From Bythopirellula sp. (GTDB lineage: Bacteria; Planctomycetota; Planctomycetia; Pirellulales; Lacipirellulaceae), in assembly GCA_965216565.1 (NCBI GenBank), contig OZ244170.1:3616001-3680000 (forward strand): a DNA stretch of 64,000 bases. The letters are read 5' to 3'. The position numbers were made by a program, and so were the translations under genes. Under the pieces are notes generated by a model. That model did no database searches and had not been told where the DNA came from. It saw nothing but the letters and a program-made list of their open reading frames with translations. Shown piece after piece: positions 1 through 64,000 of this stretch. Positions within the stretch are counted from its first letter, which is position 1; each line of letters starts with the position of its first letter.

Positions 1-908
1 GCAACCAGGCTCCTCACTTTTTCTAGAATCGAATCTTGCTGGGAATCAAGTTGTTGCCGGGTCGCATAGTCGCCACTCGGTTGCTTTTTCCGCTCGAGCC
101 TCTCAACGTCGGCCGCCAATCGATCAAGGCGCGCGTCTCGCACAATTGAAGATTCTTCGCGCTCGGCGATCCGTGGCTGTTGGGGATGCTGTGGAATCGG
201 CGTGAGAGGCTGCGCGGGTTCGGGCATGGCAGGGCGAGGACAGAGTCCGTTAGGGCAGTTCACCACAACCTGCTGTTTGCGACCGAGAACTCTACCTACA
301 AAGCTTCGCAAGGGACGCCCGCAGCTGGCATACGTTACCCCATCTCGCTGGCCCCAAACCACCGCAACGAGCTGGCCGCGGTCATTGAACACCCCGCCCC
401 CAGAGTCGCCCGTTCGCACTGCACTTCCCAACAACACACTCGTCTGCCCTTGCTGATTCGAAGTACCCACGGCCAGGCCCGAAACACATCGATACTGACC
501 CGACTGGCCATACCCACAGGCGGTCAAGTTTGATTTCTGATTTAGTTCAAACGCCACAGGCGCTGGTTGCACAGGTGGATTGGCGATCACGAGCGCTGCC
601 AGGTCAGCAGATTCATCAAGCGCGACTAACCGTGCCCCGTACGTACGGCCACTGGCAAACTGCACTACAATCTTCCCCGTACCTTCGCGAAACAGGTGCC
701 AGCAACTGAGCACCAGCCCCGCACGCTGGTCGTTCGAGCAATCGATCAACGTACCGCTGCCGACGTTCGAGAAACCTGATAGCTGGTTGAGGACGCGACA
801 CGACGCCTCCGCAGGTACGCTTGCCTCTGACCTTGTTGCACATAGCGATATCAAAGCCCCGAGCGCGAATGCAATGGTAAGCTTCTTAGAAATCGGTAGG
901 TTTCGCAT
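1..908 (-). CDS. Secreted trypsin-like (S1) serine peptidase, 3' end runs off the window
   Basis: Not in the ORF track (no stop in window). Manual translation from ATG 908: MRNLPISKKLTIAFALGALISLCATRSEA (signal-like), GSGTLI, LSCWH (His), DLAAL (Asp), GDSGGG (Ser), then CPNGLCP, a Pro/Gln linker and a coiled-coil-like segment. Confidence 0.85.
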   Translation of the reverse strand, partial: MRNLPISKKLTIAFALGALISLCATRSEASVPAEASCRVLNQLSGFSNVGSGTLIDCSNDQRAGLVLSCWHLFREGTGKIVVQFASGRTYGARLVALDESADLAALVIANPPVQPAPVAFELNQKSNLTACGYGQSGQYRCVSGLAVGTSNQQGQTSVLLGSAVRTGDSGGGVFNDRGQLVAVVWGQRDGVTYASCGRPLRSFVGRVLGRKQQVVVNCPNGLCPRPAMPEPAQPLTPIPQHPQQPRIAEREESSIVRDARLDRLAADVERLERKKQPSGDYATRQQLDSQQDSILEKVRSLV

Positions 909-909
909 C

Positions 910-1500
910 TTAGACCCCCGCCAATGTAAAGCGATATCGATAGAACGGACTACGGGCCAGATCGGCGGGTTCTGTCACCCGGTCGGCCAAGTGCGGCACC
1001 GGATCGATGCCTCCCCCTACACGATCAGCCAGAGCGCAGGCTTCTGAGCAAAACGGCGGTCGGCTGGTAATCTTTAGATCATCCATATCTGGACGCACCC
1101 ACAATCGCCACATCGGCATGTGCCGCAACGCGGCGAGGAGCACGCCGAAATATCCGTAGTCGCAGCCAGCCAACCGCCGAATGTACCTCACAGCACCCGG
1201 TTGGTCGTAACCTCGCCAACGATCGCCGGGATTGGTTTCGAACACGTCAATCGATCCGGGCAGTCGTGCCACCTGGCTTTCCAGTGTCACGGCACGGCCT
1301 CCCTGCAGTTCGCGCACTTCGCAGCAAAACAAGGTATCGCCCCACCAAACCGCTCGCGCCGCATGGGTGTATTCGCTACGACCCGCGATGCGAATCAAGC
1401 GTGCCAAGAATCCGCGACCTCGAAAGAGCAATAGATCGCCGTCGCAGATGCGATCTTCCGCGTGCCGAAGCAACAACAAGGATCGAAAGTTGGTTTCCAA
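910..1500 (-). CDS. Permuted papain-like NlpC/P60 (YiiX/YaeF-type) peptidase/amidase
   Basis: GDLLLF...EYTHAA (His first), GCDYG, then FCSE (Cys late), the permuted NlpC/P60 order. TTG 1500 follows GGAGG; the ORF track start is 1551. Confidence 0.75.
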   Translation of the reverse strand: METNFRSLLLLRHAEDRICDGDLLLFRGRGFLARLIRIAGRSEYTHAARAVWWGDTLFCCEVRELQGGRAVTLESQVARLPGSIDVFETNPGDRWRGYDQPGAVRYIRRLAGCDYGYFGVLLAALRHMPMWRLWVRPDMDDLKITSRPPFCSEACALADRVGGGIDPVPHLADRVTEPADLARSPFYRYRFTLAGV

Positions 1501-1527
1501 GAGTGTTTCGCCCCTCCGAGTGCGCAC

Positions 1528-1568
1528 AAAAAAAGCCCGGCGAGAACACAATGGTCCTCAGCCGGGCT
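1528..1568 (-). terminator. Intrinsic terminator-like hairpin just upstream of the NlpC/P60 gene
   Basis: Minus strand AGCCCGGC...GCCGGGCT stem followed by a T7 tract. Confidence 0.55.
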
Positions 1569-1910
1569 CTTCGGATACCTGCATTAGGCTCTGGTAGATA
1601 CCTCAACGACAAGAGCTAACTTATCGCAAAGCGTGGCCCAAGTTCAAAGAGAAAGTGAGAAGATTTCGAACGCGCCTTGGCATGACTCGATAGCAACGAC
1701 GGTCCTTGGCTTCGGAATAACATCAACACTAAGATGTTCTTAGTGAGCCTTCCCCTAGATGCGTCGGCCGATGAAACCCTGTGCAGGTTAGTAAGAGTGG
1801 ATATGCTCCAGCTTTGGATGTAACTACAATGTACATCCGCTACATAGAAACGTGTCCGCCACTACTTTCAATGCCATGATAAAACTTGTCCTCTCTTACA
1901 GGCCATCCCT

Positions 1911-2603
1911 ATGCACTTGAAATACGAGAACAGAGTTTTCGGAGAACCTCTACAACTCCTTGACCCTCCTAACTCTCGACTCATGTGGCAAACCCTAGGT
2001 CCTGCGTGGCGTATATCAAGTGGTAACGTTTATCGCTTGAGCTTTTTCCCATCCGTTGACGGCATACAGAAAATTCGGTCTTCCGACATGGCGTTTCCAG
2101 AGGAATGTTGCGTCTGTAGCGAGCCTTCAACGTGTATGCTTCCAATCAGGCCACGGTCGTGGATGCGTTATTTACTAGAGAGATTCGGATGGAAAGAGCC
2201 ACTGAGTATTCCTCATTGCAAAAAGCACTCAAATAGAAGATATGCTGTTTTTTGCGGTGGTTTCTACCTCATTGGCTCACCAGAAGTTCGGTGCTATTGC
2301 CTAGGGCTTAACCAACAATTCCTAGAGAAGATCCGTGACTCTTATTCAGAAGGGGAATGCCAACCGCCTTGGGAATTTGCACCTAGACATCATTGTGATA
2401 GTGGCTGGCACCTCAGTACCGTTGAAGAGAACTGGGTAGGTAACTATTGGCGTCCATTTTGGACCAGTTTGAATGAAATAGAAAGGCTAGAGTATCTAAA
2501 GCGATGGAACGCTGACGAAACCTGGAGGGCTTCCTTTCTGAATAAAGACGGTGCATGGCACAGAAGAAGCGACGAAAAATACTGGACTGCCGACTCTAAA
2601 TGA
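1911..2603 (+). CDS. Hypothetical protein, AT-richer, Cys/Trp-rich
   Basis: 230-aa ORF with CCVC and HCKKH motifs and a C-terminal PPW...W..FW.SL...ER.EYL segment. Confidence 0.6.
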   Translation: MHLKYENRVFGEPLQLLDPPNSRLMWQTLGPAWRISSGNVYRLSFFPSVDGIQKIRSSDMAFPEECCVCSEPSTCMLPIRPRSWMRYLLERFGWKEPLSIPHCKKHSNRRYAVFCGGFYLIGSPEVRCYCLGLNQQFLEKIRDSYSEGECQPPWEFAPRHHCDSGWHLSTVEENWVGNYWRPFWTSLNEIERLEYLKRWNADETWRASFLNKDGAWHRRSDEKYWTADSK

Positions 2604-2762
2604 AAATCCCAGCATTCACCTCGTCAAAATCTTGATTACCGAGAATTGTGCTTATTTACCAGGTATTTTTGCCATCACTTACGTAGTGCGACCAGCAAAT
2701 CGGCTTTTGGATGAGCTACACCGGCGTGAAACGCCTGGGCAGGAGAAATCAACAGAAACTAC

Positions 2763-3824
2763 TCAACGTCCAGCGAAGTTTCGCCGGCTCGCGATGCGGC
2801 CATTGTGGTCGCGCTCGTAGATACTGAACTCTGCCCACACGGGAAAGTGATCGGAAACCTCTAAGGCTTGCTTCTGAGTGAGGTTGTAGAGTCGCATGAC
2901 ATCTAGCACACCCGATCGGCCTGCGTACTCAGTCGTCGAGGCTTGGTGAATCAGAATGTTGTCGTACTGCTTATTCTGCCGCGTGTTGGTCCAGACGCCG
3001 GAAATCAATGGGTAGATACCAGGGAGTTCACCCAGACGCCGCATATGGCGATCGTCGGCGTTGAAGTCACCGAGCAATATAATGTCGTCCTCACCACGAC
3101 TCGATCGCCGTACCACGCGATACACCTCGGCCAGCGCGTCGAGTTCATGCTGCAAGACTTTAGAACTGGGGTCTGTATGCGTGTTAATCAAAGTGAACGT
3201 AAATGCTTCGTCCGGATTCGCTTGGCGGGCTCGGAAGGTGGCCACCAACGGCTCGCGATGAAGCATGTTATCGGGGTCGCCAATCGTGTAGACACTCTGA
3301 TGATCGATCTCCACGGTGGCTGAATTGAAGATGTACGCGTACTGTTCTTTTTGAGTCGTATTACCAATGCGTCGGCCAATTACATAGTCGAAACGAGAGC
3401 CAGATTGATTGATCAACTTGATGAAGTTGGGAATCAGGTATTCATCTTTAGAACTAATTTCCTGAACGGCTACGACATCGAATTTTCTGACGATATCAGC
3501 CAGTGAATGCATGACGTACGTTTTGCTGGACTTCTTTTTACCGAAGTCCTGGATATTGTACGAAGCAATCCGCAGCAAAGGCCCGCTGTCGGGACCTGTA
3601 TCGATGGCGGCACCGGCCTGTGCCGGATATTGTTGTTCCGCCGAAGCCGGAGTGGGCGCGGGCTGTTGCCAAGCACCGGGAGTTTGGTAGTTCCCCGAAG
3701 TGCGAGATTCTCGCGGTTGGTTGCGAGCTGACTGGCCAAGTTGGTCTAGACCTCCCCCTTGCAGGAATAGGTATCCAAACCCACCCATGATTCCCAGCGT
3801 GATCAATGAGAAAAAGCGCTGCAC
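2763..3824 (-). CDS. Endonuclease/exonuclease/phosphatase (DNase I-like) protein with N-terminal anchor
   Basis: IASYNIQDFG, VAVQEI, EQYAYIF, ILLGDFNAD, YDNI and SDHFPV motifs; RBS AGGAGG before GTG. Confidence 0.9.
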   Translation of the reverse strand: MQRFFSLITLGIMGGFGYLFLQGGGLDQLGQSARNQPRESRTSGNYQTPGAWQQPAPTPASAEQQYPAQAGAAIDTGPDSGPLLRIASYNIQDFGKKKSSKTYVMHSLADIVRKFDVVAVQEISSKDEYLIPNFIKLINQSGSRFDYVIGRRIGNTTQKEQYAYIFNSATVEIDHQSVYTIGDPDNMLHREPLVATFRARQANPDEAFTFTLINTHTDPSSKVLQHELDALAEVYRVVRRSSRGEDDIILLGDFNADDRHMRRLGELPGIYPLISGVWTNTRQNKQYDNILIHQASTTEYAGRSGVLDVMRLYNLTQKQALEVSDHFPVWAEFSIYERDHNGRIASRRNFAGR

Positions 3825-4025
3825 AAGCCCCTCCTTGGGCGACGTGCGATTATAGAGTCTCTTAACTTATCGTCCGTTTGCCAAACTTTACCGAAACCAA
3901 AACGCGCATGAACAAACGAAGCGAGAAGAAAAATCGAGGTAAGTTATCCAACTTTACAAGAACGAGCCAGACAGGCCAGTGCTAGCAATCCGCAATGAGA
4001 AAGTGCAGCAAAGAAATGCGCTGTG

Positions 4026-4580
4026 CTAGCTGTTGGCGAGCGACACCAAATGTTCCAGCTCGGGAACAATCACTTCCTCCATTGCCAGTCGCACTGCAGG
4101 CGTGGAACCTGGCATCGTGAGCACGACTGTCTGGTTTCGAAGTCCGCCTAAGGCGCGGCTTAGCATCGCGGCGGTGCCGATTTCTCGGTAACTGAGCATT
4201 CGCAACAATTCGCCATAACCGGGCAACTCCTTGGTGAGCAAACCAGCAATTGCCTCTGGTGTTTGATCTCGGCTAGAGATCCCCGTGCCGCCGGTAATGA
4301 GAACGACGTCGACGTCTTTACGATCAGCAAAGTCGCGCACTAATTGGGAGATAGCGGTAGGCTCATCCGCAACGATCTCTCGCGCAGCAACCCGATGTCC
4401 GGCCCATTCGAGAAACTGCACGATCGTTTGTCCACTACTGTCGGAGTCTAGATCCCGGGAATCGCTTACTGTGAGAATCGCGCAGCTGACGCTCTCTGGA
4501 GCGGCTTCGCGGTGCTGCTCGACTGGATCCTTACTCTCAGAATCCCTCATCTCTGAATCGCCGCTCTCTGGGCCAGCCAT
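4026..4580 (-). CDS. moaB: Molybdenum cofactor biosynthesis protein MoaB/MogA
   Basis: ILTVSD, D.SG, LITGGTG...RDQTPEA, LPGYGE, AMLSRA and MPGS motifs. Confidence 0.9.
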   Translation of the reverse strand: MAGPESGDSEMRDSESKDPVEQHREAAPESVSCAILTVSDSRDLDSDSSGQTIVQFLEWAGHRVAAREIVADEPTAISQLVRDFADRKDVDVVLITGGTGISSRDQTPEAIAGLLTKELPGYGELLRMLSYREIGTAAMLSRALGGLRNQTVVLTMPGSTPAVRLAMEEVIVPELEHLVSLANS

Positions 4581-4676
4581 TTTATGTTCTCCTGCATCGG
4601 TTCCATTAGCTATAATTGAGCATAGGGAACATTTGATACCAATGTAACCGAAACCGGAACAACAGAGCCTGTTCGC

Positions 4677-5879
4677 ATGAGATTTTTGTTGCCAATTTTC
4701 GTAGTGGCGATCTCCGCTTTAGCCGCGTGTAGTGATCCGACCCGTGCCGACGTATTCGAGCTTGAGGATGGAGGGCGAATTGTCGGCACGCTGATCGAGC
4801 ATGGTAATGAAGGGGAATCCGTCATTCGCAGCGAGTCGGGGGCTCTGGTCACTCTCGAAGAGAGTCAAATTCGCAAGGTCGTCCGTGTAAGCGACGATTT
4901 ATTGGAATATCAGCAACGCAGCCGTTCGATCCCCGACACCGTCGGAGCGCATCACCGATTAGCTGCCTGGTGCAAAGAGCATCAACTTTCTCGTCAGCGA
5001 AAGCACCACTTACAGCGCGTCTTAGAACTTGACCCCAGCGACCGAGAGGCTCGCATGAGTCTGGGCTATCAAGAACATCAGGGCCGCTGGCTCACTCGCG
5101 ACCAAATCATGCAGGCGTGGGGCCTGGAGATGTACAAGGGGGACTACCGCTCCGTACAGGAGATTGCGCTCCTGAAACGTCGTGACAAATATGAAAACGC
5201 GGACGCCGAGTGGTTCGACAAGCTCAGGTTATGGCGACGTTGGCTCGATAGTCGCAGACGCGACGAGGCACTGGCCAATCTTCGAGATGTCCGCGACCCC
5301 GTGGCCGCTCCCGCGCTGATTAAGCTGCTGAACAAGGAACGCAATCTGGAGGTTCAGGAACTGTACCTTTCCATTCTAGGAGAACTCCCTCATGCGGCGG
5401 CCATCGAGAAGCTGGTCGAGTTTTCCATCTACGATCCACTCCCTGAAATCCGCGAACTGTGCCTCGAGAGTTTGCTTCGCAATCATCAACCGTTGCCGCT
5501 GACTCCCTATACGAAGGCCTTGAGAAGTCGAGACAACGATCATGTTCGGCAAGCGGCTGCGGCTTTACATCGCATCGGAAATACCGAAGCGATCAGTCCC
5601 TTAATCGATGCCTTAGTAACGACCCACAAGTACAAGAACCTTAATGCTCCGCCAGGAGAGATGAATGCTTCGTTCTCGCCGTCCGGCGGCGGTGGAGGGT
5701 TGAGCATGGGCGGAAACAAGAACAAGGTAATTCGTGTTGTGAAGCACAACGACGAGGTCCTCCGAGCCCTGGTCGATCTCTCAGGCGGCCAAAATTACGA
5801 ATTCAACGAGGAAGCCTGGCGACGCTGGTACGTAAATACCCAAATCTACGAAAACGTCGACGCTCGGCGTGATGAATAG
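4677..5879 (+). CDS. Secreted HEAT-repeat protein
   Basis: Signal peptide, ADVFEL.DG...G start, helical repeats (AAPALIKLL, AISPLIDAL) and C-terminal W.RW. Confidence 0.75.
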   Translation: MRFLLPIFVVAISALAACSDPTRADVFELEDGGRIVGTLIEHGNEGESVIRSESGALVTLEESQIRKVVRVSDDLLEYQQRSRSIPDTVGAHHRLAAWCKEHQLSRQRKHHLQRVLELDPSDREARMSLGYQEHQGRWLTRDQIMQAWGLEMYKGDYRSVQEIALLKRRDKYENADAEWFDKLRLWRRWLDSRRRDEALANLRDVRDPVAAPALIKLLNKERNLEVQELYLSILGELPHAAAIEKLVEFSIYDPLPEIRELCLESLLRNHQPLPLTPYTKALRSRDNDHVRQAAAALHRIGNTEAISPLIDALVTTHKYKNLNAPPGEMNASFSPSGGGGGLSMGGNKNKVIRVVKHNDEVLRALVDLSGGQNYEFNEEAWRRWYVNTQIYENVDARRDE

Positions 5880-5937
5880 AGTTATCACCACTCAATACGT
5901 TTCGTTTCGACCCTGACAACTCATAACGGATTAGTTC

Positions 5938-6315
5938 ATGTCACAACCTACCGTCGCGATCGTTGGTGCTAGTGCTGACCGAGAAAAATTTGGCAACAAA
6001 TCAGTCCGCGCTCATGTGGCCCAAGGGTACGAAGTATTTCCTGTGAATCCCAAAGGCGGAGAGATCGAGGGCCTGACCGTTTTCAAAACCCTCGCCGAGA
6101 TTCCTGCCGAACGCCTCAACCGCATCAGCATGTACGTACCGCCCCAAGTGGGACTCGCGATGATCGACCAGATTGCCGCTCAGGGTTGCGACGAACTGTG
6201 GCTCAACCCGGGTAGCGATAGCCCCGAGCTAACTGAACGTGCCCGCGAACTGGGCCTGGAACCCATCACCGCCTGCAGCATCGTCGACGTCGGCATAAGC
6301 CCGAGTGAACTATAA
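5938..6315 (+). CDS. CoA-binding protein (YccU-like)
   Basis: VAIVGAS....KFG, VFPVNP and WLNPG motifs. Confidence 0.9.
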   Translation: MSQPTVAIVGASADREKFGNKSVRAHVAQGYEVFPVNPKGGEIEGLTVFKTLAEIPAERLNRISMYVPPQVGLAMIDQIAAQGCDELWLNPGSDSPELTERARELGLEPITACSIVDVGISPSEL

Positions 6316-6341
6316 AGCTAATTCTGCGGCTCAAAGTTCTT

Positions 6342-7715
6342 TCACGCCGCCGAGGCGGCTTTTCTTCGTTCCCACCAACCAGCACTGATTTTCGAAAGTG
6401 CGATACGGTCTTCCAGGTTGGGCCGAAAGATGGTGAGCAGTAGCAACGGCAAGTACCAGGCGATAAAGATGCCGCCGTTATAGGCATGCCAGAATTGGGC
6501 CGCCAGCATGATTGCCGCCGAGCCAGAAATCAATGTGCCCAGGTTCTTCTGCAAGGGCCACACGGTGTAGCTAAAAGAGAGACCCACAAAGGCCGCCAAT
6601 AGTGGATAGCGGTAATAGTGGCTCCAGGTTGTCCAAATTCCTTCCAGCATCGCAGCGGTCGGCGAGCGGAGGCCAAACATTTGCAGTACGCGTTCGAAGA
6701 ACATTTCGAGACTGGTCGCTGTAAATGCCAGAGTGCCGATTAAAACAACAATCATCAACAGCACACCAAAAACGAATCGTTTGACTCCGCGCTCCCAATA
6801 AAAGCTACACCACAAGGGAACCAGAAACACAGGGTAGTAAATTGTCCCGGAAGCCAAACCTACGAGCATGCCTGCCCACAGCGGATAGCGATACAACACG
6901 ACCGCCCACACCAGAAGCGACCCTGGTAAAGCATGCAGCACATCGCCGGTCCAGAGGGCCGTGTAAGGCAGCATCAAATATAATGTCGCCACGGCAATTC
7001 CACCGGTCAGGCTTTCGAAGTGCCAACGACCGATGACGATCACGCCCAGGACGATCATCGTATGCGACAGAATCGCCATCACCCGAGCGGTTGCCTCGTG
7101 GACTTTCCTGCGCTGAATGTCTTCTTGCTCGTCGACAGTGGCTGTGGACTTACCTTCTTCAGCCGAGATAATCCGCTGCGTGGCAATTCGCGGCATCGTA
7201 TAGATAAGCCAGAATCCCGGTCCATCCGTAGTGAAACTGTCCGACTCTGTCTGCTCGATATCTTGTTCGCCTTCGGCGCGAATCTCTTCTACCTGCCGAG
7301 CGGGCGACAGATCGCTTGCGCCGGGACGACCCGTCACCACATTGGCCATCAGGAAAAACATCAGAAAGCTGCCCATGAAAAACAGCCCTGCCGAATTCAG
7401 ATTGGGCTCTAGCAGCGGTCGTCGCACCATCGCCGTGTCGAGTAGCAATCGCAATAAGAGCACCCCTCCAGCGACAAACAGCCATAAGAATCCTAAGTAC
7501 TCGATCTCCATCGAACGTTGTACGAGATCGATATTCTCCCAAGCCCATTGCACTAAGAGCAAACCAGGTGCGAGTGAGATCAGCAGAAACAGGTCGACGT
7601 TCCTCAAGCTCCAAATTCGATTGAACTTGAAGTACAAGGCCAACATCAACAGCGACGAGAGATAAGCCCAACTTGTGGGATTCACTCGTTCATATTGGAA
7701 TAGGATTTCTGCCAT
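6342..7715 (-). CDS. Polytopic membrane protein (possibly GT-C/GT87-like)
   Basis: 457 aa with about 11-12 hydrophobic segments; function not assignable. Confidence 0.7.
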   Translation of the reverse strand: MAEILFQYERVNPTSWAYLSSLLMLALYFKFNRIWSLRNVDLFLLISLAPGLLLVQWAWENIDLVQRSMEIEYLGFLWLFVAGGVLLLRLLLDTAMVRRPLLEPNLNSAGLFFMGSFLMFFLMANVVTGRPGASDLSPARQVEEIRAEGEQDIEQTESDSFTTDGPGFWLIYTMPRIATQRIISAEEGKSTATVDEQEDIQRRKVHEATARVMAILSHTMIVLGVIVIGRWHFESLTGGIAVATLYLMLPYTALWTGDVLHALPGSLLVWAVVLYRYPLWAGMLVGLASGTIYYPVFLVPLWCSFYWERGVKRFVFGVLLMIVVLIGTLAFTATSLEMFFERVLQMFGLRSPTAAMLEGIWTTWSHYYRYPLLAAFVGLSFSYTVWPLQKNLGTLISGSAAIMLAAQFWHAYNGGIFIAWYLPLLLLTIFRPNLEDRIALSKISAGWWERRKAASAA

Positions 7716-8142
7716 ACCGTATCAAACAGCGTCCGCGTGCCTTGTGAGAATAGAGTATTACCAAAGCACCTAGTTGCGCTCTGTGGACCTTGTCTTTGCG
7801 GAAGACAAATTGCATCAAATCTAAAGGACGCCTAGTCCTGCAGCGATATACCAGGAGTCGAAAAATAGGAACTGGCTCGACGCGTAAACTCGGTTTGAAC
7901 CGCCTGGCGGGAAATGGGGACAGGCACCTGATTGCGGCAACGCGTAAACGGTTTCTACGTAAGACTTCGCAATCACGAGCCAGTCCCCATTTCAAGTTCA
8001 CATTGCGCTGGAGGACTCGACTCTCTTAGGATAAGCACTACAAGTAGAGTTGCAACTGGAAATGAGAGAACCTAGGCCGCACAAGAGCTTTGACGACAGT
8101 GGTTTAGGCAAAGCTCTCTCCGCACCTGCACCACGCTTCGAG

Positions 8143-9360
8143 CTAACTACTTACCACTTCCAGCCTGGTTCTGGCCATGGTTGCCCAAGGGCTCTCAGGA
8201 GCCAATTCCAAGAACATCTGCCAGTGCGCCTCTGCTTCGTCCGAGGAGCCTAGACGATCGAGAAGACTCGCCAAGTGATAGTGCACGTCGGCGTATTCAG
8301 GATGGATTGCTAGTGCTCCCTGAAAGGCCGCCAAGGCCAACTCTAGCTCATCGTTCTCTACGAGCACACATCCCAAACTGGCTCGTGCTTCGACGTATTC
8401 TTCATCCAACTCGATGGCCATGTAATAGCGCTCGCGAGCTGCGGAGAGATCGCCCCGACGATACAGTAGATCGGCCAACGAAAAGTGATTTTCGGGCGTC
8501 TGATCTCCTGCCACCAGCAAGGTGCGATAAACTTCTGCCGCTTTGTCGAGTTCGCCTTCGTCTTCCCACTGTTGGGCACTCTGTTGCAACATCTCCGCAG
8601 TAGGTATCGATTCCTCCCCGGATGTGTCAATTTCCAGCACCGGCGCTGCTTCGAATCTCAAGGCCGGTTGTTGCTCATCTTCTTCGATCTTATCGAAGTC
8701 AATCAGCAGTTGCCCGCCCGGTTCGGCTAAGTCGTCTCCCCGCCGAAGAAACAAGCGCGACCCTTCCACCACGATTGCAGGATCTGCCAGGGGTCGATCG
8801 GAATCGGGACACAGCTTATTCAGCTCGCCAAGCTTTCGCTCGATGACATGCAGAGAGCAGCCATCATGAAGCAGTGCTGCCAAATGACGGGCAATGGCCA
8901 CTTCTTGAAAATCAAAGTAGGGCAAGCGGCGAACCATTCGGCACGCCTCGAGAGCGCCGCATCGATGCCACCGTCGGATGGCTGCGATGGGGGCTTCCAC
9001 CAAGTCGGCCAACATGGCTGGTGTATAGAGTTGCCGCACTCCTTGGGTTTGGTCAACGAGGCCTAGTCGCTCCCAAAACTCAGATTCTTTCACGACCTCG
9101 GCATCGTGTAACGCGGATTTGTCTGCCCACATTGAGGGTGCTGACTTGTCGTTCCCTAAGGCAGCGGCCAAATCTGCGTGCTCGTCGCCAATCACTATCA
9201 GTGTAGGCAGGGTTTGCTCGCTTGAGACCACTTCGCCGCTACGCTCGGCAATCAATTTCTTCGCCTCACGGCGCGACATTCCCGATAGCCGACCGACCAG
9301 CGCTACACGCTGATTTGCGAGCGTTTGCTTCTCGGATGTGTGTTCTTGCGCACTCGACAT
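8143..9360 (-). CDS. BRCT + MerR-type HTH + TPR protein
   Basis: N-terminal VALVGRLSGMSRREAKKLI..ESEFW (BRCT-like); YTPAMLADLV...IRRWHRCGAL (MerR HTH); four C-terminal TPRs. Confidence 0.8.
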   Translation of the reverse strand: MSSAQEHTSEKQTLANQRVALVGRLSGMSRREAKKLIAERSGEVVSSEQTLPTLIVIGDEHADLAAALGNDKSAPSMWADKSALHDAEVVKESEFWERLGLVDQTQGVRQLYTPAMLADLVEAPIAAIRRWHRCGALEACRMVRRLPYFDFQEVAIARHLAALLHDGCSLHVIERKLGELNKLCPDSDRPLADPAIVVEGSRLFLRRGDDLAEPGGQLLIDFDKIEEDEQQPALRFEAAPVLEIDTSGEESIPTAEMLQQSAQQWEDEGELDKAAEVYRTLLVAGDQTPENHFSLADLLYRRGDLSAARERYYMAIELDEEYVEARASLGCVLVENDELELALAAFQGALAIHPEYADVHYHLASLLDRLGSSDEAEAHWQMFLELAPESPWATMARTRLEVVSS

Positions 9361-9472
9361 GATATCCCAATAGAAAGACGACCCTCAGCCAAGTAGGTAG
9401 TCTCTAACAGGGCCGCGCGAGTGTCAACGAGGCGTTGCAAAGTGCTGCGAAACTGCGGGAATGCAGCGGCGC

Positions 9473-10738
9473 CTAGCGAGCCTCGTTGCTGACCAAGGCA
9501 AATAGCTTCGGCTCGTTGGCCGATTCGGCTAGCTGGGTGTCGTCCGCTCCCAGAGTTCCTGCCGGCTCGTTTTGGGCACAGCAGGCGTCGCAGACGGGCA
9601 CTTTCATCATGATCGTTCGCGGCACACGATATGTGTAGGTGACGGGTACTTTACGGCAAACCTTGCGAGAGACATTAACCGTCTCCTGCTTCTCCATCAT
9701 TCGACAAACGCGCACCTCGTAAGGCTCGACCCGTTCCTCCTGCACATAGCGGCATACCGTGTACGGCACCTTGCGGCAACGCTCTTCGGTGACCATCCGG
9801 CAAACACGCACGGGAACCTTACGTTCCACACGCTCGACGACCTGACGACAAACCGAATACGGCACCTTGCGACAACGCTCTTCAGTAACCATGCGGCAAA
9901 CCTGCACAGGAACCTTACGTGTCACTCGTTCTGGCACCATGCGACAGACTTGCACGGGGACCTTCTGGACCACTTCTTGTGGACAGTGTTCGGTAATGGG
10001 CACTTGGCAAGCAACCAAATTTGGCCGCCAAACACGCTGCACCACCTGCTGAGGTGGAGCCTGTACATTAGCCCAGACAAAACCGGGACGCTGATACTGC
10101 AACGTGCCCGAAACTGGATTGACTACCTGGGTTCCAGGCATCCAGGTCAGGCCCCGTCGCGCGGGAGCGGCAGGCTGCACCGCGGCTACCTGATTGACAT
10201 AACAACCGCGGTCGGCATACCGCGTAACATAGCGTGTTACAGGACGCATCACGGTGTAGCGACGCTCTCGACACTCGGTTTCTACGACCTGCCGCATGAC
10301 CGTATAGCACTCTTCACGCTCTGCGGTCTCCCAGACGGGACGTTGCACAGTGTATCGCTCTTCGCGTTCAGCAGTTTCGATGATATTTCGCACACGGTTG
10401 TAGCTGCAGTCACGCATTTGAGTCTCAAAAACAGGTCGCTGGACCGTGTATCGCTCTTCGCGGACGTTCGTTTCATGTACCGGGCGAGTCACTGTATAGC
10501 GGCGCTCACGGCACTCTGTTTCCCACACCGGCACTTTGCGTGTGACTTGCATTTGCTCGCAGACCGTATCCTCAACTAGACGATAGGCGGTCACCTGCCG
10601 TTCTTCGAATACAGTTTGACATTGCACCTGATAAGCGGGCCCACACGTGGCGCACTGCGCCCGTGCTTCCCCTGGAGCTACGATCCCGAACATGCACGCC
10701 AATGCGGCGCACCCTAACAAGCAGCTCGTGCTGTTCAT
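9473..10738 (-). CDS. Secreted Cys-rich YTV-repeat protein
   Basis: Signal peptide from ATG 10738 (ORF track start 10837); 16-aa repeats EERYTVQRPVWETAER and RKVPYTVCRMVTEERC. Confidence 0.85.
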   Translation of the reverse strand: MNSTSCLLGCAALACMFGIVAPGEARAQCATCGPAYQVQCQTVFEERQVTAYRLVEDTVCEQMQVTRKVPVWETECRERRYTVTRPVHETNVREERYTVQRPVFETQMRDCSYNRVRNIIETAEREERYTVQRPVWETAEREECYTVMRQVVETECRERRYTVMRPVTRYVTRYADRGCYVNQVAAVQPAAPARRGLTWMPGTQVVNPVSGTLQYQRPGFVWANVQAPPQQVVQRVWRPNLVACQVPITEHCPQEVVQKVPVQVCRMVPERVTRKVPVQVCRMVTEERCRKVPYSVCRQVVERVERKVPVRVCRMVTEERCRKVPYTVCRYVQEERVEPYEVRVCRMMEKQETVNVSRKVCRKVPVTYTYRVPRTIMMKVPVCDACCAQNEPAGTLGADDTQLAESANEPKLFALVSNEAR

Positions 10739-11100
10739 ACCAATAAACCCCTGCGTGTTTTGATAAGACCGGGCGAAGGTTAAGTGAAATCTGTTCGCCT
10801 GAAAAAGTCCCTCTAGATTAGTGTTGCGGACAAACACCCCGAGGGCAAATTTCCATTGGCACTGAAATTCACTGCTAGCGGCTGGATTCCTACGAACCGC
10901 TAGCGCACGAAATCGTCCGTTTCTCGCACTATTTCAATCTGAACGGGCAAGTGGAGAACGATCAATGGGTCCGACGAACTGAGGAAAGAATTTCCCGATC
11001 GGCACGCGCCACATTCGTCATAATCGTTACAGCTTCACAGAATCTATGCGCTGCAAGCAAGAAAACCAGGGAACTCCATATTTCCCCTTAAGTGGAGCCG

Positions 11101-12171
11101 TCATGGCGAGGCCTTCAATTCCGCAAGTACCTCACGAGCCTGCTCCACCAGAGCTTTCAGGGAGCGGTCGTAATTGTCCCATTCAGGAGCCGTTGCGATG
11201 AATTCCTCGATGGCGGCCGACAGCCGAGGGAGCTCTTCCTCTGGATTCTTCTCGTGAATTGTGCTGGCGCTCTCCAAAGCATTGCGAATTATCGTGTTCC
11301 GCTTATAAGTTTGACGACCCGGCGACTGCTCGCGCGAGACACTTGTTTCAATAGCATCGCGGTCGAGCATCTCGCGAATCGCTCCTAACGACTTGAGACT
11401 CCCCTGTCGTGCTAAAGCTAAGGCAGCGTTGTAGCGAGTGTCTGTATGCAAATCGTCGACTAGCTTTTCTAATTCCGCGGTCAACTGCGCATCGGCTTCG
11501 TCATGCTGGGTAATCACGCCCAATGCGTAAGCCGTCTGCGAGCGGATCAGATCGTCTGGTTGATTGGCCAGTTCCACAAAGGTCTGCACAAGGTCGGGAT
11601 GCTCGGGCGCCACGGGCTCGTCCCCTTCGAGTGCCGTTTGTGCCCGGACGGCAATGGCGTCAATCGCGGCACGTTGGACACCAGGATCAACATCTTCCCG
11701 AGCCGCAGTAAGCAGCTCTTCCAGTCCCTCGGGAACCTTAAAGGCTCCCAGTGCCGAGCAAAGAAACATCCGCAGCTTCACCGAGTTTTCATCCGTCTGT
11801 TCTGCTTCGATTTGCTCCGCCAAGAGTGTGGCCAACTCGCTCGCGAGTTTTTCATTTCTTTTTAGCTTTGGGTACCGCTGTTCGACCCGCAACATATTGG
11901 CCAGTTCATAAGCCTCCTGCCAACGATTCTGATTCGAGCTACGCAGCTTCTCAACCATGGCGGTCGGATCTTCCCCGCTACTGGTGGCCAAGCTCGTCAC
12001 AAGCCACCATACTCCGACGACGAACATCACAATGATAGCCGGCACCACAAACAACTGGATCAAGAATCGCGCATTGGGCGGCTCGACCGGCGGTAGCAAA
12101 GGCTCGTCTGGCAGGGAAGAATTTCCGTCAGTTCCTGGGTTTGCTTCTGAATCAGGTGGGTTGGATGACAT
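11101..12171 (-). CDS. Membrane-anchored HEAT-repeat protein
   Basis: Single TM helix (FVVPAIIVMFVVGVWWLV) then HEAT-like repeats (IRSQTAYALG, TRYNAALALA). Confidence 0.8.
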   Translation of the reverse strand: MSSNPPDSEANPGTDGNSSLPDEPLLPPVEPPNARFLIQLFVVPAIIVMFVVGVWWLVTSLATSSGEDPTAMVEKLRSSNQNRWQEAYELANMLRVEQRYPKLKRNEKLASELATLLAEQIEAEQTDENSVKLRMFLCSALGAFKVPEGLEELLTAAREDVDPGVQRAAIDAIAVRAQTALEGDEPVAPEHPDLVQTFVELANQPDDLIRSQTAYALGVITQHDEADAQLTAELEKLVDDLHTDTRYNAALALARQGSLKSLGAIREMLDRDAIETSVSREQSPGRQTYKRNTIIRNALESASTIHEKNPEEELPRLSAAIEEFIATAPEWDNYDRSLKALVEQAREVLAELKASP

Positions 12172-12303
12172 CGTGCTTGATGGGAGGATGAAAATAGCGT
12201 GGCATGAATTTGGGCGGCTGGGCCGATTGCCCGAACCTCCTAGAGTATCATGTCGGTTGCATCCGGACGAGTACCGCCCCCAGAACCCTCTGGCTCTTTT
12301 GAA

Positions 12304-13035
12304 ATGCTATTGCTAAATCAGACGCTGCCAACCCCTGCGGAGAACCTTGCGCTGGACGAAGCGCTCTTGGAAATGGCGGAGGCTGGTGGACTTCCAGGCG
12401 GCGTGCTGCGGATGTGGGAATCACCCACCTATTTTGTCGTGTTGGGACGCAGTTCCAAGGCCGAGATTGAAATCGACTTGGAAACTTGCCGACGCGAAGG
12501 TGTGCCCATCTATCGCCGACCCAGCGGCGGGGGGACAGTTATCTCCGGACCTGGCTGCATTTCTTATGCGGTGGTTCTAGATTTTGAATCGCTCCCCCAT
12601 CTCCGGGCCATCGACGAAGCGCATCAATATGTCCTAGGCCGAGTCTGCAAGGCACTAGTCAAACTTATGCCAAACATCGCCCGCGCGGGCACCAGCGACT
12701 TGGTCATGACTTCCGACGACGACAGACATCGAAAATTCTCCGGAAACGCGCTCCGCATGAAACGCAACCATTTTCTGTACCACGGAACACTGCTGTACGA
12801 TCTTTCGCTAAAACTAGTCGACCGCCTCTTGGCGACTCCCACGCGTACACCTGAGTATCGGGAGGGTCGAAGTCACGCCGAATTCATCACCAATTTGCCG
12901 CTGGATCGCAACACGATCGAGTCGGCTATGATCGAAGAGTGGGAAGCGAAAGAACCCTTTACCGAGGCACCCTGGCAACGAACTACCGAACTGGCAGACG
13001 AGAAGTATAATGAGCTGCCCAACCCTGCCCAATAA
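12304..13035 (+). CDS. lplA: Lipoate-protein ligase A family protein
   Basis: NLALDEALL, RRPSGGGTV, KFSGNA and HGTLLY motifs. Confidence 0.85.
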   Translation: MLLLNQTLPTPAENLALDEALLEMAEAGGLPGGVLRMWESPTYFVVLGRSSKAEIEIDLETCRREGVPIYRRPSGGGTVISGPGCISYAVVLDFESLPHLRAIDEAHQYVLGRVCKALVKLMPNIARAGTSDLVMTSDDDRHRKFSGNALRMKRNHFLYHGTLLYDLSLKLVDRLLATPTRTPEYREGRSHAEFITNLPLDRNTIESAMIEEWEAKEPFTEAPWQRTTELADEKYNELPNPAQ

Positions 13036-13065
13036 TTATGATTCACAGGGGGCCAACGGCTCACA

Positions 13066-13635
13066 ATGCATCGCCAACCGCTGCAAACAATGCTTGACCT
13101 CTACGCGGACTCCTACCGCGACGAACTAGAAATGGTCGATCGCATTCGGCGATTGGTCACGGCTCACGACGATTGCTTCGAGCGGACTTGTCGGCCTGGA
13201 CACATCACGGGCTCGGCGTGGATTCTGTCTCATGATCGTACGCAGTGTTTGTTGGTACACCATCGCAAGCTCAATCGCTGGTTGCAACCGGGAGGCCACG
13301 CGGACGGCCAAACCGACGTAGCGGATGTTGCGCTTCGCGAAGCCGAGGAGGAGACCGGTCTCACAAAGCTGGAATTGGCACTGAGCAGTGGGCAGGTCGT
13401 GCCATTGGACGTCGATGTGCATCTGATTCCTGCACGCCTGGATGAACTGGGAAACGAAATTGAATCCGCCCACGAGCATCACGACATTCGATTCTTGCTT
13501 GTTGCTGAACCCGACCAACCGCTGGTTCTCAGCGATGAGTCTCACGATCTACGCTGGTTTTCCAAGGATGAGTTGCTAGAGGCCACAGATGAGGAGAGCG
13601 TGCTTCGTATGCAGCGTAAGGCAGGGCCGCGGTGA
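13066..13635 (+). CDS. NUDIX hydrolase
   Basis: Nudix box PGGHADG...ALREAEEETGL; GHITGS and HHDIRF motifs. Confidence 0.9.
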   Translation: MHRQPLQTMLDLYADSYRDELEMVDRIRRLVTAHDDCFERTCRPGHITGSAWILSHDRTQCLLVHHRKLNRWLQPGGHADGQTDVADVALREAEEETGLTKLELALSSGQVVPLDVDVHLIPARLDELGNEIESAHEHHDIRFLLVAEPDQPLVLSDESHDLRWFSKDELLEATDEESVLRMQRKAGPR

Positions 13636-13745
13636 GCAAAACGCCGCCGCTTCTCAACTGCCCATTGCCGTGTTAATTTAGTTGTTGAAAATACAGGCTT
13701 GATTGCAAAGCCCATTCCCTCAGCATTAGCCCCTACAGAAAACCT

Positions 13746-14189
13746 ATGTCCACCGGATTCGGTCTCACCAAGATTAGCCGCGACGAACTCCCAGAAGGCG
13801 AAGTGCTGTGCGAGTATTGCACCGCCAAGTGCTGCCGCTACTTCGCCCTACCTATCGAAACGCCGGAGGACTATGGCGACTTCGAATACATCCGTTGGTA
13901 CCTTCTCCACGATCGAGCTAGTATTTTTAAGGAAGACGACGATTGGTATCTGCTGGTGCACACCACCTGCAAGCATCTGGGTGAAAATAATATGTGTGGC
14001 ATCTACGAGACGCGCCCGCAAATTTGCCGCGACTACACAACTAAGAATTGTGAGTACGAAGACGAGTGGACCTACGAGTTCTATCTAGAAACGCCAGAGC
14101 AGGTCCACGATTACACCGAAGCCGTGGTACAGCCCAAAGGAAAAAGCATTCGCAGTCGCAAGCCCGAGTTGTTGCCGGTGATTGGCTGA
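13746..14189 (+). CDS. YkgJ-family cysteine cluster (CxxCxxCC) protein
   Basis: CEYCTAKCC, CKHL and CGIYETRPQICR motifs. Confidence 0.9.
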   Translation: MSTGFGLTKISRDELPEGEVLCEYCTAKCCRYFALPIETPEDYGDFEYIRWYLLHDRASIFKEDDDWYLLVHTTCKHLGENNMCGIYETRPQICRDYTTKNCEYEDEWTYEFYLETPEQVHDYTEAVVQPKGKSIRSRKPELLPVIG

Positions 14190-14315
14190 TCGTTGTCAGT
14201 CGACTGTAGGCCGTAGGCAGTAGCCAGTTGTGAGCACTCCACGGCTTGGATTTATCTGCGTCGCTCCTTAAGCACACTTCAACATTCAAACTTCACTCAT
14301 CGAACTTCTCCCCGC

Positions 14316-15653
14316 ATGGCTGATCGAATCAAACCCCGCACGCTCAAGGGATTTAGGGACTATCCACCCGCGGCAATGATTCCGCGCGAGGCGATCATCG
14401 AGACGGCTCGTCGGGTGTATCGCTCCTATGGGTTCAGCCCGATCGATACGCCGGCGCTCGAACACCTGGAGATTCTCACTGGCAAGGGCAGCGAAGAGAC
14501 CGATAAACAGCTTTATCGGTTCGAAGACCACGGTGGTCGCCAAGTGGGCCTGCGATTCGATTTGACGGTGCCTCTTGCTCGTTTTGTCTCGCAACACATT
14601 CAAGATCTGGGGACGCCTTTCAAGCGCTATCAGATCGCCACAGTGTGGCGCGGCGAGAACACCCAACGCGGTCGTTATCGCGAGTTCATGCAGTGCGACT
14701 TCGATACCATCGGCACTACGAGCACCACCGCTGACATCGAAACCGTGCTGATTGTGAACGATCTACTGGTGGCGATTGGTTTCAACGAGTTCACGATCCG
14801 GGTCAACAACCGACTGGTCCTCAATGGTCTATTGGAAAAAGAGGGACTCTCCGACAAGAGCGGCGCCGTCCTGAGGGCATTGGATAAACTCGGAAAGATC
14901 GGCCCGGAAGGGGTCACCAAAGAGCTGACTGATAAAGTGGGAACCTCCGCCGACCAAGCCGAAAATGTTCTGCAATTGGCGAACCTCACTGGCACGAATG
15001 CCGAGATGCTCGAGGCATTGAAGCCGCTGCTGGGAGACAACGAGACAGGTGGGCGCGGTTTAGCGCAGCTTACAGAATTGATTGAAGCAGTCTCTGCGGC
15101 AGGTGTCCCAGCCGAACGGGTGCAGCTAGATGTCTCGATCGCTCGCGGGCTGGACTACTACACCGGCATGGTGATCGAAACGTTTCTTGGCGAACTCCCA
15201 GAAATCGGTAGCGTCTGCAGTGGCGGCCGTTACGACAATTTGGCGGAGCTCTACACCAGTCAACAATTGCCCGGCGTGGGGGCTTCGCTAGGGTTAGATC
15301 GATTGCTGGCAGCCATGGAAGAGCTGGGCCGTATCGAACCGAAGCAGACTCCCGCAGAAGTTTTTGTTCCGCTGTTCGTCGCCGAGCGGAGGGACGATTA
15401 TTTGCGACTGGCCTCGCAACTGCGTAACGCTGGGCTGGGCGTTGAACTCTATCCCGAAGCGAAAAAATTGGGCAAGCAATTGCAATATGCCAACCGCCGT
15501 GGATTTCCGATCGCATTAGTTCTAGGTGATGAGGAATTCTCCGCAGGTAAATGCCAGGTCAAGAATCTTACGACCGGCGAAAGCACCACGGTCGTTTTGG
15601 AAGACGATGTCTCTGCGATTGCGGCAGAAATCCGCGGCCAATTGGCCCTGTGA
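14316..15653 (+). CDS. hisS: Histidine--tRNA ligase
   Basis: KGFRD, LRFDLTVP, RGRYREFMQCDFD, RGLDYYTG, GGRYD and GLDR motifs plus an anticodon-binding domain. Confidence 0.97.
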   Translation: MADRIKPRTLKGFRDYPPAAMIPREAIIETARRVYRSYGFSPIDTPALEHLEILTGKGSEETDKQLYRFEDHGGRQVGLRFDLTVPLARFVSQHIQDLGTPFKRYQIATVWRGENTQRGRYREFMQCDFDTIGTTSTTADIETVLIVNDLLVAIGFNEFTIRVNNRLVLNGLLEKEGLSDKSGAVLRALDKLGKIGPEGVTKELTDKVGTSADQAENVLQLANLTGTNAEMLEALKPLLGDNETGGRGLAQLTELIEAVSAAGVPAERVQLDVSIARGLDYYTGMVIETFLGELPEIGSVCSGGRYDNLAELYTSQQLPGVGASLGLDRLLAAMEELGRIEPKQTPAEVFVPLFVAERRDDYLRLASQLRNAGLGVELYPEAKKLGKQLQYANRRGFPIALVLGDEEFSAGKCQVKNLTTGESTTVVLEDDVSAIAAEIRGQLAL

Positions 15654-15778
15654 TCCGAGAAGTGTGACAAGCACTTGTCACCGCAAGTCCAGCATTCTCT
15701 ATGAGGTGTTTCCCCCGCCTCCACTAAAATCAAGCCGGCCCCTCTGTGATTTCCGATCCATGTTTTGCCCCCTGCTCC

Positions 15779-16360
15779 ATGAGCCCTTCCCCAGTGACCA
15801 AGCGCAGCAATCACTACGAATCGGCGTTCGAAGGCTATCTCCGCAAGCACAAGATCGCCTACGTGGCGGTCGACGAAAAACGACGGAGCGTCGTATCGCA
15901 AGGCTCGGGGACACTTAAGAATCTCGATTTCATCGTCTCGCCCAGCGATTCAGTTTCACTTCCGATCGACATCAAAGGGCGTCGCTTCCCTTCTGGCACG
16001 AAGAACAAACAATATTGGCGGAACTGGTCGACTTGGGACGACCTAGATAGTCTCGCTCGCTGGCAAGAGAAACTCAGCCCCGGCAGTTGCGGCCTGTTGG
16101 TTTTTGCCTTCGACGTGGTCGGTAGTCGTTCACCGATTGAAGTGGAAAGGCTTTTTCCATTCCGCGACCGCTGGTACGCGTTTCTGGCCGTTCGGGTGGC
16201 TGACTACATTCAGTTCTCTCGACCGCTCTCCGCCAAGTGGAACACCGTGGCCATGCCTGTCCCGCTGTTTCGGCAGGCCGCTTTTCCTTTTGACGACATT
16301 CTGCAGGGGGAATCCTGCCATGGGAAACTGCCGGTCGACTCGCTCCATACCAGCGATTAA
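15779..16360 (+). CDS. HYExAFE family protein (PD-(D/E)XK-like)
   Basis: NHYESAFEGYLR signature; LDFIV...DIKGR. Start uncertain (ORF track 15746). Confidence 0.85.
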   Translation: MSPSPVTKRSNHYESAFEGYLRKHKIAYVAVDEKRRSVVSQGSGTLKNLDFIVSPSDSVSLPIDIKGRRFPSGTKNKQYWRNWSTWDDLDSLARWQEKLSPGSCGLLVFAFDVVGSRSPIEVERLFPFRDRWYAFLAVRVADYIQFSRPLSAKWNTVAMPVPLFRQAAFPFDDILQGESCHGKLPVDSLHTSD

Positions 16361-16534
16361 ACTAGAGACAGCTGATTGACCGCTGTCTCTACCAAGAAAG
16401 AACTAACCTATGGCTTGGGCCGTCGTCCTACTCTGTATTATTCTTGGCTCGTTTAGCGCGCTGCGTTCAAGCGGGCGAAAGACGGACTTCCGTCGCACCA
16501 AAGAAATCGATTAGTCGGCTGAGCAAGAATCAGC

Positions 16535-17713
16535 CTACGCCGCGCGATGCTCTGCTTTGTTCGCGGCTAGCTGTCCGACGAACTCTGCGATGGCAGCGAC
16601 CGTGTGGTCGAATTCCTCACAAGTTAGCTCGGCAAAGATGGGCAGGCTCAGCACTTCTCTTGCCGCTTGCTCAGTGACGGGCAAGCTACCCGCCTCATAG
16701 CCCAACTCTTGGTAGCAAGCCTGCAGGTGCAACGGCACAGGATAGTAGATGGCCGAGCCGATTTTGCGTTCCGCCAAGAATTGCTGCAATTGGTCGCGCT
16801 GACCATGTGGCACGCGGACGGTGTACTGATTCCACACGGACTCGTGGACCGAGTCAACCTGAGGTACACCCAGATGTCCGTCGACGCCCAGTCGTTTGAA
16901 TTCTTCCGCATAGCGATCTGCATTTTGCCGTCGTCCCTCGGCCCAGGCATCGAGATGTTGCAACTTGACGCCCAGCACAGCCGCTTGCAAAGAATCGAGC
17001 CGACTGTTGACGCCAACCATGTGATGATAGTAACGGGGGCTCTGTCCGTGATCGCGAAGTACCCGCAGCTTATCCGCCAGTTGCTCGTCGCTGGTGGTAA
17101 TGATTCCACCGTCGCCAAATGCCCCAAGATTCTTTGTCGGATAAAAGGAAAAGCAACCCAACTGGCCTAAGGAACCGGCAGGCCGTCCTTGGTACTTGGC
17201 ACCGATGGCTTGGGCGGCGTCTTCGATAATTGGTAAGTCGCCTGTTACCGCGGAGAGGCCCTCCATGTCGACCGTTTGACCGAACAAGTGCACCGGCATG
17301 ATGGCCTTGGTCGCGAGCGTGATTTTCCGTTCGACATCTGCCGGATCGATGTTGAAACTGTCTGGCAAGATATCGGCAAACACCGGCTTCGCGCCGAGTC
17401 GCCAGACCGCACCAGCTGTTGCAAAAAACGTGAAGCTAGGAATGATCACCTCGTCGCCGGGGCCAATTTCCAACGCCATCAACGCAAGTAGCAACGCGTC
17501 GCTCCCCGATGCACATCCAATTGCAAACTTGGTGTCGCAGTAGTCAGCCATAGCGGCTTCGAAATCGCGACAAGCAGGCCCATGCACGAATGCACCCGAC
17601 TCAATCACTTCGCCAATAGCCGCTTCAATCTCAGTACGCAGTGGAGCGTTCTGACGCTTGACATCTAACATCGGGACAGGTGAACTAGTGGGGCGATCAG
17701 TTCCGGCAGTCAT
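16535..17713 (-). CDS. DegT/DnrJ/EryC1/StrS PLP-dependent aminotransferase
   Basis: SGSDAL, EDAAQAIGA, SFYPTKNLGAFGDGG and GVNSRLD motifs. Confidence 0.95.
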   Translation of the reverse strand: MTAGTDRPTSSPVPMLDVKRQNAPLRTEIEAAIGEVIESGAFVHGPACRDFEAAMADYCDTKFAIGCASGSDALLLALMALEIGPGDEVIIPSFTFFATAGAVWRLGAKPVFADILPDSFNIDPADVERKITLATKAIMPVHLFGQTVDMEGLSAVTGDLPIIEDAAQAIGAKYQGRPAGSLGQLGCFSFYPTKNLGAFGDGGIITTSDEQLADKLRVLRDHGQSPRYYHHMVGVNSRLDSLQAAVLGVKLQHLDAWAEGRRQNADRYAEEFKRLGVDGHLGVPQVDSVHESVWNQYTVRVPHGQRDQLQQFLAERKIGSAIYYPVPLHLQACYQELGYEAGSLPVTEQAAREVLSLPIFAELTCEEFDHTVAAIAEFVGQLAANKAEHRAA

Positions 17714-17932
17714 AGATTCTCTCGGCTCAATTGCTTGGCAAAAGGGACTCGGGGCACAGGGTGCATGGAAGTCGGGAGAGAATAGCAATTTCGCCTATTC
17801 AGGCAAGCTCAGTCAGCCGCCAACCGCCGCCGCACAACAATAAGTCCGTTGCAGAGAGTGCTAGCAGTGGCCATAATCTTGGCGAAACGTTCACGTACCT
17901 ACCAAATTCTCCCACGCCCCGGAGTTAGCGCG

Positions 17933-18520
17933 ATGTATATTCGCCCCGTAAGTCATAGTTTTCTCTCTGCAATGGTTGCGCTTTACATAGCTGTTGCCGC
18001 CTCGCACTCAACAGCTCACGAGCATGAAGAGGCACACACGGATGCCTATGAAGTGCTCAAGCAGGATGTTGGCACATGGGAGACCGAAACCTCCATCTGG
18101 ACCGCACCCGGGGCCGAGCCCTTGGTTAGCCGAGGCAAAGAGAAAAGCTATATGCTGGGGAAATTTTGGTTAGTCTACGAATTCGAGGGTTCTATGGCTG
18201 GCCAATCCTTTTCCGGGTCTGGAAATCTTGGCTATGACGCGAAGAGAAAAAAGTACATCGGCACTTGGGTAGAGAGCACTAGCCCCAACTTGGGACTGCA
18301 CGAAGGCACCTGGGACGAAGCGACAAATTCGTTCACTATGTACTCCGTCGCTCGCGACCCATCAGCCCAGCCCGAAAAGGCCCATAAGATGGTTAGCACC
18401 TACCAAGACAAGGACCACCGCAAATTTGTGATGTACGAACAGATGCCGGGCGAAACCGACGAGTGGCGTAAGATGATGGAAATCAAATACACACGTCGTC
18501 AGCAAGACAAAGACGAATAA
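17933..18520 (+). CDS. DUF1579-family secreted protein
   Basis: Signal-like N-terminus; L...VGTW, FSGSG..GYD...KKYIGTW, MEIKYTR. Confidence 0.8.
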   Translation: MYIRPVSHSFLSAMVALYIAVAASHSTAHEHEEAHTDAYEVLKQDVGTWETETSIWTAPGAEPLVSRGKEKSYMLGKFWLVYEFEGSMAGQSFSGSGNLGYDAKRKKYIGTWVESTSPNLGLHEGTWDEATNSFTMYSVARDPSAQPEKAHKMVSTYQDKDHRKFVMYEQMPGETDEWRKMMEIKYTRRQQDKDE

Positions 18521-18575
18521 TCGTTGCACCGCCAGGCCACGGCACATAGGCTCGACGGGAAGTAACAGAGTGGAG

Positions 18576-19517
18576 TTACTGCCGGAATTTCTCGAGCTGA
18601 GCGACTGCCAGTTCAGCAAGCTGCGGCGTATCTTGATATCGATCCGCCATCCGCTTAAGCAACGCTGTGGCTTTCGCTTGCTCTTTGGGTTCGCCCGAGT
18701 TTAACAGGTTTGTTGCCCGATCGAGCTCGCGTGCCCGTTGATAGAGTGTGCGTGTTTCTTTCGAGCGAGTGAATTTCCTCTCGGCAATTTTTAAGTCCTT
18801 CTCCACGGTCGGCCACCGGGAGAGAACTCGTTTGGCCCGAGCCAGGTTAAGTGCCTGCTCCGTGGGGCTGGCGGAGGAAGAGTCGCTTCCCAAATCCTCT
18901 GCAAACTTCTCGGCATGTCGGCCGATCTGCCCTAGCAACGAATCTAGCTCCTTGCCTTCCTGGGTCAGTTGCAGGACGTGGCCCCGATTCTCCACCGAGA
19001 CTAGCACCGATTCTAAGCGTTCGATCGCCTCCAAAAGCTGCTCGTCTTCGAGCAACTGCTTTGCCTGGGTGGTGAGTTCTTCAATCTTCTCCCACTGTTG
19101 CTCGGTGGGCAATCTTCCTGCCTTGACCAGCGAAGCGATCATCAATTCCTCCAACCGTTTTGTGGGCAGCGAGCCCGTCTTGGCATACAAGGCCTCGCCG
19201 GCGGGCGTCACGATGTAGAGCGCCGGGATTGCGGATCGTTTACGCGGGAAAAACTTTTTCCACATTTGAAAATCGCGACTAGAAACATCCATCTTGAGAG
19301 GGACGAACTCTGCGATCAGCGGTTGCAGCTTCTCTTCCCCTTGCAACCGTTTCATCAAAGTCACGCAATGCGGGCAACTGGTCGCTCCGGCCACTGCAAA
19401 GATGGGTCGTCCCGTACTCTGTGCTTCTTGAACAGCACGCGCTACGGACTGCGCTAATCCATAGTTAGCCGAGAACACAACTGCCAATAGAACGACCGCT
19501 GATAAGAGTGGCTTCAT
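18576..19517 (-). CDS. Secreted thioredoxin-fold protein with helical C-terminus
   Basis: Signal peptide, CPHC motif and AIP cis-Pro loop. Confidence 0.8.
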   Translation of the reverse strand: MKPLLSAVVLLAVVFSANYGLAQSVARAVQEAQSTGRPIFAVAGATSCPHCVTLMKRLQGEEKLQPLIAEFVPLKMDVSSRDFQMWKKFFPRKRSAIPALYIVTPAGEALYAKTGSLPTKRLEELMIASLVKAGRLPTEQQWEKIEELTTQAKQLLEDEQLLEAIERLESVLVSVENRGHVLQLTQEGKELDSLLGQIGRHAEKFAEDLGSDSSSASPTEQALNLARAKRVLSRWPTVEKDLKIAERKFTRSKETRTLYQRARELDRATNLLNSGEPKEQAKATALLKRMADRYQDTPQLAELAVAQLEKFRQ

Positions 19518-19656
19518 CGCTAGGACTCCCCAGGAGCCAACTTAGAAAGTAAACCAATAAGAAGAGCACCTCTATTGGCCGCCCCAACCTGCTCAGGCTC
19601 CAGAGCGTAATTGTCCTCCAGATCGAGGGCATATGCAACTGGCCGGTTTACCCCAT

Positions 19657-20367
19657 TCAACGCAGCGGAAACACACCGGCTTTATCGGCGTTTTCCTCAA
19701 TCAGCTGACGCGTGGCACGTTCTTGATTTTCCAAGGCACGGGCAGCCGAGCGGCGAACGCGACGGTCTGCAATGCTATGCGCAAACCAAGGGGCATCGGT
19801 TTTGATAGCCTGCGTCAGTTCCAGTTCCACTTTGGACTGTTCTCCATTGGTTTCAGATTCATCGCGTGAGAATCGAGTCAGCAGTTCGTAGCCAACCAGT
19901 TTTTCGGATCCCTTCTCAAGCGTGGCGTGCGACTCAATCATATCGGGGCGAATCTGTACTTCTTGAGCCAAGTCGATCACGTTCTTGCCGATGTATTCGT
20001 CCAAAGTGCGAACCTGCAGGGTCCCTTTGAGATCGATTCCCCAGTCGGGACTGCCCGAAAGCACCGTATTGAGCAGGACCTGACCAAAGTTCTCACCGGA
20101 AGTGTCGATCTCGGCCTCGGTCCACTTTTGGCTAACAAACTCACTGTCGCCGCCCATAGTGACGATTTCTTTCGAAGCATTGGTGCGGACCATGATCTTC
20201 CGTAGCTTGGTGAATTCCATATCGATCGTAAACTCGCGTCGCACCGTTTGCTCGGTGGTGTATTCGCCACGAAAGATTAACCCACTAACGATGACCGCCA
20301 GCACGATCAACAGAGGGATGCCGATGAACCAGGCGTAACGACGTTTCGATGCTACGTTTTCAGACAT
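19657..20367 (-). CDS. Hypothetical membrane-anchored protein
   Basis: TM helix after MSENVASKRR; the reading frame stays open upstream, so the start is uncertain. Confidence 0.65.
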   Translation of the reverse strand: MSENVASKRRYAWFIGIPLLIVLAVIVSGLIFRGEYTTEQTVRREFTIDMEFTKLRKIMVRTNASKEIVTMGGDSEFVSQKWTEAEIDTSGENFGQVLLNTVLSGSPDWGIDLKGTLQVRTLDEYIGKNVIDLAQEVQIRPDMIESHATLEKGSEKLVGYELLTRFSRDESETNGEQSKVELELTQAIKTDAPWFAHSIADRRVRRSAARALENQERATRQLIEENADKAGVFPLR

Positions 20368-20614
20368 AAAAATAAGTGCCGGAAATGGGTTGAAAATGAG
20401 TTCCTTCACTGTAAACACCGAACAGGCTTGCTGCCACTGCCAAAAAGTCCGGCTTTTGCGATTTGCTTCTCGCCAGGCCAACTGCTGTAGAGCTTGCTCC
20501 AGTAGGTCGTCCGCCACACGATCTTGGTTGGTCGTCATTTGATGCCCCATCGGCCGTATTATTCGTGTAGATTGGTGTGGATTCGCGGTCAACTTCTTTC
20601 GACAACATCCCTCC

Positions 20615-21517
20615 ATGAAACTCACCCCCGCCCAGGCCCTGCTCCGCGCGCTGGTTGCCACGCTGTTCTTCTGCAGTGCGCCTGCCTGTGTGCGTGCTGT
20701 GGAAATGAACGCCTACACGCTAGGTGTGGCCCGTTTGGGGATGGCAAGCTTGGGCGTATTTGCCGTGCTCCTCTGGCAAAGGAAACTCTCTGTCAGTCAG
20801 ATTGCGCAATGGCCCGCCCGCACTTGGCAGGCGATGCTCTCAGTCGGCCTGATGTTCGGCCTGCACTGGCTGTTATTCTTCGTCAGCATCAAATGGGCGA
20901 GCGCCTCGATCGGCGCGATCGGCATGTCTACCTACGGTATCCAACTCTTAGTTCTGGGATGGGTGCTGGGCTTCGGTCGAGTCACGCCTATCGACGTGGT
21001 AGGCTTTTTCTTTGCTGTCACGGGCACCATCCTGCTGGTGCCAAAATTCGACCTGGCCAACCAACAAACGTTAGGTCTAGTGATGGCGATAGCCAGCGGA
21101 ACGGCCGCCGCCACACTTCCGCTGTTGCATCAAAAATTCTCCGACGTCGACAATAACCTCCGCACCTGGGGACAATTCACTTTTGGCATTCCCGTCTTCT
21201 GCCTCTTTTTTCCCGAACTGAATTGGGACGTTCCCTCTAGCGATTGGTTGCCGGTCCTGTATCTAGGCTTCGGTATTGCGCTGGTGGGTCACGCTCTTTG
21301 GATCCAGGCCACCACCGCTCTATCGACCACCGTCACTGGTATCCTGGCTTATGTCTATTTGCCTGGATCGCTGTTGTTCAGTTATCTGACCATCGGCGAA
21401 CGCCTGACGGGAATCATGCTACTGGGCACCGCCTGCGTCCTGGTGGCCAACGCCCTAGTGCTCTGGAATCAGTCGAAGCTCCGCGCGCTTGAAGCGAATG
21501 TGCCAGAAACTATGTAG
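20615..21517 (+). CDS. DMT/EamA family transporter
   Basis: About 10 TM helices in two EamA-like repeats; HWLLFF.SI and GERLT motifs. Confidence 0.9.
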   Translation: MKLTPAQALLRALVATLFFCSAPACVRAVEMNAYTLGVARLGMASLGVFAVLLWQRKLSVSQIAQWPARTWQAMLSVGLMFGLHWLLFFVSIKWASASIGAIGMSTYGIQLLVLGWVLGFGRVTPIDVVGFFFAVTGTILLVPKFDLANQQTLGLVMAIASGTAAATLPLLHQKFSDVDNNLRTWGQFTFGIPVFCLFFPELNWDVPSSDWLPVLYLGFGIALVGHALWIQATTALSTTVTGILAYVYLPGSLLFSYLTIGERLTGIMLLGTACVLVANALVLWNQSKLRALEANVPETM

Positions 21518-21611
21518 GGGCACGGGCAATGCTGCTGTTCGCAAATGGCCTGCAGAGGATTGCTACTTGTACTTTGCGCAAAGCACCTAGTGGGTCGCTG
21601 CATGAATGCTG

Positions 21612-21803
21612 CTACAGCGAATCGTCTCCCGTGCGTGTGAGGGCGAAGTAGATCACGTAGAACCACGACAGGAACCCGGCCACAATGGCCCAGAAGATCG
21701 ATTTATTTCGTTCCCAGCTGCACACCACGGCAACGGCTGCACCTAGTGTAATGCCGGAGTGCGTGACGTTTTGGACAACGGTTTCGGCGAGAAGCATCGG
21801 CAA
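21612..21803 (-). CDS. Small two-TM membrane protein
   Basis: 63 aa, GITLGAAVAVVCSW.RNKSI.WAI.AG.LSWFYVIYF; GGGA upstream of ATG. Confidence 0.7.
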   Translation of the reverse strand: MPMLLAETVVQNVTHSGITLGAAVAVVCSWERNKSIFWAIVAGFLSWFYVIYFALTRTGDDSL

Positions 21804-21843
21804 TTTCCCTTTGGCTTTGGTTTTCTAGACGGAGTGTTATTTT

Positions 21844-21870
21844 GCCACAGAGGGCACAGGGAACATAGAG
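21844..21870. repeat. CCAC-anchored 9-nt-periodic repeat arm
   Basis: GCCACAGAGGG-CACAGGGAA-CATAGAG; direct relative of 22403-22428 and inverted relative of 23324-23341. Confidence 0.7.
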
Positions 21871-21987
21871 AAACAACTATGTGGACAAGACTTCCACGTA
21901 ATCCATCCTTGAAAGTTCTATCCGGGTATTCGCTCCGAACTGCCGGATATTGGCTTTTTTGAAGAGCCTTTTCCGTGAGTGCAAGAA

Positions 21988-22335
21988 TTACGAGTCTGAG
22001 TTTTGCCTGGCAAGCAGCAGGGGATCGACGCTCGCCTCGATCTCCGCAATGAGGTCTGGATCCATGTATTTATACTCGTCGGGAATATCCAGGACGTGAA
22101 ATTCCTGGTGCCGCATCTCCCCGGGAAATTTGCTCGCCACCCGTTGGTGATGTTTCCGCTCCATGAAGAATACGACGTCGGCCCACTTCAAATCCGCCGA
22201 CGCCACGGTTCGCCGCGCGGTGGGACTCGTCCCCGCCGACCGCACCTGCGCCCGCGGATGCCTGGCATACACCTTCTCCGCAGTCGGACTCCGCCACTGA
22301 TTCATCGTGCAGATGAAAAGAAGATTAAGCGACAT
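21988..22335 (-). CDS. Low-molecular-weight protein-tyrosine phosphatase-like protein
   Basis: LLFICTMNQWRSPTAE (CX5R-S P-loop), SAGT, WAD and LDIPD motifs; ATG 22335. Confidence 0.88.
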   Translation of the reverse strand: MSLNLLFICTMNQWRSPTAEKVYARHPRAQVRSAGTSPTARRTVASADLKWADVVFFMERKHHQRVASKFPGEMRHQEFHVLDIPDEYKYMDPDLIAEIEASVDPLLLARQNSDS

Positions 22336-22402
22336 CGGCTCGCTCTGTTTGGTTTCGTGGTGTGGTAATTCGCTGCCCGATAGGTGGGGCCTTTTTAATT
22401 TA

Positions 22403-22428
22403 CCACAGAGGACGCGGAGGTCGCAGAG
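22403..22428. repeat. CCAC-anchored 9-nt-periodic repeat arm
   Basis: CCACAGAGGA-CGCGGAGGT-CGCAGAG; inverted partner at 23324-23340. Confidence 0.7.
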
Positions 22429-22557
22429 GTGAAAAGTCCTTAGTGCCACTGGTTTTGTAACTAGAGTAAAGATGGTGAATACATAGCTAGCGATATCTAG
22501 GCTATGGTCATATCAATGGGCGGGTGGTGTTGAAGTGGTTTTATCCCACTGTTTTCC

Positions 22558-23247
22558 TCACTCGATATTGTCTCGCTTCTCAAGGTTATGTCGAACGCAT
22601 AGTAGCTGAACATTCTCTGCTGCCAATGATGTTCCACCGCGGGAATAAGGCAGAATGTGGTCGAAGTGTAGTTCATCGTTGGCACCACACATTACACACT
22701 TTCCTCTGTCTCGCTTCCATACCTCGAGCTTGATTCTAGTTGGTATTAACCTGCCATGAGATAGCTCTGCGGTCATCTCGGACTTTTTGCCAGCTTCAAC
22801 ATTCTTTATGCGAAGCGTGAACTTGAAGACTTTCCTAACGCCATTCCCTTCCAAGCAAGAATCAATGAGCTGAAACACCCCATTAAAGGACCAAATTCCG
22901 GGACGCAGCTTCTCGTAAACGCGTACCATTTCTGGAGAGCGAAGTTTCGATTTGTATTCGTTCGCGGCATTATGAAACTTACCGTTCTCGGTGAGTTTTC
23001 CACTTGGCAATCGCTCTGGTTGATCGACTAGTTTTGGATTTGGGCATGTTGAAGTTTTCGGTTCATCGTGGCCCTCATAGATTAGTGTTAGACCATCCTT
23101 AGTAATTGTATCTGTATAAGGTGCATTGCTACGCTGCGACATTAGCAAGATCGAGGGCCGACCAGAGGACGAGAAGTTCATCCCTCTCTGTAAATTGAGA
23201 CCTTCTCGTTGGCACATCTCGGCATAAGAAACAATTTCGTTCGACAT
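22558..23247 (-). CDS. HNH endonuclease with N-terminal SRA-like domain
   Basis: C-terminal VWKRDRGKCVMCG...LHFDHILPYSRGG....NVQLLCVRHN; N-terminal YTD...LIYEG...DQ...N...VRVY; visibly AT-rich. Confidence 0.88.
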   Translation of the reverse strand: MSNEIVSYAEMCQREGLNLQRGMNFSSSGRPSILLMSQRSNAPYTDTITKDGLTLIYEGHDEPKTSTCPNPKLVDQPERLPSGKLTENGKFHNAANEYKSKLRSPEMVRVYEKLRPGIWSFNGVFQLIDSCLEGNGVRKVFKFTLRIKNVEAGKKSEMTAELSHGRLIPTRIKLEVWKRDRGKCVMCGANDELHFDHILPYSRGGTSLAAENVQLLCVRHNLEKRDNIE

Positions 23248-23323
23248 AGTATCTCTTCATCTGTGAGTCATCATTCTGTACATTCCCATAATATAAATAG
23301 CGACCACATTCCCTTCCACTAGA

Positions 23324-23341
23324 CTCCGCACCCTCCGTGGC
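23324..23341. repeat. Inverted CCAC repeat arm upstream of the HNH gene
   Basis: Minus strand reads GCCACGGAGGGTGCGGAG. Confidence 0.65.
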
Positions 23342-23358
23342 TTTCTCCCTCTCCAATG

Positions 23359-23393
23359 AAAAACGGGCCCCGGTGCAATACACCGAAGCCCGT
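23359..23393 (-). terminator. Intrinsic terminator downstream of nrdJ
   Basis: Minus strand AACGGGCTTCGGTG-TATTG-CACCGGGGCCCGTT followed by a T tract. Confidence 0.65.
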
Positions 23394-23418
23394 TGGGAAA
23401 ACCATTCATTGCGAGGCA

Positions 23419-23459
23419 CTAGCCCCTAGCCCCCAGCTCCTACCCACTAGCCCCTACCC
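23419..23459. repeat. Degenerate heptamer tandem repeat (CTAGCCC)n
   Basis: CTAGCCC CTAGCCC CCAGCTC CTACCCA CTAGCCC CTACCC. Confidence 0.8.
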
Positions 23460-23526
23460 AAAAAATATCGCTGCTCGCGGGCGTCGGTGCCCCGAGCGTC
23501 CTGCTACGAGCAGCGGTTGGAAGTGG

Positions 23527-23577
23527 TTAGCTGTCAGCTCTCAGCTTGTCGAAACAAGGCTGAAAGCTGACCGCTGA
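23527..23577. repeat. Heptamer-based inverted repeat hairpin
   Basis: TTAGCTGTCAGCTCTCAGC...GCTGAAAGCTGACCGCTGA immediately after the nrdJ stop. Confidence 0.7.
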
Positions 23578-23589
23578 ATGCTGATGGCT

Positions 23590-26500
23590 TTAACTACATC
23601 CCATCGAATTGCCACAATTGTGGCACAGGTAGCAGTTGCCGTTGCGGACCGTGATGGAGCCGCAGCCGTCGCAGCTGGGGGCGTCGGTTTGGAAGCCGGC
23701 AAACTGCTCGTTGCGGTCGCCACCGGCTTCGTCGTCGGTCCCCATCATCACCCCAGCACGCGCCAGTCGGTTGGTGTAGCCTTTGGAGTGACCGTTGGCG
23801 TGGCCATTGGTAGTTGCACCGTTTTGGCCTACCTCTGCCTCCTTGGCAACTGCCTGCCCGTCGGACTTCTTGTCGACGGGCTTGGTCTCGGTGAGATCGT
23901 CGCCCAGATCTGCGTTCGGGGACGAAGCGGCTCCCCCACCCCCTGCTCCCTCGCCGAGCGTCGCCTCCTTGTAGCCGGGCAAAAACTCGTTGCCCAACCA
24001 GCGGAAGATGTAGTCGATCAGACTCTTGGCGATGCGGATGTCCGGGTTCTTGGTGTAACCCTGCGGCTCGAACCGCATGTGCGAGAACTTGCGGACGTAG
24101 TCTTCCAACGGCACGCCGTATTGCAGGCTCATCGACACGCTGGTCCCGAAGGCGTCCATCAAACCGCCGATGGTGCTGCCTTCCTTAGCCATGGTGATGA
24201 ACAGCTCGCCGGGGCGACCGTCCTCGTAGAGGCCCACCGTGATGTAGCCCTCGTGGCCGCTGACGCTGAACTTGTGCGTGAGCGAATGCCGCGTTTCGGT
24301 CAGCCGTTCGCGACGCGGTCGTCCCACCGTGGCGGCCAGCTTGTCTTTGGCCTTGTCGCCCTCGGTCGACGTGCTCAACGGTTGGCTTTCCTTCGAGCCG
24401 TCGCGGTAGATCGCCAAGGCTTTGAGACCCAGCTTCCAGCCGTCGACGTACGCCTGACCGATTTCCTCCGGCGTGGTTTCCCGTGGCATGTTGACCGTCT
24501 TGGAAATCGCCCCGGAAAGGAACGGCTGCGCGGCACCCATCATCGTCACGTGCGCTTGCCAGGCAATCGAACGCGTGCCGTTGCGGGGTGAAAATGCACA
24601 ATCGAATACCGGCAGATGCTCGTCGGCTAGTTCCTTGCTGCCTTCGATCGTGTCGTGACTATCGATGTACTCGAGAATCGACTCGATCTGCGGCTGGTCG
24701 TAACCCAACGTCTGCAGTGCCAGTGGTACGGTTTGGTTGACGATCTTCAGCATGCCACCGCCGGCAAGCTGCTTGTACTTCACCAGGGCGATGTCCGGTT
24801 CGATGCCGGTGGTATCGCAATCCATCATGAAGCTGATCGTGCCGGTAGGCGCGAGCACCGTGGCCTGGGCGTTGCGGAAGCCATGCACGCGACCGGCGGC
24901 CAGTACGTTGTCCCAAGACTTGCGAGCGGCAGCGACCAGATAGTCCGGACATTCCGGCTGGATCTGCTCAACCGCGTCGCGATGCTTTTGCATCACTCGC
25001 ATCATCGGTTCGTGGTTGGGCTCGTACTCGTCGAAGGTGCCCACGGCCTCGGCCAGCTCGCTGCTGGTAAGGTTCGCCGCACCGTGCATCAGCGAGGTAA
25101 TCGCTCCACAGATGCCGCGGGCTTTGTCGGAATCGTAAGCCACGCCGCCAGACATTAACAAGCTGCCCAGGTTCGAGTAGCCGAGTCCGAGTGGACGGAA
25201 CAGATGGCTATTGCGGGCGATGTCGGGCGTCGGATAACTGGCGTGATCGACCAAAATCTCCTGCGCGATGAAGAACGTCCGGCAAGCCGTTTGGTAACGC
25301 TCGTGATCGAACGTGCCATCGTCCTGACGGAACTTCATCAAGTTCACGCTGGCCAGGTTGCACGCCGTGTCGTCGAGGAACATGTACTCGCTGCACGGGT
25401 TACTGGCATTGATGCGACCACTGTTGGGGCACGTGTGCCAATCGTTGATGGTCGTGTCGTATTGCACGCCGGGGTCGCCACAGTGCCAGGCACATTCGGC
25501 CATCCGACTCACCACTTCGCGAGCCGGATAGGTTGGGCCAGGAATGTTTTCGTCGGTGACCCAACGCGTGGTCCAATCTTCGTTCTTTTCGACCGCTTGC
25601 ATAAAGTCGTCGGTGACGCGGACGGAGAGATTGGCGTTTTGGAACATGATCGAGCTATAGGCTTCGCCATTAAAGTTGGCCTCGTAGCCGCCCTTCTCGA
25701 TCAGCACGCGAGCCTTTTGCTCTTCTTTCCACTTGCACTCGATGAACTCCATCACGTCTGGGTGCCAGACCTTGATCGATTGCATCTTGGCGGCGCGGCG
25801 CGTTTTGCCGCCACTTTTCACCACGGCTGCAATTTGGTCGTAGACACGCATGAACGAGAGCGGGCCGCTGGGGTTGCCGCCGCCGGAAAGTTTTTCCCGA
25901 TGCGATCGCAGCGTGGAGAGGTCGGTCCCCGTACCGCTACCAAACTTGAAGAGCATCGCCTCGCTGCGGGCCAGCTCCATGATGTCTTCCATGTTGTCAT
26001 CAACATGCTGGATGAAGCACGCGCTGCCCTGCGGATATTCGTACGGATTCTCCGGCTGCGCGACGTTCTGCGTCACCGGATCCCACCGCCAGTTGCAGGG
26101 ATCGCCCGACACGCCGTACTGATGGAACAGACCGACGTTGAACCACACTGGTGAATTGAATGCACCATGCTGATGCAAACAGAGCCAAGCCAAATCGCGG
26201 TAGTAGCGCTCGCCATCTTCGGGGCTGGCAAAGTAGCCATCTTCCAAACCCCAATCGGTAATGGTGCGGGCAACGCGATGCACCAATTGACGCACGCTGT
26301 ACTCGCGCTCTTCGGTGCCGATTTCGCCGTAGAAGTACTTGCTGCAGATAACGTTGGTGGCAAGCTGCGACCAGAAGGAAGGCACTTCGCAGTTGGTTTG
26401 CTCGAACAGCAGTTCGCCGTTCTCGCCTTTAATCTCGGCACTGCGGGTTTCCCATTCGACGGTGTCAAAGGGATCGGCAACGTCCGTGGGGCAGAAGGTG

Positions 26501-26607
26501 GTATCGACCTTTAGCCGACCATGAAAACGCTTGACACGTTCCTGGCTATCGGAAAGACCGGGGTTGGTTCCTTGTGAGCTCTTCATTCCAAAGTCGACAG
26601 TGGCCAC
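23590..26607 (-). CDS. nrdJ: Vitamin B12-dependent (class II) ribonucleotide reductase
   Basis: FNSPVWFN, SACFI, RRAAKM, SNPCSE, ACNLAS, APTGTIS, SGAISKTVN; TSCPD-like C-terminal domain with CxxC...CxxC. GTG 26607 follows AGGAGG (ORF track start 26664). Confidence 0.96.
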   Translation of the reverse strand: MATVDFGMKSSQGTNPGLSDSQERVKRFHGRLKVDTTFCPTDVADPFDTVEWETRSAEIKGENGELLFEQTNCEVPSFWSQLATNVICSKYFYGEIGTEEREYSVRQLVHRVARTITDWGLEDGYFASPEDGERYYRDLAWLCLHQHGAFNSPVWFNVGLFHQYGVSGDPCNWRWDPVTQNVAQPENPYEYPQGSACFIQHVDDNMEDIMELARSEAMLFKFGSGTGTDLSTLRSHREKLSGGGNPSGPLSFMRVYDQIAAVVKSGGKTRRAAKMQSIKVWHPDVMEFIECKWKEEQKARVLIEKGGYEANFNGEAYSSIMFQNANLSVRVTDDFMQAVEKNEDWTTRWVTDENIPGPTYPAREVVSRMAECAWHCGDPGVQYDTTINDWHTCPNSGRINASNPCSEYMFLDDTACNLASVNLMKFRQDDGTFDHERYQTACRTFFIAQEILVDHASYPTPDIARNSHLFRPLGLGYSNLGSLLMSGGVAYDSDKARGICGAITSLMHGAANLTSSELAEAVGTFDEYEPNHEPMMRVMQKHRDAVEQIQPECPDYLVAAARKSWDNVLAAGRVHGFRNAQATVLAPTGTISFMMDCDTTGIEPDIALVKYKQLAGGGMLKIVNQTVPLALQTLGYDQPQIESILEYIDSHDTIEGSKELADEHLPVFDCAFSPRNGTRSIAWQAHVTMMGAAQPFLSGAISKTVNMPRETTPEEIGQAYVDGWKLGLKALAIYRDGSKESQPLSTSTEGDKAKDKLAATVGRPRRERLTETRHSLTHKFSVSGHEGYITVGLYEDGRPGELFITMAKEGSTIGGLMDAFGTSVSMSLQYGVPLEDYVRKFSHMRFEPQGYTKNPDIRIAKSLIDYIFRWLGNEFLPGYKEATLGEGAGGGGAASSPNADLGDDLTETKPVDKKSDGQAVAKEAEVGQNGATTNGHANGHSKGYTNRLARAGVMMGTDDEAGGDRNEQFAGFQTDAPSCDGCGSITVRNGNCYLCHNCGNSMGCS

Positions 26608-26835
26608 AGCATAACCTCCTGTTAAATAGATTCCTGGGGCATCCATACCAATGATCGGAAACATGTACTCCTGTACACCAATCCAATCTAAGTGTAACCA
26701 ATATTAGGTCTGTCCGCCAAACATGTTTTCAGCGAGCGATGCTCGGAAGGAAACAAGCTTCTGGGTTGTCGGGTACCAGATTTTGGGGGGTGATAGACCT
26801 TGACTCGTCAAAAACGAGGTAATTTATTCGCCAAA

Positions 26836-26970
26836 AATCTACATGTTGTATGTGATGCCCTAAAATACATACTACATCCAGTTTTGAAGGGCCTGATCTT
26901 ACACTCTTCGGCCCGGCCGTCAACTGGATATTGTATTTTTCTTAACCTGCTAGCACACAACAGGTTGTGG
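26836..26970. promoter_or_regulatory. Candidate NrdR boxes (four)
   Basis: AATCTACATGTTGTAT (26836), ATACTACATCCAGTTT (26869), CAACTGGATATTGTAT (26921) and ACACAACAGGTTGTGG (26955) resemble acaCwAtATaTwGtgt, upstream of nrdJ. Confidence 0.6.
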
Positions 26971-27129
26971 CGAGTGTGCAGTGCTAGCGAAATGTCCAGG
27001 GGAGAGTGGTCGATAAGTTTGAGAGGCTAATCGTTAAACTCTGCCACGACCGGGCTTTAGCCTCGCGATGGCTGTGTAAAGCAGCTACCCTCCCGGCACT
27101 GCGAGTTTCCCCACGGAGGTTTCTGAGCC

Positions 27130-27381
27130 ATGAGAGTCCTATCCTGTGTTTTCGTAGGAGTTGCGATTTCTGTCTGCACTGGCTGCACATCGGTTCGAGC
27201 GACACTATTCGAGGGATTCATGGATTCAATGCTCTGTTCTCTGCTTGATTCCGACGAAAAGATCGACGCCCACGTGCTTAAACGCAAGGGAATTGAGCCA
27301 GGCAGCAAGGCGCACAAGAAGCTGGAATATCACGAAAAATTCAGCCGCGACTTCTATCGAAAACACGACTCAAACTACTAG
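27130..27381 (+). CDS. Small putative lipoprotein
   Basis: 83 aa; hydrophobic N-terminus ending VCTGC (lipobox-like). Confidence 0.55.
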   Translation: MRVLSCVFVGVAISVCTGCTSVRATLFEGFMDSMLCSLLDSDEKIDAHVLKRKGIEPGSKAHKKLEYHEKFSRDFYRKHDSNY

Positions 27382-27400
27382 AGATACTTTAGGGCCCGCC

Positions 27401-27889
27401 TCAACCGAGCAGCTCTGGATTGAGCCGTACCAGGGCGAAATTAAGTGCCGCGGCAAACGAGACCCAGGCCAGGTAGGGCGTCAGCAGCAGCCCCGCTGCG
27501 GGCTTAATCCGCCAGAATGCCACGATCGTTGCCACAATCAGACCCCAGAGCAAACCGATGTCTACCAGAGCCATCGTGCCCTGTTGCCAAGCAAAGAACA
27601 GCCAACTCCACAAGGCGTTCACAATTAGCTGTGCGACAAATAAGCCCATCGCTAGCCGGGCACCAGCGAAGCCTTTCTCTCGCCACACCAGCCACGCGGC
27701 AATGGCCATCAATGCGTAGAGCACCGTCCACACCGGGCCAAATAACCAAGCCGGCGGCGACCACTCGGGACGAATCAACTCGGCGTAGAAATCTGGAGCA
27801 TTGACCGAAGCAATCGCACCCACGGCCGACGCTGCAAAGCTAAAGAGCAGCCAACCAATGAGACCTAGAGTTTGATTTCCGACAGACAT
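27401..27889 (-). CDS. tspO: TspO/MBR tryptophan-rich sensory protein
   Basis: PEWSPPAWLFGPVWTVLY, NALWSWLFF and PYLAWVSFAAALN motifs. Confidence 0.95.
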   Translation of the reverse strand: MSVGNQTLGLIGWLLFSFAASAVGAIASVNAPDFYAELIRPEWSPPAWLFGPVWTVLYALMAIAAWLVWREKGFAGARLAMGLFVAQLIVNALWSWLFFAWQQGTMALVDIGLLWGLIVATIVAFWRIKPAAGLLLTPYLAWVSFAAALNFALVRLNPELLG

Positions 27890-28024
27890 AAGATTGCGAC
27901 AAGACCTCGAACAAACAGGTTCCTATAGGGTTTTTAGGGCCCTAGATGCAAAAGAGAAGTGGAAAAACCATCACGAGATGACGGAACAAACGAGTATGCG
28001 GCCTGCGGTTGAGAGAGCGAAAAA

Positions 28025-28054
28025 GCCCGCGAATCTACGCCGATGGACGCGAAT
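28025..28054. repeat. 10-nt-periodic repeat arm downstream of the nuclease-like gene
   Basis: GCC-CGCGAATCTA-CGCCGATGGA-CGCGAAT; degenerate inverted partner at 28605-28628. Confidence 0.55.
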
Positions 28055-28077
28055 AAGGGCAAGGCATCAGATCGAGA

Positions 28078-28569
28078 TCAGTCCCTCATGTGACCGAGGA
28101 TTTGAAGGACTCTAAAAACGGGGTTGCGCGCATCATATGTTTCATTTGAAGCGAGTTCCAGCAACTCGGTAATCTTGGCTTTATACTGCTCGTTGATAAT
28201 TAGTTCCAAATCTTCAATCTCCTCCAAATGCTCTGTAATAAATCCCTTCGGGACATAAGGAGACCAAAACTGAAATCGCAAACTCTCAAATGTTCGCAAG
28301 TAGTGCTTTGAATACTCTTTCTGTCGAGAGATCTTTCTCGTAACTCTCTCGACAGTTTCTTGATTGCTACCATACTGCAATCCCCGAATGTGAGTGGTGA
28401 CCTCACACAGGATAGCTTCTCGATTCGCAAAATTTAGCCCCAAGACGTCAAGCTCATTGAGACCTTGCAGACCACCACCTGGGGGCCTGACATTGTAGTC
28501 AACGACGTCGCACTGTTCGATTAACTGAAGATATGCACCAACAAAATACTCACCAACGTCAGTAAGCAT
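28078..28569 (-). CDS. Hypothetical protein, PD-(D/E)XK nuclease-like
   Basis: GEYFVGAYL (helix E), NELDVLG and LCEVTT (ExT instead of ExK); AT-rich; GGAG before ATG 28569. Confidence 0.7.
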   Translation of the reverse strand: MLTDVGEYFVGAYLQLIEQCDVVDYNVRPPGGGLQGLNELDVLGLNFANREAILCEVTTHIRGLQYGSNQETVERVTRKISRQKEYSKHYLRTFESLRFQFWSPYVPKGFITEHLEEIEDLELIINEQYKAKITELLELASNETYDARNPVFRVLQILGHMRD

Positions 28570-28646
28570 TAGTTCTCCCAATAAGAGGAAGCCACGAAAG
28601 AGTTGTCCGATCCGCGCTATTCGTGGTCCTCAACCGAACCACCGAA

Positions 28647-28961
28647 CTAGCTGGAGATCTTCCCAATCTTCACCCGCGTATGAATCGACCGATGACCGGT
28701 CTTGCGGCGAGAGTTTTTGCGGCGGCGGATTTTTTGCACCACGAGCTTTTCGCCCTTTTCGGCTCCCAGCACTTCGGCTTCCACTTTCGCACCATCCAAG
28801 GCTGGCGTGCCGAGCTGCAGATTGCCCTCGCCGTCGCTCACGGCTAGCACCTTATCGAAGGTGAGCTTGTCGCCGGCGGAACCTTCGCGGAAATCGACCG
28901 TGAGTTCTTGACCTTCTTCAACTTTGTATTGGCGACCGCTGTCGGCGATAATGGCGTACAT
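28647..28961 (-). CDS. rplU: 50S ribosomal protein L21
   Basis: MYAII..GRQYKVEEG, LGTP.L.GAKV and RRK..RRKTGHR motifs. Confidence 0.97.
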   Translation of the reverse strand: MYAIIADSGRQYKVEEGQELTVDFREGSAGDKLTFDKVLAVSDGEGNLQLGTPALDGAKVEAEVLGAEKGEKLVVQKIRRRKNSRRKTGHRSIHTRVKIGKISS

Positions 28962-28967
28962 GGCTCT

Positions 28968-29002
28968 GGGAGGGGTTAGGGGCTAGGAGTTAGGGACTAG
29001 GG
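28968..29002. repeat. G-rich heptamer tandem repeat (GGGYTAG)n in the rplU leader
   Basis: GGGAGGGGTTAGGGGCTAGGAGTTAGGGACTAGGG. Confidence 0.75.
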
Positions 29003-29103
29003 TTCTCGATTTTTTGGGCGAGCCTTACAATTTAGCGAATTCACGGAACATCGTCGAGGGGTCGGGTGTCGAGAATGGCCGCGATCCGATGGATTGCCGG
29101 GGC

Positions 29104-30729
<1,626 letters not shown>

Positions 30730-30876
30730 GGTGCTACTTTCTGATTGTTTGTGACGCTTCGTCCGTCGATCCGCTTGTGGTTTTCGTTTTGGGATGTCGG
30801 TTTGCATCAGATATTTCGTTGACTTTTATTTCGTTGACTTCGTTATTTGTGTTTCCCAACGCGGTACTAAGTACTG

Positions 30877-32619
30877 CTACACTGGAAACTCTGGGAATAC
30901 TTTGGATAATTCTTCTTTGAGATAGGTTTTCACTTCACGCGCGCCTTCGAGAGTGCGGACGTGCTCGGCAACCTTCTCGCATTGTTCAATATTCACACTA
31001 CGGCAGACACGCTTGACTTCGGGCACTGCCGCTGGAGTGACGCTAAAGGAGCGCAGGCCCATACCCAACAGCAGCATGGTGTACATGGGATTGCCGCTCA
31101 TCTGGCCGCACATACTAATTGGTATGTTGTGCTGGTTGGCTGTTGTTAAAGCCATCTGAATCATACGAATCACAGCCGGATCGGCTCCGGTGTAAAGACT
31201 CGCCACATCCTTATTGCTACGATCCACTGCCAAGCAATATTGGATGAGGTCGTTTGTACCGATACTGAAAAAATCGACCTCTTCCACAAATCGGTCCATC
31301 ATCATGATGGCCGAGGGGACTTCTACCATCATGCCAATTTGTAGATCGCGATTGAATTCGATGCCAAGTTCTTCTAAATCCTCCATGGCATCGGCCAGCA
31401 CCATCTTGGCCTGGCGAAATTCCAGCATCGTGCTCACCAGCGGGAACATAATGCGGATATCACCCAACGTGCTCGCTCGCAGGATGGCGCGCAACTGCAC
31501 ACGGAACAAATCGCGATTGCGAAGAGCCAGGCGAATGCTTCGCAATCCGAGAAACGGATTGCGCTCGTCCTCAGGATCTGGGAGCGAGCGCATTTTGTCG
31601 GCGCCCAAGTCGAGCGTCCGCATGACGATCGGTTGATCCTTGATATCGTTGGCTACGGAGGCATAGGCCTCGAAGTGAGTTTCCTCGGATGGATCGTCAT
31701 CGACCCCCAGGTAGAGAAATTCCGTTCGATAGAGCCCGATGCCGGCCGCGCCACGTTCCTGGCACTGCTTCACTTCGTGGGGGAACTCGATATTACCCAA
31801 CAGAGTGATTTTCTGGCCGCAGGTGGTTTCGGCGGCCAAATCTCGCAACGTTTCCAGCTTGGCTGCTAGGTTGCGCTGCTCTTCTACTTCATGCCGATAT
31901 CGGGCAAGCGTCTCTTCGTCGGGGTGCAGGATGATCTGCCCCTGATCGCCATCGATGATGATGGTATCGCCGCCCGAAATGTCGGTCATGAATGGCCCAA
32001 CACCCACAATTGCCGGAATCCCCAAGCCCTCGGCCACAATCGCCGTATGGCTCCCGGGCCCGCCAATCTCTGTGACCATACCCAAGACGAACCGCGGATT
32101 GAGGTGGGCCGTCTCGCTCGGTGTAAGGTTGTGAGCGAGTACCAACACGGGCGACGTAATCTGCGAAAGTTCTTCGCGGCGCCGACCGAGCAAATTGCGG
32201 AGGATTCTTTTTTCGATGTCAAAGATGTCATTTGCACGCTCTGCCATGTACTTGCCTTCCAAGGACTGGAAGACTTTGGCATAGCGACGTAGAGCACGGC
32301 TCACCGCATACTCGGGCGAGTAGTGGCGGGTGCGGATCATCTCTTGAATTTCTTCGTGCAGGCGAGGGTCACGAAGCATTTGCAGATGGGCCGAGAAGAT
32401 CGCGGCGTAGTCGTCACCTAATTGGTCGGCAACGCGCTTGCGATTGTGCTCCACCTCTTCCACCGCAGCATCGAACGCCTTGCCTAGACGCTCAAGCTCT
32501 TGCTCGACGGCATCGCGCGGCAGGAAACGACGGGGGATCCGAAATCCCTCGTTATCGAGAACCAATGCTTCGCCGATCGCAATACCAGGCGATACGGCAA
32601 TGCCTTGGAGGCGTTCCAT
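30877..32619 (-). CDS. ptsI: PEP-protein phosphotransferase (PTS enzyme I)
   Basis: GSHTAIVA (phospho-His), GLYRTEF, RTLDLGADK, NPFLGLR, SIGTNDL and MCGQ motifs. Confidence 0.96.
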   Translation of the reverse strand: MERLQGIAVSPGIAIGEALVLDNEGFRIPRRFLPRDAVEQELERLGKAFDAAVEEVEHNRKRVADQLGDDYAAIFSAHLQMLRDPRLHEEIQEMIRTRHYSPEYAVSRALRRYAKVFQSLEGKYMAERANDIFDIEKRILRNLLGRRREELSQITSPVLVLAHNLTPSETAHLNPRFVLGMVTEIGGPGSHTAIVAEGLGIPAIVGVGPFMTDISGGDTIIIDGDQGQIILHPDEETLARYRHEVEEQRNLAAKLETLRDLAAETTCGQKITLLGNIEFPHEVKQCQERGAAGIGLYRTEFLYLGVDDDPSEETHFEAYASVANDIKDQPIVMRTLDLGADKMRSLPDPEDERNPFLGLRSIRLALRNRDLFRVQLRAILRASTLGDIRIMFPLVSTMLEFRQAKMVLADAMEDLEELGIEFNRDLQIGMMVEVPSAIMMMDRFVEEVDFFSIGTNDLIQYCLAVDRSNKDVASLYTGADPAVIRMIQMALTTANQHNIPISMCGQMSGNPMYTMLLLGMGLRSFSVTPAAVPEVKRVCRSVNIEQCEKVAEHVRTLEGAREVKTYLKEELSKVFPEFPV

Positions 32620-32933
32620 TGCGGCCTCACTACACGCCAGCAGCAGCGGGGCGCGAGTGCCGATCTATGCATGAAACTTTAAAAAGGGAGGATAATGCGA
32701 TTTCACGCGAGATCAAACCATTTGATCTGCGCCACAAACTCATATGCAATTGCTTCTTGCCACATCAATCGATAACTCGGGCAAGTCAACAAAAGTAGCT
32801 CCCGAAAGTCTCAGGCAACAGGCCGAACTCTCGTCACCCAGCCTAAGCGGCTGGACGCTTACGTGGTTTCAAACCCAAGTGCTTATCGGATTGGCGCCCC
32901 AAAGAGATGCGAACACCCCTGAGGCCGTGCCAG

Positions 32934-33242
32934 TTATCCCGAACTGCCTTGGCTCATTGTTTCATCACTAGCGAAATCGCTTTCGACCAGCCGGGTGAGC
33001 GCCTCAATCGCTTCTTTGGCGTCGGCCCCTCGGGCTTGCAGGATCACTTCCGTTCCCTGCGCAGCTCCCAAAGTGAGCACGTGCAAGATGCTTTTGGCGT
33101 CTACGGACTGGTTGTTGCGAATCACTTCAACTTCTGACTCAAACTGCATCGCCGTGCGCGCCAGCATTTCTGCAGGTCTTGCATGTAATCCTTGCGGATT
33201 GCTGATGACTACCGTGTTTTGCACACAAGGCGATTCCATCAA
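32934..33242 (-). CDS. ptsH: HPr-family phosphocarrier protein
   Basis: GLHARPA (His15) and DAKSIL (Ser46) motifs. Confidence 0.95.
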   Translation of the reverse strand: MMESPCVQNTVVISNPQGLHARPAEMLARTAMQFESEVEVIRNNQSVDAKSILHVLTLGAAQGTEVILQARGADAKEAIEALTRLVESDFASDETMSQGSSG

Positions 33243-33333
33243 GTAATCTCTTTATCTCTCTTGGCTGTTACTGGCTTGGCTGTTACTGGGGCAGTTATCT
33301 CCGACCAACCTGAACGGCTGTCAGGTGCCTCCG

Positions 33334-33807
33334 TCAGACAAACTGGTTGTTATCCGCTTCTTCTAACAACTGCCAAACGTCGTCGGACGTCTTGCTTTGC
33401 TTCAGAAGCTTGCAGAAAGTATCGTCGCGAAGCTGTCGCGAGATATTTTCTAAGGCCCGAAGGTGGTCGCCTGGTCGATCGGGAGGAGAGATTAACAAGA
33501 ACAACAGGTGCACTTTCTCGCCGTCTAGGCTATCGAAATCGACACCGTCCTCGCTCACCGCTACTGTACCTACCAACTCGTCGACACTGGGGTGTTTGGT
33601 GTGAGGCACAGCGACCCCGCGACCAATTCCTGTGCTGCCCAACTCTTCTCTTTTTAGAACCGCTTCGACGATGCTCTTGTGTTGATCTTCAGTGATCTTT
33701 CCCGACTCCAGCAGGGCCGTTGCCATGGCTTGGATCACCTGCTCTTTGTCGTCTACGTCTAAGCTGGTTCGAATCGCATCGCGACTCACAAAATCAACAA
33801 ACTTCAT
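33334..33807 (-). CDS. ptsN: PTS EIIA component (Ntr/fructose type)
   Basis: REELGSTGIG.GVAVPH, FDSLDG and HLRAL motifs. Confidence 0.92.
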   Translation of the reverse strand: MKFVDFVSRDAIRTSLDVDDKEQVIQAMATALLESGKITEDQHKSIVEAVLKREELGSTGIGRGVAVPHTKHPSVDELVGTVAVSEDGVDFDSLDGEKVHLLFLLISPPDRPGDHLRALENISRQLRDDTFCKLLKQSKTSDDVWQLLEEADNNQFV

Positions 33808-33986
33808 AAGATACTCCACTCACAAATATGTATTTATGCAAAGGCGCTCGGCCGAGGAGCAATCGCTCCGCCACTGGGCACTGGTACTTTTTTGAATAAC
33901 ATCGCCACGAGCCACCCGGGCTGCGCAACGCTTCAACAACCTAACTTACTTACTCGAATCTAAGGCTCAGCTTATTCAACTTCACC

Positions 33987-34343
33987 TTATTCCTCTTCAC
34001 CCTCTCCTTCGATCGGTGCCGGCTCGAGCCGGCGTACCGAAGGATTGCGATGCTTGTCTTGAACTCGTTCTTTGTATTTTCGTAATTGCTGTTCGATCTT
34101 GTGAATACACGATTCAAACGACTTCATTAAGTTGTCGGATTGATCATGAGCTACGAAATCGTGTTTATGTTCAGCAGATGCTTTGATGTCGACTTTTGGT
34201 AGGTTTTCGTCTTTCACATCGACGACGATCTCAATCGCAGTCAGGCGGTCGAAAATTCGACCCAGCTTTTCAGCTTTCACCTTCAGCTTTTCCTGCGAAG
34301 CGTCGCTCAAATGACCATGTCGAACGGATATATCGAGCTGCAC
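33987..34343 (-). CDS. hpf: Ribosome hibernation promoting factor (HPF/RaiA)
   Basis: ISVRHGHLS...K.EKL; KIEQQLRKYKER; position upstream of ptsN. Confidence 0.88.
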   Translation of the reverse strand: MQLDISVRHGHLSDASQEKLKVKAEKLGRIFDRLTAIEIVVDVKDENLPKVDIKASAEHKHDFVAHDQSDNLMKSFESCIHKIEQQLRKYKERVQDKHRNPSVRRLEPAPIEGEGEEE

Positions 34344-34595
34344 GTAGGGGAACTCCTTGCCAGAGTGCGGGGACTGGTCATCGGCCTCAGGGATCCAATG
34401 CCTTTGGTAGAGACCTATTTTAGAACTTCATTCTAGCGATTTACGATCCAGACGACAAACCTACTCGCTCAGTTATTTGCGAGCACTTCCCGGAAAAAGG
34501 GCCATTTTTGCCATTGCGTCGTACCCAGCGAGCCTGTCTAGACGGCCTTGATCCGACCACTCCAACCGAGAGGCCCTACCTGGGAGACCTAGGCA

Positions 34596-36974
34596 TCAAG
34601 ACCCGGCCGGCATGAGATCGTTGGACTCGAATCGATTCCACAACTTCCGCAATGCGCGTTGCCGCTGCGAGGAGTCGGCCTCGGGACGATAGCCCGCCTT
34701 GTAGGTGGATCCGGTAATCTGGTTGAGGTTGTAAGTTGCCAGCACTCGATAATCGAGGCTTTCGTTGTCTAACCAGCCCAGCAATTTGACCAATGCCCCG
34801 TTCTGTTGCTGCTCGGCAGTGAGGCCAACTTCCTGGTCGCTATAGCCCTGGACCATTTCCATTAAATCCTGGGTGGCCTCGCGGCCTCGCAGTGTTTCGA
34901 ATGCATCTCGCACTTGTGCAGCAACTTTGGGGCTCAGTGCTATCGCTGCGCGGAGACTATCAATATGGTCGTCCCAAGCTTTGCGTTGATCCACGTCACT
35001 CAGCGACTTCACGAAAGGCTCGAATTGCCCAACGTGCAAACTCGATTTTGCGGCCAAGGTGCGCACCTCGCGCCGACGGCCTAGTCCTGCCGGATCATTT
35101 AGTTCAAGTAGAGTGATCTCAACGGGCTCCTTCTCGACCAATTGTTCGGAGAGAGCCTTCTTGGCACGACGTTCGATGTCGGTCACCTCTTCGTGATCGA
35201 TCCACACCGGTAGCTCTTCGATTGGCGAAGGCAGTTCGTCGATGCCTTCAATCGTTTTCCAAGCTGATGGGGCTTCAATCGTTTGCTTGCCGCCGCCTAA
35301 CCCGGGCCATTGCACACTGCCGCTGGTCAGGTACCAATCGACCTCAATAGGCGCCACCTCGGTTTCGAAATTGCTACCCGGCACAAATACGCGACGCACC
35401 TTGACTGCAAGACTGGCAGAACCACCCAACTTCATCTCGCGAGTGTCCTCACCTAGCTTCAGCAGTAGCGGCCCACCATCCAAACCTGCATTGATCAATA
35501 GTCGGCCATACAGGACATCGAGACCGACCCCCCCTTCACTAGAGAGTTGGTCGGCGTCGAGAATTTGAACGCGCGTCCCGCCAGCCAAATAGATGTTCAT
35601 CTCTTGCAAAGATATATGGGGCCGAAATGTTGGGAGTGTCAGCAAGTGATCGCCACCTGTGATGGCTGTTCTTGGTGGCATGCGAATCCACTTTCCCGTC
35701 TCAAAATCTCGACGCAACAGAATATCGGCAGCCACACTCAGGTAGTTGCCCATTTGAACCGGCCCTTCCGGCTCTGGTGGAGGCGGCACTGAAGACGCCC
35801 CCCCTACACCAAAATCATCTGTCAGTGCATCGTCGGTCGCGACTCGATCAGACCCTACTCCTAAAATGGGTCTCACAGGATCGGTCGTTTGCGGCGGCAA
35901 CGGGGCATCGGGCGTGGCCTCTGCCAAGGGATCGCCATCTAAGGGACTGCTAGTCGAGGAATCGCCATCGGCACCAGACGTCGCGGTGCTAACCCCGGGA
36001 ACCACTGAATCGGGCTGACTTGCGGCAACGGCGTCATTCGTCGAATCGAGGTCGCCCGCTGAAGGGGAATCCACTTCTTTCTCCTCAGCTTCGCCTGAGG
36101 AAGTCGCATCGTCGGCAGAACCCTCGCCCTCCCCTGTGGTCTCAGAAGAGTCCGTCTCTGGTACAAACGGAGGCGCCGACGAATCGTTGGTCTCAACCTG
36201 AGGCTCAGGTTCGCTTACCGATTCGATTTCAATAGCAGGTCCGCTTTCGATGCTTTGCATGTCAACCGAGGCCACGCCTTCCGGCAATTCCGGCTCAGCA
36301 ACTGGACGAAAGAGAAAATAGCCCAACGCCCCAAACATCGCGACAATGCAAGCTGCTGCTACCAGACGCAGTTTGTGATGACGCTCGGCAGTGGCAGCGC
36401 GCAAATAGTCCGGCACCTCAGCTTCTTCTTCCACATACTCATACGAAGGTGGCACGGGTGCGATGGGCACCTGGGGACGCGGTGCTGCGGGTTGTTCGAC
36501 AGGGGGTGCCTGGTGAGCGGGTTCGATTCTTAGCGACTTCGTCCGCTCGGCTTCTTCCGGCAAACGATACATCCGATCGCGAATCGAGGTTTCGATCTCT
36601 GCCGGCTCACCCAATACCATCGTCAGCACATGATGGCACGAAGCCACCTCGGCCAAATGCATATCGGCTTCGGTACCCGGCTCCAGGCAAATCCGCTCGA
36701 ACTCGGCGACGCGCTCAGGAGAAAGTGTATTGTCCAAATACTCCGAAACCGTATTGGCATCAGCAGTGTCAGCCTCGTCTCCCAGTACATCCTGGCTATC
36801 TTCGGCAAGAACCGCGGGGGCACCCAATCGAAGACGGCGAACTGTATCGCGGGAGCGATGAATCAACTCAGTGGCAAAATCACTGGACTCAATTTTCTTG
36901 CCCAGATCTTCATGGTCCTCTGGTTCTAGAATGTCATCGACATAAGCCAGCAATGTTCGGAGGGTGAGTCGCAT
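34596..36974 (-). CDS. Large single-TM hypothetical protein with anti-sigma-like N-terminal repeats
   Basis: LLAYVDDILEP and VSEYLDNTLSP segments, one TM helix, acidic low-complexity linker and a folded C-terminal region. Confidence 0.8.
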   Translation of the reverse strand: MRLTLRTLLAYVDDILEPEDHEDLGKKIESSDFATELIHRSRDTVRRLRLGAPAVLAEDSQDVLGDEADTADANTVSEYLDNTLSPERVAEFERICLEPGTEADMHLAEVASCHHVLTMVLGEPAEIETSIRDRMYRLPEEAERTKSLRIEPAHQAPPVEQPAAPRPQVPIAPVPPSYEYVEEEAEVPDYLRAATAERHHKLRLVAAACIVAMFGALGYFLFRPVAEPELPEGVASVDMQSIESGPAIEIESVSEPEPQVETNDSSAPPFVPETDSSETTGEGEGSADDATSSGEAEEKEVDSPSAGDLDSTNDAVAASQPDSVVPGVSTATSGADGDSSTSSPLDGDPLAEATPDAPLPPQTTDPVRPILGVGSDRVATDDALTDDFGVGGASSVPPPPEPEGPVQMGNYLSVAADILLRRDFETGKWIRMPPRTAITGGDHLLTLPTFRPHISLQEMNIYLAGGTRVQILDADQLSSEGGVGLDVLYGRLLINAGLDGGPLLLKLGEDTREMKLGGSASLAVKVRRVFVPGSNFETEVAPIEVDWYLTSGSVQWPGLGGGKQTIEAPSAWKTIEGIDELPSPIEELPVWIDHEEVTDIERRAKKALSEQLVEKEPVEITLLELNDPAGLGRRREVRTLAAKSSLHVGQFEPFVKSLSDVDQRKAWDDHIDSLRAAIALSPKVAAQVRDAFETLRGREATQDLMEMVQGYSDQEVGLTAEQQQNGALVKLLGWLDNESLDYRVLATYNLNQITGSTYKAGYRPEADSSQRQRALRKLWNRFESNDLMPAGS

Positions 36975-37115
36975 ATTTTGTTTCTCGAGTTCTCATTCTC
37001 GGGGGGGAACCTGCGCGGGAGCGCATTGGCACCCGCCTTTACCAGTATTAGTGGCAAGCCGCAAATTGGTTCGTGCAGAATTCCTGCGAGAAAACAGAGA
37101 ATTATCGAGAGATGC

Positions 37116-37478
37116 CTAGGATCGCAGAAAAATCAGCGACCGCAGGTCGCTTAGCTGTCCACTCGACTGCTGTTCCCGTCGTCGTTCTGCCAAGCTCTTG
37201 GCAGCCGGGAACACAATCAAGGCCAAGAGAGAGGCCGAAATCTGAAATCCTGCCACAGCCAGCGGGTGGAGGCGCGGCAAAGTGTCCGCTCGCAGCGTGG
37301 TTCGCAACGCCTGAGGAGGCTCCCAGCCATCGACTGTTCTGACCCAAGTCGAGGTATCAAAGCGAGTAGCGACGATATCTGGCTCTCCCCGAGCTTGTTC
37401 AAAATGGCTCAGCAGTGCGCAGATTAACGCGACCAGGCAAACGGTAGTCAAACATCGGGCCAAGACGAACGCCTCCAT
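37116..37478 (-). CDS. Hypothetical membrane protein
   Basis: Two hydrophobic segments around WVRTVDGWE; start uncertain. Confidence 0.5.
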   Translation of the reverse strand: MEAFVLARCLTTVCLVALICALLSHFEQARGEPDIVATRFDTSTWVRTVDGWEPPQALRTTLRADTLPRLHPLAVAGFQISASLLALIVFPAAKSLAERRREQQSSGQLSDLRSLIFLRS

Positions 37479-38001
37479 TAGGGCCGCCACCGAGATAAGA
37501 AGAAAACTGCGTGGTGGTACCCAGAGAAGTTGCAACCGGCATTCCGAGTCGCAACGCATTCAACAGCGTTTCATGCAGAAAACCCTGCTATTGCAGTGCG
37601 ATACGCCGTTGCAAAAGAAAAGCAGAAGCCCGGAGATGAGGTAATTCCGCCACAGGCAAGTTGCGCGAGTGTTGCGATTATTCAACACTTGCGCACTGAA
37701 GGGGTCATTCCGCAAGTTGCCCCCACGCACAAGTCAAGCGCCTGGCTTAATTTTCTTAGCCGTACTAATCGCTAAGTTTCGGCAAAATTATTTTCAATTT
37801 CGTTACTGTTTGCCTGTCTGACATTTACGTCACGAAATTTTCTAGAAACTACTCCGCAGAGCATTTGCAGAATAAAATTTAGTAGCAATTCAGTTATGGT
37901 ATGCGTATCGTAATTGTCAGAAGGGCACGACGTAACGGCAAGGAAGCATTGGCTTGCGTGAAATAACAAAACAACTCGCGCATGAGAAAGCAAAGTTGCC
38001 T

Positions 38002-38517
38002 ATGTCTACTCAACAGAGAGAACGAGTCCGTCGAGTACGCCGCGAAGCGGAGGGATATCTCGAACTAGGGATGCCCGAGTACGCTCTGCGCTCGCTTCAA
38101 CGCCGAGGACGCTTGGTTCACAGCGACTCGCGAGGTTGCTATCTACTTGGCGAATGCCTGCGAGAACTTCGTCGCTATAACGAAGCCATCTTTCCCCTTC
38201 GCCGAAGCCTGCAACTCATCCCCGACGACATCCACGCGTGGATGGCACTGGCTTGGTGCTACAAACGTGTTGGGCAATTAGACCGTGCGATCGGCTCGCT
38301 AGAACGGGCCGTGGAAATCGAACCGGGCGAAGCGGTGTTGCACTACAACCTGGCCTGCTATTGGAGCCTGGCCCACAATCCTCATCAGGCGCTCCGCTAT
38401 CTAACGAACGCCTTGGATATCGACGGCAACTTCCGCGACTTTGTTTCGGACGAACCCGACTTCGATCCAATGCGAGCCGACCCGCAGTTCCAAAGCCTTA
38501 CCGGCATGCTGGGTTAG
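38002..38517 (+). CDS. Tetratricopeptide repeat protein
   Basis: AEGYLELGM, TPRs and C-terminal HYNLACYWSL...DEPDFDPMR. Confidence 0.88.
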   Translation: MSTQQRERVRRVRREAEGYLELGMPEYALRSLQRRGRLVHSDSRGCYLLGECLRELRRYNEAIFPLRRSLQLIPDDIHAWMALAWCYKRVGQLDRAIGSLERAVEIEPGEAVLHYNLACYWSLAHNPHQALRYLTNALDIDGNFRDFVSDEPDFDPMRADPQFQSLTGMLG

Positions 38518-38772
38518 TGAGATGGTGCCGACGGTGCACTCTCGATGAATAGGGAAGAGACCTTTCCTTCGGTGATCTTTCCATGCCCTTGAAATGCCTC
38601 CTTTAATGCCATTTTCTTGATTCGCCTCTAGGATCAGATAACATGGGGGCTTACTGAGACCCTGGGGCTTCCGATTTCTACTCGTTCCCTAGCGCCATGT
38701 TTTCTCTAAGATTCACTTGAGACTTCACCAACACCGATCTCCCTCTGCTAATTCCTAACGATTGGTCGGCTC

Positions 38773-40080
38773 ATGAACACGAACAAAACCATCGTCCTAT
38801 TATCGCCCGCATTGATCGCTCTCTTCTCTACAGTTTTGTGTGCCAACCAATGGACCGGAGGTGCTGGCGATTGGTTCGACGGAACCAATTGGATCGGTGG
38901 CGTACCTGACATCACTCGTCTCGCAGACATCCGTGATGGCGATGTTCAATTCAATGCACCTGCTTTCGCACGAGAACTAAGGGTCGCCACAAATGGAATC
39001 GACGGCACGTTAGGCGAATTAGCTGGTACGGACAATCTAACGATCGAACGTAGCGCGGGTATTGGAACTGCATCTGGCACTCTGACTCGTACCGGTGCAG
39101 TGTCAATCATAGGCGGGGACTTTTCGCTCGGTGATCTGAACTTCGCCGGCAGCTTAGCAGTTGGCACTGCAAGTGGCACTGGAACCGACAATGTAGCGGT
39201 GGGTAACGGTAGTTTATCTGTTACTGACGGGAATGTCATATTGACTTCAAATGTGATTGCAAGCGTCGGAACTGCTGGTGGAACTGGTACCAACAACACC
39301 CATACCGGCAATGGACAGGTCGACATTACGAATGGAAATTTTGAAGGAAGTACACTTCGGGTTGGTATTGCTGGTGGCACCGGTAGTGCTAATGGCTTTG
39401 CCGATGGCACTGTTTCGGTGACCGGTGGCGATTTAGTCTTTTCGCAGTCGATTACCGTCGGTCTATCGGGGGGCACGTCAAATTTTGACGGAGACGCTGT
39501 GGGTCTGCTCACCGTCGATCAGGGAAATATTTTTACCGACATCATTATTGTCGGGAGAACGTCGTTTCAGAGTAACGCATCTGGCATCTCTGATGGCAGG
39601 CTTATCATTAGCGACGGAAATATCATGATGGAAGAGATGAGTGTTGGACTTCCAATAAGTGGTCCTACTTACGGCCTTGTTGAGCAGACACGGGGCGTGA
39701 TTAATGGGTTTGACTTCACGCTGGGAACTGCGGGCGACTTGGTGCTTGGAATCGATGGCACAGTTCTCGGTGATGAGTATAGCCAGTTGAAAGCGAATAA
39801 CGTCGCGCTGGATGGCAACGTCGAAGCCCGTTTTCAAAATGGCTTTCTGCCTCAGGGTGGCGACAGTTTCGATTTGGTAGTTTCCGATAATCTGACTGGC
39901 AACTACAACTTGTCGATCACTGGCATCAACCAGCAAGACTATCCCAACCTGCGAATCGTTGAATCCAGTCGGCTGATCCGTGTGAAGTTCTTGGTCCCAG
40001 AGCCTCAACTTGGACTGCTTCTAGTCGCTTGCCCCGGGCTTTTCACGTGGATGAGGCCGTCAAAGCGACTCAGTCGATGA
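38773..40080 (+). CDS. Secreted Gly-rich beta-helix-like protein with PEP-CTERM sorting signal
   Basis: Signal peptide, WTGGAGDW, repeated VG.ASGTG units, C-terminal VPEP + TM + basic tail. Confidence 0.85.
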   Translation: MNTNKTIVLLSPALIALFSTVLCANQWTGGAGDWFDGTNWIGGVPDITRLADIRDGDVQFNAPAFARELRVATNGIDGTLGELAGTDNLTIERSAGIGTASGTLTRTGAVSIIGGDFSLGDLNFAGSLAVGTASGTGTDNVAVGNGSLSVTDGNVILTSNVIASVGTAGGTGTNNTHTGNGQVDITNGNFEGSTLRVGIAGGTGSANGFADGTVSVTGGDLVFSQSITVGLSGGTSNFDGDAVGLLTVDQGNIFTDIIIVGRTSFQSNASGISDGRLIISDGNIMMEEMSVGLPISGPTYGLVEQTRGVINGFDFTLGTAGDLVLGIDGTVLGDEYSQLKANNVALDGNVEARFQNGFLPQGGDSFDLVVSDNLTGNYNLSITGINQQDYPNLRIVESSRLIRVKFLVPEPQLGLLLVACPGLFTWMRPSKRLSR

Positions 40081-40197
40081 CTAGGCCCAGAGTCATAGGG
40101 GCATGCTAGGTTAATGGCAAAGCTTTAGGTGCAATTCTTCGAGTCCTGCTGACTTCAATTCATGACTGCCATGAGACATTAGCCGCGATTGCTCCAC

Positions 40198-40232
40198 AAA
40201 AAAACCCGGCTGACGCTCGCGCGCCAGCCGGG
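40198..40232 (-). terminator. Intrinsic terminator of the beta-barrel gene
   Basis: CCCGGCTG/CAGCCGGG stem with a T7 tract on the minus strand. Confidence 0.75.
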
Positions 40233-40269
40233 ATAATGGAAACCCTCAGCTTCGGTTCGTAAACAAGGC

Positions 40270-42051
40270 TTAGTAGTTATACTCGATGCCTGTTTGCAAA
40301 CCGTGAATCAACAGCGAACCGTTGGAATGAATCCAACCGACTTGAGCTGGTGAGTTGAACGATGGAGGGATCTGATCGGTCGTTAGAGCCACGCCGGTCA
40401 CACCCATCACTCTCCAACCGCCATACACCCGGCAGTTGCAGCTATACCTGTAACTCGCTCCTAAGCGAAGTTCGCCGAGGATCGATACGTCGTCCTTGTC
40501 GTTCTCTACGTAGGTCGAGTCATTGCCATTATTTGCGTGTCGGACGGTACCGGCAGTAGGTGCATCCATCCACTGGGCAACTTCGATGTGATTGCCGTAC
40601 AGGCCAACGTTCGAAGCACAATGAAGTGCTAGACGTCCACTGCTACCACAGCGATAAGTACCTCGGCAGCCAAGCTGTCCACCGTACAGTGTGTTATCAG
40701 TCTGTACGTTGTAGGCAAGGAAGCTCTGAACATTGGTATCCATTCGCTCGAAATCGGTGCGGAACCAGAAGTCGTCGTCCATGCGGAGGAAGCGTGCACC
40801 GAGAACGGTGGTCACAGAGTAACGAGGTAGCGAAGCGCCGCAACCTCCACAGCCACCCATGCTGCAGCAGCCATCGCAGCCGCCAGCACCACATCCACCC
40901 ATGCCACATGCAGAACCGCCCATGCCGCAAGCACCGGCACCCGAGCAACCAGAGCTCAGAGCTGGGATCCGTAGCAAGTTCGCTTCGATATTCTGCATCG
41001 AGAACGTATTGCGTACCGAGAACTGACGCACTTCTACATCGTAGGGTGCGGTGCGATCCTCAGTCGGTGGACCGTAATCGTAGTAGTCATTAACCGGTCG
41101 ATAGTCAGCCACAAGACCTGTTGGGCTGTATTCCCAACCGCGGAAATCGATCATGCCGTACAGACGGTTGGCGTCGACAGTCGTATCGGTGACGAACGAA
41201 GTAGCACTCTCTTCGAACAATCCCCAGTAGACAACTTCCCAACCATGAGTTGGTCCGCAACCACAGGAGCCTGCACCACAACCATAGGCGTCGCAGCCGC
41301 CGTAGCCACAGCCACCGGCACCACGTCCACCGCCCATGTAGGCACCCAGACGAAACTCAACACCGGCTTGGTAGTCGATGTCAGCATCGCGAACCTCCAG
41401 GTTCACTTCGCCGTCTGCTGGGTAGTAGCCAGGAGCACCCGGGGTGGGCGTGGAGAACGAGATTGGCACGTACGGACCACGATCGCGATCCATCAATAAG
41501 CCATAAACGCCGCCGAACCATTGTGGGCGACATCCACCACAAGCGCCATCGAGGCAACCTACACCGGCGTGTTGGCCAGCACATTGGCAATAGCTTTGTC
41601 CACCGTTGAATGTGTTGTACGAGTTGTAGCAACCACCATCGCATCCACTGTAGCTACCTTGGTAGGCAGGGGCGGGAGCAGGGGCTTGTCCCTGGCAGTT
41701 GCCCGTAGGACAACCAGCAGCAGGCACCTGCGCTGGAACCTGTTCTGTGTAGTTTTGGTGACCTTCGCCGTGGTGCTCCATGGCCGAGTAGGCCATGGCC
41801 GTGTACGGCGGGGTTTGAGCATAGCGACTCGCAGGCTGAGTCGGTGCCGCGTAAGGCTGTCCCGATGCCTGGGGTGCAAAACTCTGCCAAGGTTGTTGGG
41901 CGGAGTAGGCAGCGGGGTTCTGCTGCTGTTGAGGCGGATTGGAATATCCGTACTGATTGTATTGGGCACGGACGGCGTCGGCTCCTTGCAGAAGCACGGC
42001 CATAGCGGCCAATGCCGCGATTCCGCTCCCTCGGGTCCACGAAACTCTCAT
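40270..42051 (-). CDS. Planctomycete outer-membrane beta-barrel (BBP7/DUF1551-like) protein
   Basis: Signal peptide, Gln/Pro and Cys/Gly-rich N-terminus, alternating beta strands, C-terminal HGLQTGIEYNY; ATG 42051. Confidence 0.8.
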   Translation of the reverse strand: MRVSWTRGSGIAALAAMAVLLQGADAVRAQYNQYGYSNPPQQQQNPAAYSAQQPWQSFAPQASGQPYAAPTQPASRYAQTPPYTAMAYSAMEHHGEGHQNYTEQVPAQVPAAGCPTGNCQGQAPAPAPAYQGSYSGCDGGCYNSYNTFNGGQSYCQCAGQHAGVGCLDGACGGCRPQWFGGVYGLLMDRDRGPYVPISFSTPTPGAPGYYPADGEVNLEVRDADIDYQAGVEFRLGAYMGGGRGAGGCGYGGCDAYGCGAGSCGCGPTHGWEVVYWGLFEESATSFVTDTTVDANRLYGMIDFRGWEYSPTGLVADYRPVNDYYDYGPPTEDRTAPYDVEVRQFSVRNTFSMQNIEANLLRIPALSSGCSGAGACGMGGSACGMGGCGAGGCDGCCSMGGCGGCGASLPRYSVTTVLGARFLRMDDDFWFRTDFERMDTNVQSFLAYNVQTDNTLYGGQLGCRGTYRCGSSGRLALHCASNVGLYGNHIEVAQWMDAPTAGTVRHANNGNDSTYVENDKDDVSILGELRLGASYRYSCNCRVYGGWRVMGVTGVALTTDQIPPSFNSPAQVGWIHSNGSLLIHGLQTGIEYNY

Positions 42052-42379
42052 TCGTCGGGTCTCCTTTACGTGGTATTGCTCCCATCCTTGGGAACAGGCA
42101 CCGGTGCAGTTGTACGTGTTTTTTCTGTTAATCCCGTTTTCGTACTTTGTCTGCGTCGGCAAAAAAATTGCATACTGCGAGTTTGGACGTAGAGATTCGT
42201 CCCTAGATGCCAATCGACCAGTACGACCGGTACGCATTGGTAAGGCTTGCAGACTGCAAAGATGTTTTTCTGGGTCCCAGAGAAAGAACCGTTGTAACCG
42301 TCAAGCTCTAGCAGGCACAGGTTTCCAGGCCCGCAAAGTTTACCTGAGCGTTACAGCGAAGCCCTAAGGGACCAGACGC

Positions 42380-43201
42380 TTAGGCCGCTTGCGGCTTAGC
42401 AACTTCACTCGCCTTATAGAGGGCGATCACTTCATCAGCCAAGGCGCGATAATCAACGGCACCGGCCGATTGGGGGGCGTAGCGGAAAATCGACTGCTCG
42501 AAGCTGGGGGCCTCAGCCAGCCGTATATTCCGGCGAATTCGCGATTCGAACAGATGCACGTTCTTCCAGGCTGAGCCTCGCCCACGAGCGTCCTGGAAGA
42601 AGGCCTCGACGTCGCCCGTTACCTCAGCCGCCAACCGGGTGCCCGATTCGTACAAACAGAACATTACCCCGGCTAACCGCAAACGATTGTTGAGTCGTTT
42701 GCCCACCAGGTCGATCGTCTCCAACAATTTGCTCAATCCGTGCAGCGCCAAAAAATGCGGCTGCAACGGCAGGAACACATCGTCGACGGCCGACAGTGCG
42801 TTGATGGTTAAGATGCCGAGTGACGGTGGGCAATCGATGATCAGGTAATCGAACTTGCCAGCCGCCGCGCTCATCTTATCGCGCAAAATTACCTCGCGAC
42901 CGACCACGCCCGCAAGTTCCACTTCGGCAGCCGCCAAATCGATGTGTGAGGGCACCACGCTCAGGTTCTCGCTGATCGTTTGCCAGGCATCTGCCAGTGG
43001 GACATCGCTGGTGAGTAAATCGTAAGATGTGGGCAATGGCGATTGAGGATTGAGACCCAAGTGCAATGAGGCATGTGCCTGCGGATCGAGATCGATCAAT
43101 CCCACGCGGCAACCACTTTCGGCGAGTGCCGCGCTGAGGTTCACAGCGGTCGTGGTTTTCCCCACGCCGCCCTTCTGATTGATAATGGCAATGGATCGCA
43201 T
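42380..43201 (-). CDS. parA: ParA/Soj family ATPase
   Basis: NQKGGVGKTTT, DLDPQ, IDCPPSLG and LAEAPS motifs. Confidence 0.93.
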   Translation of the reverse strand: MRSIAIINQKGGVGKTTTAVNLSAALAESGCRVGLIDLDPQAHASLHLGLNPQSPLPTSYDLLTSDVPLADAWQTISENLSVVPSHIDLAAAEVELAGVVGREVILRDKMSAAAGKFDYLIIDCPPSLGILTINALSAVDDVFLPLQPHFLALHGLSKLLETIDLVGKRLNNRLRLAGVMFCLYESGTRLAAEVTGDVEAFFQDARGRGSAWKNVHLFESRIRRNIRLAEAPSFEQSIFRYAPQSAGAVDYRALADEVIALYKASEVAKPQAA

Positions 43202-43302
43202 GTGTGCTGTCCGCTCGATCGACTTGTGGGGTGTGATGCGGCGCAGCGAAATCGCACCGCAAGGGCGGCGAAGTATAGAAAGTCCCCCCTGAGCAACCCA
43301 GA

Positions 43303-43866
43303 TCATTCCGAGGGATTGCTAGCACCTTTGATGGCTGTATCCCTCGTTAGGCCTAACGACAAAAAATACTCCTGGAGCGTTTCTGCCATTGGCTGGCACG
43401 CGATGAGTTCGACATTGCCGCTGTCGGACATAAGTTTGCCCAGAGTCTCAAAATCGTCGGTGAATAAGACCGTCATTTCGCGGCCCTCTTGGGCGAACCG
43501 TAATGCCCATTTCCAACCGACGAGATTCGCCAATTGAACGTCCCAGAGATAATTGGAATCGGAGGTGAGGGCAAACCTCAAGTGGACCATCCCTCGCGCA
43601 TCAGAAAGGTCGACGCTAGAAAGTACCGAGTATCCCGGAAGAATTGGTAACGTCTCAAGCGAAGCTGGCTCACTCCCATTGGGGTCGAATTGGAGCAGCA
43701 TCGCCTCGACCTCGCCGTCTTCGACAATCAGGCGGGCATTGTCAGGCCCCCAAAACTGAGTGGCCCGATGTGCCGATTCATAGCGGTTCCACCACGAATA
43801 AACGCCCAGCGCAATGGCCAGACACATGAGCAAGACGACAAGTTTGGTTCCGGATTGCAAAGACAT
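43303..43866 (-). CDS. Hypothetical membrane-anchored protein
   Basis: N-terminal TM helix; GGAGA RBS. Confidence 0.7.
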   Translation of the reverse strand: MSLQSGTKLVVLLMCLAIALGVYSWWNRYESAHRATQFWGPDNARLIVEDGEVEAMLLQFDPNGSEPASLETLPILPGYSVLSSVDLSDARGMVHLRFALTSDSNYLWDVQLANLVGWKWALRFAQEGREMTVLFTDDFETLGKLMSDSGNVELIACQPMAETLQEYFLSLGLTRDTAIKGASNPSE

Positions 43867-43978
43867 TTCTCCCAGGAGTTCGATCGACGCCGCTTTTTCT
43901 CACCTGCCAAGCTCAGTATACTAACCGTTCTGCGAAGATATTAAACACGCTTGCAATTAGCATATCTGGAATGAACGA

Positions 43979-44200
43979 ATGCCCGATAAATTCGATCCTT
44001 ACCGCGAAGCTCTCGTGATGGAAACCGCCACGGTTTGGCCGGAAGAGTACGATCTGGACCCCCGCCAGCAGTTTGAACTGGAATCTTTGCTGCACGAGTC
44101 GCCCGAAGAGGCTTCTCAATTGGAGTATGTCCGAACGCATACCGGCTTTTGCCGCACGATTCACGTCACCGAAGAAGATTATCAGCGCGTTGCTACCTAG
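43979..44200 (+). CDS. Small acidic hypothetical protein
   Basis: 73 aa, MPDKFDPYREALV...YVRTHTGFCR.I; fills the gap before aroB. Confidence 0.7.
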   Translation: MPDKFDPYREALVMETATVWPEEYDLDPRQQFELESLLHESPEEASQLEYVRTHTGFCRTIHVTEEDYQRVAT

Positions 44201-44248
44201 CCCTCAGCATTGCTGGGGGGACTTGTCTCAAGAAATAGAAAGCACATT

Positions 44249-45340
44249 GTGACTGCCCAGGCCAAAATCACCCGCGTTGAGTTGGCCGAGCGTAGCTACG
44301 ATATCGAAATCGGCAGCGGCAATCTTTCCAACTTGGCCAACTTCCTCGGCCCCCGCAGCCAATCGTCGCACGCGGTGATTGTCACCGATACGAACGTCGA
44401 CGGGCTTTATGCCGACAAGCTTGGCGACCAACTCACCGAAAACGAGTGGGAGGTGCACCTACTGATTGTCGAGGCCGGCGAGCGCAGCAAATTGCCCGAG
44501 GTGGCCTTCGATCTGTGGGAAACCATGCTTGCCGAGGGCACCGATCGCCAGTCTGCCGTAGTAGCCATCGGCGGTGGCGTGGTCGGCGATTTGGCCGGAT
44601 TTGTCGCGGCAACGTTCGCCCGGGGGCTGGAGTTTTTCCAAGTCCCTACAACGCTACTCGCACAAGTCGATAGCTCCGTCGGCGGCAAGGTCGGCATCAA
44701 CTTGCCCGGAGCCAAAAACATGGTCGGCGCCTTCTGGCAACCGCAAGGTGTGTTGGTGGACGTCGACGTGCTCGGCACGCTCTCCGATCGCGAGTATCGC
44801 GCGGGACTCGCCGAGGTGGTGAAGTACGGTGTGATTCTCGACGAAAAGTTCTTTGCCTACTTGGAAGCAAATGTCGATGCCATTAATGAACGCCAATCGC
44901 AGGCACTCACTTACATCGTCGAAAGCTGCTGCCGCTTAAAGGCCGACGTGGTGGAAGCCGACGAGCGAGAAATCACCGGCCTGCGTGCCGTACTCAACTA
45001 CGGCCATACCTTCGCGCATGCCTTTGAGGCTGCCGGCGACTATGGCGAGATGCTCCATGGCGAAGCGGTATCGATGGGTATGATGTGTGCCGCTCGACTC
45101 GCCGAACGACTCGGTCGAGTCGACGCTAACTTTGTCGAGCGGCAAACCAAGTTGTTAACTGCCCTCCAACTGCCTCTGGAAGTGCCGAAGTTTGAAGCCG
45201 ACGAACTGATCGACTTGATGCGACGCGACAAAAAGGTCGATCAGGGGCAATTGCGATTTGTGCTCCCGAGTAGGATGGGACACGTGGAATTGGTCAAGGA
45301 TGTGCGTACCGACGACGTTCTTGCGGCCCTCAAGGGCTAG
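44249..45340 (+). CDS. aroB: 3-dehydroquinate synthase
   Basis: GGGVVGDLAGF, PTTLLAQVDSSVGGK, KNMVGAF, LNYGHT and HGEAV motifs. Confidence 0.97.
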   Translation: MTAQAKITRVELAERSYDIEIGSGNLSNLANFLGPRSQSSHAVIVTDTNVDGLYADKLGDQLTENEWEVHLLIVEAGERSKLPEVAFDLWETMLAEGTDRQSAVVAIGGGVVGDLAGFVAATFARGLEFFQVPTTLLAQVDSSVGGKVGINLPGAKNMVGAFWQPQGVLVDVDVLGTLSDREYRAGLAEVVKYGVILDEKFFAYLEANVDAINERQSQALTYIVESCCRLKADVVEADEREITGLRAVLNYGHTFAHAFEAAGDYGEMLHGEAVSMGMMCAARLAERLGRVDANFVERQTKLLTALQLPLEVPKFEADELIDLMRRDKKVDQGQLRFVLPSRMGHVELVKDVRTDDVLAALKG

Positions 45341-45355
45341 AGCGGTTAGCTCATA

Positions 45356-46492
45356 ATGTCTGTCACTTCAGACCCTAATGTAGTAGGCCAACAAGAGGGT
45401 GTGCGCCAGCAGCTCCTACTAGCGCTGGTGCCGGGCATTGGCCCGCTCATCCGTCGCAAGTTGCTGGGTAGATTTGTGACAGCCGATGCGGTGCTCGGCG
45501 CTTCGGCCGGTGAACTGCAGTGTGTCGATGGCATCGGACCTACCTTGGCACGTCGCATCACGAAGGCGGACGAAGAGGTTGACGTCGATGAGCAGTTGCG
45601 AATCGCTCGTGAAAACGATGTGCAAATCCTGCTCGAATCTCATCCAGAATATCCACCGCTACTCAAAGAGATCCCCGATCCACCCGGTGTTCTGTTTGTC
45701 AAAGGGTCGCTCCGCTCCGGCGACCAACTCGCCATTGGCATTGTTGGCACACGACACGCAAGTCGCTACGGTTTGAAGCAGGCGGCAGCGTTTGCCACTA
45801 GCTTGGCTCGCGCAGGCATCACGGTTGTCAGCGGCATGGCTCGTGGTATCGATAGCGCAGCCCACCGCGCGGCTCTCGACGCCGGCGGCCGCACCATCGC
45901 CGTGTTGGCCAGTGGGGTGTTGAAACCTTATCCGCCTGAGAATGCGCAACTTGCCGAAGAGATTGCCACACAAGGTTGCCTCATGAGCGAAGCCGCACCC
46001 ACCATGCCGCCAATCAGTGGCATGTTTCCGCAACGCAATCGGATCATCAGCGGTCTCTGCGTTGGGTCCATTGTCATCGAAGCCGCCGACCGCTCCGGAG
46101 CACTCATCACTGCCCGCCATGCTTGGGAGCAAAACCGCGAAGTGTTTGCCTTGCCGGGACAAATCGATAGCCGCACTTCCCAAGGACCACACCGACTCAT
46201 CCGCGACGGAGCCAAACTCGTGACGTGCATTGAAGATGTGCTGGAAGAGTTGGGGCCACTCGCAGAAGAAACTTCGCGCGAGGACGGCAGCACAGTCCGC
46301 GTGCCGGCAGAGGTGATGCTGAACGAAATCGAACAACAAGTGCTGCAAGCCATCGACCCCAAGGGGTCCCTCATCGACGATGTCACTCAAGCCTCTGGCT
46401 TACCCGTGCACCGAGTACTCTCGACAATCCACGTCCTAGAAATGCGGCAACTGGTCCGCCGAGTCAGCGGCAACCGCGTAGCCAGGGTCTAG
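45356..46492 (+). CDS. dprA: DNA-processing protein DprA
   Basis: IVGTR, VSGMARGID.AAH, FPQRNRIISGL, SGALITA and VFALPG motifs. Confidence 0.96.
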   Translation: MSVTSDPNVVGQQEGVRQQLLLALVPGIGPLIRRKLLGRFVTADAVLGASAGELQCVDGIGPTLARRITKADEEVDVDEQLRIARENDVQILLESHPEYPPLLKEIPDPPGVLFVKGSLRSGDQLAIGIVGTRHASRYGLKQAAAFATSLARAGITVVSGMARGIDSAAHRAALDAGGRTIAVLASGVLKPYPPENAQLAEEIATQGCLMSEAAPTMPPISGMFPQRNRIISGLCVGSIVIEAADRSGALITARHAWEQNREVFALPGQIDSRTSQGPHRLIRDGAKLVTCIEDVLEELGPLAEETSREDGSTVRVPAEVMLNEIEQQVLQAIDPKGSLIDDVTQASGLPVHRVLSTIHVLEMRQLVRRVSGNRVARV

Positions 46493-46765
46493 CAGATCGG
46501 TGAAGCGTTGAATCCGCTGGGCCTAAGCAGCTCACCCCCCTGCAGGACTATCGCACGATAGCTCAAGTGTGGCAGAATCGATCACATCGAAATCTCACAC
46601 CTGGGCTGATTTCTGCCAATTTGGGAACAAAATTGCAAGTTTGGCAGTCCTAGGTATTGATGGTGATTGATGCGAACCAATCGGGTACGTTATCCCGTAA
46701 CAGACTAGCTACCAACAAGTTGCGCGTCTGCTGGCAGATACTGAAACGCCCTAATTCCCGTATCG

Positions 46766-46781
46766 CGGCATGAAACTTGCA
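46766..46781 (+). promoter_or_regulatory. Candidate sigma54 (-24/-12) promoter for the ECF sigma gene
   Basis: CGGCATGAAACTTGCA, with the exact GG-N10-GC spacing of TGGCACG-N4-TTGCW. Confidence 0.55.
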
Positions 46782-46934
46782 TTTCTTCGTCACTATCGGA
46801 ATGACCGATTACTCCATCACCCAAGGATCCGCACTTGTTTAGTTGCGAGGGTTGATGGACTCCAACTTGGACGGCAGGGAGAAAGGATCTTCTCCTAGTT
46901 TACGTCGAACCCTCAGCACGAGGAGTTCGTAGAA

Positions 46935-47588
46935 ATGATGAAGCAACAAACCCAAAATTTGAAAAACGATGAATCACTCGTTGTGGACTTTACTGACCAC
47001 ACCGATGAGCAATTGTTTCGCCAATATCGCGAATCGGAAGATTCGTTGATATTTACCGAGTTGGTCTCACGTTACCAACGTGAGCTATATAATTATTTGC
47101 GACGTTTTCTCGGCGATGCCGCCATGGCCGAGGACGTGTTTCAGGCAACTTTCCTACAGGTCCACGTCAAACGCGAGTTATTCCAGTCGGGTCGCAAGTT
47201 TCGACCCTGGCTCTATACCATCGCCACCAACCAAGCCATCGACGCACAGCGCCGCAACCGTCGGCACAAGCGATTGAGTCTCGACCAGGCTCAACGCACT
47301 AGCGGTGAAGAGATGGGTACGTTGATGGACATGGTAGCGACGGGCGACTCCACCCCCTACGAGCAAGCGGAAAAAACTGAGCAAGCCGAGTGGATTCGCG
47401 CGGCTGTCGATAACTTGCCAGAAACCTTGCAAAGCGCTGTCCAGCTAGTTTACTTCCGAGGGATGAAATACCGTGACGCTGCAAAGATTATGTCAGTGCC
47501 TGTGGGAACGGTTAAGAGCCGCCTACATTCAGCACTGCAGAAGCTTGGGCAATCGTGGCGGGACGTTCAGCCTCAAGAAATGCGTTGA
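46935..47588 (+). CDS. ECF-subfamily RNA polymerase sigma factor
   Basis: AEDVFQATF, FRPWLYTIATNQAID and VPVGTVKSRL motifs; AGGAG RBS. Confidence 0.95.
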   Translation: MMKQQTQNLKNDESLVVDFTDHTDEQLFRQYRESEDSLIFTELVSRYQRELYNYLRRFLGDAAMAEDVFQATFLQVHVKRELFQSGRKFRPWLYTIATNQAIDAQRRNRRHKRLSLDQAQRTSGEEMGTLMDMVATGDSTPYEQAEKTEQAEWIRAAVDNLPETLQSAVQLVYFRGMKYRDAAKIMSVPVGTVKSRLHSALQKLGQSWRDVQPQEMR

Positions 47589-47726
47589 TCTTCAGTCGGA
47601 TACAATTGGCCAGCTTCAATTGTGCCCCGTCAACTCCACATCCAACACAACCAACCGCAAGCCCGTCATCTCCATGGCGGGCTTGTGTTTTATCAATGAC
47701 GACTTCTCGATTCGGAGGTGCAACCG

Positions 47727-48725
47727 ATGAGAGACCAACTGCTTGCCTATCTACTCGACGACCTCGAGCCCAAACAGCGCCAACGCGTCGAAGAACACAT
47801 CGCCAACGATCCCACCTGGCAACATGAATTCGAAAAGTTAAAGTCCTGCCTGGAATCGGGCGAAGAGCCGCCAGAAAAAACAACTTGCCCACCACCCGAC
47901 TTGGTACAAAAGACGTGCTCATTAGTGCGTCTCTCCGATAGCCAGGGGCCGCCTGGATCTTTGAGTGAGGCTCGCGAATGTTGCTCCAATCGCCGCCGCT
48001 GGACGTTACTCGACTTGAGCATCGGCGCTGCGATCTTCGTCGCGATGGGTGCCCTGCTCTTCCCCGCCTTGGTCGAAAGCCGTCGCACCGCCCGTCGCCT
48101 GCAATGCCAGGATAATCTCAAGGAGATCGGCACCGCATTGATTAAATCGCACGAAGTCCAAGGTGAAGGCCTCCCCCATATCGGCTACCACGAGAATGCT
48201 GGGATGTTCGTTGTGGAACTGGCCGAACGCGGAACGATCGATCGTGGTGAGCTGTCTCGATTTCTTGTCTGCCCCAGTTCAGATCTGGCCGATGAAGTCT
48301 TCCAGGGTCGAACCGTATTGCGGATTCCGACTCGTCAGGAACTCCGCCAGCTTTCGCGTGAAGCTCTTACCGAATTGCGGCAACACATGAGCGGCAGCTA
48401 TGCCTATCAGTTTGGCTATCTCGACTCCGACGGCTCCTACCTGCCCATGCCGTTTGTAGGACGCAGCGATGTGCCAATTCTTGCCGATCGCCCCAACTTG
48501 TCAGCCTCGGGCATGGAAAGTTCCAATCACGGCGGTTGCGGGCAGAATATTTTTAGCCAGGACGGCAGTAGCCGATTTCTATCAACCTGCGAGTCCGATG
48601 AGTGTGTTGGGCATCCTTTTCTCAACGACGACGGTCGGCATGCTGCCGGCAAGAGCGAGCGCGATAACGTGCTCGGCCGCAGCGATGCGACGCCCGCGGG
48701 CTCGGTCATTCCACTCGGCAACTAG
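47727..48725 (+). CDS. Putative anti-sigma factor with pilin-like DUF1559 domain
   Basis: LLAYLLDDLEP...VEEHI (anti-sigma-like); RRWTLLDL..TM..FPALVESRRTARRLQCQDNLKEIG; NHGGCGQNIFSQDGS. Confidence 0.8.
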   Translation: MRDQLLAYLLDDLEPKQRQRVEEHIANDPTWQHEFEKLKSCLESGEEPPEKTTCPPPDLVQKTCSLVRLSDSQGPPGSLSEARECCSNRRRWTLLDLSIGAAIFVAMGALLFPALVESRRTARRLQCQDNLKEIGTALIKSHEVQGEGLPHIGYHENAGMFVVELAERGTIDRGELSRFLVCPSSDLADEVFQGRTVLRIPTRQELRQLSREALTELRQHMSGSYAYQFGYLDSDGSYLPMPFVGRSDVPILADRPNLSASGMESSNHGGCGQNIFSQDGSSRFLSTCESDECVGHPFLNDDGRHAAGKSERDNVLGRSDATPAGSVIPLGN

Positions 48726-48788
48726 AGCAGACGGTTTGGCTGCCTCGGTGTTTCATGACAAGTACGGTTAGAAGCAACTGAATGCGGA

Positions 48789-48989
48789 CTAGTCCTCATC
48801 AGATGCAGCCTTTCGATTGAGGAAGATACCAATACCGAATAGTGCCCCACCGACAAGCATCATTGGTAGTATGACTGACCGCCCGACTCCCAAGTCTTCG
48901 AGGCTCTCCTGGGGTATTCGCCGCAACACTGCCATGATGCCTACTATTGCCACTCCAAGTCCCGCGAGTAGCGTTCCCAAAATCTTCAT
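48789..48989 (-). CDS. Small two-TM membrane protein
   Basis: MKILGTLLAGLG..., two hydrophobic helices; GGAGA upstream of the ATG. Confidence 0.55.
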   Translation of the reverse strand: MKILGTLLAGLGVAIVGIMAVLRRIPQESLEDLGVGRSVILPMMLVGGALFGIGIFLNRKAASDED

Positions 48990-49115
48990 CGAAGGTTCTC
49001 CCAAAGTATTGTGCTCGTGACGGTCTGGTCTATTGAGCACCATTGCCAAGTGTAGCCAGGCGATGAACTTCTTGTAAGTTCGCCAATCCGCATCAATTCC
49101 TTAGACCTGTCTAGG

Positions 49116-49267
49116 CGGGTGCCATGCCCACGCATGGGGAGGCTCGATATCCGTTGGCTCGTCAAAACACATGGCCACACGGCTTCTCGGTAAGGTTACG
49201 CGTGGGCATGTGGTGCACGTGTTCATCCCGTAGGCCGTCGCCCTATTCGGCGTGGCCATGGCACCCG
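49116..49267. repeat. REP/REPIN-like nested inverted repeat element
   Basis: Outer arms CGGGTGCCATGCCCACGC (49116-49133) and GCGTGGCCATGGCACCCG (49250-49267), 17/18; inner arms CACATGGCCAC (49168-49178) and GTGGGCATGTG (49202-49212). Confidence 0.75.
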
Positions 49268-49460
49268 GCGATGACTGCGGTCGCCGCGATGGCCCACTTC
49301 AGTGTTAACAGGTTGCCCCGGGGCATCAGGGGCGTCCCCCAGGCGTTGCGAAAGTGCCACATTTGGGCGAATTGGCAAAGCCGGTTAGCCGGGCGGGAAA
49401 CTCAATTTTCCACTGATATTTCAGCATTTATGGAATTCCTGGGAACTTCTGGAACTCGCT

Positions 49461-49476
49461 TGGCATCCAAACTGCA
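49461..49476 (+). promoter_or_regulatory. Candidate sigma54 (-24/-12) promoter
   Basis: TGGCATCCAAACTGCA with exact GG-N10-GC spacing. Confidence 0.55.
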
Positions 49477-49486
49477 GAAGAGAAAG

Positions 49487-49686
49487 ACAACTTCCTTCAT
49501 TAGCCCCCCGTTTCATGGCCGCTCTCCCCACTGGGGAGAGCGGTAATTACAACCTCCCAAGCGAGACGAGTAAGAGACAGCCGCCGAACTTCCTTCCTCC
49601 CGAAGTTCGGCGGCCTTTATGACACCCTCCCAAGACCGCGATGGAGAGCCCTGTCCCCTCGGGCTCTCGTCGCGGTCTTTTCTTTT
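49487..49686 (+). ncRNA. Candidate three-hairpin small RNA with CU-rich motifs
   Basis: Hairpins 49519-49543, 49580-49614 (loop CTTCCTCCC) and 49634-49677 (loop TGTCCCCTC), then TTTTCTTTT; CCTCCCAAG in both linkers; sigma54-like promoter upstream. Confidence 0.6.
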
Positions 49687-49892
49687 CGTTGGTCAGAGCA
49701 CTGCCTCGCAGTGCCGACAAATCGAATCCCCCTGCGTCAGTGTCCCACGTCGTGATGCTGACACAAGTTGCGATCCTTTCGACAAATTGTCGCGGGATAA
49801 TTTCCAATGGAAGATCCCACGCTCCCCATGTTCGGTGGGAAGGCTTTTTTTGTGGTACCATATCTAATGGGGGCAAAGGGCGGAGGGATAAT

Positions 49893-50981
49893 TTGGGTCG
49901 GCCGTTCTATTTCATTTTGCTGGTAGCCATTCTGCAGGTTTGGTTATGGGCCCCTTGCCCGATGGCATTCTGCCAAGCACCAACGCCGCCCGAGGTGTTG
50001 CCCTCAGACCAAAATTCGCGGGAACACCGGGGCCTTGCCATTCTTCGAATTTCCGAGCAACTATTAGACCGTCTGCTCGCCAAGGACATCGATAAGCATT
50101 CAGAGGTCGATCGCTGTGTGTTGGGCACACGGGCCTTAGGAACAGCACACACTGCGGGGCAAGCTGACGTTGATCCCAAACCGAACAAGGACGATGCCTC
50201 TTTCCAAATAACCGTCACTGGTGAAAGCCGATCGAAGACGGTAGGTCGCAACGGACCGGCAATTATTCACAGCCGTTCGGTCACAAAGTGGGAAGTGAAA
50301 AAGAATGTGCACTTCGACGAAGGAAAGTTCTATACCCAACCGGGAACCATCGAAAGCAAAACGAAACTAATTCCCACAGGCATTGATGCAACCGTGCCAG
50401 GACTCCGTCGCCGACTTGTGAAAAGAATTGCTAAAAAGCGTTTGCAAGAACAACGCTGCCAGGCGGAGCGGATCACGGAAGGGAAAACCCGGGAACGAGT
50501 GCTCCATCAAGTCGACAAGGCGATTGATGAGCGGATTGATCGATTGAATGCACGAATCCAGTCCCGACCAATTCTCAATAGAATATTGCCGATGCTCGAT
50601 TCGCGGGCCGTTGATGTGTACACCAGCGAAAATTGCATCCATCTTGCATTCATGGGAAATAACGAAGCCACCGCCGTTATTTGCCCGCTAAATCGCTTAG
50701 AGCCCACCGAATCTGAACTGTGGATTCATGCCTCTTCTCTGGGGCTGCCGATTCTCGAACTTCCAAGCCTGATCGAGTTGCCGGGCGCCGCCGACAAATG
50801 GCTGAACGACAATTTATCGAAGCTCGATCTCCCAGCACCCATCGTTCCCGGACCCGATATTTCCGGTCTGGATGAATTAGCGCCGCTAAGCTTTCAGCTC
50901 GTCGACGGATGGGTTGTCATGCAGTCAAAACCCGCGGCACCAACGGCGAATAAGTCCGTTCTTTCTGACCGTCAGCAATAA
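49893..50981 (+). CDS. Secreted hypothetical protein
   Basis: TTG 49893 after GGAGG gives a signal-like N-terminus; the ORF track start 49641 overlaps the candidate sRNA. Confidence 0.7.
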   Translation: MGRPFYFILLVAILQVWLWAPCPMAFCQAPTPPEVLPSDQNSREHRGLAILRISEQLLDRLLAKDIDKHSEVDRCVLGTRALGTAHTAGQADVDPKPNKDDASFQITVTGESRSKTVGRNGPAIIHSRSVTKWEVKKNVHFDEGKFYTQPGTIESKTKLIPTGIDATVPGLRRRLVKRIAKKRLQEQRCQAERITEGKTRERVLHQVDKAIDERIDRLNARIQSRPILNRILPMLDSRAVDVYTSENCIHLAFMGNNEATAVICPLNRLEPTESELWIHASSLGLPILELPSLIELPGAADKWLNDNLSKLDLPAPIVPGPDISGLDELAPLSFQLVDGWVVMQSKPAAPTANKSVLSDRQQ

Positions 50982-51063
50982 GAACGCAGCATGGCGAGCC
51001 GCCAAGCCACATGACCTGCGATCCCTTACGAATTTCCCAAGTTCTTACTCAAGAGCAAGCGTC

Positions 51064-51276
51064 TTACTTGCAACTTCGCATCGCAGAAAAACCGGCTTGG
51101 GTCAGCGAGTAGCCACCCTTGAACGTCTCCTTGATGAGCAGTTCCTTATCGCTCATTTGTTCGAGAGTCTTGCCGTGTCGCTCTAAGTCTTGACCGGAGA
51201 AGCACAACATTTGGCCCGGGGTGATGCGGTACTCACGATAGGTTTGCAATACGCGTTGTTCAGATGTGGTTAACAT
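51064..51276 (-). CDS. Small hypothetical protein (winged-helix-like)
   Basis: 70 aa, MLTTSEQRVL..YR.Y...PGQMLCF...GGYSLTQAGF. Confidence 0.65.
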   Translation of the reverse strand: MLTTSEQRVLQTYREYRITPGQMLCFSGQDLERHGKTLEQMSDKELLIKETFKGGYSLTQAGFSAMRSCK

Positions 51277-51347
51277 GGCTCTCTTCGGTTAATAGTCAAA
51301 CTTTGACAAAGGAGGGTTACACTCTATTCGAGCAGGTCTGTCGCTGG

Positions 51348-52760
51348 TTATCCAGTGGTTGCGGGACGTCTTCGACGCCGTTTTCGCTTCGTAGCACTGG
51401 CATTTCCTTGGCCAGGCCGCTTTTTTCCTTTTCCGCCGCTGGGTCGAGCGGACTTTTCATTCGATTTGCCATAGGGACGCCGAGACGATTTTTTCGCTCC
51501 CCGCCGACCCGATCCGCCACGCCGTGCAGGGGTGACGGCATCCGTGGGTTCGAATCCATCGACTGTCGGTTCCACGTCGATCGAAAGCTTAGTCAGACGC
51601 TCAATTTGCTTGAGAAATCCCCGCTCGTCTCCCGCACAAAAGGAAACAGCAACGCCTTCCGCCCCGGCACGGGCCGTACGGCCAATGCGGTGAACATAGA
51701 CTTCTGGGGTTTCGGGCAAATCAAAATTCACCACGTGCGAAACATCGTTGATATCCAAACCCCGCGCGGCGATATCCGTAGCCACTAGCACCGGGGGACT
51801 CTTGCTCTTAAAGCGGGCCAACGCACGATTGCGGGCGCCCTGGCTCTTATTGCCATGAATTGCTACGGCCGTGTGTCCATCCTTGTTCAATCGCTTTACG
51901 ATTTTGTCCGCGCCATGTTTCGTGCGGCTAAAGACTAACGTCCGACTGCGGGGCGTTTTTTGCAGAAAGTGCGAAAGCAAATCGGGCTTCCGCTTCTTGT
52001 CTACCAAATGCACCGACTGGGCGATCCGTTCGGCTGGAGCCGCGGCTGGAGCCACTTGAATCGAAGCGGGATCCCGCAGCCATTGCTTGGTCAAACGACG
52101 AATTTCATCTGGCATGGTTGCAGAGAACATGAGCGTCTGTCGCTCGTCGGGGACTGTCGCGACAATCCGCTTGAGTGCCGGCAGAAATCCCATGTCGAGC
52201 ATCTGGTCCGCTTCATCGAAGACTAAGATTTCTAGCTTCGACAAATCGATGTAACCTTGACCCATCAAGTCGAGTAGTCGTCCCGGGGTAGCCACCAGCG
52301 CGTCGACGCCGTGCCGCAGTGCCTTCACTTGATGATGCTGCGAGACGCCACCGAACACGACTGTTTGCCTCAGGGGCGTGTTCTTTCCGTAACGCTCAAG
52401 GCTGCTTTCAATTTGGGCGGCCAACTCGCGCGTTGGCGCGAGCACCAGCGCTCGCAAAATCCGCGGCTTGGGCCGAGCACCGTGCTTCTTGTTCTTGTTG
52501 CGTTTACCCGATTCGCCTTGGTGGGAATTTTGCTCTAAATTTTTCTTGGGGCGTGGCGGCAGCGACTCCAGCAGCCGTTGCAGCATGGGGAGCGTGAACG
52601 CCGCCGTTTTGCCAGTGCCGGTTTGGGCACAGCCAATCAAATCGCGACCGGATAGGACAACCGGAATGGCTTCCGTCTGAATCGGCGTCGCGTTTTCGTA
52701 ACCTAGCGCAGTGGTAGCGCGGACAAAGGGCTCAGATAAACCGAGCTGGGAGAACTTCAT
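51348..52760 (-). CDS. rhlE: DEAD-box RNA helicase (RhlE-like)
   Basis: [33 protein letters not shown] and HRIGRTAR motifs; basic C-terminal tail. Confidence 0.93.
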
Positions 52761-53181
52761 TGCTTCGATATTCTTTCTACTGGTGCAGCAGACTGGTTGC
52801 GACGGGGAGTCGAACCTTAGGATTAGCCGTGCTGCGTACCCTTGGCCTATTTATTCCTTAGAGGAAAGGCGGGGTGGTTGCCTATCTATCGGCCAGCGTC
52901 TTCCCTTCACATCGAGGAAGAATCTGACGCCAAAACACCATGCATGCAAAGCACAATGGAAATGACGGTGGCCGCAAGGGGCAAGAGAATCAATCGCGAT
53001 CGAGAGTAGACGAACCTAGTTGCTTTGAGTGGAATTCACTGCGAAGTGAAAGTCGCTCTACCAGATGACCGCTAATATCGAATTTTGAATGAACTTCGCT
53101 GGCGACACCCTTTGGGTGATCTTGCCAAGAAGTCTTACACCTTTAATACGTCCAGATTATACCAGACCCCATCATGCCTGA

Positions 53182-54258
53182 CTAGGCGGCCCGGCGGTAG
53201 GTTTCGAGCGATAGTCCGGTGTCGGTGTGGGCCTCAAGCCGCTGTTCCACAGACTTTCTTGCTTGGGTATCGGACTCACTTACCCAAGCCGCAAGGTCTC
53301 TAGCGGTGCCATTAGCGGCCGCAGCGGAACTGCTGGCGGCATGGACCGAGCAGGACAGTTTGGAAACTTTTCGCCTGATTCGGAATGCTGCGACCACACA
53401 CCACAGCCAGCTAGCAGGCAAAAGGAATGCAAAATACTTCGCTACTTCGCTCACCGTGTTGACGGCCTGAACGGCGAACACGGTTGACCCAGCACTGAAT
53501 AGAGCCACCAACGGCATCGTCAACCACACAACACCCAGCGACGGACCCAGCAGTCCCGGATGTAGCAGCAACCAGTCGCCTGCCTCGCTATGATTGCGAT
53601 CGTCCATTGCTTCGCGCAGGGCCCGCAACAGACTCACCAGATAGAGATAGACGCAGCTCAAACCAACAATCGACCAAGCCACGCCCCCCGCCATCGGAAT
53701 CGTAAGGCCGGAACCGGGGATCGAAATTCGAGGTCTCGCCTCATTGGCTACATCGCGCAGTGTCGCTGCAGGACCAAGATCCAATCGTTCTACGTGCCAA
53801 CTCAGGAGCCTTATCTGTCGTTCGATGCTGGCGATCAGCGCAGCCGTCTCACGCGATGAAAGCCCAGGATGATTCGCCGCAGCAGCTTCTTCGGCAATGG
53901 CGAGAGCCGTGCTGCAAGCTTCAATATATTCTTCCGCAGAAGGCTGGTAGTGAATCGTACTTGGCGAGCTGAGGCTACTGTTTCTGCATCGACAGAGTTC
54001 GCTGCACTGATCATTGAATTCTTGAAGCAGTACAGCCTCGTCGGTGTTGAGCGGTGGGCCATCGATGCTCGCCAACGATGCCGGGAGGATTTTTCCGCCA
54101 TGCTGCGCGGCAGCCACAAGATGATTCCAGCTGATTTCCAAGTCGAGACAGTTGCGATGAATATCAACCGGCTCGATCGTCGCGACCCAGAGCAACACCA
54201 ACGCCCAAACGAGCAGCAAGTGCATCACACCACGCACACGTTGGATCAGTTTTTCCAT
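53182..54258 (-). CDS. Hypothetical membrane protein
   Basis: 358 aa with about four hydrophobic segments. Confidence 0.6.
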   Translation of the reverse strand: MEKLIQRVRGVMHLLLVWALVLLWVATIEPVDIHRNCLDLEISWNHLVAAAQHGGKILPASLASIDGPPLNTDEAVLLQEFNDQCSELCRCRNSSLSSPSTIHYQPSAEEYIEACSTALAIAEEAAAANHPGLSSRETAALIASIERQIRLLSWHVERLDLGPAATLRDVANEARPRISIPGSGLTIPMAGGVAWSIVGLSCVYLYLVSLLRALREAMDDRNHSEAGDWLLLHPGLLGPSLGVVWLTMPLVALFSAGSTVFAVQAVNTVSEVAKYFAFLLPASWLWCVVAAFRIRRKVSKLSCSVHAASSSAAAANGTARDLAAWVSESDTQARKSVEQRLEAHTDTGLSLETYRRAA

Positions 54259-54558
54259 CGTCTAAATCGCTGGGTGAAATTACAGGCGTCGAGAAACTTT
54301 CTATTCCCAAATCCCACTCCGAGAAATGGTGGGGAATGATAGCAAGACGCCCCTAACCCAACAAGCCGAGACATACACCAGCCTATGAACTTCGTAACCT
54401 CAGTAAGATGAACGAGTTCGGTTGATGAGTGGTCGATACTTGGCCTCACAGTAGCAGCCCCACAATGAAGAGAAAAGAATTGAGATACGCTCCCCATAAA
54501 ACTAGGATAGTTGGTCTAAGATACGCCAACTCCATTTCCAACTAAAAGCGAGCCGCTC

Positions 54559-55236
54559 ATGCAGTGTAACTCTCTGCGTTCTATTCATTGTCTTAGTCTC
54601 GTTTTGTCTGCCGCAATCTGTATTGCGGGTTCTGCATCCCGTGCCGAGGTGATCAATATTGAAATCGATCCCCGCGATCCTCCCGATCCGGTTTACGTGG
54701 GCGACGATGGAGTACTCAGCACCACGGGTGGAACTGTTTGGAATCACCTGGGACTCGACTTTCTTAACGATGTGTCGAAAGATAATCTGCTCGATGAGTT
54801 TGGTCAGCCAACCGACGTCGACGTGACATTCGACGCCACTGGTAGTTTCGACGCCAACTTTCGTCCGATCGAACTCTACGCGGGTGGTGGCACAGGCATC
54901 TTAGAAATTAAGAGCCTGGATCCCACGCTTACTTACGATCTGGCCGTATACACTACCAACGCGAATCTCTCGATGACGGCCACCGATGCCAATGGCAGTA
55001 CTGTCCAAAGCACCGGTGCCACTTTCGATATCGAATTGCCCGGCGACCAAGGCGAGGAGTATGTGCTGTTCACGGGCTTAGTGCCGTTCGATCTCGGCGG
55101 GAGTATTCTCGGCTTGAGAATCGAAACCGGCGGTGGCGGCCGCATGGCAGGACTGCAGTTGAGGTCAATCCCCGAGCCGGGTGGAGCGACACTACTGATG
55201 GTAGCAATTCTTGCTCTGCAGAGACGGCCGAGCTAG
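54559..55236 (+). CDS. PEP-CTERM secreted protein
   Basis: Signal peptide; C-terminal IPEP + TM + RR. Confidence 0.85.
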   Translation: MQCNSLRSIHCLSLVLSAAICIAGSASRAEVINIEIDPRDPPDPVYVGDDGVLSTTGGTVWNHLGLDFLNDVSKDNLLDEFGQPTDVDVTFDATGSFDANFRPIELYAGGGTGILEIKSLDPTLTYDLAVYTTNANLSMTATDANGSTVQSTGATFDIELPGDQGEEYVLFTGLVPFDLGGSILGLRIETGGGGRMAGLQLRSIPEPGGATLLMVAILALQRRPS

Positions 55237-57095
55237 TCCGCAGCACCCGACCGCAGCACTTCCCGCTGTTTTACCAAGCGGCGAATGTTGTCCATGTCGT
55301 CGTTGGGCGTCGCGTCAATCAACCTCCGCGTGTAATCCTGGCGGGGGTCTGCGTAGATGGCCTGCGACGGGCCAAACTCCACGATCTTGCCCGAGTTCAT
55401 CACGGCCATCATGTCGGCCATAAATTTTACGACGCTCAGGTCGTGACTGATAAAGATATAGGTGAGCCCTCGCTTGTCTTGCAAGTCTTTCAGCAAATTC
55501 AGGACCTGGGCCTGCACCGAGACATCAAGCGCCGAAACCGATTCGTCGCAGATGATAAACTCCGGCTCGACGGCAATCGCTCGGGCAATGCAAATACGCT
55601 GGCGCTGTCCACCGGAAAATTCATGCGGATAGCGGCGCAAGTGGCTGGCGCTCATACCGACTTCTTCCAAGAGTGCTGCCGCCCGGTCTCGGCGGTCGCG
55701 CCGGGAGCTGCCTACGCCTTGAATAATCATCGGCTCGGTGACGGCCGACTCGATCGTCATCCGCGGATTGAGCGATCCGTAAGGATCCTGAAAAATGATT
55801 TGCATGCGGCTACGGATTTCACGAAGCTCGCTCGTTCCCAACTCGGCCAAGTCAATTGAATCGAACAAGACGTTCCCGCCCGTCGGTTCGATCAATCGCA
55901 GGATTGCCCGCCCGGCAGTGGTCTTGCCGCAACCCGATTCTCCCACCAGTCCCAATGTTTGCCCCCGATAAACACGGAAGCTAATGCCGTCGACCGCCCT
56001 CACATGATCGACCACACGGGAAAGCATGCCTCGCTTGACGGGAAAATGAACCTCCAGGTCTCTTACTTCCAGTAGCGGTGCTGTGCCTTCCTCGACACAC
56101 TCCGTATCGTCTTCCCGCGGCGTCTGCTCCCAGGGGTGCTCCATCGCGGTAAGTTCCGACTTGGGATGCAACAACCGGCCGCGACCATGCGTGACCAGAT
56201 GATTCATCCTCTCGGCGTCCATCTTTTTCTCGACGATTGTCGGTTTGCCATCGACTTGTTTCACTTCCATAAAGTCGTCGACCGTTGGCAAATGACGGAA
56301 CTTGCTGTCGAGCCGTGGCCGGCAGGCGAGCAATCCTTTGGTGTAAGGATGCTGAGGCGACTCGAAGATGTCTAGCACCTTTCCGTACTCGACCATTTCA
56401 CCGCGATACATAACCATCACTTCGTCGGCAATCTCGGCGATTACTCCCAGATCGTGCGTGATGAACAGAATCGCCATGCCGCGCTCGTCCCGAAGTGTGC
56501 GGAGCATGTCGAGGATTTGCTTTTGAATGGTAACGTCGAGCGCGGTGGTCGGTTCGTCGGCAATCAGCAGCTTCGGATTGCACGACAGCGCCATCGCAAT
56601 CATCACCCGCTGCTTTTGACCACCCGACATTTGATGAGGGTAGGAATCAACTCGCTGTTCTGGATCGGGAATTCCAACCTCGCGAAACAAATCGATCGTC
56701 CGTTCTCGTGCTTCCTCTTTCGATACATGCTGATGGATAATAATCGATTCCATCACCTGACTGCCGACGGTGTACACCGGGTTGAGCGACGTCATCGGCT
56801 CTTGGAAAATCATGCTGACATCTTTACCCCGAATGTCGCGCATCTCGGGTTCGGGCAGGCCAACCAGGTCTTTACCCAACAGCGCGATCCGGCCCGATTC
56901 GATCTTGGCCGAGGAGGTCAATAGTTGCATGACCGAAAGCGAAGTGACCGATTTGCCAGAACCACTCTCACCAACAATGCCCAGCGTGTGTCCTTGATCG
57001 ATACTGAGCGAAATCCCATCGACCGCTTTGACGACCCCATCTTCGGTATGGAAGTAGGTGCGGAGATCGGCGATGTCTAGTACAGCTGTGGTCAT
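55233..57095 (-). CDS. Peptide/nickel ABC transporter ATP-binding protein (two fused ATPase domains)
   Basis: GESGSGKS and GESGCGKT Walker A motifs, two SGGQ signatures, IFQEP/IFQDP and HPYT. Confidence 0.95.
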
Positions 57096-57113
57096 GATTC
57101 TTGGTTTGTTTTG

Positions 57114-57569
57114 ATAGCCACAAAAAGCACGAAAAGTTAGTGCGGCGTCATGAGGTATTTTTTGACGTAAAGCTTTTCGCTTCCAAAGTTGATCAACAGG
57201 CCTGTTTCTATTCGCGATGATCTCAAATAGCCCAATAGTTGGGCAACATGTTCGTCTGCAGTTGCCCTACAGGCCTTTAGTTCTACAATCAATTGGCCTT
57301 CAATGAATAGATCGGCAAAGTATTCTCCCAATACCGTTCCGTCTTCATCTATTACGTTGAGGGGATGTTGCTGTAGCACTTGCAACCCTTGTTTCCGTAA
57401 TCGATGTACCAAGGCATTCTCATAAACCTTTTCTAAGTGCCCGCAACGGTGGTATTTGTGGATGTCGAAACTTGTTTGTCGAACGATGTCGCATAATTCG
57501 TTGATCGAATCCCACGCTGCCTTCATGTTCAATTGCCTTCTCGTGACTTTTCGTGTTTTTTGTGGCTAT
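57114..57569. mobile_element. Putative IR-bounded GxxExxY cassette (456 bp)
   Basis: 24-bp inverted repeats (23/24) at 57114-57137 and 57546-57569 enclose exactly one gene. Confidence 0.55.
57137..57532 (-). CDS. GxxExxY protein (PD-(D/E)XK-like nuclease family)
   Basis: GHLEKVYENAL, YFADLFIE..LIVELKA, AQLLGYL and GLLINFG motifs. Confidence 0.95.
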   Translation of the reverse strand: MNMKAAWDSINELCDIVRQTSFDIHKYHRCGHLEKVYENALVHRLRKQGLQVLQQHPLNVIDEDGTVLGEYFADLFIEGQLIVELKACRATADEHVAQLLGYLRSSRIETGLLINFGSEKLYVKKYLMTPH

Positions 57570-57761
57570 TCTTGGCTTTGCAATCGTAGTGCAGTTCGCC
57601 TTTGAGGGTCAAACGAAGTGGTTTCCCGGATAATCCCTGATAGCACCGGGGACCTCTGTTGCCCGTGATAGCAGTTCCCAGTTAGATTCTAGGCTTCGAG
57701 GCTACCCGCCACTTGGCTGGGCTGGCCTACACCCTAAGACGGATCTCAAGGAACTTACGAT

Positions 57762-60700
57762 ATGAAGGCGTTCTCCGGCACCGCATGGTTGCTTTTCTCT
57801 TTGATTCTCTCGACGCTGCTCTGCCCTGCCCTATTGGCCGCTGACCCCATCGATAAAAAACTACAAGAGGAACGCAAGAGTTCTCCGCAGTGGATTTGGT
57901 CGGCAGCACACAAAAAGAACAAGGTGCCCGAGGGTACTTGCTACTTTCGAAAATCGCTGAAATTAAGAGTCCCCGAAGAAGGTGAAATCCATATCACGGC
58001 CGATAACCAATTTCAACTCTACGTAAACGGCCAACCGGTAGGCACGGGTTCCGATTGGCGGCAGATCGAAGTCTTCGACATCACCAAGTATTTGCAAAAA
58101 GGCAACAATACAATCGCCGTCGAAGCCACCAATTCCGATGCCGGGTCGGCAGGCATGGCAGCGCGGGTGCTGATCAAGGAGTTGGGCGGAACCTTTCAGA
58201 GTTACTCCACCGATACCAGTTGGAAGACCAGCGTGCGCCGCTATCGAAATTGGACCACTCCCGGGTTCCCGGAAAGCGAATGGGTTGCCGCGGCCAGTTT
58301 TGGCTCCTTGGGTGCTGCCTTGCCCTGGGGCAACGAAATGGTGGTGGCCGGTGAGGGATCTCGCTTCGAGATCCCAGTCGATTTCAACGTCGAGCGACTG
58401 CTGCAAGACGAAGAAGTCGGTTCGCTGATTGCCATGGCGTTCGACTCCGCGGGAAACATTCTTGCATCGCGTGAGGGAGGTCACCTTCAGCTGATTTCCG
58501 ACAGTAACAAGGACGGAACGTTCGACTCTGTTCAGGTGTTTTGTGATCAAATCAAGAACACGCAGGGCATTCTCTCACTGGGGTCGCGCGTGTTTGCCGT
58601 GGGACACGGGCCAGAAGGGGTTGCGCTCTACCAGCTTCGTGACGGCGATCGCGATGGCGTGGCCGAAGAGATCACTAGTATTGTTCCTATTCGCGGTTCG
58701 CGCGGCGAGCACGGAGCCCATGCCGTTCGTTTGGGCCCCGATGGATTGCTTTATGTGTTGCTTGGCAACTATGCCCGCGTCGGCCTACAGCCAGGTCCGC
58801 GTAGCCCTTACCGCAATTGGTACGAAGGACATCTGATCGATCCGAAAGAGGAGGATCCCCGCGGACACGCCGTCGGCATTCCCGCACCGGGCGGAACAAT
58901 TTTTCGTACCGACACTAGAGGAAGCTTTGTCGAGTTGGTGGCCGGCGGTTTCCGTAATCCCTATGACTTCGCATTCAATGCCGAAGGGGAATTGTTCACC
59001 TACGATGCCGACATGGAATGGGACATCGGCGCACCGTGGTATCGCCCCACGCGAATCAACCATGCCACCGCCGGAGCCGAATTTGGTTGGCGGAGTGGTT
59101 GGGCTAAGTGGCCTGAGTATTTTCAGGACAATCTCCCAGCAACTTTCAACGTTGGTAAAGGTTCACCCACCGGCATCGAGTTCTACGGCCACACGGCATA
59201 TCCCGAAAGGTATCGAAATTCACTCTTCGGCTGCGATTGGGCGACCGGGAAGATCCATTGCTTTCACCTTCAACCCAAGGGGGCCAGTTATGAGATCGAG
59301 CAAGAAGTATTTGTGGCGGGACGACCACTCAACGCTACCGACATCTCGGTCGGCCCCGATGGTTCGCTGTACTTCTGCACGGGTGGCCGAGGTACCGAAG
59401 GCGGAATTTTCCGCGTGAGCTACCAGGGAGAAGAAAGCACACCATCGCCCGACGATCTCAATCCCGTCGAGCGCGTGTTGAGCCAGCCTCAAATGGACGC
59501 CGATTGGTCGCGATCGATCATGGCGCGCACCCGAGGAGCTGTCGGTGCCGAATGGGGCGTACTATTAGCCGAGGCGGCCCGCGACACGGAGCGCGATGCA
59601 GCGGAGCGACTGCGAGCGATTGAACTAATGGTATTGTTTGGCCCGCGTCCGAGTGACGAGTTGCTCCTTGCCTTGGCCGAGGACGAGGACCTTCAGGTCC
59701 GGGCCCAAGCCACACGGCTGATGTACACCAGCACGTCGCTCCAATGCCGCGACCAGTTGATTCGATCGCTGGAAGACGAGCACGCCCTGGTTCGCCGCCT
59801 GGCTTGCGAAGCTCTTACGCGGAGCGGCCTACCTACCGCAGCCGAAAAGCATGTGCGGATGCTGGCCGACGAAGACCGCCACGTGGCATTTGCCGCGCGA
59901 CGTTCGCTGGAACAATTGCCGGTCGATTTGTGGGAAGATCTGGTGCTCGCCTTAGGTGAAGGCGACAGTAATAAAAACATCATCGGTTTTTGTCGCGGAG
60001 CGAACGCGTTGCTTGCTACGCGGCGAGATCAGAAGACGGGTGAAGTGATCTTGCAAAAATGTAAAGAACATTTAACCGACAAGGAATCGCCCTACACCGA
60101 AGAGCAGCTGACAAGCTTGCTACGCACCACCCAACTGGCCTTTATTCTCGGTAAGCTCGACAAAGGAAACTCCCCCGACTTGGGAGAAATGTTGCTGGCT
60201 CGCTATCCGAGCAAGAATCGTCCGGTCGATCGAGAGCTGGTCAAGCTGCTCGTGTTTTTGGACGTGGAGGGCGCGGCCCAAAAGTTTGCAGCACAAATGG
60301 AATCCGACATTCCTCGCGTCGAAAAAATCCATATCGCCGCGTTCGGCGCAAAATTAGAATCTGGCTGGGACACCGATTCGAAACTCGCTTTGATGCATTT
60401 TTACGAGTCGGCCAGGAATTTGTCTGCTGGATATAGTGTGAGCGCCTACGTAGAGAATTTTGCTCGAGACTTCTTTAGCAAATTATCTCTCGAAGAACGC
60501 GGTCACATTCTATCGGCTGGAGAACGATGGCCGACGTCTGCATTGTCTGTACTTGCTAGATTGCCTGAGGAAGTCGATACCGAGATGCTAACTAAGCTTC
60601 GCGAGCTTGACGCCCGTGTTCGGCCTTTGTGTGAGCAGCATGACAACTTCCGGCGGCTCAGGGTGGGCATTCTGGCTGTGTTGGGTCGCAGCGGAGAGGC

Positions 60701-61604
60701 AGATTCGCTGGCCTACCTACGCGAGATTTTCCGCAATGAGCCCGAGCAGCGCGACACCATCGCGATGAGTCTCACGCAGCATCCCGGTGACGAATCGTGG
60801 CCTTACCTCATCGAATCTTTGAAAACTGTCCGCGGAACTGTCGCTCGCGAAGTTCTTGCAGCCCTGGTAAAAGTTCCTCAACGACCCAGCGAACCGGAAC
60901 CCTACAGGCAGGTGATCTTACTTGGACTTCAGATGAACGCCCAGGATGCCTCGCTGGCGACTAACGTTTTGAATCATTGGTCGGGACAATCAACACAATC
61001 TGGCGAGGTCTCTCACACCGAGCAACTCAAGACTTGGCAGAAGTGGTACGCAACAACGTTCCCCGACGCCCCGCCTGCTGAGCAGCCCCTCGATACGGGC
61101 AAAGACAAATGGAGCTACGAAGAACTGTTAACCTATCTAGATAGCGACGCGGCACGCTTGGCAAGCGCCGAGCGCGGCAAGCAAGCTTTCACCACAGCCC
61201 AGTGCATCAAGTGTCATCGCTGCGGGGCGACCGGAGAATCGATCGGTCCCGACCTCACGACCGTTGCGCAACGTTTTCAAAAGAAAGAGATCCTAGAGTC
61301 GATCGTCTATCCGTCGCACATCATTTCCGATCAGTACGCCAGCAAACAAGTGTTGGCAAGCGGACGAACTTATGTTGGCCTGGCGGTTCCCACAAAGTCT
61401 GGCACCACGGTGTTGCTCCCTGATGGCGAAAAAGTTGAGCTTCTTGAGGAAGACATTGAGAGTATTACCCCCAGCCGAATCTCGGCCATGCCCGAGGGCT
61501 TGCTGAATCACTTGTCCCTTCAGCAGGTTGCCGATCTATTTGCCTTCTTGAGCGAACGCCGAGGGCAAGAATTGGCCACCGAGGCGGCACCCAGCATTCG
61601 TTGA
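57762..61604 (+). CDS. PVC-type heme-binding protein (beta-propeller + HEAT + cytochrome c)
   Basis: Signal peptide, N-terminal carbohydrate-binding-like module, GFRNPYD propeller motif, HEAT repeats, CIKCH, IGPDLT and SAMPEGL. Confidence 0.9.
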   Translation: MKAFSGTAWLLFSLILSTLLCPALLAADPIDKKLQEERKSSPQWIWSAAHKKNKVPEGTCYFRKSLKLRVPEEGEIHITADNQFQLYVNGQPVGTGSDWRQIEVFDITKYLQKGNNTIAVEATNSDAGSAGMAARVLIKELGGTFQSYSTDTSWKTSVRRYRNWTTPGFPESEWVAAASFGSLGAALPWGNEMVVAGEGSRFEIPVDFNVERLLQDEEVGSLIAMAFDSAGNILASREGGHLQLISDSNKDGTFDSVQVFCDQIKNTQGILSLGSRVFAVGHGPEGVALYQLRDGDRDGVAEEITSIVPIRGSRGEHGAHAVRLGPDGLLYVLLGNYARVGLQPGPRSPYRNWYEGHLIDPKEEDPRGHAVGIPAPGGTIFRTDTRGSFVELVAGGFRNPYDFAFNAEGELFTYDADMEWDIGAPWYRPTRINHATAGAEFGWRSGWAKWPEYFQDNLPATFNVGKGSPTGIEFYGHTAYPERYRNSLFGCDWATGKIHCFHLQPKGASYEIEQEVFVAGRPLNATDISVGPDGSLYFCTGGRGTEGGIFRVSYQGEESTPSPDDLNPVERVLSQPQMDADWSRSIMARTRGAVGAEWGVLLAEAARDTERDAAERLRAIELMVLFGPRPSDELLLALAEDEDLQVRAQATRLMYTSTSLQCRDQLIRSLEDEHALVRRLACEALTRSGLPTAAEKHVRMLADEDRHVAFAARRSLEQLPVDLWEDLVLALGEGDSNKNIIGFCRGANALLATRRDQKTGEVILQKCKEHLTDKESPYTEEQLTSLLRTTQLAFILGKLDKGNSPDLGEMLLARYPSKNRPVDRELVKLLVFLDVEGAAQKFAAQMESDIPRVEKIHIAAFGAKLESGWDTDSKLALMHFYESARNLSAGYSVSAYVENFARDFFSKLSLEERGHILSAGERWPTSALSVLARLPEEVDTEMLTKLRELDARVRPLCEQHDNFRRLRVGILAVLGRSGEADSLAYLREIFRNEPEQRDTIAMSLTQHPGDESWPYLIESLKTVRGTVAREVLAALVKVPQRPSEPEPYRQVILLGLQMNAQDASLATNVLNHWSGQSTQSGEVSHTEQLKTWQKWYATTFPDAPPAEQPLDTGKDKWSYEELLTYLDSDAARLASAERGKQAFTTAQCIKCHRCGATGESIGPDLTTVAQRFQKKEILESIVYPSHIISDQYASKQVLASGRTYVGLAVPTKSGTTVLLPDGEKVELLEEDIESITPSRISAMPEGLLNHLSLQQVADLFAFLSERRGQELATEAAPSIR

Positions 61605-61614
61605 GCGACGCCGA

Positions 61615-62133
61615 CTATTCGAGGGCAAAACTGTAGTCAGAGAGCAAGAGACTCTCAACCATCGACGACTTCAAGATCTGCTCGATGCGAAAACGAATAA
61701 TGCGGCGTAGTCGCATCAGCCCCGGTTCGCGAAAGTCATTCGTATGCGCCGTCCGCACTGCGACGATCACCTGATCGCGGAGCCGATGCTGCCAGGTTTC
61801 CAGTGTTGCCAAGTCTTCCTCGGTGGCAGTGGGCTCTAGCAGAAAGTGGACCGCAAAGCTGAGCTTAATGGTCTCATTTTTTTCCGGACGCAACTCTTTG
61901 ATTCGGATCGTGCCCAAATCTAAGAGCCGCTTAACGGCTGGGGCAGCATCTTCTTCCGCACTCTCTGCGGGAGGAGCTTCCTCCTGCGACCAGGCACTCA
62001 GAGGCGGAATGGTCAGGTTAAGTAGCATCGCAAGCGTCACCGCGCGGAATAAATGGAGGACGGCCCTCCGATTGGCAACAGCACTGGAAGGCGGGCACAA
62101 ATGATTCGGATTTCCCATATTGAACATTCTCAA
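61615..62133 (-). CDS. FliL-like protein
   Basis: Signal/TM segment; HRLRDQVIVAVR...LRR.I; LLSDY. Confidence 0.65.
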   Translation of the reverse strand: MRMFNMGNPNHLCPPSSAVANRRAVLHLFRAVTLAMLLNLTIPPLSAWSQEEAPPAESAEEDAAPAVKRLLDLGTIRIKELRPEKNETIKLSFAVHFLLEPTATEEDLATLETWQHRLRDQVIVAVRTAHTNDFREPGLMRLRRIIRFRIEQILKSSMVESLLLSDYSFALE

Positions 62134-62140
62134 CCCTTCT

Positions 62141-62707
62141 CTAAATCGGCTCCCAGCCGTAGTTATCGATCACAACCTGGCGGACGCGATCTTTACCCAA
62201 TATCGATTTGGCTGCGTCGGAGATTCTAGTTTTAATCGTCGCCCAACGAGGATCGCTCAGTTCGTCGAGAGTTGCGCTTCGCAGGATGCGTACGATCATG
62301 TCGTCGAACATTCCATGATGCCGCTCGTGAGCAGCTAGCAAAGCGTTCTCGTCTTTAGGGTCCACGACTACATACAATTTGCAGCGCGTTTGTACCCAGG
62401 TCCGAATATTCGAGTTTTTAGAATCTTCGTGTACCAGTGTGGCTGATGAAATCTTGAAGTTGCCAATCAGCACTTCCTCAAACGCTTCCAATGGCGTGCT
62501 GTATTCTAGTTCGTGCAGGTAGTCGCTAAGTTCAGGCATGTCCGTGCCGCCGCAGCCGCCCAACATCGGCGCAGCCACGAGCAAGGCTAGTAGCACGACT
62601 TTCGACCGGCATTGCTTTTGTGAATGGGCTGGCATACTTCGATTCGTTGTTATGGCTCGTTCTGGAAGCGACGAACGCCTGATCTGATCCTCTTGACTCT
62701 CAAGCAT
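62141..62707 (-). CDS. FliL-like lipoprotein
   Basis: LGGC lipobox; DDMIVRILRSATLDELSDP...IKTRI...VRQVVI. Confidence 0.65.
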   Translation of the reverse strand: MLESQEDQIRRSSLPERAITTNRSMPAHSQKQCRSKVVLLALLVAAPMLGGCGGTDMPELSDYLHELEYSTPLEAFEEVLIGNFKISSATLVHEDSKNSNIRTWVQTRCKLYVVVDPKDENALLAAHERHHGMFDDMIVRILRSATLDELSDPRWATIKTRISDAAKSILGKDRVRQVVIDNYGWEPI

Positions 62708-62849
62708 AGGTTGCGCACAGGCCCTAGACGTAAGCTATGCTTTCCACAGAGCGTCTAGATGCCGAGCGATTGTTCCGTCTGTAACGAATCTTCGGATTCG
62801 GGCCCTATCGACATCCGACGGTCACACTGAATTCCCTTTTTCAATTGAT

Positions 62850-63305
62850 TTGATCATGATTCTTTGCCGTCTCCAACAGCTCGCTGCCCTATTAGCCGTT
62901 GGGCTCAGTTTGAGTATGCAGCTCGGCTGCTTCAATGCCGAAGCGCTCATTGAATCGCGGCGTTTAGTCGCAATCAAGGCGAGACTTGAAGAAATCGATC
63001 TCGGCAAGTACCGCATCTCGTTGCCTCAGACCGAGTCGGTCACCGAAACGATTGAAGTCAATTTCCATGTCTTCGGCCAAGTTGCCAACCGCGATATGGA
63101 AACGGTGTCGCAGCTGCTCGAATCGAGTCGGCCTGAAATTCGAGACCAATTACTCGTGGTCACCAGAAATCTTAGCGAGGCTGAACTGGAAGATCCTGAG
63201 TTGTCGTCGCTACGTGAGCACATCGCTAAGGTGGTAAACAACACCCTGGAAGGTGACCCTGTTCAATCGGTCGGCTTCTACAATTTTCGCTACGCGATAT
63301 TCTAG
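62850..63305 (+). CDS. FliL-like lipoprotein
   Basis: QLGC lipobox; PEIRDQLL...ELEDPELSSLREHI..VN..L...VQSVGF. Confidence 0.7.
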   Translation: MIMILCRLQQLAALLAVGLSLSMQLGCFNAEALIESRRLVAIKARLEEIDLGKYRISLPQTESVTETIEVNFHVFGQVANRDMETVSQLLESSRPEIRDQLLVVTRNLSEAELEDPELSSLREHIAKVVNNTLEGDPVQSVGFYNFRYAIF

Positions 63306-63595
63306 GCCTGCTCTGTATTTGAGCTCTGTTTTTTAGGTGCCGAGCTAAAATCTCTTCTGGTCGTGCACATTTCTCGAAATGCGTGACTCCGCATTGCCTT
63401 CGGCAAGATTCGTCAGGGAATAGTTCACACGGGATTGAAACTAGCTACAATCAATTGCTATAGGACTCCACAATCACTGGGGCCCTCCCCTAGAGTCTTC
63501 CACCCTACCGTCATCTGGCCAATATCAATCCCCCGTTCGTTAGATTGTCTAGCAATTTAACGTGCCCTTGATAACAAAAAGCTGAGGCACGACCG

Positions 63596-64000
63596 ATGAG
63601 TGATCCAAGCAACGTAAGCCGACGTAAGTTTTTTCAATCGAGCGCTGCTACCGCATCGGCCCTGGGCATGGCCGGAACCGTGCTGACCAATACCGGCACA
63701 GCTCATCCAACTCCCAAGGACATAAATGGCCGGCTAGGGATTGGCTTCATCGGTCCCGGCGGGCGAGGTTTCGACGGTCACGTCAAGCCGCTTGCCAAGA
63801 TGCAAAAGAATGGCGAGGCCATTGAGCTCGTTGCCGTCAACGATGTCTACAATGTGCATGCCGATAAAGCTGCGGACCACATCGAAAAAGAGACGGGCAA
63901 GAAACCCAAGCAGTACAAGAATTACCACGAGCTTCTGGCTGACCCAAGAGTCGATGCCGTCTGCATTGGCACGCCCGATCACTGGCATGCCCGACAAACA
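63596..64000 (+). CDS. Tat-exported Gfo/Idh/MocA oxidoreductase, 3' truncated by the window
   Basis: Not in the ORF track. Manual translation: MSDPSNVSRRKFF (twin arginine), IGFIGPGGRG, VNDVY, DAVCIGTPDHWH. Confidence 0.92.
   Translation, partial: MSDPSNVSRRKFFQSSAATASALGMAGTVLTNTGTAHPTPKDINGRLGIGFIGPGGRGFDGHVKPLAKMQKNGEAIELVAVNDVYNVHADKAADHIEKETGKKPKQYKNYHELLADPRVDAVCIGTPDHWHARQT

Follow-up and report, generated by a model that had tools for sequence, protein, structure and literature searches.

Integron gene cassettes, with their attC sites and the integrase IntI, place single foreign genes between repeats and vary among strains, and the slots described here are alike in both respects. Tandem inverted repeats around small prokaryotic genes are also reportedly the subject of a recent preprint, which, if real, would lower the novelty of the present locus. 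The closest described repeats are the class 2 paired 'global regulator binding sites' of Geobacter metallireducens, 21 inward-facing pairs composed of three tandem CACGGAG-type units according to the accessible text of that report (Aklujkar 2009, PMC2700814). REPINs and their RAYTs, in the part of their description available (Bertels and Rainey 2011, PMC3116915), resemble our repeats in being over-represented inverted doublets with conserved arms and a variable spacer, in having singlets that are decayed remnants, in amplifying as units and in lying near a single-gene candidate mobiliser. The window analysed here is a 64,000-nt stretch of the Bythopirellula sp. contig OZ244170.1 (positions 3,616,001 to 3,680,000), in which three arms (A, B and C) surround two small genes. 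All three belong to a dispersed family of inward-facing inverted arms, each made of two to three tandem 9-base units with a consensus of about RCCRCRGAG. As far as our literature search reached, the family is in print solely as putative binding sites; within its scope, and in the portions of text available, the arms are nowhere described as gene-bearing elements.

The EamA transporter gene and nrdJ are convergent. Between them, on the minus strand, lie the HNH and phosphatase genes, placed as in the initial annotation (Table 1). As for the dispersed repeats that follow nrdJ, similar 7-base arrays are found after nrdJ in many congeners, one unit (at 23440) is absent in a sister strain, and the GC-rich palindrome is also present in congeners. 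Elsewhere in the window, a 167-aa ORF at 28078–28581 on the minus strand, beside TspO and rplU, has no Pfam match and looks by eye like a PD-(D/E)XK-type nuclease.

Table 1. Features of the arm-bearing locus and related arm pairs (positions in the window, except for the last line, which gives positions within separately extracted loci)
Feature	Position	Strand	Description
EamA transporter gene	20615..21517	+	Conserved left flank of the variable slot
Arm C	21844..21870	+	Extra copy in the same orientation as arm B; singlet or remnant of an older doublet
LMW phosphotyrosine-phosphatase-like gene	21988..22335	-	Small, 115 aa; GC 58%; between arms C and B
Arm B	22402..22428	+	Three 9-base units; faces inward, partner of arm A; sister-strain contig diverges at its inner edge (22429)
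SRA-HNH gene	22558..23247	-	229 aa; predicted TagI-like modification-dependent restriction endonuclease; GC 45.9%, 1.4th percentile of genes
Arm A	23324..23341	-	Two 9-base repeat units, third decayed; G/T-richest family copy in the genome (tied)
Terminator-like hairpin after nrdJ	23362..23394	-	15 pairs, 9 of them G-C, T tract; sister-strain contigs diverge at 23381, the hairpin apex
Other dispersed repeats between nrdJ and terminator	23419..23590		Two 7-base tandem arrays and a GC-rich palindrome; matches elsewhere in the genome
Class II ribonucleotide reductase gene nrdJ	23590..26664	-	Conserved right flank
GxxExxY (PDDEXK_3) gene	57117..57566	-	A-rich variant 9-base arms, geometry as at the HNH locus; candidate trans-acting partner; arm ends hand-counted, approximate
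Arm pairs with low-GC ORFans	L242:1032-1782, L243:1008-1445, L245:995-1622, L247:961-1516, L246, L244		ORFs of 202, 87, 142, 155, 260 (DUF5677) and 220+130 aa, respectively

Sixty-three sites in the genome exceed a PWM score of 17, eight of which overlap genes from a simple gene finder, some perhaps by chance. At a score of 18, the genome yields 71 sites and the reversed genome one. An inward-facing partner lies within 1.7 kb of 17 of the 33 plus-strand copies and an outward-facing partner within that distance of one; in 2000 simulation runs, the mean number with an inward partner was 0.39 and the maximum 5. A strict form of the pattern occurs in 26 of 27 genomes of the genus, in 0 to 95 copies against at most one in the control. 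Single arms have no notable self-hairpin (−3 to −7 kcal/mol). In the congener G015, near-identical doublets of 72–74 nt have common spacers, and 12 of 30 selected pairs have identical arms, in a sample biased to young copies because the strict pattern was used for selection. Eight of these 30 pairs are enlarged by other repeats inserted in the spacer. The doublets are far more frequent than expected by chance, spread as short gene-less units, occupy gene junctions where relatives have nothing, and accept inserts between their arms. The same congener also contains four copies, in both orientations, of a second 9-base arm family nested in the spacer of the first (L337, L343, L346 and L354), which suggests that the nested element spread in one piece.

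The family is associated with GxxExxY genes. Variant arms with the same inward geometry flank each of the four GxxExxY (PDDEXK_3) genes of this genome, and at the copy in the window the downstream arm begins directly after the stop codon. Of 113 GxxExxY loci surveyed, five at contig edges were excluded; the 108 assessable loci yielded 84 distinct inverted pairs with a score of at least 15, a few of the automatic picks being neighbouring arms rather than the inner pair. This co-location suggests that the GxxExxY protein, a PD-(D/E)XK nuclease, is probably a trans-acting mobiliser of the doublets. The HNH locus has the family architecture, with two to three tandem CACRGAG-type units per arm and an inward B/A pair whose purine-rich strand reads inwards, but between its arms the SRA-HNH gene, unrelated to GxxExxY, takes the place of a GxxExxY gene. 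A tblastn search for GxxExxY remnants in the spacers gave no match. A RAYT partner was also considered and rejected, as none of the seven Y1 transposase (Y1_Tnp) matches in the genome has an arm within 500 nt.

The best explanation, and the one we judge probable, is that the arms are dispersed REPIN-like selfish doublets with an interior that takes in and exchanges foreign DNA. Each doublet would be a REPIN-like selfish unit spread in trans by the GxxExxY nuclease rather than by a RAYT, and its interior would act as a tolerated landing and recombination slot for other repeats and foreign genes. The SRA-HNH gene would then be a later arrival than the arms, an accessory gene for defence against 5mC/5hmC DNA that is either retained or exchanged. 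While the spread of the doublets and the variability of their interiors are seen directly in the genomes compared, we infer which enzyme acts, in what order the events took place and that there is a benefit for defence.

The SRA-HNH protein combines an N-terminal SRA fold containing a Tyr/Asp/Tyr pocket with a C-terminal HNH domain containing a zinc site. Its structure model (pLDDT 82.6, from an alignment comprising the query plus 77 of 80 loci) finds TagI (6ghs, E 6.9e-08) as the best match in a fold search, followed by SRA domains. PF01844 (HNH) is matched over its cut-off, and an Atlas SRA assignment that scored under 0.9 was later backed by SAD_SRA matches in 66 of 78 family members and by the TagI fold match. 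Invariant positions in the family are Y44, D46 and Y57 and, in the C-terminal part, C184, C187, H197, N212, C217, H220 and N221. PADLOC returned only weak HNH-domain matches for this protein and a PDB sequence search only HNH-domain matches. TagI cuts 5mC/5hmC DNA according to the available part of its description (PMC6212794), which also allows a comparison of residues: the two proteins are alike in the SRA pocket and HNH residues as well as in fold, but they are only 17% identical, measure 229 and 285 residues, and differ in the spacing of the pocket Tyr and Asp (2 here and 3 in TagI). Given the cleavage specificity of TagI, the modelled protein is likely to be a stand-alone defence nuclease directed against 5mC/5hmC invader DNA. 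Its best 80 of 240 homologue loci come from many phyla (57–66% identity), and in none of these 80 is there a family arm closer than 400 nt; a search of 26 congeners did not recover the protein at full length. Because these 80 homologues are without arms, the GC content is low and no full-length copy was found in the congeners, we regard the gene as a passenger and not as the element's own enzyme.

The slot between nrdJ and the EamA gene is variable. It is syntenic in six congeners, where it ranges from 510 to 8419 nt with differing contents and contains neither the SRA-HNH nor the phosphatase gene in any; in the congener G009, a gene-less 9-base doublet lies directly after the same nrdJ terminator. 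A much closer relative is represented in run X5, with 22 differences in 2014 nt (98–99% identical). One X5 contig of 1091 nt matches 21588–22429 and then continues for 239 letters with no match in the window, and a second matches 23381–24093 and has 735 further letters with no match in the window; depth figures for these contigs cover the matched parts only. In run X7, from another study, the match likewise starts at 23381. The breaks at 22429 and 23381 indicate that the sister strain keeps the phosphatase gene, arm C and arm B and has other sequence from the inner edge of arm B. Thus, between arm B and the nrdJ terminator, this genome has a foreign SRA-HNH gene and a near-identical strain has different sequence, as read from two unbridged metagenome contigs, one of whose junctions falls at a dispersed repeat and could be a mis-join. 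The junction at 23381 falls some 40 nt beyond the outer side of arm A, so that the ends of the exchanged unit do not coincide exactly with the two arms. In both runs the HNH gene is without cover and the slot is unbridged, and this missing cover is not counted as evidence. We also observed, in record 23 of run X7 (21897–22196), a contig of a related strain whose match breaks off midway through the phosphatase gene and is followed by 471 unlike letters, and a 10-base insertion at the phosphatase stop codon (21989) that is common to X5 and X7.

The initial annotation described the two genes as a small cassette array with one arm after each. Part of this description holds, in that the slot between arms A and B contains a foreign gene here and has other contents in a near-identical strain, and other arm pairs also frame single ORFs. 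The phosphatase gene does not fit as a second cassette: its GC content is 58%, its nearest relatives (67–80%) bear Planctomycetota names where they are named, and the sister strain retains it together with both arms C and B; among the 26 congeners it has one distant match. A search for an upstream arm of its own near 22343–22370 gave no PWM score above 4, and the similarity between arms B and C is confined to the repeat itself, with no sign of a longer duplication. For arm C, the best reading is a leftover singlet and not a regulatory alternative. Tandem arms in the same orientation are present at two other loci. At another site (G000:C1:2254986-2255450), a direct duplication of about 265 nt downstream of a GxxExxY gene has produced two tandem right arms, nested like B and C.

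Six further arm pairs in this genome enclose seven unrelated ORFs of 87–260 aa, six without a Pfam family and one assigned to DUF5677; two of the pairs (2990978 and 4426609) have weakly matched arms. Several of them abut the stop codons of convergent flanking genes. With the HNH gene included, 8 of the 9 ORFs between arms rank, by GC content, among the lowest 6.3% of genes. The arms could be read as a general device for the capture and delivery of single genes, with arms and gene moving or exchanging as one unit in the manner of a miniature composite element without a transposase of its own. This reading, which we consider doubtful, draws on the excess of gene-size arm pairs (5 observed against 0.23 expected), on the sister-strain junction at the inner edge of arm B and on two junctions at which many congeners have a tight gap. 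At the ygfZ junction, the gap is at most 45 nt in 17 of 19 syntenic congeners (24 examined) and 566 nt here, composed of arm, ORF and arm. The amidinotransferase junction, which contains arms and a 202-aa ORF here, is tight in 7 of 17 syntenic congeners (20 examined), holds gene-less doublets of several subfamilies in four and is intermediate in three. The remaining three have gene-size inserts without detected arms, indicating that such junctions take in genes anyway. The aph flank is too rare in congeners to yield empty sites.

Other observations argue against capture of the gene together with its arms. At the amidinotransferase junction of the congener G017, the same arm subfamily encloses an unrelated short spacer, which fits arms first and the insert later, and no cargo was seen together with arms at a second site. 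In addition, none of the 80 best HNH homologues is armed, and congeners seldom have cargo: the 51 loci sampled, of which one is from this genome, gave 31 pairs, with one GxxExxY gene between arms, one doubtful ORF and no clear case of other cargo. A more specific proposal is an integrase-free gene-cassette system in which the GxxExxY protein, acting in trans, would cut at the arms and load or swap single foreign genes, such as the putatively anti-phage SRA-HNH nuclease at this locus and several ORFans elsewhere in the genome, among arm-marked slots at tight junctions; we put it forward tentatively, as a possible but unlikely mode of action. Neither IntI as a partner nor an integron cassette array is retained for this locus, as no IntI in the genome scores over the cut-off (best 82.5 against 265 bits) and no attC-type core pairs were found near arms B or C.

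Less probable still is that the arms are double-stranded binding sites of a host nucleoid or regulator protein, as in the 2009 Geobacter reading, and that the enclosed genes are chance insertions. The phased tandem units, the lack of a notable hairpin in single arms and the absence of strand polarity are what such sites would display, and the published account, in its accessible text, presents them as putative global regulator sites (PMC2700814). Selfish spread nevertheless fits better than a regulon because the copy number ranges from 0 to 95 between congeners, the arms are patchy at orthologous junctions and belong to different subfamilies there, identical units have been amplified, and the GxxExxY link extends across many contigs.

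Finally, the initial annotation had proposed that the arms are selected to pair in RNA or single-stranded DNA of the coding strand, with two nested partners of arm A controlling HNH alone or HNH plus the phosphatase. The pairings themselves were reproduced. On the minus strand, 23324–23340 pairs with 22403–22419 at 17 of 17 positions including three G-U, 23326–23341 pairs with 21844–21859 at 16 of 16 including four G-U, and the G-U positions of both read as A-C on the plus strand. The A–B duplex in fact reaches 18 of 18 with a fourth G-U; the A–C duplex as first given stops short of arm position 17, which is an A-C mismatch, and over 18 positions it contains four G-U and one A-C. All four A–B differences and four of the five A–C differences are G-U on the minus strand, where the duplexes are 6–11 kcal/mol stronger (A–B −30.0 and A–C −29.7 kcal/mol, versus −23.9 and −18.6 on the plus strand). 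In a fold of 21790–23400, arm A pairs with C and not with B on both strands (p ~1.0 on the minus strand and 0.94 on the plus strand).

Across copies, the one-strand bias vanishes. Arm pairs were scored by strand-neutral alignment and the transcribed strand was compared with the other. Sense and antisense G-U numbered 32 and 42 in this genome (p=0.30; 17 of 24 pairs with a defined direction, HNH locus included), 167 and 196 at GxxExxY genes (p=0.14; 84 pairs) and 11 and 10 in congeners (12 of 42 pairs with a defined direction, from 70 loci). Counted by locus, the GxxExxY set gives 24 versus 41 (p=0.046), in the direction opposite to that proposed and with kin that are not independent; there is no per-locus strand polarity of G-U (p=0.35). 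Among the 63 GxxExxY pairs with at least three transitions, one is all-G-U on the coding strand and nine on the template strand, with 3.7 expected for each. The slight template-strand excess at GxxExxY loci L111–L223 may reflect kinship or a real polarity of single-stranded DNA. A leading-strand mutational bias as the cause gave 57 versus 39 (p=0.08, a hand tally using skew extremes).

The composition of arm A accounts for the apparent bias. Transitions make up about two thirds of arm differences (363 versus 193), and any A/G or C/T transition between arms appears as G-U when one strand is read and as A-C when the opposite strand is read. Against 60 distant copies, arm A, the G/T-richest of the family, has 253 G-U-type and 25 A-C-type differences and forms mismatch-free duplexes with 11. 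With all 62 other copies it prefers one and the same strand, pairing more strongly in the 5′ than in the 3′ position (median −8.4 kcal/mol; B −7.0, C −10.6). Both 'perfect' pairings are thus due to the single arm A, which drifted to the G/T-rich end of the family, so that its mismatches all read as G-U on the strand that has it as the 5′ arm. Arms B and C are among its top eight partners (B 5th, C 8th, tied 6th–8th, n=62), a modest local match, and a switch between the two finds no support. The pairing is not peculiar to this locus, as the 11 other mismatch-free partners show. Arm A is common to both pairings, which are not independent of each other, and an Rfam search gave no match (nothing at E 1). 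With the terminator-like hairpin of nrdJ situated 20 nt upstream of arm A, it is doubtful that this arm is present in an abundant transcript. With the sense-strand excess missing from all three sets, selection on a coding-strand duplex is very improbable. The G-U signal is itself unimportant, and serves as a caution that purine-variable repeats yield one-strand wobble by chance.

Known systems resemble the arm family in part. An IVS-like RNA duplex around an ORF, as a substrate of RNase III, would be expected to show an excess of G-U relative to A-C on the transcribed strand when copies are compared, which is not the pattern here. The Geobacter class 2 sites agree in their variable and unrelated spacers, orientation and intergenic position, but their first unit spacing is 8 rather than 9; they were read as protein-binding, and a gene link, mobility and cargo do not appear in the portion of the text available (PMC2700814). 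In contrast to REPINs and RAYTs, as the accessible text presents them (PMC3116915), the arms here are 9-base tandem arrays and not palindromic REPs, they lie away from the seven Y1 transposase matches with a PD-(D/E)XK protein as the putative partner, and their interiors can contain whole foreign genes. Unlike integron cassettes, they are without strand-marking mismatches. New here are the negative G-U test, the unrelated cargo, which includes a restriction nuclease, and the strain-level junction at an arm edge; this junction makes the HNH locus a concrete strain-level test. Should arm pairs indeed take up and exchange single genes that are unrelated to one another, bacteria would have, in addition to integrons, another and so far undescribed cassette route for short genes of accessory or defence function, and the large uncharacterised GxxExxY family would gain a testable job.
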